DNA of 36,050 nt from an uncultured Bacilli bacterium (GCA_944371685.1 CALVXV010000002.1:1-36050); one strand, 5' to 3'; shown: positions 1 through 36,050, numbered from the stretch's first letter. Program-made: numbers and translations. Notes: a model not told the origin generated them from the letters alone.

Positions 1-1
1 G

Positions 2-211
2 AAAGAGAAGATGGATGCCTTAGTCAAGCTTAATGAGATGGAAGGTGCCAAAAAAGAGGGCCTTGATGAAGGAAAGGCTCTTGGAATAGAAGAAAAAGCT
101 AAAGAAATAGCTCAAAATCTACTTAATAAAAAAATGGATATAGAAGATATTTCAGAAGTTACAGGTCTAACTGTAAAAGAAATTGAAAAAATAAGAAGCA
201 CTAATGAATAA
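2..211 (+). CDS. C-terminal fragment of an Rpn/YhgA-like (PD-(D/E)XK) recombination-promoting nuclease / putative transposase; the 5' end is outside the window
   Basis: The reading frame is open to the window edge. The tail ...EGLDEGKALGIEEKAKEIAQNLLNKKMDIEDISEVTGLTVKEIEKI resembles the EKG-repeat plus helical C-terminus typical of Rpn-family proteins. Confidence 0.45.
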   Translation, partial: KEKMDALVKLNEMEGAKKEGLDEGKALGIEEKAKEIAQNLLNKKMDIEDISEVTGLTVKEIEKIRSTNE

Positions 212-226
212 AAATTAGTGCTTTTA
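197..226 (+). terminator. Rho-independent terminator overlapping the stop codon of the Rpn-like gene
   Basis: Perfect 9-bp stem agcactaat (197-205) / attagtgct (214-222), 8-nt loop, followed by a short T run. Confidence 0.55.
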
Positions 227-518
227 AAATGGGTAATTATAAGAAAAGCATTAATAAAAAATTGGATTAAAGCTACTATCTATCAATAGCTTACTTTTAA
301 AAGAATTTCAAATTTAATACATTATAAATAAAAGGTAAACGATCGTGAATAGTAACATTTTTACATTTAACTTTAGATATTTCTTAACATGTTTTTTACA
401 CCCTAAAAAACAAAACTATATACATATATAAAAATTTGTGCTATAGTGAATAATACGTCAAAAGAATAGACATGATAGAATATAAATTTTATTTAAACAA
501 ATTTTTAATCGCAAAATT

Positions 519-548
519 AAAAGAAACATTAAATCAATGTTTCTTTTG
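519..548 (+). terminator. Orphan rho-independent terminator in the spacer upstream of the tad operon
   Basis: Perfect 10-bp stem aagaaacatt (521-530) / aatgtttctt (536-545), extendable by A:T pairs, 5-nt loop and a T tail. No ORF precedes it. Confidence 0.5.
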
Positions 549-579
549 TGTCCAATTCCAGAAAATATATTCTAAATCA

Positions 580-608
580 TTGTTATTACATTCATTTTTT
601 GATATAAT
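580..608 (+). promoter_or_regulatory. Sigma-A type promoter of the tad operon
   Basis: TTGTTA (580-585), 17-nt spacer, TATAAT (603-608), with an extended -10 TGATATAAT. Confidence 0.6.
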
Positions 609-634
609 TTATTATGATAGGAAAGCGTGATAAT

Positions 635-991
635 ATGAATAAAAAGGGGCAAGCATTAGTAGAATTTGTTTTAATATTACCAGTTTTGCTATTAATTCTT
701 ATGGCAATCATTGACGTTGGTAATATTTTTTTAACAAAATACACTTTAAATAATGACCTAGAAAACGTCACCACATTATACCAAAATAATGATATAAAAG
801 ACCTTGGTGTTTATTTGGCTAGTGAAAACTTAACCTTAACCGATAAATCATTAAATGGTATGACCACCTTAACCCTTAAAAAAAATATCGAAATAAATGC
901 CCCAATTTTGTCCAATGTTTTAGGTAAAAATTATGAAGTAGAAGCATCCAAAGTAATATATGATGACTTAGGAGGCTTAAATGGTGAATAG
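635..991 (+). CDS. TadE-like pseudopilin / minor pilin (Flp pilus assembly protein TadE family)
   Basis: The N-terminus MNKKG/QALVEFVLILPVLLLILMAIIDVGN matches the TadE-like G/xxxxEF prepilin-type leader followed by a hydrophobic helix. I prefer the ATG at 635 over 614, because the predicted -10 ends at 608. Confidence 0.75.
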   Translation: MNKKGQALVEFVLILPVLLLILMAIIDVGNIFLTKYTLNNDLENVTTLYQNNDIKDLGVYLASENLTLTDKSLNGMTTLTLKKNIEINAPILSNVLGKNYEVEASKVIYDDLGGLNGE

Positions 992-1352
992 TAAAGGACA
1001 AACCCTTATCATATTTGTATTAATATTACCCATTTTATTATTATTACTCGCTTTAATCTGGGAAATAGGTAACTTAAGTTTAACCACAAATAAATACGAA
1101 ACAACAATTAAAAACGCCATCGAATATGGTTTAAATAATCAAGAAAAAGAAAATCTTGAAGTAATATTAACAAACCTTATAAAAGCTAATGTTAAAGGCG
1201 ACGTTCAAATAGAAATAAAAAATTATATCAAAATAAATGTCAAACAAAAATACGACACTCTATATAACAATTTATTTAACCATAAATTTGACATAGACAT
1301 AACCTATATCGGTTACAAAGAAAATAATCAAATAATCATAAAAAAAGAATAG
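981..1352 (+). CDS. TadE/TadG-like pilus assembly protein (second pseudopilin)
   Basis: The N-terminus MVNSKG/QTLIIFVLILPILLLLLALIWEIGN resembles the N-terminal domain of putative Flp pilus-assembly TadE/G-like proteins. It overlaps the upstream gene by 11 nt. Confidence 0.65.
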   Translation: MVNSKGQTLIIFVLILPILLLLLALIWEIGNLSLTTNKYETTIKNAIEYGLNNQEKENLEVILTNLIKANVKGDVQIEIKNYIKINVKQKYDTLYNNLFNHKFDIDITYIGYKENNQIIIKKE

Positions 1353-1362
1353 AGGTATAAAC

Positions 1363-2103
1363 ATGGCCATTAAACAAGCAAAAGTTATCACAATTACATC
1401 AGTTAAAGGTGGAACTGGCAAAAGTACTACCACCTTATCATTTGCCGGTATCTTATCAAATAAAAAATTAAAAACCATAATCATTGATATGGATCTTCAC
1501 GCGGGTATAATTGCGGCAGCTTTAAATCTAAAAACAAACAAAGACATATACACCCTAGTAAATGATTATATGAATCATACCGTAAAGGATATGGATGAAT
1601 ATATAACCAAATATAATGACTACATCGACATCTTGCCAGCCCCTAAAGATCCACGCAGTGTAGGTAAAATAAATTCTCAATATATAGATATCATCTTAAA
1701 AAAATTAAAATACAAATACGATGTTATCTTAATTGACACTAACCATATCATTGACAACATAAATTTAGTAACCTTTGATAATAGTGACCATATCATCTAT
1801 GTCATCACTAGTGATCTTATGGATTTAAAAAACATGAAAACTATGCTTGCAATCTATAAAGACATGAATTTAACCAAATACACCCTTGTCTTAAATGAAG
1901 CCCTATCCAAAGAACACTTAACAACCTATGAAGTTACATCATTCCTAGATAAACCAATTGACTATGTATTGCCAGCTAATTCCTTAGTTAAAAACATGCA
2001 AAAAATAATCATGGAAGGAAAAATAATCACTTTAGAAAAAGCCTATCAAAAAGAAAAAGCTACTTTAATTTTAACTAAATTATTAGATAAAATATTAATG
2101 TAA
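1363..2103 (+). CDS. tadZ: TadZ/CpaE-like ParA/MinD-family ATPase (pilus assembly localisation factor), without a receiver-like N-domain
   Basis: Deviant Walker A ITSVKGGTGKSTT, MinD/ParA-like layout, and a position immediately upstream of the CpaF/TadA ATPase. Confidence 0.8.
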   Translation: MAIKQAKVITITSVKGGTGKSTTTLSFAGILSNKKLKTIIIDMDLHAGIIAAALNLKTNKDIYTLVNDYMNHTVKDMDEYITKYNDYIDILPAPKDPRSVGKINSQYIDIILKKLKYKYDVILIDTNHIIDNINLVTFDNSDHIIYVITSDLMDLKNMKTMLAIYKDMNLTKYTLVLNEALSKEHLTTYEVTSFLDKPIDYVLPANSLVKNMQKIIMEGKIITLEKAYQKEKATLILTKLLDKILM

Positions 2104-2115
2104 AGGAGGAAAATC

Positions 2116-3444
2116 ATGGAATCAAAACGCTTTGTCGATGAATTCGCCCAGTCTGCAGAACAAAAAATACTCGAAGAAGTAGATGACTACGATGAATTTC
2201 CTAATAAAATTTTACTAGATGAACTAAGAAATAAAATCATTCAAAACATTATTGATAACAAAGATAAAACAACTGAAGATATGAAAGATTTTATCAAAGA
2301 TGAAATAAACAAATCCGTCGAAGGCTATGACCTATCAAATGAAGAACGTAGTTATATCTATAATTTAATTGATAATGAAGTAAATGGTTATGGACCATTA
2401 ACTGAACTTTTAAAAGACAAAGAACTAACTGAAATCATGGTTAATTCTCCAAATGAAATATATATCGAACTAGACGGAAAAGTAATTAAAGATGATAGTG
2501 TCAGTTTTATCAATAACGACCACATAGTAAGAGTAGTTCAAAGATTAATTCAGCCAATTGGTAAAACAATTGATATAGCTCATCCCATGGTCGATGCCAG
2601 ACTAGAAGATGGATCTAGATTAAATGCCATTTTACCACCACTTTCTTTAAATGGTCCAGTTGTGACCATCAGAAAATTTAAAAGTGAACTAGCCAACATT
2701 GAAGATCTTCTTAGAACGGGAACCTTAACCCCATATATGGCTAGATTCCTAGAAGCCTGCGTTCACGCTAAATTAAATATTCTAGTTGTCGGTGGAACCG
2801 GTGCTGGGAAAACAACCTTGTTAAACGTTTTATCATCGTTTTGTGATCCAAATGACCGAATCATCACTATTGAAGATGCTGCCGAATTAAAACTAAAGCA
2901 AGAACATGTTATATCATTAGAAACTAGAACGACTAACTACGAAGGCGAAGGTGCCATCACCATCAGAGATTTAGTCATCAACTCCCTTAGAATGCGTCCC
3001 GATAGAATTATCGTTGGTGAAGTTAGAGGAAAAGAAGCTTTTGATATGCTTCAAGCCATGAATACCGGGCACGAAGGAAGTATGACTACCATGCACGCTA
3101 ATGGCCCTGCTGACGCCTTAAATAGATTAGAAACCATGGTTTTAATGAATGGCGTTGAAATACCCGTAACGGCTATCAGAGAATATATTGAAAGCGCTAT
3201 TCAAATTGTTGTTCAAGTCCAAAGACTATCAGATGGCCGAAGAAGGGTAAGTAGTATCAATGAAATCATCGGCCTTGAAAACGGTGAAATAAAACAAAAA
3301 GAAATATTTAAGTTTAAACAAACTGGCGTCTTACCTAATGGTGATGTTAATGGAGAATTTTTACTCCACAAATATGTTCCAAAAGTATATCAAAAAATTA
3401 AAGCCAAAGGTATTGATAACTTAAAAGATATCTTTGGTGAGTAA
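2116..3444 (+). CDS. tadA: CpaF/TadA family type II/IV secretion ATPase
   Basis: Walker A VVGGTGAGKTTLLN, Walker B DRIIVGEVRG, His box GHEGSMTTMHAN, and an RBS aggagga upstream. Confidence 0.93.
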   Translation: MESKRFVDEFAQSAEQKILEEVDDYDEFPNKILLDELRNKIIQNIIDNKDKTTEDMKDFIKDEINKSVEGYDLSNEERSYIYNLIDNEVNGYGPLTELLKDKELTEIMVNSPNEIYIELDGKVIKDDSVSFINNDHIVRVVQRLIQPIGKTIDIAHPMVDARLEDGSRLNAILPPLSLNGPVVTIRKFKSELANIEDLLRTGTLTPYMARFLEACVHAKLNILVVGGTGAGKTTLLNVLSSFCDPNDRIITIEDAAELKLKQEHVISLETRTTNYEGEGAITIRDLVINSLRMRPDRIIVGEVRGKEAFDMLQAMNTGHEGSMTTMHANGPADALNRLETMVLMNGVEIPVTAIREYIESAIQIVVQVQRLSDGRRRVSSINEIIGLENGEIKQKEIFKFKQTGVLPNGDVNGEFLLHKYVPKVYQKIKAKGIDNLKDIFGE

Positions 3445-3459
3445 TGGAGGTGACTTAAG

Positions 3460-4953
3460 ATGAATGGAAAATTCGATATTCAAAGTGCAGAAAAACCAGT
3501 TAATCATGATATAAATGTCGTTTTTTCACCATCTCAAAACGTCATCTCTTATACTTATCAAATATATAAAGAAGGCATCTTAATAAATCAAACAAATATA
3601 AGTTCCAATAGTAGTGCCAATATTTTGCTAAATGAAACTGGAACATATAAAATATCAGTTCAAACAAATCTTATAAATGGCACCAGTGACATTATAAATA
3701 GTGGTGAATATATCATTGATAAAGAAGCCCCTAAATTAACTATTTCAAATACCAAAATAATCACCACTCCAACTAATGATAAAAACCTCGTATCATGTGT
3801 AGCCTCAGATAACTATGACGGTAATATTACAAACAAAATCACCAGCAACATAGATTCGTTAAACTTTAAAAAAACTGGAAACTATACCTATACTTGTACT
3901 GTTCAAGATGAAGCCGGGAATATTGCTACCCAAAATGCTCTCATTTCAGTCAAGCCTCATAATACATCAATTTATATCATTCAAATAGTTTGCTTCATCA
4001 TCATCTTTTTCCTAATCATTAAAATAATTAAATTATTCAAAGTTGTTAAATTAGAAGAAAGATTGGAGCCATACGTTATCAAACCACTAAAAAATGATAC
4101 TATCAATACTTCAGAAAAAATAAAACGCATATACATGCAATTTTTAGATTTATTTACCAGTAAACTCAAAAAATCAGTAGTGGCGAATAAATATGCTAAA
4201 AGGCTAGAAAAGTATACCATCGTAACTACTACTCACAAAACTGGCCTTGATATATTAAGTGGTAAAATAATCATTGCTTGTTTATTCACTGTCATGGCCA
4301 TCATCATTAAAGCTTTTCAGTTCAAATTACTAGGTAGTTTAGAAACTTTAGGTGTTTTCGTTTTAGGTTTCTTTGTCCTAGATATATATTTGTTTGCTAA
4401 ATATAAAGTCTTTAGATGGAATCTAGAAAGTGACTTCATTGCTGCCATAACCATCATGAATAATTCCTTTAAATCAGGTAGAAGTATCACTCAGGCCATT
4501 GAAATTGTCAGTACTGAAGTAGGGGGAACCATCGGTGCCGAATTCAAAAGAATGAACTTAGAACTCTTATATGGCCTAGATATCGGTCAAGTTTTCAAAA
4601 GATTTTCCAAAAGAGTAAATTTAGAAGAAGCAACTTATCTTACTGCCTCACTTACCATATTAAATAAAACTGGTGGTGACATCATTAAAGTGTTCTCCTC
4701 AATTGAAAGAAGTCTTTTCGATAAACGTAAACTTAGATTAGAACTAAAAAGCCTAACCAGTGGTAGTAGAATCATCGTCTATGTCTTACTAGGTATTCCA
4801 TTTTTCTTCATTTTTGTCATCAGTCTCATAAACCCCGGCTACTTTATGCCATTTTTGACGACTGATATTGGACGTATCCTCTTGATATTTATGATAATTT
4901 ACTATATAATTTTTGTGGTAGTAGTTCGTAAAATAATGAAGGTGGTGATTTAA
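3460..4953 (+). CDS. tadB: TadB-like platform protein (T2SS-F domain) with a ~166-aa N-terminal Ig-like (DUF5011-type) extension
   Basis: aa 1-166 contain beta-rich Ig-like repeats with the DNYDGNITNK signature. A TM helix sits at aa 171-192. The remainder (SGRSITQAIE...GLDI...) is a T2SS-F/TadB domain with C-terminal TM helices. Confidence 0.8.
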   Translation: MNGKFDIQSAEKPVNHDINVVFSPSQNVISYTYQIYKEGILINQTNISSNSSANILLNETGTYKISVQTNLINGTSDIINSGEYIIDKEAPKLTISNTKIITTPTNDKNLVSCVASDNYDGNITNKITSNIDSLNFKKTGNYTYTCTVQDEAGNIATQNALISVKPHNTSIYIIQIVCFIIIFFLIIKIIKLFKVVKLEERLEPYVIKPLKNDTINTSEKIKRIYMQFLDLFTSKLKKSVVANKYAKRLEKYTIVTTTHKTGLDILSGKIIIACLFTVMAIIIKAFQFKLLGSLETLGVFVLGFFVLDIYLFAKYKVFRWNLESDFIAAITIMNNSFKSGRSITQAIEIVSTEVGGTIGAEFKRMNLELLYGLDIGQVFKRFSKRVNLEEATYLTASLTILNKTGGDIIKVFSSIERSLFDKRKLRLELKSLTSGSRIIVYVLLGIPFFFIFVISLINPGYFMPFLTTDIGRILLIFMIIYYIIFVVVVRKIMKVVI

Positions 4954-5654
4954 TGGATGAACAAACCAAATTCATTGAAAGAATTTATGGACAAAAAGAA
5001 TTAGATAATATAAAAGCCAAAATAAAATGTTTAGGTAAAGACACTAAATATACAGCTACGACCTTTTGTATGTCCAGAATCATCATCACCGCCCTTGCAT
5101 TCATACTTACTATATTACTAACAGATATGGGCTATATATATGCCCCATTTGTTGCCATTATTTGTTACTATTTATTTTACTATTTAAACATAACTAAAAA
5201 GCTAAAAGAAAGAAATAGACGTTTAGAACACCAAGCCCTATACTTCTTTGAAATTTTAACCCTAACCTTAGAATCAGGGCGAAACTTAGAAAACGCTTTA
5301 ATAGTTACTTGTGAAAATGTCGATTCAGAAATCTCTAGCCAATTTAAAAGCGCTTTAGATGAAATGAAGTATGGCAAATCATTAATTGAAGCTTTAGGTG
5401 ACTTAAAAAAACAAATATCATCAGATATAATTGGTAACATAATATTAAATATAATTCAAACAAATAGGTTCGGCAATAGCATATTAGACACTCTTTATAA
5501 TGAAGTTGACTTCTTAAGACAAAAAGAATTATTAACTACTAAAGAACAAATAAACAAAATTCCAAACAAAGTCAGCATTATTTCCGTATTATTCATCGTC
5601 CCATTAATTCTTGTTTTAATACTTGGACCATATTTGATTGAATTCATTAGTTAG
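4953..5654 (+). CDS. tadC: TadC-like platform protein (T2SS-F domain)
   Basis: N-terminal TM pair, a T2SSF-like core (LESGRNLENAL...GKSLIEAL) and a C-terminal TM. The start overlaps the tadB stop (TAATG). Confidence 0.75.
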   Translation: MDEQTKFIERIYGQKELDNIKAKIKCLGKDTKYTATTFCMSRIIITALAFILTILLTDMGYIYAPFVAIICYYLFYYLNITKKLKERNRRLEHQALYFFEILTLTLESGRNLENALIVTCENVDSEISSQFKSALDEMKYGKSLIEALGDLKKQISSDIIGNIILNIIQTNRFGNSILDTLYNEVDFLRQKELLTTKEQINKIPNKVSIISVLFIVPLILVLILGPYLIEFIS

Positions 5655-5665
5655 GAGGAACATCT

Positions 5666-6988
5666 ATGTATTATTTGATTGGAATAAAAGGAACTGGCAT
5701 GAGCGCCCTAGCGTGCTTTCTTCATGACTTAGGCTATGAAGTAAAAGGTAGTGATGTTGAAACCCATTTCTTCACCGAAAAAGGACTAAATGAAAGAAAC
5801 ATTGAAATATTACCTTACGATGAAAAAAACATCACCAAAGACATGGTCATAATTAAAGGCAATGTCATTAAAGATGACCACCCAGAAATGATTAAAGCAA
5901 ATGAATTAGATTTAAAAATATACACATATCAAGAAATGATATCTAAATTAACCAAAATGTTTATGACAATAACTGTTGCTGGCTGTCATGGCAAAACAAC
6001 TACTTCCAATATGACCTATCAAGTCTTAAACGCTATTAAAGGCGCCAATTGCCTAATCGGCGATGGTACCGGCATAGCTAACAAAGAAAATAAATATTTT
6101 GTATTGGAAGCTTGTGAATACCAAAGACACTTCTTATCATATACCCCATATTATGCTATTATTACAAACATTGAATTAGATCATGTTGATTATTATAAAG
6201 ATATAGATGATGTTATTGATGCCTTTACCGAGTATGCCAATAATGCTGAAAAAATGGTTATAGCTTGTGGAGATGATCCATACACCCATAGCCTAGAAGT
6301 CAGTAAACCAATATTCTATTATGGACTAGATGACGATAATGATATAATTGCTAAAGATGTAAACTATACTGAAAACGGTGTAACTTTTGATGTGTTTGTT
6401 GAAGATAATTATTATGGACATTTTGACTTGCCATTATACGGTAAACACATGCTTTTAAATGCTTTAGCCGTGATTAGTTTAGCATACTATGAAAGATTCG
6501 ATGCTAAAGAAGTATCTAAAATACTAAAGGAATATCATGCTGCCAGAAGAAGATTCAATGAAACACAAGTTGGCACAAACATTTTAATTGATGATTATGC
6601 CCATCACCCAACCGAATTAAAATGTACAATAAAATCAGCCCGTCAAAAATATCCTGATAAAAATTTAATTGTCATTTGGGGGCCACATACATATTCAAGA
6701 ACCAAAGCCTTTAAAGATGAATATATTGAAATTTTAAAAACCGCCTCTAAAGCTTATATCATGGATATATATGCTGCTAGAGAAAAAAAAGGAGATATTG
6801 ATATCGACATAAACGATATCATCAAAGCTATTCCAAATGCCGAGCACATCACTGAACAAGAAACCGACAAATTGTTAAAATATGAAAATTCAGTTCTTTT
6901 ATTCATGAGTCCTAAGGACTTAACCTCATTTGAACAAGACTATATAAATAAATATCATGAAACACACGATAAACCTAGTGAAAACTAG
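5666..6988 (+). CDS. murC: UDP-N-acetylmuramate--L-alanine ligase
   Basis: Collinear with my recollection of Bacillus MurC: IGIKGTGMSALA..GYEV.GSD, GCHGKTTTS, EACEYQRHFLSY, DDYAHHPTE. Confidence 0.95.
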   Translation: MYYLIGIKGTGMSALACFLHDLGYEVKGSDVETHFFTEKGLNERNIEILPYDEKNITKDMVIIKGNVIKDDHPEMIKANELDLKIYTYQEMISKLTKMFMTITVAGCHGKTTTSNMTYQVLNAIKGANCLIGDGTGIANKENKYFVLEACEYQRHFLSYTPYYAIITNIELDHVDYYKDIDDVIDAFTEYANNAEKMVIACGDDPYTHSLEVSKPIFYYGLDDDNDIIAKDVNYTENGVTFDVFVEDNYYGHFDLPLYGKHMLLNALAVISLAYYERFDAKEVSKILKEYHAARRRFNETQVGTNILIDDYAHHPTELKCTIKSARQKYPDKNLIVIWGPHTYSRTKAFKDEYIEILKTASKAYIMDIYAAREKKGDIDIDINDIIKAIPNAEHITEQETDKLLKYENSVLLFMSPKDLTSFEQDYINKYHETHDKPSEN

Positions 6989-6997
6989 GCTTTTTTC
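6974..6997 (+). terminator. Weak rho-independent terminator after murC
   Basis: Stem cctagt (6974-6979) / actagg (6984-6989), GAAA loop, followed by cTTTTTT. Confidence 0.5.
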
Positions 6998-7031
6998 TTA
7001 AAGTGTAGTATAATCTTTTTAGGTGATAAAT

Positions 7032-7709
7032 ATGTTTGACCGTTTAGAATTAATCATTGGCGACAAAATCAATTTACTTAAAAATAAAACTATTATGTTA
7101 ATTGGTCTTGGTGGAGTAGGCTCCCATACTTTTGAAGCATTAGTGCGAAGTGGTATTGGTAATATCATTATAATTGATAATGATACTGTAGATATCACTA
7201 ACTTAAATAGACAAGCATTAGCTTTTCAAAACACTATTGGTAAACCAAAAGTTGACATTGCCAAGCAAATGGCCAAAAATATAAATCCTAACTGTCACAT
7301 CTTACCTTATCAAATTTTCTTAAATGAAGATAATATTAATGATATTTTTAAGCAAAAAATAGACTTTATCATTGATGCCATTGATACCATTAATACTAAA
7401 AAATTAATTATAAAAAAATGTATAGAAAAAAATCTACCATTTATATCAGTGATGGGAACCGGCAATAAAATGCACCCAGAATTACTTGAAATAACCGATA
7501 TTAGACAAACCTCATATGATCCAATTGCTAAAATTTTAAGAAAAATGATTAAAGAAGAAAAAATAAAACAGAAAGTGCCCGTTATTTTTTCAAAAGAAAA
7601 ACCATTAATTAAAGGTAAAATAGGCTCAAATGCTTTCGTTCCCGCATCCGCTGGATTATTAGCCACTAGCTACACAATAAATAAAATATTGGAGGAAGAA
7701 CATGAATGA
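7032..7709 (+). CDS. tcdA: ThiF/MoeB-fold tRNA threonylcarbamoyladenosine dehydratase (TcdA/YgdL-like)
   Basis: Rossmann motif IGLGGVGS, DNDTVDITNLNRQ, short E1-like length. ATG at 7032 preferred over GTG at 7023. Confidence 0.8.
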   Translation: MFDRLELIIGDKINLLKNKTIMLIGLGGVGSHTFEALVRSGIGNIIIIDNDTVDITNLNRQALAFQNTIGKPKVDIAKQMAKNINPNCHILPYQIFLNEDNINDIFKQKIDFIIDAIDTINTKKLIIKKCIEKNLPFISVMGTGNKMHPELLEITDIRQTSYDPIAKILRKMIKEEKIKQKVPVIFSKEKPLIKGKIGSNAFVPASAGLLATSYTINKILEEEHE

Positions 7710-8232
7710 AAAATTACTGCAAATAATTAATAGTTTAGAAGGCTCATTATTAGGTATCGGTTTTGAAGATGACCTTTTGTTAGATGCCATTGAAAACAAT
7801 AATAATATCTACTCTTGTTATTTATTAACTAAAAAAAATCCTTCTAGCAAAAAATTTAACATGACAAAAAAAGGACGTAATAAAAAAATAAACATCAAAA
7901 AAATCAAAAAACAATTTAAAAAGAAATCCTTAGACACCATCATCTGTAACTACGAAACTATTAAACCATTTTACCGCAGTTTTATTCCAAATAGTATCTA
8001 TCTTAACAAAGGCACTTTATATATATATGGTAACAAAGAGGATTTACAAAAAATAAAGCCCAAATATCAAAGGTATACTTCTTTAATTAAAATTGATAAA
8101 ACCGAAGATGGATACATTATGAAAATAAACAATCAAAATACTCAAAATCACTTCTTCAAAGACAATTTATTCAAATTAAAAGATTTTGGCTCAGATACTA
8201 TTGATATCATGACTGACTTATTAATTAATTAA
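7702..8232 (+). CDS. Hypothetical protein with a Lys-rich central segment, translationally coupled to tcdA
   Basis: 176-aa ORF whose ATG overlaps the tcdA stop (ATGAATGA). I recognise no family. Confidence 0.55.
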   Translation: MNEKLLQIINSLEGSLLGIGFEDDLLLDAIENNNNIYSCYLLTKKNPSSKKFNMTKKGRNKKINIKKIKKQFKKKSLDTIICNYETIKPFYRSFIPNSIYLNKGTLYIYGNKEDLQKIKPKYQRYTSLIKIDKTEDGYIMKINNQNTQNHFFKDNLFKLKDFGSDTIDIMTDLLIN

Positions 8233-8235
8233 AAT

Positions 8236-8264
8236 TTGACAGCTATTATTAAATAATATATAAT
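8236..8264 (+). promoter_or_regulatory. Perfect consensus sigma-A promoter
   Basis: TTGACA (8236-8241), exactly 17 nt, TATAAT (8259-8264). Confidence 0.75.
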
Positions 8265-8288
8265 ACCCAAGCACAGGAGGGGAATATC

Positions 8289-8513
8289 ATGAAAAAAGAG
8301 CAATTTGTATTCATAAATGATGGAAATGGCATTGAAGGAATTATATCTAAAGGTCATATTGATAAAGAAACATCAGTTAAGCCTAAAGTATTAATTCAAA
8401 ATAAAAAATCGGAATATATATGGGATCCAGTTTTTGAATGTTTTGTTCCAAAAAGCGAAGATAACACATTAGAAAAAGGTAGTGTTACTATAAATTCCAA
8501 ACATATCAAATAA
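8289..8513 (+). CDS. Small hypothetical protein (74 aa), monocistronic
   Basis: ORF preceded by a strong RBS aggagggg and a consensus promoter, and followed directly by a terminator. Confidence 0.6.
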   Translation: MKKEQFVFINDGNGIEGIISKGHIDKETSVKPKVLIQNKKSEYIWDPVFECFVPKSEDNTLEKGSVTINSKHIK

Positions 8514-8543
8514 AAGTACTATCAGCCAAATAGTACTTTTTCT
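8512..8543 (+). terminator. Rho-independent terminator
   Basis: 11-bp stem aaaagtactat (8512-8522) / atagtactttt (8530-8540), 7-nt loop, T-rich tail. Confidence 0.7.
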
Positions 8544-8672
8544 ATAATAAAATATGCTTCAATACTCACTTAATAAATAAGTAAAAATATATTGACATTA
8601 AACACTTAATGTGTTAATTTATTAGTAGACACACAAAAGTGTTTTTTATTTGAAAAAAAGTAGGTGAGGTAT

Positions 8673-8879
8673 ATGGCTAAAAAAGAAAAAAAATCAAATA
8701 AAGAAAAAAAGAAATTTTTAAGTGGCCTTCGCAGTGAATTTAAACAAATTAGATGGCCTAAGAAAAAAGAAATGTTCAAATATTCACTAGCAGTTTTAGT
8801 ATGTATCGTTGTATTCGCACTATTCTTTATATTGTCAGATTTAATTATTGCTGCTATAAGAACATTATTGGAGGGGTAA
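8673..8879 (+). CDS. secE: Preprotein translocase subunit SecE
   Basis: Small Lys-rich N-terminus, FLSGLRSEFKQIRWPKKKE motif, single C-terminal TM, located immediately upstream of nusG. RBS aggtgagg; ATG at 8673. Confidence 0.9.
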   Translation: MAKKEKKSNKEKKKFLSGLRSEFKQIRWPKKKEMFKYSLAVLVCIVVFALFFILSDLIIAAIRTLLEG

Positions 8880-8882
8880 ACA

Positions 8883-9407
8883 ATGAAAAAAGAATGGTAT
8901 GTCGTTAATACTTATTCAGGACATGAAAATAAAGTAAAAGAAAAATTAGAAATGCGTGCCAGTTCAATGGGCATGGAAGATTATATCTTAAGAGTAGTTG
9001 TTCCAGAAGAAAACGTTATCGACGCAAATGGCAAAGAAAAGAAAGTTAAACTTTTCCCAGGCTATATTTTAGTAGAAATGGTTATGACAGATGAAGCTTG
9101 GTTCATTGTCAGAAATACCCCTGGTGTTACGGGCTTCATTGGTTCATCTGGTAAAGGTGCTAAACCATTCCCATTAACCCCAGCTGAAGTTGATAGAATT
9201 TTAGGTTCAATGGGTATGAGTCGATTAGATGCCGAAAACGATTTAAAAGAAGGCGAAAAAGTCAAAGTTGTCTCTGGACCATTTGAAGGCATGTATGGTG
9301 TTATTAAATCAGTAAATCTAAAAGAAGCTAAATTGGAAGTTGCTATTGACTTGTTTGGACAAGAAACAATTGTCGAACTTGAATTATCACAAATCACCAA
9401 AGCTTAA
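8883..9407 (+). CDS. nusG: Transcription termination/antitermination factor NusG
   Basis: KKEWYVVNTYSGHENKV NGN domain, a C-terminal KOW (GEKVKVVSGPFEGMYGVI), and synteny. Confidence 0.97.
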   Translation: MKKEWYVVNTYSGHENKVKEKLEMRASSMGMEDYILRVVVPEENVIDANGKEKKVKLFPGYILVEMVMTDEAWFIVRNTPGVTGFIGSSGKGAKPFPLTPAEVDRILGSMGMSRLDAENDLKEGEKVKVVSGPFEGMYGVIKSVNLKEAKLEVAIDLFGQETIVELELSQITKA

Positions 9408-9435
9408 AGTAACACTTTGCCATGTTACTTTTTTC
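9406..9435 (+). terminator. Rho-independent terminator after nusG
   Basis: Stem aaagtaaca (9406-9414) / tgttacttt (9423-9431), followed by a T run to 9434. Confidence 0.7.
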
Positions 9436-9500
9436 TTATAAGTTAGTTAAAAAAGTAATATTAAAAAAATAAAAAAATACTATATAAATATCAAAAAAAG

Positions 9501-9529
9501 TTTACAATCATTTTAAAATGTGCTATTAT
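9501..9529 (+). promoter_or_regulatory. Promoter of the rplK-rplA operon
   Basis: TTTACA (9501-9506), 17 nt, TATTAT (9524-9529), with an extended -10 TGCTATTAT. Confidence 0.65.
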
Positions 9530-9534
9530 TAATA

Positions 9535-9648
9535 CGCTATATTATTTTGATATAGAGAAGTGGGAGATTACCAAATGAGAAAAATGAAAAATGGAAAGCG
9601 GATAATCATTGGAACCACCCACGAAAAAAATTATAGGAGGTGTTTTTC
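9535..9648 (+). promoter_or_regulatory. Structured 5' leader of rplK-rplA (candidate L1 autoregulatory leader)
   Basis: A ~110-nt untranslated leader. GTGGG (9560-9564) can pair with CCCAC (9618-9622) just before the RBS. It shares a GTGGGAG...AACCAC motif with the rplK-rplA intergenic region. Confidence 0.35.
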
Positions 9649-10083
9649 GTGGCAAAAGATGCAACTAATAAAATTAAGAAAATTAAAATTCAAATCCCTG
9701 CTGGAAAAGCAACACCAGCTCCACCAGTTGGTACAGCACTAGGACCTGCAGGAATCAATTTAGGAGAATTTTGTACAAAATTTAATGATGCAACAAAAGA
9801 TAAGATGGGTGATATATTACCAGTTGAAATTACCGTCAATGAAGATAGAAGTTTCAGCTTTGTAGTTAAAACCCCACCAGCAGCATTCTTAATTAAAAAA
9901 GCTTGTGGCATCAAGAAAGGTTCAGTTAATGGTAAAAAAGATACTGTTGCAACCTTATCTAAAGACAAGCTAAGAGAAATTGCTGAGACAAAATTACCAG
10001 ATTTAAACTGCTATACTGTCGAAGATGCAATGAAGATCATCGAAGGTACTGCATTAAATATGGGCGTTAAAATTGAAGACTAA
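9649..10083 (+). CDS. rplK: 50S ribosomal protein L11
   Basis: [27 protein letters not shown]... GTG start at 9649, 8 nt after the RBS aggagg. Confidence 0.97.
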
Positions 10084-10137
10084 AACCCATGCTATGTGGG
10101 AGGAACAATCCGCAAAAACCACAAGGAGGTAAAAAAA

Positions 10138-10833
10138 ATGAAAAAAGGTAAAAAATATTTAGCAGAGGCCAAAAAGCTTGACAAAAATAAACTTTACACT
10201 AAAGAAGAAGCTATAAAATTAGTAAAAGAAACTTCTTATGCTGGCTTTGATGCCTCAGTAGAAGTAGCTATGCACTTAAATCTTGATACTAAAAAAGCTG
10301 ACCAACAATTAAGAGGCGCTGTTGTCTTACCAAAAGGAACCGGCAAAACCAAAAAAGTATTAGTTATTGCTAAAGGTGAAGCTGCTAAAGCTGCCAAAGA
10401 AGCTGGTGCTGATTATGTTGGCGACACTGACATGATTGAAAAAATCAGTAAAGAAAATTGGTTTGACTTTGATAGCTTAATTGCTACTCCAGATATGATG
10501 CCTGCTTTAGGTAAAATTGGTCGTATTTTAGGACCAAAAGGTTTAATGCCTAACCCTAAAACTGGTACTGTTACCATGGATACTAAAAAAGCTGTTGAAG
10601 AAGTTAAAAAAGGTAGAGTTGAATACCGTACAGATTCTTACGGAAATGTTCATGCCTTAATTGGTAAAGTTTCATTTAGTGATGAAGATTTATTAGAAAA
10701 CTTAAAAACCTTTGTTACTTTAATCATCAAATCAAAACCAAGTGTTGTTAAAGGAACTTATGTTAAAAATATTTCTTTATCATCAACTATGGGACCTGGT
10801 ATTAAAGTAGATGTAACTAGCTTTGACAAATAA
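10138..10833 (+). CDS. rplA: 50S ribosomal protein L1
   Basis: [15 protein letters not shown]..., [19 protein letters not shown] at 10138 after the RBS aaggagg. Confidence 0.97.
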
Positions 10834-10851
10834 AGTTAGCTATGTTATAAT
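10823..10851 (+). promoter_or_regulatory. Consensus promoter of the rplJ-rplL operon (inside the 3' end of rplA)
   Basis: TTGACA (10823-10828), 17 nt, TATAAT (10846-10851), with an extended -10 TGTTATAAT. Confidence 0.7.
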
Positions 10852-10854
10852 GAA

Positions 10855-10993
10855 TTCGTAATTTAATTATGCCGTAGACAGTAGGTGCCCTAAAGCTTAA
10901 TTTCCTACCGAGACATTGAATAAAGTCTTTTAGCTCTGGCATAATACCCAGAGCTTTTTTTAAACGGCAAACGGAAAGAGAGGTGCAAAGGAC
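10855..10993 (+). promoter_or_regulatory. Ribosomal protein L10 leader with intrinsic attenuator
   Basis: A ~140-nt leader upstream of rplJ containing GCCGTAGACAGTAGGTGCC...CCTACCGAGAC pairing and an attenuator hairpin agctctgg (10932-10939) / ccagagct (10948-10955) followed by a T6-7 run. Confidence 0.7.
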
Positions 10994-11494
10994 TTGGCTA
11001 ATCAAAAAATCTTAGCTAAAAAACAAGAAATCATCGACGAAATAGCTGAAAAAACTAAAAATGCTTCTGCAATGGTTTTATTCGAATATCAAGGATTAAC
11101 CGTTGAAGAAACTAATGAATTGAGAAGGGCTTTAAAAGAATCAGATTCAGAGTTCAAAATATATAAAAATACTTTGGTTAAAAGAGCATTTGATTCATTA
11201 AAAATCGACTTAGATGAAGATTTAAAAGGTCCAAAAGCAATGGCTTTCGGTACAGATGCTGTTGCTCCAGTTAAAGTTTTATATGACTTTGCTAAGAAGC
11301 ATCCAGCTTTAGTTGTAAAAGTAGGTTTAATTGATGGCGAAAAAACTGATGAAGCAAAACTTTCAGAACTATCAAAATTACCATCAAGAGATGGATTGCT
11401 TACTATGCTTGCAAGTGGACTTATCTACCCACTTAAGAGCTTATCTATATGCTTAGACTTATATAGACAAAATTTAGAAAAAGAAGAAAATTAG
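10994..11494 (+). CDS. rplJ: 50S ribosomal protein L10
   Basis: TTG start. ILAKKQEIIDEIAEK...FEYQGLTVEE..LR, and synteny. Confidence 0.96.
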   Translation: MANQKILAKKQEIIDEIAEKTKNASAMVLFEYQGLTVEETNELRRALKESDSEFKIYKNTLVKRAFDSLKIDLDEDLKGPKAMAFGTDAVAPVKVLYDFAKKHPALVVKVGLIDGEKTDEAKLSELSKLPSRDGLLTMLASGLIYPLKSLSICLDLYRQNLEKEEN

Positions 11495-11509
11495 AAAGGA
11501 ATGATATAA

Positions 11510-11878
11510 ATGGCAAAAATTAATAAAGATGAATTTATCGCTGGTCTAAAAGAAATGACTATGCTTGAAGTTATGGAATTAGTAGACGCTATGAAGGAGG
11601 AATTTGGTGTTGATCCAAGTGCTGTAGCCGTAGCTGCTGCACCTGCTGCCGCTGAAGAAGCTGCTGGACCATCTACAGTTACAGTAACCTTAACAGCTGC
11701 TGGACCTAACAAATTACCAGTTATTAAATTAATCAAAGAAGTTACTGGTTTAGGTTTAAAAGAAGCTAAAGACATTGCTGATAACGGTGGAGCTATTAAA
11801 GAAAATATTCCAACTTCAGAAGCTGATGAATTAAAAGCTAAGTTTGAAGAAGCTGGCGCAACTGTTGAAGTTAAATAA
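11510..11878 (+). CDS. rplL: 50S ribosomal protein L7/L12
   Basis: Ala-rich hinge followed by KLPVIKLIKEVTGLGLKEAKD...EAGATVEVK. Confidence 0.98.
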   Translation: MAKINKDEFIAGLKEMTMLEVMELVDAMKEEFGVDPSAVAVAAAPAAAEEAAGPSTVTVTLTAAGPNKLPVIKLIKEVTGLGLKEAKDIADNGGAIKENIPTSEADELKAKFEEAGATVEVK

Positions 11879-11892
11879 TTACGAATATTAAG

Positions 11893-11925
11893 AGCCTGCA
11901 CTATAAAAATATAGTGCGGGCTTTA
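11893..11925 (+). terminator. Terminator after rplL (probably partial)
   Basis: 13-bp stem agcctgcactata / tatagtgcgggct (one G:U pair), AAAA loop, short interrupted T tail. Confidence 0.6.
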
Positions 11926-11949
11926 CCCATTTATTAAAAGGAGCGCAAA

Positions 11950-12534
11950 ATGCCACATTATTTTACAAATGATTATGTAAAAAGCAATCAAAAAACAGTA
12001 AAAGTTATAATCAAAGATATTAACTTATCATTCGTTGTTGATAATGGGGTATTTTCCAAAAAAGGCTTAGACTTTGGTACTAGGACTCTTTTGGAAAATA
12101 TCGTTTTAAGCAAAATGAAAGGGCATATCTTAGACTTTGGCACGGGTTATGGACCAATTGGTATTTATTTAAAAAAAGTCACAAATGCTAATATCGACAT
12201 GATAGACATTAATGAAAGAGCCCTTGATTTAGCTAAAAAAAATGCTAAATTAAATAAAGTAAATGTTAATATCTTTAAAAGCGATATCTATGAAAATATC
12301 ACCGAAAAATATGATGCAATTGTAACTAATCCGCCTATCAGAGTCGGTAAAAAAATACTTTATGATATTTTATTCGGTGCTAAAGATCATTTAAAAGAAA
12401 AAGGGGAACTATGGTTTGTAATAAATAAAAATCAAGGAGCTAAAACTGTAGTTAGAGATTTACAAAAAGACTACGATGTAACCATAGTTACAAAAAATAA
12501 GGGTTTTTATATAATATGCGCCAAAAACCGTTGA
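11950..12534 (+). CDS. ybxB: Class I SAM-dependent methyltransferase (RsmC small-domain / YbxB-like)
   Basis: DFGTGYGPIG SAM motif, VTNPPIRVGKK catalytic motif, and the same rplL-X-rpoB position as B. subtilis ybxB. Confidence 0.8.
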   Translation: MPHYFTNDYVKSNQKTVKVIIKDINLSFVVDNGVFSKKGLDFGTRTLLENIVLSKMKGHILDFGTGYGPIGIYLKKVTNANIDMIDINERALDLAKKNAKLNKVNVNIFKSDIYENITEKYDAIVTNPPIRVGKKILYDILFGAKDHLKEKGELWFVINKNQGAKTVVRDLQKDYDVTIVTKNKGFYIICAKNR

Positions 12535-12559
12535 CTTTTGGAGGTAAAACCTTTATAAT
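12531..12559 (+). promoter_or_regulatory. rpoBC promoter
   Basis: TTGACT (12531-12536, overlapping the ybxB stop), 17 nt, TATAAT (12554-12559). Confidence 0.65.
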
Positions 12560-12630
12560 TATAAATTGGCGACATGTACTTTGATAGGTGCATGAAAAAT
12601 CTAAAAAACTAGTTTATAGGGGTGAAATAC

Positions 12631-15600
12631 TTGGCATACAAAATACAAAAAATCAATAAAAAAAGAGAGAGAAGAAATTACGGCAAAACAAAAAATGCAA
12701 TTGAATTATCTAACTTACTAGAAATTCAAAAAAAATCATACGAGTGGTTCATAACCGAAGGTATCAAAGAAGTTTTTGATGACATTTTTCCAGTGGAAAG
12801 TTTCACTGGTAATTTGTCATTAGAATTTGGGAATTATAGCTTTGATGAACCAAGACACACCATTAAACAATGTAAAGAACGCTATACTACTTATGCAGCG
12901 CCACTAAAAGTAGAAGCTAGACTTTTCAATGTTGAAACAGGTGAAGTAAAAGAACAAGAAATTTACTTAGGTGACATGCCAGTTATGACTGACAGTGGAG
13001 CTTTCATTGTCAATGGAGCTGAACGTGTTATCGTTTCCCAATTAGTTCGTTCACCATCAGTTTATTTCGGTAAAGAAGTAGACAAGAAAAACGGTAAAGT
13101 GACAGTTGGAACTCAAATTATCCCAACTAGGGGAACTTGGCTTGAATTTGAAACTGATGCCAGAGATATAATTTATGTTCGTATTGATAGAACTAGAAAA
13201 GTACCAGTAACCACTTTACTAAGAGCTATCGGCTTATCAAGTGACAGTGACATCCTAGATTTATTTGGTGAAAATGACTATCTTATTAAAACCATTGAAA
13301 AAGATACCAATAAAAATACCGATGAAGCTTTAATTGATATTCACTCTAAATTAAGACCTGGTGAGCCTAGTACTTTAGAAAGTGCAAAGAACCAATTAAT
13401 CACTAGATTCTTTGATGCTTTCAGGTATGACTTAGCTAAAGTTGGACGTTATAAATTTAACAAAAAATTAAACGTAATTGATAGACTTTTAGGCTGCCGT
13501 TTAGCTGAAGATATTAAAGTAAATGGTGAAGTAATTGCCCAAAATGGTGATATCGTTACTAAAGAGTTACTAGAAAAATTAAAACCAATTTTCAAAGATG
13601 GTTATGGTAAAAAAGAAGCCTTAATTAATCAAGAATTAGATACTTATGGCGACGTTCAAATCGTAAAAGTATATTCAAAGACAAACCCAGAAAAAGTTGT
13701 TAAAATAATTGGTAATGACCAAGATATTGACATCAAACGTTTAACTGTATCTGATATTTATGCCTCATTATCATATTATTTAAACTTATTAGATGGCATT
13801 GGTTCATTCGATGAAATAGATCATCTATCTAATAGACGTGTTAGACAAGTAGGAGAACTACTTCAAAATCAATTTAGAATTGGTGTAAGTCGTATTGAAA
13901 GAATGATTAGAGATAGAATGAGTACTCAAGATATAGCAGAAGTAACACCAAAAAGTTTAATTAACATTAGACCACTTACAGCTGCAATCAAAGAATTTTT
14001 CGGTTCATCTCAATTATCACAATTCATGGATCAAATTAACCCAATCGCCGAATTAACCCATAAAAGAAGATTATCTTCATTAGGACCAGGCGGATTATCA
14101 AAAGATAGAGCTGGTATGGAAGTTCGTGACGTTAATCCATCACACTACGGAAGACTATGTCCAGTTGAATCTCCAGAAGGACCTAATATCGGATTAATTA
14201 CCTCTTTAGCAAGCTACGCTAAAGTAAATGAATATGGTTTTATCATGACACCATATAGAAAAATAGAAAACAATAAATTAACTGATGAAATCAAATATAT
14301 GACAGCTGATGAAGAATTAGAATACTATATCGCACCAGCTACTGTCAAAACAAACGATAAAGGTGAAATAATCGAAGATAAAGTACCTGTAAGATACCAA
14401 AATGATAACTTAATTATCGAAAAAGAAAAAATTGATTATATGGATGTTTCACCACAACAAATTATTTCAATTACAACTAGTGGAATTCCATTCCTTGAAC
14501 ACGACGATGGAAAAAGAGCTTTAATGGGTGCAAACATGCAACGTCAAGCCATCCCTCTATTAGAAGCTGAGGCTCCATATGTTGGAACTGGTATTGAAGC
14601 TATCGCAGCTAGAGACTCAGGCGTTGTTATATGCGCTAAAGCCGATGGTATTGTTGACTATGTTGATGCTCGTAAAATCATCATTAAAAACGCTAAAGGT
14701 ACAGATACTTATTACCTAGAAGGATTTGAAAGAAGTAACATGGGTACATGTTATCATCAAAAACCAATTGTTAGAAAAGGTGATAAAGTTGAAACTGGTG
14801 AAGTTATAGCTGACGGACCATCAACCGATCAAGGTGAAATGGCCTTAGGTAAAAACTTAACTATTGCCTTTGTCAACTATGATGGATATAACTATGAAGA
14901 TGCTGTAATCTTAAATGAAAGATTAGTTAATGACGATGTATTCACATCTATTCATATCAAAGACTACGAAATTGAGTGCCGTGACACTAAATTAGGTGCC
15001 GAAGAATTTACAAGAGACATTCCAAATGTTTCAGAAGAAGCACGTAAAAACCTAGATGAAAATGGTATTATTAGAATTGGAACAGAAGTTAAAGATGATG
15101 ATATCTTAGTTGGTAAAGTAACTCCAAAGGGTATGGCTGAACTAACCTCAGAAGAAAAGTTATTACATGCCATCTTTGGTGAAAAGACAAGAGAAGTAAG
15201 AGATACATCTCTAAGAGTTCAACACGGCGGTGGCGGTATTGTTCACGATGTCCAAATTTTAACTAAAGAAGATAGTGATGAACTACCAGCCGGTGTCAGT
15301 AAAAAAGTTAGAGTATACATTGCTCAAAAACGTAAAATTGGTGTTGGTGACAAAATCTCAGGTCGTCACGGAAACAAAGGTGTTGTCTCTTTAGTCCTTC
15401 CAGAAGAAGATATGCCTTATGATAAAAACGGAAGAACTGTTGACATCTTACTTAACCCACTAGGTGTTCCATCTCGTATGAACTTAGGACAAATCTTAGA
15501 ATTACACTTAGGAATGGCCGCTAAAACATTAGGTATCCATGTTGCAACCCCAGTCTTTGACGGTGCTACTAGAGATGAAATCATTGGCGCCTTAGAAGAA

Positions 15601-16251
15601 GCTGGATTAGACAAAGATGGAAAAATGTGGTTATACGATGGTAGAACAGGTGAGAGATTCGATAATAGAATCAGTGTCGGCGTTATGTATATGATTAAAC
15701 TTGACCACATGGTTGACGATAAATTACATGCTAGATCAACCGGACCTTACTCACTAGTTACTCAGCAACCATTAGGTGGTAAAGCTCAATTTGGTGGTCA
15801 ACGTTTCGGAGAAATGGAAGTTTGGGCATTGTATGCATATGGTGCTGCCCACATCTTACAAGAAATGATGACCGTTAAATCAGATGATGTAACCGGTCGT
15901 GTTAAAGTTTATGAAGCACTAGTTAAAGGTGAAGATTTACCAAAACCAAGTGTTCCAGAAAGCTTTAGAGTAGTCATTAAAGAATTCCAAGCTTTAGGAC
16001 TAGATATAACCGTTTTAAATAAAGATGGTAAATTTGTCGAATTAAAAGAGTTAGAAGAAGCTGAAAAAGATTCATACGTACCAGACAGCGACTTAGAAAG
16101 TGAAATTTTAAAAGACAAAGCTCAAAATGACCAAAAAGAGCCAGAAGTTCCTAGTGAACTCGAAGAAGAATTAAATGACTTTGATGAAAATGAAGAAGAA
16201 CAAGAACCAACAGATGAAGAATTAAAAAATTTGGAAGGGGAGGATAAATAA
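12631..16251 (+). CDS. rpoB: DNA-directed RNA polymerase subunit beta
   Basis: Full-length RpoB motifs ([35 protein letters not shown]). TTG at 12631 has the better RBS spacing (aggggtga); GTG at 12622 is the alternative. The last ~70 aa form an acidic tail. Confidence 0.98.
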
Positions 16252-19200
16252 TGGATGCAAATAGTTTTGAAGGAATAAGAATTGCCATTGCCTCACCAGA
16301 AAAAATTCGTTCATGGTCTTATGGTGAAGTAAAAAAAGCTGAAACCATGAACTATAGAACCTTAAAGCCTGAACGTGACGGACTATTTTGTGAAAAAATA
16401 TTCGGACCAACTAAGGATTTTGAATGTGCCTGCGGTAAATACAAAAGATTAAGATATAAAAATATCATCTGTGACCGTTGTGGCGTTGAAGTTACAAAAT
16501 CTAAAGTCCGTCGTGAACGTATGGGACATATTGAACTAGCTACACCAGTATCTCACATCTGGTTCTTCAAAGGTGTACCATCAAGAATGGGGCTAGTTCT
16601 TGATATGTCACCTAGAGATTTGGAAGAAGTATTATATTTCGTATCATATGTCGTTTTGGATCCAGGTGACACAACCCTTGAAAAAAAGCAAACTATCAGC
16701 GATAAAGAATATCGTAATTATTATGAAAAATATGGTAATACCTTTAGAGTTGGTATGGGTGCTGAAGCTATTAGAGAATTATTACAAGAAGTCGACTTAC
16801 AAAAAGAAGTTGACGAAATTAAAAAAGAAATTGCGGAAATTAAAGATACATCTAGTCAAAAACGCATTCGTTTAATCAAAAGATTAGATGTCTTAGATGC
16901 TTTCCTAGAATCAGGTAATCGCCCTGAGTGGATGATTTTAACTGCCCTTCCAGTTATTCCACCAGAGCTTAGACCAATGATTCAACTAGATGGTGGTAGA
17001 TTTGCTACCTCAGATTTAAACGATTTATATAGACGTGTTATTAATCGTAATAACAGACTAAAAAAACTAATTGATTTAAGCGCCCCTTCTATCATCATTC
17101 AAAATGAAAAAAGAATGTTACAAGAAGCTGTTGATGCCTTATTTGATAATGGTCGTCGTGGTAAAAATATCACTGGACCTGGTAATAGACCTTTAAAATC
17201 ATTATCAAGCATGTTAAAAGGTAAACAAGGACGTTTCCGTCAAAACCTACTTGGTAAACGTGTTGACTATTCAGGTCGTTCTGTTATCGTTGTTGGACCA
17301 TCACTTAAAATGTATGAGTGTGGTATTCCAAAAGAAATGGCCTTAGAATTATTCAAGCCACATGTTATTCATGGTTTAGTTTCTAAAGAAATTGCCAGCA
17401 ACATCAAAGCTGCTAAAAGAATGATTGAAAATCAAGATGAACGTGTATGGGATATTGTTGAAGAAGTTATTAAAGAACACCCAGTATTACTTAACCGTGC
17501 GCCAACGTTACATAGACTTGGTATCCAAGCCTTTGAACCAAAATTAATCGAAGGAAAAGCAATTAGACTTCATCCACTTGTATGTCCAGCCTTTAATGCC
17601 GACTTCGATGGCGACCAAATGGCTGTCCACGTACCAATCAGTGAAGCTGCTCAAGCTGAAGCCAGACTTTTAATGTTAGGTGCTAATAACATTTTATCAC
17701 CTAAAGATGGTTCACCAATCGCCACTCCTGGACAAGACATGGTATTGGGTAACTATTATTTAACTATGGAAAAAGCTGGCTTGGAAGGTGAAGGTAGAGT
17801 CTTTAGAAATACTGATGATGCCATTATGGCATATGAAAGAAGAGAAATTACCTTACACACACGTATTGCTTTACCAGTCAAATCATTTAAACATAAAATC
17901 TTCCCAGATAAATACATGGACAAATATTTAGTAACAACCCCTGGTAAAATAATATTCAACGAAGTATTCCCAGATACCTTCCAATATATTAACGATAGTA
18001 GTGTTGATAATGCTATTAAATGCACCCCAGCTAAATACTTTATTGATAAAGGTAAAAACATTAAAGAAGAAATTGAAAAAATGCCTTTAGTTAAAGCTTT
18101 AAACAAAGGTGCGATTGTAAGACTAATTGCCCAAATCTATAAACGTTATCACACAACTGAAACATCAGTTATGCTTGATGCCATTAAAGATTTAGGTTTC
18201 AAATATTCTACTTTATCTGGAATCAGTATCTCAATCGACGATATCAAAGAAAGTCCAATTAAAAAGGATGTTATCGCTGATGCCAATAAAAAAATCGATA
18301 CAATCACTAAACAATTTAAACGTGGTTTAATCACTGATAAAGAAAGATATGACAATGTAATTCAAACTTGGTTTGATGCCAAAGCTAAAATCTATGATGA
18401 TTTAGATAAAAGATTAAAATCCAACCCTGAATCTTCTATTACTATGATGATTGATTCTAAAGCCCGTGGTTCTATCGACCAATACGGACAAATGGCTGGT
18501 ATGCGTGGTATCATGAGTAAACCAAATGGTGATTATGTTGAAATTCCAATTTTATCTTCATTATCAGAAGGTGTTACTGTATCAGAATTCTTTACATCTA
18601 CTCACGGAACCCGTAAAGGTGCCGTTGATACAGCCTTAAAAACTGCCGATGCTGGTTATTTAACAAGAAGGTTAGTAGATGTTGTACAAGATGTCATTGT
18701 TAAAGAAGATGACTGTGGTACCGACCAAGGTGTCGTAGTCGAAGCCTTCTATAACACCGATGGTACTCCAATTGAATCACTAGAAGATAGAATTATTGGT
18801 AGATATACTAATAAGAAAATCTTACACCCAGAAACTAAAGAAGTATTATTCGATAAAGATACATATATTACTGAACAAGTTGCCGAAAAGATTATTAAAG
18901 CTGGAGTTACTAAAGTTCCAATCAGAAGCGTTCTAACATGTAAAACTGATCACGGCGTTTGCCGTAAGTGTTATGGTCGTAACTTAGCTACCGGTTCTGA
19001 AGTTGAACTTGGCGAAGCAGTTGGTATTATGGCTGCCCAATCAATCGGTGAACCTGGCACCCAACTTACCATGAGAAACTTCAACACTGGAGGAGTTGCT
19101 GGTGGAGACGATATTACTCAAGGTCTACCACGTGTTACTGAAATCTTTGAAGCCCGTAACCCTAAAGGTAAAGCCACTATTTCTGAAATTAATGGTGTTG

Positions 19201-19886
19201 TATCTAAAATTGAAGAAGATAATGGAATTTATAAAATATATGTTAAAAACGATGTTGAAACTCGTGAGCACACTTCTAACTATGGTGCAAAACTTGCTGT
19301 TGAGCAAGGTGAAGAAGTTAAAGCCGGATGGCGACTTACTCACGGTGCAATTTCACCAAAAGAATTATTAGTTGTAACTGATCCAATTACAGTACAGCAA
19401 TATATTCTATTTGAAATTCAAAAAGTATATCGTTCACAAGGTGTTGATATTTCTGATAAACACGTTGAAATTATGGCTCGTAGGATGATCTCAAAGATTA
19501 GAATTATTGATTCAGGTGATTCATTATTCTTACCAGGTACAATGGTAAATATTAATAAATTCACAGAAGAAAATAAAAAACTAATCCTAGAAGGTAAACG
19601 ACCATCAACCGGTAAACCAGTATTACTTGGTATTACTAAAGCCTCACTTGAGACTGAAAGTTTCTTATCAGCTGCCTCATTCCAAGAAACAACTAGAATC
19701 TTAACCGATGCTGCGGTTCATGGAAAAGTAGACCACTTAACCGGATTAAAAGAAAATGTTATTATTGGTAAATTAATACCAGCTGGTACAGGAGCTAAAA
19801 AATATCGTGATGTTGAATACACTTTGGAAAACGAAATGTTTAATGAGGAGCCACTAGAGGCCCTAGAACAAGAACTAATGGATTAA
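16251..19886 (+). CDS. rpoC: DNA-directed RNA polymerase subunit beta'
   Basis: Zn-finger [23 protein letters not shown] and catalytic [12 protein letters not shown]. The start overlaps the rpoB stop (TAATG). Confidence 0.98.
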
Positions 19887-19899
19887 TTAGTTCTTTTTT
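19871..19899 (+). terminator. Rho-independent terminator after rpoC
   Basis: 9-bp stem agaactaat (19871-19879) / attagttct (19886-19894), followed by T5. Confidence 0.7.
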
Positions 19900-19907
19900 C
19901 TTAAAAT

Positions 19908-19937
19908 TTGACAAACAAAAAGAAAAAAGACTATAAT
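19908..19937 (+). promoter_or_regulatory. Near-consensus promoter for the two-gene orphan cassette
   Basis: TTGACA (19908-19913), 18 nt, TATAAT (19932-19937). Confidence 0.65.
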
Positions 19938-19970
19938 TAAAAAGAAAAAACATTCAAAGGAGGAAAAATC

Positions 19971-20273
19971 ATGGAAAGCAATCACGTCATTTTAACAATA
20001 GGGGATGAGCACTATGTCATACCAATCGTCTCATACAACCATAATCGTAGTGATGAAATAGTAAGTATGACTTTACCAGATGAAGCTAAATTAAAAACTA
20101 GTACTAACAATGTTATTATTGTAACCGGTGAATCTGATTTTATAAATGCCATATTAGAAACATCAGGAGAAAAATTTTATCAACCTGAACAAACTAAACA
20201 TGGGAAAATCATGCTTAAAAGGATAACTAAAGAAGCACCATTTAAACCATTTAGGGGAAAAGAAAATGAATAA
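19971..20273 (+). CDS. Hypothetical protein (100 aa)
   Basis: ORF with a strong RBS aaaggagga. I recognise no family. Confidence 0.55.
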   Translation: MESNHVILTIGDEHYVIPIVSYNHNRSDEIVSMTLPDEAKLKTSTNNVIIVTGESDFINAILETSGEKFYQPEQTKHGKIMLKRITKEAPFKPFRGKENE

Positions 20274-20496
20274 AGAATATTATATGGAAAAAGAAGGCCT
20301 CGTTCTTTTAAAAAAAGATGCAGGGCAAATTTGGCAATATAGTTTTAAAGCTCGCGTTTGGTATAATGTTAATGAGTTAAAAGGTATAGAAAACCATCCC
20401 GAACTCGTTACCAAAATTAGTGAAGAAGAAGCACAAAATTTTATTGAACAAGTAGAAAATATGCTTGAAAATGCCAAACCTAAAAAAATAAAATAA
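20266..20496 (+). CDS. Hypothetical protein (76 aa), overlapping the upstream gene by 8 nt
   Basis: ORF with an ATGAATAA overlap that suggests translational coupling. I recognise no family. Confidence 0.5.
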   Translation: MNKEYYMEKEGLVLLKKDAGQIWQYSFKARVWYNVNELKGIENHPELVTKISEEEAQNFIEQVENMLENAKPKKIK

Positions 20497-20524
20497 ATTA
20501 TTTTCTAAAATAGATTTTTTTACT

Positions 20525-20556
20525 AAAAAATTCTAAGTTATTATTAGAATTTTTTC
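20525..20556 (+). terminator. AT-rich terminator hairpin
   Basis: Perfect 12-bp stem aaaaaattctaa (20525-20536) / ttagaatttttt (20544-20555). Confidence 0.5.
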
Positions 20557-20565
20557 TTGGCATAA

Positions 20566-20594
20566 TTGCGAAAAATGTCTATTTAATGTATAAT
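20566..20594 (+). promoter_or_regulatory. smc promoter
   Basis: TTGCGA (20566-20571), 17 nt, TATAAT (20589-20594). Confidence 0.55.
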
Positions 20595-20620
20595 TAAAAA
20601 TAGTGTAGGGTGTGATAAAT

Positions 20621-23560
20621 ATGTATTTAAAATCATTAAAAGCCCATGGCTTTAAATCTTTTGCTGACAAAACAAATTTAGAATTCATTAATGGTATTAA
20701 TGGAATAGTTGGACCTAACGGTTCAGGAAAAAGCAACGTTGTCGATGCCATCAGATGGGTTTTAGGTGAACAATCAGTCAAATCATTAAGAGGCGATGGC
20801 ACTATGACTGATGTTATTTTTTCTGGTAGTAAATCGCGTAGTCCCATGAATATAGCCTCTGTATCATTAACCTTTGATAATCAAGATAAATACTTCCCTC
20901 TTGATTATGATGAAATCGAAATCAAAAGGCGAGTTTATAAAGATGGTACCAATGAATATTACTTAAATGGTGAAAAAATAAGATTAAAAGACTTAAACAA
21001 TCTACTTTTAGATAGTGGTATTGCCAAAGAAAGCTTTAATATTATCTCACAAGGAAAAATTGAAAGTATTATCGCCAGTAAACCAGTAGATAGAAGAATC
21101 ATCTTTGAAGAAGCCTCAGGCGTATTAAAATATAAAAGAAGAAAAGAAGAAGCCTTAAAAAAATTAGATAAAACTCATGACAACAAAAACAGAATAAATG
21201 ATATCATATCGGAATTAGAAACCAGAATAAAACCACTAGAAGAAGCTAAAAATAAAGCCTTAGAATATAATCAAGTTAAAAATAAACTAGAAAACTTAGA
21301 AATAGCCCTAATCACTGAGGACATAACTAATATAAACTTTGAATATCACACAAGTAAAAACCAAATAGATTCATTAAATGAAGAAGTCTTAAGATTAATG
21401 ACTAGTGGTAATCAAAACGAAGCTCAAATTGAAAAATTCAAAAATAGCATCTCATCATTAGATGAACAAATTAAAATTATGCAAAATAAAGTAATCGAAC
21501 TAACCGCCCTATCAGAAAGGCTAAACAGTCAAAAAAATCTAATTAAAGAAAGGCAAAATAATAAAGTTGAAGATACCAAATTACACGAAAATATCTTAAA
21601 CTTAAAAGAACGCGAATTAACAGTAACAAATAACATTTCCGCTATCAAAAACGGCATTATCCATTTAAAAGATCATCTGCACGTCCTCGAAAATAAACTA
21701 GAAAATGAAGAAAAAGCCAAAAATCAAATAAAGCTAAATAAAAACAATTTAGAATCAAAATTAACCAATTTAATTAGAGAAAAAAACAATCTCGAATTCA
21801 AAATAGAAAATTTAAAACAAAGTATAGAAAATGGTGGTGCCCTTCCACTTCCTGTTAGAAGTGTTTTAAATAATCCAAAGCTAAGAGGTATTCATAATGC
21901 TTTAGGTAACCTAATTGAAACCGATGAAAAATATTCACTAGCCATCACTACCGCCTTAGGATATAATGCCAATAATATCATCACTGACAATGAAAAATCC
22001 GCTCAAGAAGCCATCAAATATTTAAAAACTATTGGCCGGGCAACCTTTTTCCCATTAAATATAATAAAGCCTAAATATATTGACGATGACACTTTAAATA
22101 AAATTAAAAAAAGTCCAAATTATATTGATATTGCCAGCAACTTAGTCAAATATGAACCTAAATATCAAAATATCATTTTAAACCAATTAGGCAATATCAT
22201 CATAACTAAAGACCTAGATTCCGCTACATACATAAGTAGACTAATAAATAATCGTTACCGCATTGTAACCTTAGATGGTGAAATTATTCATGTCGGTGGC
22301 TCTATGACTGGCGGTAAACAAAATAAAGCCAGAAATGTCATTTCTGATAAATATGACTTAGAAAATAACCTAAAGCAAAAGGATATTTTAATAGCCAAAA
22401 TTAAAGAGATTGAAAATGAAATTAACGAAGTCGATTATAACTTAAAAGCTAAAGAAGATAAAATATATCTCTTAAATAAAGATAAAATGTTAAAAACCGA
22501 TGAAATTAATAGTCAAAACGTAAAATTAAATGAACTAAACACTAATTTAGAACAAATAACTTTTGACATCAATAGCAATAATAAACTATTAGAAGGTAGC
22601 TTATCATCCGAAGAAGAAGAAATCTTAAATAAATATTATGCATCTTTGAAAACAAAAAACGAAGCTCAAACTGAATTAGATAGTCTAATCAAAGAAAAAC
22701 AAAATTTAAATGAAACCCTAGAAGATTATGAAGCCTCATTAAAAAAAGAAAATTCATTATATACATCTAAAGCTAACGAGTTAAAAGACCTAGAAATAAA
22801 ATCCAGTAGATTAGAAGTCAAATTAGATACTCTTTTAAACACTTTAACTGACACATATAGTATGACATATGATAAAGCTAAAGAAAACTATAAACTAGAT
22901 ATATCATTTGCCGAAGCCAAAAACGAAGTAAATAAATTAAAAAGAAAAATTAAAGATCTAGGCATCGTCAACTTAACCGCTCCTGAAGAATATGAAGAAG
23001 TAAACACTAGATATACCTTCTTAAAAACACAAATAGATGATTTAAACAAAGCAGAAAATACATTACTTGAAATTATTGACGAAATGGATACTGTCATGAT
23101 CAATGAATTTCAATCGACATTCAAGATTATAAATGAAAATTTCTCTGAAACTTTTAGAGAATTGTTTAAAGGTGGTCATGCTGAACTAAAATTAACCGAT
23201 CCTAATAATCTCTTAGAAACTGGCATCGAAATTATTGCCTCACCACCGGGTAAAAAACTAAGTAGTATTACTTTATTATCAGGCGGTGAAAAAACCTTAA
23301 CGGCAATCAGTCTCTTATTTGCTATCATCAAATCTAAACCATCACCATTTTGTGTATTAGATGAAGTAGAGGCTGCTTTAGACGAAGCTAACGTTGACAC
23401 TTTCGGCAAATACGTCGAAAAATTAAAATCCAAATCACAATTTATCATTATTACTCACAAAAAGAAAACTATGGAATATGCCAATATCTTATATGGTATA
23501 ACCATGCAAGAATCAGGCGTTAGTAAACTAGTTAGTGTAAAATTAGAAGATATCGAATAA
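20621..23560 (+). CDS. smc: Chromosome segregation protein SMC (short-arm form, 979 aa)
   Basis: N-terminal head MYLKSLKAHGFKSFADK...GPNGSGKSN, a hinge around GRATFFPLN, and a C-terminal LSGGEKTLTAISLLFAI...FCVLDEVEAALD. Confidence 0.95.
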   Translation: MYLKSLKAHGFKSFADKTNLEFINGINGIVGPNGSGKSNVVDAIRWVLGEQSVKSLRGDGTMTDVIFSGSKSRSPMNIASVSLTFDNQDKYFPLDYDEIEIKRRVYKDGTNEYYLNGEKIRLKDLNNLLLDSGIAKESFNIISQGKIESIIASKPVDRRIIFEEASGVLKYKRRKEEALKKLDKTHDNKNRINDIISELETRIKPLEEAKNKALEYNQVKNKLENLEIALITEDITNINFEYHTSKNQIDSLNEEVLRLMTSGNQNEAQIEKFKNSISSLDEQIKIMQNKVIELTALSERLNSQKNLIKERQNNKVEDTKLHENILNLKERELTVTNNISAIKNGIIHLKDHLHVLENKLENEEKAKNQIKLNKNNLESKLTNLIREKNNLEFKIENLKQSIENGGALPLPVRSVLNNPKLRGIHNALGNLIETDEKYSLAITTALGYNANNIITDNEKSAQEAIKYLKTIGRATFFPLNIIKPKYIDDDTLNKIKKSPNYIDIASNLVKYEPKYQNIILNQLGNIIITKDLDSATYISRLINNRYRIVTLDGEIIHVGGSMTGGKQNKARNVISDKYDLENNLKQKDILIAKIKEIENEINEVDYNLKAKEDKIYLLNKDKMLKTDEINSQNVKLNELNTNLEQITFDINSNNKLLEGSLSSEEEEILNKYYASLKTKNEAQTELDSLIKEKQNLNETLEDYEASLKKENSLYTSKANELKDLEIKSSRLEVKLDTLLNTLTDTYSMTYDKAKENYKLDISFAEAKNEVNKLKRKIKDLGIVNLTAPEEYEEVNTRYTFLKTQIDDLNKAENTLLEIIDEMDTVMINEFQSTFKIINENFSETFRELFKGGHAELKLTDPNNLLETGIEIIASPPGKKLSSITLLSGGEKTLTAISLLFAIIKSKPSPFCVLDEVEAALDEANVDTFGKYVEKLKSKSQFIIITHKKKTMEYANILYGITMQESGVSKLVSVKLEDIE

Positions 23561-23577
23561 ATATCTTCTTTTTCTTT
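23545..23577 (+). terminator. Rho-independent terminator after smc
   Basis: 9-bp stem agaagatat (23545-23553) / atatcttct (23561-23569), followed by a T-rich tail. Confidence 0.65.
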
Positions 23578-23622
23578 AAAAATAAGCACATTTCCTGTAT
23601 AATGTATAAAAGGTGATGAAAA

Positions 23623-25215
23623 ATGTTAAAAGTTCAAAATCTATCTGTTAGATATGGTAAAAGAGTACTATTTGAAAATGTTAATCTTGAATTTAATGAA
23701 GGAAATTGTTACGGTGTTATTGGCGCTAATGGTGCTGGTAAAAGTACCTTGCTTAAAATCTTAACTGGGCAAATCGAAAGTACCACAGGTGAAGTCATCA
23801 AAAATAAAGGCGAAAGACTATCCTATTTAAAACAAGATCATAACTTGTATAATGATTATACCGTTTTAGATACTGTTATTATGGGCAATGATAGATTATA
23901 TCAGGTTATGAAAGAAAAAGATGCCCTATATATGAAAGAAAATTTTACCAATGAAGATGGTATTAAAGTAGGGGAGTTAGAAGACGAATTTGAATCACTA
24001 AATGGCTGGGAAGCAGAAAGTAATGCTTCAATCTTACTTGCTGGTTTAGGTATACCAAATGATCTTTATTATGAAAAAATGGCTAATATCAAAGATAAAG
24101 ATAAAGTTAAAGTTTTACTTGCCCAAGCCTTATTTGGAGATCCTGATATTTTACTATTAGACGAACCAACCAATGGCCTTGATATACAAAGTAAAATATG
24201 GCTAGAAAACTTCCTAGAAGATTATAAAGGTACTATCATTTTAGTATCCCACGATAGACATTTTTTAAATACCGTATGTACTCATATGGTCGATATTGAT
24301 AGAGAAAGAATTCAAATAACTATCGGTAACTATGACTTTTGGTATAAATCCAATGAACTTATGCAAAAACAGTTAAAACAAGCCAATAAAAAGAAAGAAG
24401 AAAAGATCAAAGAATTACAATCTTTCATAGCTAGATTCTCAGCCAATGCTTCCAAATCAAAACAAGCCACCTCCAGAAAAAAACTACTAGAAAAAATCAC
24501 CTTAGATGAATTAAAACCCTCAACAAGAAAATATCCTTATATTAACTTTGATTATGAAAGAAGATTAGGTAAAGAAATAATAACTCTAAGTAAAATAAAT
24601 GTTAGTCAAAATGACAAACCAATATTAAAAAATTTCACCTTAAATATTAAAAAAGATGATAAAATTGCTTTAATAGGTGAAAATGAAATCGCCAAAACCA
24701 CTTTACTACAAATTCTAGCTGGCGAAAAAACACCAGATAGTGGCGAAGTTAAAATGGGTACAACCGTTATAACTTCGTACTATCCAAAAAATCACGATAA
24801 ATATTTTAATAATGATGAAAATCTAGTCGAATGGCTAAGACAATATTCAGAAAATAAAGAAGATGCTTTTGTTAGAGGCTTTCTAGGTCGCATGCTATTT
24901 TCATCAGAAGAAGCTTTGAAAAAAGTAAATGTTCTATCAGGTGGTGAAAAAGTAAGATGCATGTTTGCTAAAATGATGCTCAACAAAGGAAATGTCTTAC
25001 TATTAGATGAACCAACTAACCATTTAGATATTGAATCAATTACCGCTTTAAATAATGGTTTAAATAAATTCGATGGGCCAATCGTTTTTGCTACCTTTGA
25101 CACTGAATTAATCAGCACTTTAGCTAATAGATTAATATTAATTAAAGATGATGGTACATATATTGATAAACAAATGACATATGACGAATATTTAGAAAAA
25201 TACGAAAAACGTTAG
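23623..25215 (+). CDS. ABC-F family ATPase (YbiT/YkpA-like, two NBDs, no TM domain)
   Basis: NBD1 has GANGAGKST and LLLDEPTNGLD. A linker follows. NBD2 has LSGGEKVR and LLLDEPTNHLD. The second Walker A reads GENEIAKTT. Confidence 0.9.
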   Translation: MLKVQNLSVRYGKRVLFENVNLEFNEGNCYGVIGANGAGKSTLLKILTGQIESTTGEVIKNKGERLSYLKQDHNLYNDYTVLDTVIMGNDRLYQVMKEKDALYMKENFTNEDGIKVGELEDEFESLNGWEAESNASILLAGLGIPNDLYYEKMANIKDKDKVKVLLAQALFGDPDILLLDEPTNGLDIQSKIWLENFLEDYKGTIILVSHDRHFLNTVCTHMVDIDRERIQITIGNYDFWYKSNELMQKQLKQANKKKEEKIKELQSFIARFSANASKSKQATSRKKLLEKITLDELKPSTRKYPYINFDYERRLGKEIITLSKINVSQNDKPILKNFTLNIKKDDKIALIGENEIAKTTLLQILAGEKTPDSGEVKMGTTVITSYYPKNHDKYFNNDENLVEWLRQYSENKEDAFVRGFLGRMLFSSEEALKKVNVLSGGEKVRCMFAKMMLNKGNVLLLDEPTNHLDIESITALNNGLNKFDGPIVFATFDTELISTLANRLILIKDDGTYIDKQMTYDEYLEKYEKR

Positions 25216-25237
25216 AAACATAAATTCTAACGTTTTT
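25205..25237. terminator. Bidirectional terminator shared by the ABC-F gene (+) and the XRE gene (-)
   Basis: 13-bp stem aaaaacgttagaa (25205-25217) / ttctaacgttttt (25225-25237), flanked by A and T runs. Confidence 0.75.
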
Positions 25238-25472
25238 ATATATCCTTACGGCTAATATCTTTGCTTTGAAACCTTTCTTTACCATCATCACTTTCAAAAT
25301 ATATTTTAAAACCACATTCATTCGCAATTTTCTCGATAATTTCAAAAGTAGGTTGAATAGTTTCTGTCTCATATTGTGAAACAGTATTTCTTGCCACTCC
25401 TGCAATTTTGCCAATTTGCCCCTGTTTATATTTTTTCTTTCTTCTCATATATCTAAGAACATTTCCTATCAT
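25236..25472 (-). CDS. XRE-family helix-turn-helix transcriptional regulator (78 aa)
   Basis: MIGNVLRYMRRKKKYKQGQIGKIAGVARNTVSQYETETIQPTFEIIEKIA matches the classical Cro/C1-type HTH. Confidence 0.85.
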   Translation of the reverse strand: MIGNVLRYMRRKKKYKQGQIGKIAGVARNTVSQYETETIQPTFEIIEKIANECGFKIYFESDDGKERFQSKDISRKDI

Positions 25473-25600
25473 AATATCACCACTTGAATTATCTCAAAAT
25501 CAGACTATTTATGCTTAATATATCTGTAATAAAGACATATAATAAAATTGTAACCATAAAATAGTCAAAAAAAAGATCGAAAGAAATGGGGAATAATAAA

Positions 25601-26538
25601 ATGAAAAAATAAAACAAATCTTAAAAAGCAGAATATTTCTATTTATCACCACAGCCATTTTATTTAGTGTAGTTGGAGTATCAGCGGCCACATATTTTCC
25701 TTCTAATAATGTAACTTATGATAATAAAACTAGTGGCTTAGAAAGTACTGATGTGCAGGGAGACATAGATGAGATTTATTTAAAAGCATTCCCAAAAGTC
25801 CCAGAAGCAGGTGACACACCAATAGATATTGTAACCTCAGGTGATGGACTTTATAAAGATGAGTATGAAGATGGAAAATATACATATAAAGATACAAATC
25901 CCAATAATTATGTAACATTTAATAATGAATATGCAGGTTGGCGAATTATATCTATTGAAGATGATACATTAAAATTAATAAAAAACGATAGTATAGGAAA
26001 AAAATATCTGGATGGAACATGGCAAGATTCAGCAGCGCAAACGTACTTAAACCAAACATATTATAATAGTTTAAATTCCACCGCTCAAAGTCAAATAATA
26101 ACCCATGATTGGAATATTGGCGAAAATGTAATCATGAATCCTATGGCACCATACGAAATACAAACAGATTTAAAAAAATTAATAGTTCAAGAAAAATTAG
26201 ACAAATGGAATGGTAAAGTAGGTCTTATTTCTATTAGCGAATATATAAGAGCAAATTCAAATTTACTTGAATGTAATACGTGGTGGTTACACGGTACTTT
26301 AAATATGAATACTTGCATATCAACTAATTGGATGTATTATTCAAAAGAAAACTGGTGGACAATGATTAACTTCAATAACAAAATAAATAGTGCCTACATA
26401 ATAGCTTCAAACGGTAATATTGGTTATAATAATGACAGTCATAAAGAGAATGCGCTTAGACCGGTAGTATATTTATCTAAAGATATCAAAATTACAGGTG
26501 GTTATGGCACACAAGACAATCCTTACAGGTTCGAATAA
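25601..26538 (+). CDS. Signal-anchored secreted protein of unknown function (DUF6273-like C-terminal pattern), interrupted after codon 3 by a poly-A frameshift. The uninterrupted ORF is 25753-26538.
   Basis: ATG at 25601 gives ATG AAA AAA TAA. One extra A would give MKKIKQILKSRIFLFITTAILFSVVGVSAATYF..., continuous with the 261-aa ORF, whose frame is open back to 25600. The C-terminus carries W-rich motifs and ...ALRPVVYL. Confidence 0.6.
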
Positions 26539-26570
26539 AAAAACGTTAGATTCCAAGTCTAACGTTTTTA
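26538..26570. terminator. Bidirectional terminator; near-duplicate of the hairpin at 25205-25237
   Basis: Stem aaaaaacgttaga (26538-26550) / tctaacgtttttt-like (26558-26569), 7-nt loop. Confidence 0.75.
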
Positions 26571-26912
26571 TACAAAAAATGTCGGCCCACTATTAGAAAC
26601 AAATTGGGCACTTTCATTAGGAATGCTATTATCGTTAATAACACTATCACTCATATTATTAGAATTGTTAATAGGTGTATCTACTTTTTTAAATTCATTC
26701 ATGACCTTAAACATTGTCTTTGCATTTCTCATCATCGGTGCCGCTTGTTTAACTAGTGGAATCGCTTGATTAACTAACCCCAAAGTTCTTTGCGCACCAT
26801 TTAAAATACTTGACCAATTAATACCTCTCCTTAAAGTACCACTAAATAAACCTCTGCCTAAGCTAGAACTAACAGTAGGCATCATATAATAATAGGGATT
26901 ATAATAATTCAT
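26568..26912 (-). CDS. Hypothetical protein, possibly VrrA/YqfQ-like
   Basis: Tyr/Pro-rich N-terminus (MNYYNPYYYMMP) and a central GAQRTLGLVNQAIPLVKQAAPMM segment reminiscent of YqfQ-like proteins. The assignment is weak. Confidence 0.4.
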   Translation of the reverse strand: MNYYNPYYYMMPTVSSSLGRGLFSGTLRRGINWSSILNGAQRTLGLVNQAIPLVKQAAPMMRNAKTMFKVMNEFKKVDTPINNSNNMSDSVINDNSIPNESAQFVSNSGPTFFV

Positions 26913-27020
26913 GACTTATGCCCCTTTCTAAAATATTATATGTTTTAAATGAAAAAAGTTTTATTTTAAAACATAATATGTTATAATAATTTTAGTGTAT
27001 GAGAATAGGAAGGTGTCAAA

Positions 27021-28751
27021 ATGAAAAAAATACTTTCACCGTTTATATATATTTATAAAGGTTTTTTAGTGATTTTAAAAGCAATTCTCTCATTTATAAA
27101 ATATGTTTTTTTAGGTATATTAGCCTTTCCAACCATGCTCGTAAAATTATTTGCTAAAGACAAAAAAAATAAAGTAACCATAAATTCTCGTAAAACAGAA
27201 AATAATTACAAAAAAACAGACGTATTATTAGCTGAGCATCAAAGAGAAAAAGAACAAAAAAAACAAAAAGAAGAAGAAGCTAGACAAAAACTGAAAGAAA
27301 ATCAAGAAAAGAAAGCCCAAAAAAGATTAAATGATTACATCCAAGATAGTTCAAAACTAGAAGATAAAACAGCCGGTGAAAAATTAGACCAATTCGGTAC
27401 AGAAGTATTAAGTTTTTCTGATAAAGTTAAAAATGCCCTTGGAATTGGAAAGATTAAAGATAAATATCAAAATGCTCCTGAAATGGCAGTCAACTATGAA
27501 GGACCAGAAGCCCAAAAAACAAAAGAGAAACAAACATATGAATATATTGTTAGAACTCCAGAAGGAAAAATAGTCAAAGGATACTTCTCAGCCTTTTCTT
27601 TAGTCGAAGTTTTCTCATATTTAAAAAGTCAGGGCAATACAGTTTATAATATCAAAACAAACAAATGGATAAACACCATGTATGGTAGTGTTGGCGGTTC
27701 GCATGATAAATTCAAAACAAAAGATCTAATCTTCTTTTTAGCCCAAGTATCTACATACTTAAAAGTTGGAATGCCCTTAGCCGACGCTATCAACATCTTA
27801 TCAAAACAATTTAAAAATAAAAAATACAAACGCATTTTATCTACATTAAACTATGATTTAACAACAGGTAAAAGTTTTAGTGAAGCTTTATCAAAACAAG
27901 AAAATGCTTTTCCAAGCATCTTAACTAATATGGTCAAAACCGCTGAAATGACAGGTGAACTGCCAGAAACATTAGATGACATGGAAGAATATTTCTCAGA
28001 AATAGAAGCAACTAGAAAAGCTATGGTTACAGCTATGCTTTATCCAGCTATAATTTTTGTTATTGCCATTGGCGTTGGAACTTTTATCATGCTATATGTT
28101 GTTCCAAAATTCGTTGAAATTTATAGCAGTATGGATAATGCCGAAATTCCAGGCATTACTCTAGCTGTTTTGGCTCTCAGTGAATTTCTTCAAAAATATA
28201 TCATATATATTGGAATAAGCGTTGTAGTCATTTTAATTCTATGTATTTATTTATATAAAAATGTTAAATCATTTAGAAGAACTATTCAGTGGGCATTAAT
28301 GCACTTACCAGTATTTGGTGATGTGATCATATATAAAGAAGTTACAACATTTTCAAAAACCTTCGCATCACTGCTATCACATAATGTCTTTATAACTGAT
28401 AGTATGGACATATTAAATAAAGTAACTAATAACGAAATATATCGTTCTTTAATATATGATGCCATTAGTAATATCTCCCAAGGTAAATCAATATCTGCCG
28501 CCTTCAAAGATCAGTGGGCTTTCCCAATTCCAGCATATGAAATGATCGTAACTGGCGAAAGAACAGGCCAACTTCCTGAAATGATGCAAAAAATTGCATT
28601 ATATTATCAAGATCTACACAAAAATTCAGTAACCCGTATTAAGACATTCGTTGAACCAGCCTTAATAATTCTATTAACCGTTATGGTTGGAATTATCGTT
28701 TTGTCAATTGTTGTACCAATGTTCTCAATGTACGGTCAAATTCAAGCATAA
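27021..28751 (+). CDS. Type IV pilus / T2SS platform protein (PilC/GspF/ComGB family) with a ~170-aa N-terminal extension
   Basis: Two T2SS-F repeats (LAQVSTYLKVGMPLADAINIL...; FASLLSHNVFITDSMDIL...) and three or more TM helices. The extra N-terminus has a hydrophobic hairpin plus a K/E-rich coiled segment. Confidence 0.85.
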   Translation: MKKILSPFIYIYKGFLVILKAILSFIKYVFLGILAFPTMLVKLFAKDKKNKVTINSRKTENNYKKTDVLLAEHQREKEQKKQKEEEARQKLKENQEKKAQKRLNDYIQDSSKLEDKTAGEKLDQFGTEVLSFSDKVKNALGIGKIKDKYQNAPEMAVNYEGPEAQKTKEKQTYEYIVRTPEGKIVKGYFSAFSLVEVFSYLKSQGNTVYNIKTNKWINTMYGSVGGSHDKFKTKDLIFFLAQVSTYLKVGMPLADAINILSKQFKNKKYKRILSTLNYDLTTGKSFSEALSKQENAFPSILTNMVKTAEMTGELPETLDDMEEYFSEIEATRKAMVTAMLYPAIIFVIAIGVGTFIMLYVVPKFVEIYSSMDNAEIPGITLAVLALSEFLQKYIIYIGISVVVILILCIYLYKNVKSFRRTIQWALMHLPVFGDVIIYKEVTTFSKTFASLLSHNVFITDSMDILNKVTNNEIYRSLIYDAISNISQGKSISAAFKDQWAFPIPAYEMIVTGERTGQLPEMMQKIALYYQDLHKNSVTRIKTFVEPALIILLTVMVGIIVLSIVVPMFSMYGQIQA

Positions 28752-28761
28752 AGGTGATGTT

Positions 28762-29523
28762 ATGGAAATTATAATCGGTATATTTTTATTCATAATGGGA
28801 ACTATTTTTGGTTCCTTTTACAATGTCGTAGGTTATAGGCTTCCCAAAGGTGAATCTATCGTATTTCCACCAAGCCACTGCACCAACTGTAATCATAGAT
28901 TAACCGCTTTAGAATTAATACCCGTATTATCATACGTATTTCAAAAAGGAAAATGTAAACATTGTCATCAAAAAATATCACTATTTTACCCCATATTTGA
29001 ATTACTAACTGGGATTCTTTTCACAATGTGCTACATCTCATTCGGTCTAACTCCTAATTTAATAATCGCTTTAACCTTTGTTTCTATGATGATAATTATT
29101 GTTGTTAGTGACTATCACTATTTAATAATATCTGATGAGGTTTTAATAACTTTTGCTATTATATTATTTATAGAAATTTTATTAATAAATGGGCTAAAAA
29201 TCGCCTTATATTCATTATTAAATGGTGCGCTAGCCTTTTTAACTATGTTTCTATTAAAAAAATTCGGTGATTTTCTATTTAAAAAAGAGTCAATGGGTGG
29301 TGGCGACATCAAGTTATTGTTCATCTTTGGGATGATCTTAACATATCCAATCGCCATATTATCTATTTTTGTAGGTTCTTTAATTGGCCTGCCAGTAGCG
29401 CTCGTCATTTTGTGGAAAAAGAAAAATAATATCATCCCTTTTGGGCCTTTTCTCGCTGCTGGAGCCACCTTGCTATTATTACTACAAATAAATTTAGATA
29501 CCATTATAAACTTATATCAATAA
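28762..29523 (+). CDS. pilD: A24-family prepilin peptidase (PilD/ComC type)
   Basis: N-terminal CTNC...CKHC Zn-binding motif, catalytic Asp motifs VSDYHY and MGGGDIKL, polytopic membrane protein. ATG at 28762 after the RBS aaaggtga. Confidence 0.9.
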   Translation: MEIIIGIFLFIMGTIFGSFYNVVGYRLPKGESIVFPPSHCTNCNHRLTALELIPVLSYVFQKGKCKHCHQKISLFYPIFELLTGILFTMCYISFGLTPNLIIALTFVSMMIIIVVSDYHYLIISDEVLITFAIILFIEILLINGLKIALYSLLNGALAFLTMFLLKKFGDFLFKKESMGGGDIKLLFIFGMILTYPIAILSIFVGSLIGLPVALVILWKKKNNIIPFGPFLAAGATLLLLLQINLDTIINLYQ

Positions 29524-29596
29524 ATTGGTAAAAACTGATTTATTTTCGCATTGAAAAGATTAATCATGATATAATAATAAAAAAGGAGCTGTTAAA

Positions 29597-31084
29597 ATGA
29601 AACCATTGTTACTTTGTATTTTAGATGGCGTTGGCATTAGACCAAATCAAAATGGTAATGCATTAAATGCTGCTAAAACCCCTAATTTAGATATGTTATT
29701 TAATAAATATCCCCATACCACATTAGAAGCAAGTGGTAAAGCTGTTGGCTTACCCAAAGGCCAAATGGGTAATAGTGAAGTAGGGCATATGAACATCGGT
29801 ACTGGTAGAATTCCAAAGCAATCTTTAGATATTATTACCGAGGCCCTTGAAAATGGTGAAATAAAAAACAATAAAGAATATCAAAATTTAATCAAACATC
29901 TAAAAAAATATAACTCTGACCTTCATATATGTGGACTATTAAGTGATGGTGGAATACATTCACATATAGACCATCTATTAGGTTTAATTGACATTTTAAA
30001 AGACGAAAATATAAATCATATTTATTTTCATATTTTTACCGATGGCAGAGACACTAAACCTCATGAATCATTAAAATTTATTAAAATACTAGAAGAAAAA
30101 ATAGCCCAAGCAAAAATTGGTGAAATTGCAACTATAGCCGGTAGATATTATGCAATGGATAGAGATAACCGTTGGGACCGCATCGAAAAAGCCTACAAAC
30201 AAATGACTGAAATTACTGAAACTTATAATATTGAAAATCAAATAACCACAAATTATCAAAAAAACATAACTGATGAGTTCATCGAACCATTTTCTCATAC
30301 CAATGGTATTATTAAAGAAAACGACGGTATTTTAGTCTTTAACTTTAGACCAGATAGACTAAGAGAACTATTTACCGCTTTAACTAGCCCTGACTTTAAA
30401 GAATTTAAAAGAACTTTCATTCCTAATTTAAAATTAGTAACCATGATGCCTGTCGATAAAAACGTCATATGTACTAATCTATTTCATCACCCTAAAATAA
30501 CCAATTATTTAGGTGCTGTCTTAGCTAAAAATCAGCTAACTCAACTTAGAATTGCCGAAACCGAAAAATATGCCCATGTCACATATTTCTTTGATGGTGA
30601 AAACGAAACTAAACTTAAAAAATGTGATAAAATACTAATTCCATCACCAAAAGTCGCCACATATGATTTAAAACCCGAAATGAGTGCCTATATAATCACT
30701 GATACACTTTTAGATATAATAGAAGATTATGATGTTATAATTTTAAATTTTGCCAACGGTGATATGGTCGGTCACACTGGTAACTTTGATGCCACTGTTA
30801 AAGCCCTTGAAGCTATCGACAAATGCATTGGTAGAATATATCAAAAAATAGAAACCTTAAATGGCACACTTTTAATAACCGCCGATCATGGAAACTGTGA
30901 TTATATGGTAGATAGCGAAGGCAATATCATTACATCTCACTCAGTAAATCCCGTACCATTTTTAATCACCAAAGAAAATATTAAACTAAAAAATGGTTGC
31001 CTTGCCGACATCGCCCCAACCATTTTAACTCTTTTAAAATTAACTATTCCAAAAGAAATGACAGGCAATGTTTTAATTATGTAA
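29597..31084 (+). CDS. gpmI: 2,3-bisphosphoglycerate-independent phosphoglycerate mutase
   Basis: LCILDGVG, NSEVGHMNIGTGR, TADHGN, and a length of ~495 aa. Confidence 0.95.
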   Translation: MKPLLLCILDGVGIRPNQNGNALNAAKTPNLDMLFNKYPHTTLEASGKAVGLPKGQMGNSEVGHMNIGTGRIPKQSLDIITEALENGEIKNNKEYQNLIKHLKKYNSDLHICGLLSDGGIHSHIDHLLGLIDILKDENINHIYFHIFTDGRDTKPHESLKFIKILEEKIAQAKIGEIATIAGRYYAMDRDNRWDRIEKAYKQMTEITETYNIENQITTNYQKNITDEFIEPFSHTNGIIKENDGILVFNFRPDRLRELFTALTSPDFKEFKRTFIPNLKLVTMMPVDKNVICTNLFHHPKITNYLGAVLAKNQLTQLRIAETEKYAHVTYFFDGENETKLKKCDKILIPSPKVATYDLKPEMSAYIITDTLLDIIEDYDVIILNFANGDMVGHTGNFDATVKALEAIDKCIGRIYQKIETLNGTLLITADHGNCDYMVDSEGNIITSHSVNPVPFLITKENIKLKNGCLADIAPTILTLLKLTIPKEMTGNVLIM

Positions 31085-31121
31085 CATTTGTGTTATAATA
31101 AGCTTAAGACAAGGTGATATT

Positions 31122-31736
31122 ATGAAAACAAATTATAATGAAATTATGGAAAACACATTAGCAAATTTAAAAGGAAAGCCTAAACTTTTATTGCACGCAT
31201 GTTGTGGAATATGTACAAGTTCAGTTTTAGAAAGGCTTTATCCTTTTTTTGATATCACCATTTTATACTACAATCCAAACATATATCCAGAAGAAGAATA
31301 TTTAAAAAGGTTCGATACTTTAAAAGAAATAATTTTAAAAATGAAAATTAAAGTAAAACTTTTAGAAATAGGTTATGAAAGTAAAGAATTTAAAGCCATT
31401 TCTAAAGGCCTAGAAAACGAAAAAGAGGGTGGTGAAAGATGCACTAAATGCTTTTATCTAAGATTAGAAAAAACCGCTAAATTAGCTCAAAAACGCAACT
31501 TCGATTACTTCACCACAACCCTCTCAGTAAGTCCACATAAAGATAGTCAAAAATTAAATCAAATTGGTAAAGTATTATCAGAAAAATATAACGTAGAATA
31601 TCTTTATTCAGACTTCAAAAAAAAGGAAGGATATAAAAGAAGTAACGAACTAGCCAAAAAATATGATTTATACCGTCAAAACTACTGCGGTTGTAAATAT
31701 TCATTAAATGAAGCGTTAGAATATCAAAATAAATAG
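31122..31736 (+). CDS. queH: Epoxyqueuosine reductase QueH (DUF208)
   Basis: LLLHACCGICTS, YNPNIYPEEEY, RCTKCF, YCGCKYS cysteine motifs. Confidence 0.85.
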   Translation: MKTNYNEIMENTLANLKGKPKLLLHACCGICTSSVLERLYPFFDITILYYNPNIYPEEEYLKRFDTLKEIILKMKIKVKLLEIGYESKEFKAISKGLENEKEGGERCTKCFYLRLEKTAKLAQKRNFDYFTTTLSVSPHKDSQKLNQIGKVLSEKYNVEYLYSDFKKKEGYKRSNELAKKYDLYRQNYCGCKYSLNEALEYQNK

Positions 31737-31744
31737 GAGATAGT

Positions 31745-33148
31745 ATGAAAAAGAAGTATGTTATTGGTATTATCATAATCATTATCTTGTTAATTAGTAG
31801 TGCTACTTTATTCTTTTGGCCACCATCATTCAAACTAAAAGGAAATAATATTACTCTAAAATATGGTCAAGATTATAAAGAACCAGGCTATACTGTAACC
31901 AAATTTGGAAAAGACTATTCAAAAAAAGTAAAAATTAAAGATAAAATCAATCCCAAAAAATTAGGCACTTATGAAATAATCTATGAATTAAAATTACATG
32001 GTATAACTTATAAACAAATAAGAAAAGTCACCATTACCGATAAAGAAAAACCAAAAATAACTTTAAATGGAAACCAAAATATCACCATCTGCCCAAATGC
32101 CAATTATACTGAAGATGGTTACACAGCCATAGATAACTATGATGGTGATATTACCGATAAAGTGCAAGTAAAAAATGAAAATAATAAAGTCACATATCAA
32201 GTAACAGATTCATCTGGTAATACCGCTAAAATAACAAGAACAATAACCAAAGAAGATAAAACTAAGCCATCCATAACATTAAAAGGCAATCAAAATCAAA
32301 CAATTTATCTAGGTACATCTTGGCAAGAACCTGGTTATACTGCCAGCGATAACTGTGAAGGCGATATTACAAATAAAGTTGTTGTAACCGGCTCTGTTAA
32401 TATTAAAAAAACCGGCAGTTATAAAATAACTTATACCGTCAAAGACAATATAGGCAATTCTTTTGAAACATATAGAATCATTAAAGTCATAAATAAACCC
32501 GTTACAAATAATACAAATACTAATGCTAAAGGTGTCATTTACTTAACCTTTGATGATGGACCAAACGAAGGAACCACTAATGTCATCCTAGATATATTAA
32601 AAAAAGAAAACGTCAAAGCTACTTTCTTCGTTACCAATAAAGGCCCAGACTATCTAATCAAAAGAGAGTATGATGAAGGCCACACCGTTGCTCTGCACAC
32701 CGCTTCACATGATTATGCCACAGTTTATAAATCAGTAGATAGTTACTATAATGATTTAACCCAAGTTCAAAATAGAGTCAAAAGAATTACTAAAACTGAA
32801 TCTAAAATAATTAGATTCCCAGGAGGTTCCTCAAATACTGTCTCCAAAAAATATTCAAAAGGCATCATGACTACTTTAACCAAAGATGTTTTAAGTAAAG
32901 GTTACCATTATTTTGATTGGAATATTGACTCTGATGATGCCGGAAGTGCTAAAAGCTCATCCGCCGTTTATAATAACGTCGTTAGAAACCTAAGCAAAAA
33001 TAAAGCTAATATAGTTTTAATGCACGATATTAAAACGCCAACCAAAGATGCCTTAACAAGCATCATCAAATTTGGTAAAAATAATGGCTATACCTTCGCT
33101 AAAATAACCATGGATACACCAATGGTCACTCATAAAGTAAATAATTAA
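31745..33148 (+). CDS. Membrane-anchored polysaccharide (peptidoglycan-type) deacetylase with three Ig-like DUF5011-type repeats
   Basis: An N-terminal signal anchor. Three ~75-aa repeats (EPGYT...DNYDGDITDKV / DNCEGDITNKV). A NodB domain with YLTFDDGP and LHTASHDY. Confidence 0.88.
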   Translation: MKKKYVIGIIIIIILLISSATLFFWPPSFKLKGNNITLKYGQDYKEPGYTVTKFGKDYSKKVKIKDKINPKKLGTYEIIYELKLHGITYKQIRKVTITDKEKPKITLNGNQNITICPNANYTEDGYTAIDNYDGDITDKVQVKNENNKVTYQVTDSSGNTAKITRTITKEDKTKPSITLKGNQNQTIYLGTSWQEPGYTASDNCEGDITNKVVVTGSVNIKKTGSYKITYTVKDNIGNSFETYRIIKVINKPVTNNTNTNAKGVIYLTFDDGPNEGTTNVILDILKKENVKATFFVTNKGPDYLIKREYDEGHTVALHTASHDYATVYKSVDSYYNDLTQVQNRVKRITKTESKIIRFPGGSSNTVSKKYSKGIMTTLTKDVLSKGYHYFDWNIDSDDAGSAKSSSAVYNNVVRNLSKNKANIVLMHDIKTPTKDALTSIIKFGKNNGYTFAKITMDTPMVTHKVNN

Positions 33149-33162
33149 TTGGAGATGAAAAC

Positions 33163-33795
33163 ATGATAAAAAAAACTATAATTATCAGTCTATTAATTAT
33201 CATAATAACTACATTAGCTTTTTCTTATTACTATGACCAAACCCTTCTAACTCGTTTAGAAGCAAAATATAATAATACTCAAAACTATAATGATTTAATT
33301 CATTTATGTAACAATCTTTATGAAACTAATGACTATAATAAACAAATCAAATATTGTAGTAAAATGTTAAATAATAAAGACCAATTCTTAAAAGCCAAAA
33401 AAGAAAGTGAAGATGCTGAAAAAGAATATTCTATATATACATTTTGGTACCTAAAAGCTTTACTTAATAATAAAAACTATGATAAATATAAAACCGAATT
33501 CGATCATTATTTTTATAAGTTAAATAGTTTAACTATGCTAGAAAAATTATATAATAACTATATTAAAAATGACACATTCAATCACCAAGCACTAACTATA
33601 ATTTTAGAAAGTGCCAATGACAATGTCAATAAAATAAACAATTTAACTTCCCCTTCAAAAGAGGATATAAATAGATATAAAGTATTGCAAACTATTAGAT
33701 ATAATATATACACTAAAACAAATAATAAAAATAAAGCCAGCAAAGTCTTAAAAGAAAAAGAAGATTATTTAAACAAAGTCAAACAAAATAATTAA
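33163..33795 (+). CDS. Membrane-anchored hypothetical protein (helical, N/K/Y-rich)
   Basis: 210-aa ORF with one N-terminal TM. I recognise no family. Confidence 0.55.
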   Translation: MIKKTIIISLLIIIITTLAFSYYYDQTLLTRLEAKYNNTQNYNDLIHLCNNLYETNDYNKQIKYCSKMLNNKDQFLKAKKESEDAEKEYSIYTFWYLKALLNNKNYDKYKTEFDHYFYKLNSLTMLEKLYNNYIKNDTFNHQALTIILESANDNVNKINNLTSPSKEDINRYKVLQTIRYNIYTKTNNKNKASKVLKEKEDYLNKVKQNN

Positions 33796-33823
33796 AGAAA
33801 TGTCCAAAAAACATTTCTTTTTA
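33794..33823 (+). terminator. Rho-independent terminator
   Basis: Perfect 10-bp stem aaagaaatgt (33794-33803) / acatttcttt (33811-33820), followed by TT. Confidence 0.65.
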
Positions 33824-33831
33824 AATTTTAT

Positions 33832-33860
33832 TTGCATTTAAAAAATCAATATGTTAATAT
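33832..33860 (+). promoter_or_regulatory. Promoter of the TIR-SPFH operon
   Basis: TTGCAT (33832-33837), 17 nt, TAATAT (33855-33860), with an extended -10 TGTTAATAT. Confidence 0.55.
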
Positions 33861-33902
33861 TATATTAGAAAAACTAAGAAAAATAATAGGAGTGTGTTTT
33901 AA

Positions 33903-35762
33903 ATGACTTTTAAATGTAAGATGTGTGGTGGCGATATCGAGCCAATTAAAGGTACTAATACCGGTAAATGTCTATACTGTAAAAGTACAATGACCTTGCC
34001 AAATTCTGATAATGAAAAAATAATCAATCTTTATAATAGAGCAAACGAACTAAGACAATCTAATGAATTTGATAAAGCGCAAGGCCTGTATGAATCCATA
34101 CTAAATCTTGACAACACCCAGTTAGAAGCGCAGTGGGGTATCTTGCTTTGCAAATATGGCGTCGAATATGTCGATGACCCTAAAACAAATAAAAAGATTC
34201 CTACTTGTCATAAAGCTAATAAAGAATCAATTCTAACCACTCAAGAATATAAACATATCATAAAAAATGCTTATGGTAAAACATTAGAACTCTATGAAAA
34301 AGAGGCCAAAGAAATTAATAGAATTCAAAAAGAAATATTAGAAATATCCGAAAAAGAAAGCCCATACGATATATTTATTTGTTATAAAGAAACCGATGAA
34401 AAAAATGGTGGGCGAACCAAAGACTCCGTAATAGCCCAAGAAATATATAACGAATTAACTAAATTAAACTATAAAGTATTCTTTTCTAGAATTACTTTAG
34501 AAGATAAAATAGGTTCAGAATATGAACCATATATCTACTCAGCACTAAAAACCTCAAAAGTAATGCTGGTAATTGGAACATCTCAAAAAAACATGAACTC
34601 AGTTTGGGTTAAAAATGAGTGGAGCCGTTATTTAGACATCATGAAAAAAGAAAAAAATAAAACCTTAATTCCTTGTTTTTATGGCATGACAGCAGCTGAC
34701 TTACCTGATGAATTTATTCTTCTTCAAGGGCAAGATCTAAATAAAATAGGTGCTATTCAAGACTTAATAAGAGGCATCACCAAAATAATTAAAAAAACAC
34801 CAAGAAATGAAGAAATATCTGATGAATTATTAAATAAATTCAAAGAAATGTTAAAACAAGAAGAAGAACTAAAAAGAAAAGAGCAAGAGGAAGAAGAAAG
34901 AGGCGTAGAAGTTAAAATATACAAAGAGAAATGTCCAAAAAGTTATAGTATTATCACATTTTTGCTCTCTGCTATAGTAGCCACTTTCTATATTATATTA
35001 ATTAGTAATTCAGTTTTTGTTTCAAATAATCAAATTTTATATATAAAACTATTATCCTCTTGGCTTGTAATAATATTTGGCACGACATCTATACTATATT
35101 TTGTGGCTTATATATTAGGTTTTAGTAGTCGAAAAAAAAGAAGAATATCTAAATATCTATATATTATAAATCTATTTATATTCTTACTATTTTCAGTCTT
35201 TATATATAAAGAATATAACTTAACCTTTAACTCATCTATACTAGGTATTTACATTTTCACTATCATACTAATATTAATGAACTCTAAATGGCAATTAAAA
35301 GCAGAAACAATCCTTATAAAAAAACAGTACGCTGAAGAAATCAAGCAATTACAGAAAGAAGAAAAGAAAAATTTTGAAGAAAACCCACATACTAAAACTC
35401 CAATAATTGCTTACATACTTGCCCTAGTATTATCAATCACATTAATATTCACTGTATTAATGAAACCAAAAGTTATAGGCGTGCAAAACACAAATGAAAA
35501 CCAAATATTAGTAACAATAGATTATATAAATGTTAGAAAAAATCCAGATAGTAGTAGCCAAAAACAAGGCTATATCTTCTCAGAAAGTTATTATAATGTA
35601 CTAGATATAGTGTCATGTAAAAATATAGATAACTGTCCAGATAAAGATGGCCTTTGGTATAAAATAGAATATATACCAAATAAAATAGGTTATGTATATT
35701 CCGGAAATAAATCACAAAATGGAGAATATACATATACAAAATATATTCCAAAAAGAAAGTAG
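33903..35762 (+). CDS. Zn-ribbon / TIR-domain / 5-TM / C-terminal SH3b-like membrane protein
   Basis: CxxC-x14-CxxC (aa 5-26). TIR-like block YDIFICYKETDE...KVFFSR...VMLVIGT...SVWVKNEWSRYL (aa ~154-292). Hydrophobic helices at aa ~346-520. SH3_3-like YINVRKNPDSSS...WYKIEY..IGYVYS (aa ~533-600). Confidence 0.85.
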   Translation: MTFKCKMCGGDIEPIKGTNTGKCLYCKSTMTLPNSDNEKIINLYNRANELRQSNEFDKAQGLYESILNLDNTQLEAQWGILLCKYGVEYVDDPKTNKKIPTCHKANKESILTTQEYKHIIKNAYGKTLELYEKEAKEINRIQKEILEISEKESPYDIFICYKETDEKNGGRTKDSVIAQEIYNELTKLNYKVFFSRITLEDKIGSEYEPYIYSALKTSKVMLVIGTSQKNMNSVWVKNEWSRYLDIMKKEKNKTLIPCFYGMTAADLPDEFILLQGQDLNKIGAIQDLIRGITKIIKKTPRNEEISDELLNKFKEMLKQEEELKRKEQEEEERGVEVKIYKEKCPKSYSIITFLLSAIVATFYIILISNSVFVSNNQILYIKLLSSWLVIIFGTTSILYFVAYILGFSSRKKRRISKYLYIINLFIFLLFSVFIYKEYNLTFNSSILGIYIFTIILILMNSKWQLKAETILIKKQYAEEIKQLQKEEKKNFEENPHTKTPIIAYILALVLSITLIFTVLMKPKVIGVQNTNENQILVTIDYINVRKNPDSSSQKQGYIFSESYYNVLDIVSCKNIDNCPDKDGLWYKIEYIPNKIGYVYSGNKSQNGEYTYTKYIPKRK

Positions 35763-35771
35763 AGGTAAATT

Positions 35772-36050
35772 ATGGCAATATTTGAAGTAATAAAAAAAGT
35801 TAAAGCTGATGATAATCTAGTATGGAAATATCCTAAAACAAATTTTAACACAATGTCACAGTTAATAGTCCATGAATCACAAGAAGCATTATTTTTCTCA
35901 AATGGTAAAGCTTTAGATTTATTTGGACCGGGTAAATATACCTTAACCACCAATAATATTCCACTTCTAAAAACATTTTTAAATATTCCAACCGGTTTTA
36001 GAAGTCCCTTTCAGTGTGAAGTATATTTTATCGATAAAACCGAAAAAAAT
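35772..36050 (+). CDS. SPFH/Band-7 superfamily protein of the YdjI type (COG4260-like); 3' end outside the window
   Basis: MAIFEVIKKV...LVWKYP....SQLIVHESQEALFFSNGKALDLFGPGKYTLTTNNIPLL..........SPFQCEVYFIDK follows the N-terminal pattern of B. subtilis YdjI-like proteins as I recall it. It starts 9 nt after the TIR gene stop, with its own RBS. Confidence 0.7.
   Translation, partial: MAIFEVIKKVKADDNLVWKYPKTNFNTMSQLIVHESQEALFFSNGKALDLFGPGKYTLTTNNIPLLKTFLNIPTGFRSPFQCEVYFIDKTEKN

What the first reader, a model, noticed from the sequence alone, without database searches (positions are those of the whole stretch)
33832..36050. Operon pairing a receptor-like transmembrane TIR protein (Zn-ribbon-TIR-5TM-extracellular SH3b) with a YdjI-type SPFH protein: candidate undescribed envelope-sensing / abortive-infection module
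What the sequence shows:
- A clean terminator (33794-33823) and a dedicated promoter isolate this unit. The second ORF starts 9 nt after the first, so the two are very likely co-transcribed.
- The 619-aa protein has an N-terminal CxxC...CxxC zinc ribbon followed by a helical linker.
- It then has a TIR-like domain starting YDIFICYKETD, with the S-x-W...E motif (SVWVKNEW). The candidate catalytic Glu is E239, nt 34617-34619.
- A K/E-rich coiled coil follows, then five hydrophobic helices.
- The loop charges (SSRKKRR and the KKQYAEEIKQLQKEEKK segment) fit the positive-inside rule. That places the TIR domain in the cytoplasm and the C-terminal SH3b-like domain outside the membrane.

Established knowledge:
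- Bacterial TIR domains act as NAD+-cleaving or signal-generating enzymes in Thoeris, CBASS/Pycsar effectors and related defence systems.
- SH3b domains typically bind peptidoglycan.
- YdjI-type SPFH proteins cooperate with PspA in the membrane-stress response of B. subtilis.

Inference: an extracellular cell-wall-binding sensor wired through the membrane to a cytoplasmic TIR enzyme, partnered with a membrane-scaffold protein. This combination does not correspond to any named defence system I know. It could sense envelope breach (phage endolysin, injection or cell-wall damage) and trigger NAD+ depletion or signalling. The window ends inside the SPFH gene, so further partners may lie downstream.
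Basis: partly seen in the sequence, partly recalled or inferred. Interest (0 to 1): 0.8.

Follow-up and report, generated by a model that had tools for sequence, protein, structure and literature searches.

The report
Membrane TIR receptor–SPFH scaffold three-gene system
The window ends in a three-gene operon: a membrane protein with an enzyme-type TIR domain inside the cell and a cell-wall-binding SH3b domain outside, a YdjI-like SPFH scaffold protein, and a previously unnoticed 4-helix membrane partner. This trio is conserved across hundreds of gut Firmicutes and I found no published description of it.

Summary
- **ORF 33903-35762 (619 aa, "T")**: zinc ribbon, TPR-like helices, TIR domain, coiled coil, five transmembrane (TM) helices, SH3b domain. 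TIR and SH3b are supported by Pfam and by an AlphaFold model searched with Foldseek.
- **Catalytic-type Glu239**: invariant in 81/81 family representatives and 167/168 locus copies.
- **Next gene ("S")**: starts 9 nt after T. It is a Band_7_1 SPFH protein with C-terminal zinc ribbons.

- **Third gene ("G")**: contigs carrying the identical T protein show a co-transcribed gene for a 4-TM protein with a cytoplasmic helical domain and no Pfam family. A terminator follows it.
- **Family-wide linkage**: the T-S-G trio is linked in both directions. S lies beside T in 26/31 well-flanked genome loci. S lies beside G in 51/53 metagenome loci, and T is present in 15/18 well-flanked ones.
- **Conserved cassette, variable sensor**: T's N-terminal 300 aa stays 45-75% identical, while the TM and outer domains are swapped (SH3b, LRR, RCC1, DUF6273).
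- **Variation**: T copy number differs between close relatives.
- **Hypermutation**: in two loci a diversity-generating retroelement targets T's outer domain.

Against a classic mobile defence gene: the surroundings are housekeeping genes, and nothing matches in the phage or plasmid collections.

Best reading: a surface-sensing TIR receptor organised by an SPFH/4TM scaffold. Its biological role (immune-type surveillance or envelope stress) is untested. I found no literature on it.

The parts
33794..33822 (+). Terminator-like hairpin (10-bp A+T-rich stem, 7-nt loop, U tract) ending the upstream 210-aa gene and isolating the operon
   Evidence: -8.6 kcal/mol, z = -3.3, 0/200 shuffles fold as well. 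Not listed by the consensus scan because it has fewer than 3 G-C pairs.
33832..33860 (+). Candidate promoter: TTGCAT, 17 nt, TAATAT, preceded by TGt (extended -10). Low confidence.
   Evidence: Read directly from the sequence. The scan lists only weaker overlapping sites, and promoter-like sites are not enriched over shuffles.
33888..33892 (+). Ribosome-binding site AGGAG, 10 nt before the ATG of T
   Evidence: Sequence
33903..35762 (+). Gene T: 619-aa zinc-ribbon/TIR/5TM/SH3b membrane protein
   Evidence: The identical protein occurs on 16 metagenome contigs.
33909..33995 (+). N-terminal zinc ribbon (residues 3-31; C5, C8, C23, C26)
   Evidence: C8, C23 and C26 are invariant and C5 is at least 90% conserved in 81 representatives. 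The model shows three short strands.
34014..34355 (+). Conserved helical adaptor region (residues 38-151): one TPR-like unit, a beta-hairpin carrying conserved C83, C102 and H103, then a long helix
   Evidence: Weak TPR_2 hit. TPR proteins match profile positions 46-82. W78, L82, G86, Y89 and P100 are invariant. Secondary structure.
34365..34793 (+). TIR domain (residues 155-297), cytoplasmic
   Evidence: Pfam TIR_2 above its gathering score. Foldseek hits to AbTir, MyD88, RPS4 and SPARTA TIR domains at probability 1.00.
34617..34619 (+). Codon of Glu239 in the WVKNEW motif, at the start of helix alpha-C: the position of the catalytic Glu in TIR NADases
   Evidence: coordinates. Invariant in 81/81, 60/60 and 167/168 locus copies.
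34821..34898 (+). K/E-rich helix / coiled coil (residues 307-332) linking the TIR domain to the membrane
   Evidence: Helix 307-332 in the model
34938..35459 (+). Membrane region (residues 346-519): five TM helices plus a cytoplasmic amphipathic helix (474-493)
   Evidence: Hydropathy, model. The five segments are kept in all in-lineage paralogues.
35502..35747 (+). C-terminal SH3b-like domain (residues 534-615), predicted to lie outside the membrane
   Evidence: SH3_3 at 24.4 bits (below cut-off 27). Foldseek hits 2krs, 9kz1, 4krt and 3npf. Homologues P0087 and P0095 carry a precomputed PF08239 hit.
35772..36050 (+). Gene S, first 93 codons: Band_7_1 SPFH protein, cut by the window end. Full length is 382 aa with a Gly-rich segment and two C-terminal double zinc ribbons, and no TM helix.
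   Evidence: fragment, E 6.4e-21. Full length from L001 11870-13018 (Band_7_1 E 4.4e-40, DZR, Zn_Ribbon_1).

Best explanation
The window holds the first one and a quarter genes of a three-gene operon, T-S-G. I read this operon as a membrane-associated surveillance complex.

**The three proteins**
- **T** is a receptor-like protein. Its SH3b domain sits outside the membrane and most likely binds peptidoglycan. Five TM helices connect it to a cytoplasmic cassette made of a zinc ribbon, a TPR-like adaptor region and a TIR domain of the enzymatic type.
- **S** is a soluble SPFH protein built like YdjI. By analogy with B. subtilis YdjI, which needs YdjG and YdjH to reach the membrane, S would be brought to the membrane by G and by the N-terminal zinc-ribbon module of T. 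There it would oligomerise into a scaffold.
- **G** has 4 TM helices, a conserved cytoplasmic RYSDP helical domain and, in this lineage, an outer BspA-type LRR insert.

**Proposed mechanism**
- The scaffold controls whether the TIR domains of neighbouring T molecules can assemble.
- A change at the outer domain (ligand binding, loss of wall contact, or clustering) would let the TIR domains associate and cleave NAD+. The result would be NAD+ depletion or a nucleotide signal.

**Wider picture**
- Across the family the inner cassette and the S-G pair are constant.
- The outer domains are swapped, duplicated and, in some lineages, hypermutated.
- The system therefore behaves like a germline repertoire of surface receptors feeding one conserved output.

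**Shown versus inferred**
- Shown: architecture, topology by the positive-inside rule, operon structure, two-way gene linkage, active-site conservation, sensor diversification.
- Inferred: physical T-S-G interaction, NADase activity, the activating signal, and the biological role. For the role I favour immune- or conflict-type surveillance of the cell surface over pure housekeeping.
For: **Architecture and folds**.

**Operon structure**
- Gaps of 9 nt and 1 nt between the genes.
- Hairpins before T and after G (-17.7 kcal/mol, z = -5.0).
- Gene list.

**Gene linkage**
- Only three protein families recur among 82 loci: T in 82, S in 59, G in 44.
- Of 31 genome loci with at least 4 kb on both sides, 26 have S and 22 have G on the same strand.
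- Starting independently from G in metagenomes, S is immediately upstream in 51/53 loci. In 18 well-flanked loci, 18 have S and 15 have T.

**Active site**: Glu239 in 81/81 and 167/168 sequences; D156 and K162 also kept.

**Conserved cassette versus variable sensor**
- 3,878 cluster representatives match at E <= 1e-30.
- Of the 150 best representatives listed, almost all match only residues 1-300, at 40-61% identity, and their lengths range from 430 to 2,363 aa.
- Most have one TM helix followed by a large C-terminal region.
- The variable regions beyond the TIR cassette include DUF6273, RCC1, BspA-LRR, LRR_8, FNIP, MORN and SH3_3.
- Within the lineage, paralogues are 62-75% identical in the cassette but 17-30% in the TM and SH3b parts.

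**Copy-number variation between close relatives**: the window has 1 T, L018 (95% identical) has 3, L010 has 2.

**Hypermutation**: complete diversity-generating retroelements (Avd, TR, RT) target the C-terminal DUF6273 domain of T in L087 and L146. In each, 19 mismatches fall on adenines of the template repeat, out of 20 and 25 mismatches respectively.

**Zinc-ribbon module as common denominator**: TIR-less proteins with an N-terminal zinc ribbon and TPR also follow S-G.

**YdjI precedent**
- YdjI is a soluble SPFH protein with a C-terminal zinc finger that needs the membrane proteins YdjG and YdjH (PMC8581546).
- YdjG has N-terminal zinc ribbons (PMC11237479).
Against: - No biochemical or genetic data exist for any member.
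- The neighbourhood is housekeeping. The window holds rpoB/C, SMC, ABC-F, pilus genes, iPGM and QueH. In 48%-identical relatives the operon lies directly after rpoC.
- Neighbours of 33 loci show only scattered defence genes.
- There is no match in the phage or plasmid collections.
- The inner cassette is far more conserved than is usual for defence proteins.
- The operon holds no downstream effector that could read a TIR-made signal, such as a ThsA-like protein.
- The SH3_3 score is below Pfam's cut-off in this particular protein.
- Topology rests on hydropathy and charge, not on a dedicated predictor or an experiment.
- Homology of S to B. subtilis YdjI was inferred from shared architecture and Pfam family, not from a direct alignment.
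Confidence: 0.45

Rival explanations
1. Envelope-stress housekeeping module. T-S-G would be a Firmicute counterpart of B. subtilis YdjGHI/SamGHI. The SPFH scaffold and its membrane partners would monitor and stabilise the membrane and wall. The TIR domain would tune NAD+-linked physiology or merely help assembly. The system would have no role in conflict with phages or competitors.
For: - S has the YdjI architecture: Band_7_1, a low-complexity stretch, C-terminal zinc ribbons and no TM helix (PMC8581546, PMC11237479).
- T starts with a zinc ribbon, as YdjG does. The YdjG primer in PMC8581546 translates to MIISYKCPNC.
- The genomic position is vertically conserved and housekeeping, next to rpoBC.
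- The family has no match in the phage or plasmid collections.
- SH3b and polysaccharide-deacetylase neighbours point to the cell wall.
Against: - No PspA-like or TPM-domain (YdjH-like) family recurs in the loci. Only T, S and G do.
- This reading does not explain an invariant catalytic-type Glu.
- It also does not explain tandem arrays of 2-4 T paralogues with unrelated outer domains, copy-number differences between 92-95% identical relatives, or retroelement hypermutation of the outer domain.
Confidence: 0.3
2. Surface-protein anchoring platform. The T proteins would be adhesins or other surface-binding proteins (LRR, lectin-like, SH3b). Their cytoplasmic zinc-ribbon/TIR cassette would be a non-enzymatic oligomerisation and docking module, like the TIR domains of animal adaptors. 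It would cluster the T proteins in S-G microdomains, with no NAD+ chemistry involved.
For: - The variable domains are typical of surface-binding proteins of gut Firmicutes.
- TIR-less proteins with a zinc ribbon and TPR occupy the same position next to S-G, so the TIR domain is not obligatory for the locus.
- The best structural matches include the non-enzymatic MyD88 and MAL TIR filaments.
Against: - The Glu at the catalytic position and its WxxNEW context are kept in 167/168 copies. Such conservation is not expected for a purely structural TIR domain.
- AbTir, an NADase, is an equally good structural match.
Confidence: 0.15
3. The adjacency of T and the SPFH gene is incidental, and the two genes act independently.
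For: None beyond the fact that operon membership alone does not prove joint function.
Against: - Linkage is kept across Bacilli and Clostridia at 40-60% identity, in both search directions and in several gene orders: SGT, TSG, TTSG, TSGT.
- The intergenic gaps are only 9 nt and 1 nt.
Confidence: 0.02

Closest known systems
B. subtilis PspA-YdjGHI (SamGHI) envelope-stress complex
   Same: - Both have a soluble Band-7/SPFH protein with a C-terminal zinc finger, encoded next to membrane proteins.
- One of those membrane proteins begins with a zinc ribbon.
- In B. subtilis the membrane partners recruit the SPFH protein to the membrane (PMC8581546; PMC11237479; bioRxiv 10.64898/2026.02.06.704340).
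   Different: - There is no PspA and no TPM-domain YdjH here.
- The partner G is an unrelated 4TM protein with no Pfam family.
- The zinc-ribbon membrane protein carries a TIR domain and a variable outer domain, and it is often present in several tandem copies.
- Gene order differs.
Retroelement-diversified C-type-lectin 'antigen sensors' fused to TIR or other effectors in multicellular bacteria (PMC10907252; PMC7159879)
   Same: - Both combine a conserved effector (TIR) with a hypervariable ligand-binding domain.
- Two T-family loci (L087, L146) carry a complete diversity-generating retroelement aimed at the lectin-like DUF6273 domain of T.
   Different: - Many of the described sensors are cytoplasmic and are built around STAND or MoxR NTPases. 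They occur in Proteobacteria and Cyanobacteria.
- T proteins have no NTPase, place the variable domain outside the membrane, are linked to an SPFH/4TM pair and occur in gut Firmicutes.
- The window's own T has SH3b and no retroelement.
Thoeris and other TIR-based anti-phage systems (ThsB/ThsA; TIR effectors of CBASS/Pycsar; SPARTA)
   Same: - The TIR fold with a conserved catalytic-type Glu.
- TIR activity controlled by assembly.
   Different: - The operon has no ThsA-like reader, no cyclase and no Argonaute.
- NCBIfam ThcB4 scores 18.6 bits against a cut-off of 220, and PADLOC gives only a weak PDC-S66 hit.
- T is a membrane receptor-type protein in a housekeeping context.
Animal Toll-like receptors (analogy only)
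   Same: - An outer ligand-binding repeat domain (LRR in some T members), a membrane span and a cytoplasmic TIR domain.
- A repertoire of paralogues with one conserved signalling domain.
- From my own knowledge: TLR signalling depends on clustering in flotillin-containing membrane domains.
   Different: - The chain order is reversed: TIR at the N-terminus, sensor at the C-terminus.
- The TIR domain is of the enzymatic type.
- No common descent of the whole architecture is implied.
HflK/C-FtsH SPFH cage (analogy for S; from my own knowledge)
   Same: An SPFH oligomer that encloses or organises a membrane-anchored enzyme and so regulates its access to partners.
   Different: - HflK/C are themselves membrane-anchored and periplasmic.
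- S is cytoplasmic, belongs to the Band_7_1 branch and has zinc ribbons.
- No structure is available: PDB sequence searches found nothing for the SPFH part.

Membership tests
TIR domain superfamily (Pfam TIR_2), enzymatic type | Sequence match to the family model above its curated threshold | tested here: met
   TIR_2 E 8.6e-11, 42.8 bits against cut-off 28. 62/62 representatives also match.
TIR domain superfamily (Pfam TIR_2), enzymatic type | Flavodoxin-like TIR fold | tested here: met
   AlphaFold2 model with pLDDT mostly 83-94 over residues 155-297, dipping to 64-68 at about 191-210. Foldseek probability 1.00 to AbTir 7uxu and MyD88 8yym (target TM-score 0.72) and to RPS4 4c6r.
TIR domain superfamily (Pfam TIR_2), enzymatic type | Conserved Glu at the catalytic position (start of helix alpha-C, after the S/x-W motif) | tested here: met
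   E239 is invariant in 81/81 and 167/168. It sits in helix 234-249, following strand 220-225. Equivalence to the catalytic Glu of solved NADases was judged from motif and position, not from a residue-level superposition.
TIR domain superfamily (Pfam TIR_2), enzymatic type | NAD+ cleavage activity | not testable with these tools
   Needs an enzyme assay.
Bacterial SH3 (SH3b / SH3_3) cell-wall-binding domains | Sequence match above the curated threshold | tested here: not met
   24.4 bits against cut-off 27 for this protein. Some homologues carry a precomputed PF08239 hit.
Bacterial SH3 (SH3b / SH3_3) cell-wall-binding domains | SH3b fold | tested here: met
   Foldseek probability 1.00 to 2krs (rmsd 1.4 A over 66 columns), PlySb 9kz1 (target TM-score 0.68), endolysin 4krt and NlpC/P60-associated SH3b 3npf.
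Bacterial SH3 (SH3b / SH3_3) cell-wall-binding domains | Location outside the membrane and peptidoglycan binding | tested here: inconclusive
   An odd number (5) of TM helices and positive-inside loop charges place it outside. Binding was not testable.
YdjI-type SPFH proteins (B. subtilis PspA-YdjGHI system) | Band_7_1 SPFH domain, no TM helix, low-complexity stretch and C-terminal zinc finger | tested here: met
   Band_7_1 E 4.4e-40, DZR and Zn_Ribbon_1 at residues 333-379, Gly-rich segment, no hydrophobic helix. The YdjI description comes from PMC8581546 and PMC11237479.
YdjI-type SPFH proteins (B. subtilis PspA-YdjGHI system) | Operon partners PspA, YdjG (two zinc ribbons + NTF2-like domain + TM) and YdjH (TPM domain) | tested here: not met
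   Only T, S and G recur in 82 loci. G has no Pfam family, TPM included. No other family, such as PspA, recurs in the loci.
YdjI-type SPFH proteins (B. subtilis PspA-YdjGHI system) | Direct sequence orthology to B. subtilis YdjI | not tested
Thoeris | ThsB-type TIR protein matching a curated Thoeris model, plus a ThsA-type effector in the locus | tested here: not met
   ThcB4 scores 18.6 bits against cut-off 220. No ThsA-like gene is in the operon or recurs in the loci.
PADLOC candidate PDC-S66 | Full-length match to the PDC-S66 model | tested here: inconclusive
   E 1.7e-6, 25.7 bits; covers only residues 101-268, mainly the TIR region.
Retroelement (DGR) target proteins | Variable repeat in the gene plus template repeat, Avd and reverse transcriptase nearby, with adenine-specific mismatches | tested here: not met
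   - Not present for the window's T on exact-match contig L001: the self-comparison of all loci found a pair only in L087.
- Met for family members in L087 and L146.

The most novel reading that the evidence does not exclude
Gut Firmicutes carry a Toll-like-receptor-style surface surveillance system. It would consist of a germline, and sometimes retroelement-hypermutated, repertoire of transmembrane TIR receptors. Their outer domains (SH3b, LRR, lectin-like, RCC1) would detect threats at the cell surface, such as phage particles, wall-degrading enzymes or competitors, before anything enters the cytoplasm. An SPFH/4TM scaffold would gate TIR assembly and NAD+ cleavage. This would be a new class of bacterial immunity that senses from outside the cell, and the first functional link between SPFH microdomains and TIR signalling in prokaryotes.
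Probability: 0.3. Interest if true: 0.92.

Novelty: new variant of a known kind. Interest (0 to 1): 0.8.

Why it matters
- **Outside sensing.** Nearly all characterised bacterial TIR systems sense infection from inside the cell. A large, conserved family of membrane TIR proteins with exchangeable and sometimes hypermutated outer domains would make sensing from outside directly testable.
- **A client for YdjI-type SPFH proteins.** The cellular role of these proteins is still being worked out, and this system gives them a concrete enzymatic client.
- **Scale.** The family is large: about 3,900 clusters at 50% identity match at E <= 1e-30. It is concentrated in human and animal gut Firmicutes.
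- **Testability.** Cultured carriers exist, for example Pseudoflavonifractor capillosus An827 (WP_204897294.1) and Blautia sp. HCP3S3_H10, so experiments are feasible.
- **If the housekeeping reading is right instead**, it would link NAD+ chemistry to envelope-stress signalling, which would also be new.

Tried and rejected
- **PDB sequence searches.** The protein and the family profile gave no TIR or SPFH relative, only TPR and WD-repeat artefacts and zinc-ribbon hits.
- **Defence and naming libraries.** PADLOC and NCBIfam gave only weak, sub-threshold TIR-level hits.
- **Gene G.** Pfam found no family. The Foldseek search of the G model identified only its LRR insert (TpLRR 6mlx), not its 4TM/helical core.
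- **Mobile elements.** The T cassette has no match in phage or plasmid records.
- **Defence-island test.** Among 148 neighbours, only scattered defence hits appeared: one CBASS, PDC-S02, a dGTPase and MzaA. The mad3/mad8 and RmrA hits may be generic cross-matches. The rest are housekeeping families. I therefore rejected 'defence-island cargo'.
- **Literature searches.** I tried TIR + SPFH, TIR + Band-7, transmembrane TIR, and SPFH + phage defence. None found a paper describing the trio. The apparent TIR hits in the PSP paper refer to CesT/Tir chaperones, not TIR domains.
- **Technical dead ends.** A broad G alignment was too divergent for the metagenome scan, so I used a narrower one.
- **Composition.** G+C of the operon (27-28%) matches its flanks, so there is no sign of recent transfer.
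- **Promoter.** The 'dedicated promoter' could not be substantiated.


Full report
**1.

The ORF at 33903-35762 (+) encodes 619 aa. It contains the zinc ribbon (C5, C8, C23, C26), YDIFICYKETD from residue 155 and SVWVKNEW from residue 233. Glu239 is codon GAG at 34617-34619.

Pfam reports TIR_2 at residues 157-271 (E 8.6e-11, above threshold). It reports SH3_3 at 542-601 at 24.4 bits, just under its threshold of 27, and a weak TPR unit at 43-71.

An AlphaFold2 model built on 60 homologues has mean pLDDT 84.8. Foldseek against the PDB returns two groups of hits:
- TIR domains at probability 1.00: AbTir 7uxu, MyD88, RPS4, SPARTA.
- SH3b cell-wall-binding domains: 2krs at rmsd 1.4 A, PlySb 9kz1, endolysin 4krt.

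Hydropathy and the model agree on five TM helices plus one cytoplasmic amphipathic helix. The K/R-rich loops lie on the TIR side, so the TIR domain is inside and SH3b outside.

The next ORF starts 9 nt after the stop codon, at 35772. It matches Band_7_1 (E 6.4e-21) before the window ends.

The upstream hairpin at 33794-33822 is real: -8.6 kcal/mol, z = -3.3. The promoter claim cannot be verified, because promoter-like sites are at chance level.

**2. The unit has three genes**

The identical protein occurs on 16 metagenome contigs, the longest 1.385 Mb. On these contigs:
- The SPFH gene is complete. It encodes 382 aa with Band_7_1, a Gly-rich stretch, two double zinc ribbons and no TM helix.
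- One nucleotide later a third gene, G, follows (416 aa, no Pfam family).
- A strong terminator comes next: -17.7 kcal/mol, z = -5.0.

The family core of G is about 230 aa. It has four TM helices and a cytoplasmic helical domain with the conserved motifs RYSDP(M/V)S and ERNxxCKxxK. In the window's lineage, the first outer loop of G carries an insert of about 210 aa made of two repeats. The model of this insert resembles the BspA-type LRR protein TpLRR.

**3. T is one branch of a very large family**

The exhaustive representative search found 6,544 clusters at E <= 1e-3 and 3,878 at E <= 1e-30. Of the 150 best representatives listed, only about eight align well beyond residue 350; nearly all the rest match only residues 1-300, at 40-61% identity, and they range from 430 to 2,363 aa.

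In 81 representatives the following are invariant or nearly so: the zinc-ribbon cysteines, W78, L82, G86, Y89, P100, the DxFxCYKE strand and WVKNEW, including E239. E239 is also kept in 167/168 unique copies from the fetched loci.

Most members have a single TM helix followed by a large C-terminal region. Beyond the TIR cassette they carry TPR repeats, and their variable regions include DUF6273 (11/62), RCC1, BspA-LRR, LRR_8, FNIP, MORN, TM2 and SH3_3.

The 5TM+SH3b form is confined to uncultured small-genome Bacilli from animal and human guts. The window's G+C content is 30.7%.

Public names are only generic: 'TIR domain-containing protein' and 'DUF6273 domain-containing protein'.

**4. T, S and G are linked in both directions**

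I translated all ORFs of 82 loci (L001, L007, and the 80 genome loci) and clustered them. Only three families recur: T in 82 loci, S in 59 and G in 44. Shadow ORFs on the opposite strand were set aside.

| Test | Result |
|---|---|
| Genome loci with at least 4 kb on both sides (31) | 26 have S and 22 have G on the same strand, within 2.7 kb |
| Metagenome loci found from a G profile, with enough upstream DNA (53) | S immediately upstream of G in 51 |
| Metagenome loci found from G, with at least 5 kb on both sides (18) | 18 have S, 15 have T |

- Loci without S are mostly cut at contig ends.
- S is always directly followed by G. T genes lie before and/or after the pair (orders SGT, TSG, TTSG, TSGT, SGTTTT), with 1-4 copies per locus.
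- In 48%-identical relatives the same T-S-G operon lies directly after rpoB-rpoC. In the window it lies about 14 kb downstream of rpoC.

**5. The sensor part diversifies while the inner cassette is constant**

Within the SH3b lineage, paralogues compare as follows:
- 65-75% identical in residues 1-150.
- 62-67% identical in the TIR domain.
- Only 18-30% identical in the TM region and 17-29% in SH3b.

Close relatives differ in T content. The window has one copy, L018 (95% identical orthologue) has three, L010 has two, and L017 keeps a different paralogue.

A self-comparison screen of all loci found a textbook diversity-generating retroelement in L087. Its gene order is S, G, T (863 aa, ending in DUF6273), bAvd, a 125-bp template repeat, then reverse transcriptase. 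The variable repeat lies at the extreme C-terminus of T, and 19 of 20 mismatches fall on template adenines.

L146 has the same arrangement, with 19 of 25 mismatches on template adenines. L095 and L098 keep only remnants of the reverse transcriptase.

DUF6273 is a C-type-lectin-like fold already known as a retroelement target in gut phages (PMC10743442, PMC11792537).

**6. The N-terminal zinc-ribbon module is the common denominator**

A profile of T residues 1-150 also detects TIR-less proteins directly downstream of S-G. These include the loci that lack any T gene (L127, L131). They carry a zinc ribbon and a TPR unit ('MKQLTCEMCGSTDLIKQDGVFVCQSCG.KYSVEEAKKMM...', 350-790 aa). Some are soluble and some have C-terminal TM helices, RCC1 or DUF5050.

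This suggests that the zinc-ribbon/TPR module is the docking element for the S-G pair. TIR would then be the commonest cargo, but not the only one.

**7. Context argues against classic mobile defence cargo**

- The window is housekeeping throughout: L10 leader, rpoB, rpoC, SMC, ABC-F, T2SS-F and prepilin peptidase, iPGM, QueH, polysaccharide deacetylases.
- Among 148 neighbours from 33 loci, defence models hit only sporadically, and housekeeping families dominate.
- The T cassette has no tblastn match in 50,697 phage or 72,556 plasmid records.
- The operon's G+C content matches its flanks.

**8. Comparison with what is known**

S has the architecture described for B. subtilis YdjI: soluble, SPFH, low-complexity region and C-terminal zinc finger. 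YdjI needs the membrane proteins YdjG and YdjH to reach the membrane. YdjG begins with zinc ribbons (PMC8581546, PMC11237479). [quoted passage not shown]

The operon here lacks PspA and a TPM-type YdjH, G is unrelated to either, and no TIR domain is known in the YdjGHI system.

Retroelement-diversified lectin sensors fused to TIR or other effectors are described in multicellular Proteobacteria and Cyanobacteria (PMC10907252, PMC7159879). Many of those are cytoplasmic and they are built around NTPases.

Thoeris, CBASS and SPARTA share only the TIR fold with T.

Six full-text searches found no paper that links TIR with SPFH/Band-7 or describes this trio. That covers only the open-access library searched, so prior description elsewhere cannot be excluded.

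**9. Most likely mechanism (inference)**

- S oligomerises under the membrane, docked to the cytoplasmic domain of G and to the zinc-ribbon/TPR module of T.
- This scaffold sets the spacing of the TIR domains. From my own knowledge, enzymatic TIR domains (SARM1, AbTir, plant TIRs, TIR-SAVED, TIR-STING) become active only on ordered self-association.
- A change at the outer domain then permits TIR assembly and NAD+ cleavage. For this window's protein, that change would be in SH3b contact with peptidoglycan.
- I cannot say whether the scaffold holds the receptors apart or concentrates them.
- The operon has no reader for a TIR-made signal, so NAD+ depletion is the simplest output.

I favour an immune- or conflict-type role (0.45) for four reasons: the interchangeable sensor domains, the tandem arrays, the strain-level copy variation and the retroelement targeting.

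The envelope-stress reading (0.30) explains the conserved housekeeping position and the YdjI parallel. A non-enzymatic anchoring platform (0.15) is made less likely by the nearly invariant Glu.

**10. Verdict**

The finding is real, larger than reported, and apparently undescribed. It is built from known parts (TIR, SPFH, SH3b/LRR/lectin sensors), so I file it as a new variant of a known kind rather than categorically new. Interest is high.

Noticed in passing
L087 5751-12526; L146 4365-8501: Complete diversity-generating retroelements (bAvd, template repeat, RVT_1 reverse transcriptase) lie directly downstream of a T-family gene. The variable repeat sits at the C-terminal DUF6273 domain of T. 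In L087 the variable repeat is 10437-10561 and the template repeat 11169-11293, with 19/20 mismatches on template adenines. In L146 they are 6801-6922 and 7280-7401, with 19/25. L095 and L098 keep only reverse-transcriptase remnants.
   Followed up: partly
L127 2211-3593, L131 8718-10100, L072 10418-14789, L028 4493-5548, L114 9114-10733 and others: TIR-less proteins with an N-terminal zinc ribbon and a TPR unit (350-790 aa) sit directly after the S-G pair, including in loci that have no T gene. Some carry RCC1, DUF5050 or C-terminal TM helices. They look like alternative clients of the same scaffold.
   Followed up: partly
L018 4083-9857; L010 6052-9845; L017 6942-8783, compared with window 33163-35762: Close relatives (92-95% identical orthologue) differ in T gene content at the same site. 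L018 has three tandem 5TM+SH3b paralogues, L010 has two, and L017 has a single but different paralogue. The window has one T gene, preceded by an unrelated 210-aa TM/TPR-like ORF (33163-33795) that is absent from L018.
   Followed up: partly
L001 13020-14270 (gene G, beyond the window end); L017 and L018 G genes: In this lineage G carries an outer insert of two ~110-aa repeats that model as BspA-type LRR units (Foldseek hit TpLRR 6mlx). Relatives L017 and L018 have one repeat (307 aa) and L020 has more (510 aa). Clostridial G proteins have no insert (~230 aa).
   Followed up: partly
window 34149-34211 (residues 83-103 of T): C83, C102 and H103 are at least 90% conserved and flank a predicted beta-hairpin (strands 87-91 and 98-102). 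This may be a second metal site in the adaptor region.
   Followed up: no
window 34905-34931 and 35292-35318 (residues 335-343 and 464-472 of T): The model predicts two beta-strands, one just before TM1 and one just after TM4, on the cytoplasmic face. They may pair to form a small sheet under the membrane.
   Followed up: no
window 25753-26538: A separate 261-aa ORF has a weak DUF6273 (lectin-like) match (E 7e-6). This is the same domain type that forms the outer domain of many T-family proteins elsewhere. Related contigs L001 and L002 have a different DUF6273 gene at this position.
   Followed up: no
window 31745-33148; L001 14321-15178: Two polysaccharide-deacetylase genes bracket the operon. 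The upstream one also has three bacterial Ig-like surface domains. They are cell-wall-modifying neighbours, conserved in the close relatives.
   Followed up: no
window 10854-10969: A ribosomal protein L10 leader (Rfam RF00557, 64.3 bits) lies upstream of rplJ-rplL-rpoB-rpoC. No tRNA genes were found in the window.
   Followed up: yes
L009 4671-7879; L087 12867-14391: A few T loci do sit next to defence-type genes. L009 has two AAA_21 ATPases plus RloB upstream of T. L087 has DUF6088 plus an AbiEii toxin next to the retroelement. This is not a general feature of the family.
   Followed up: partly
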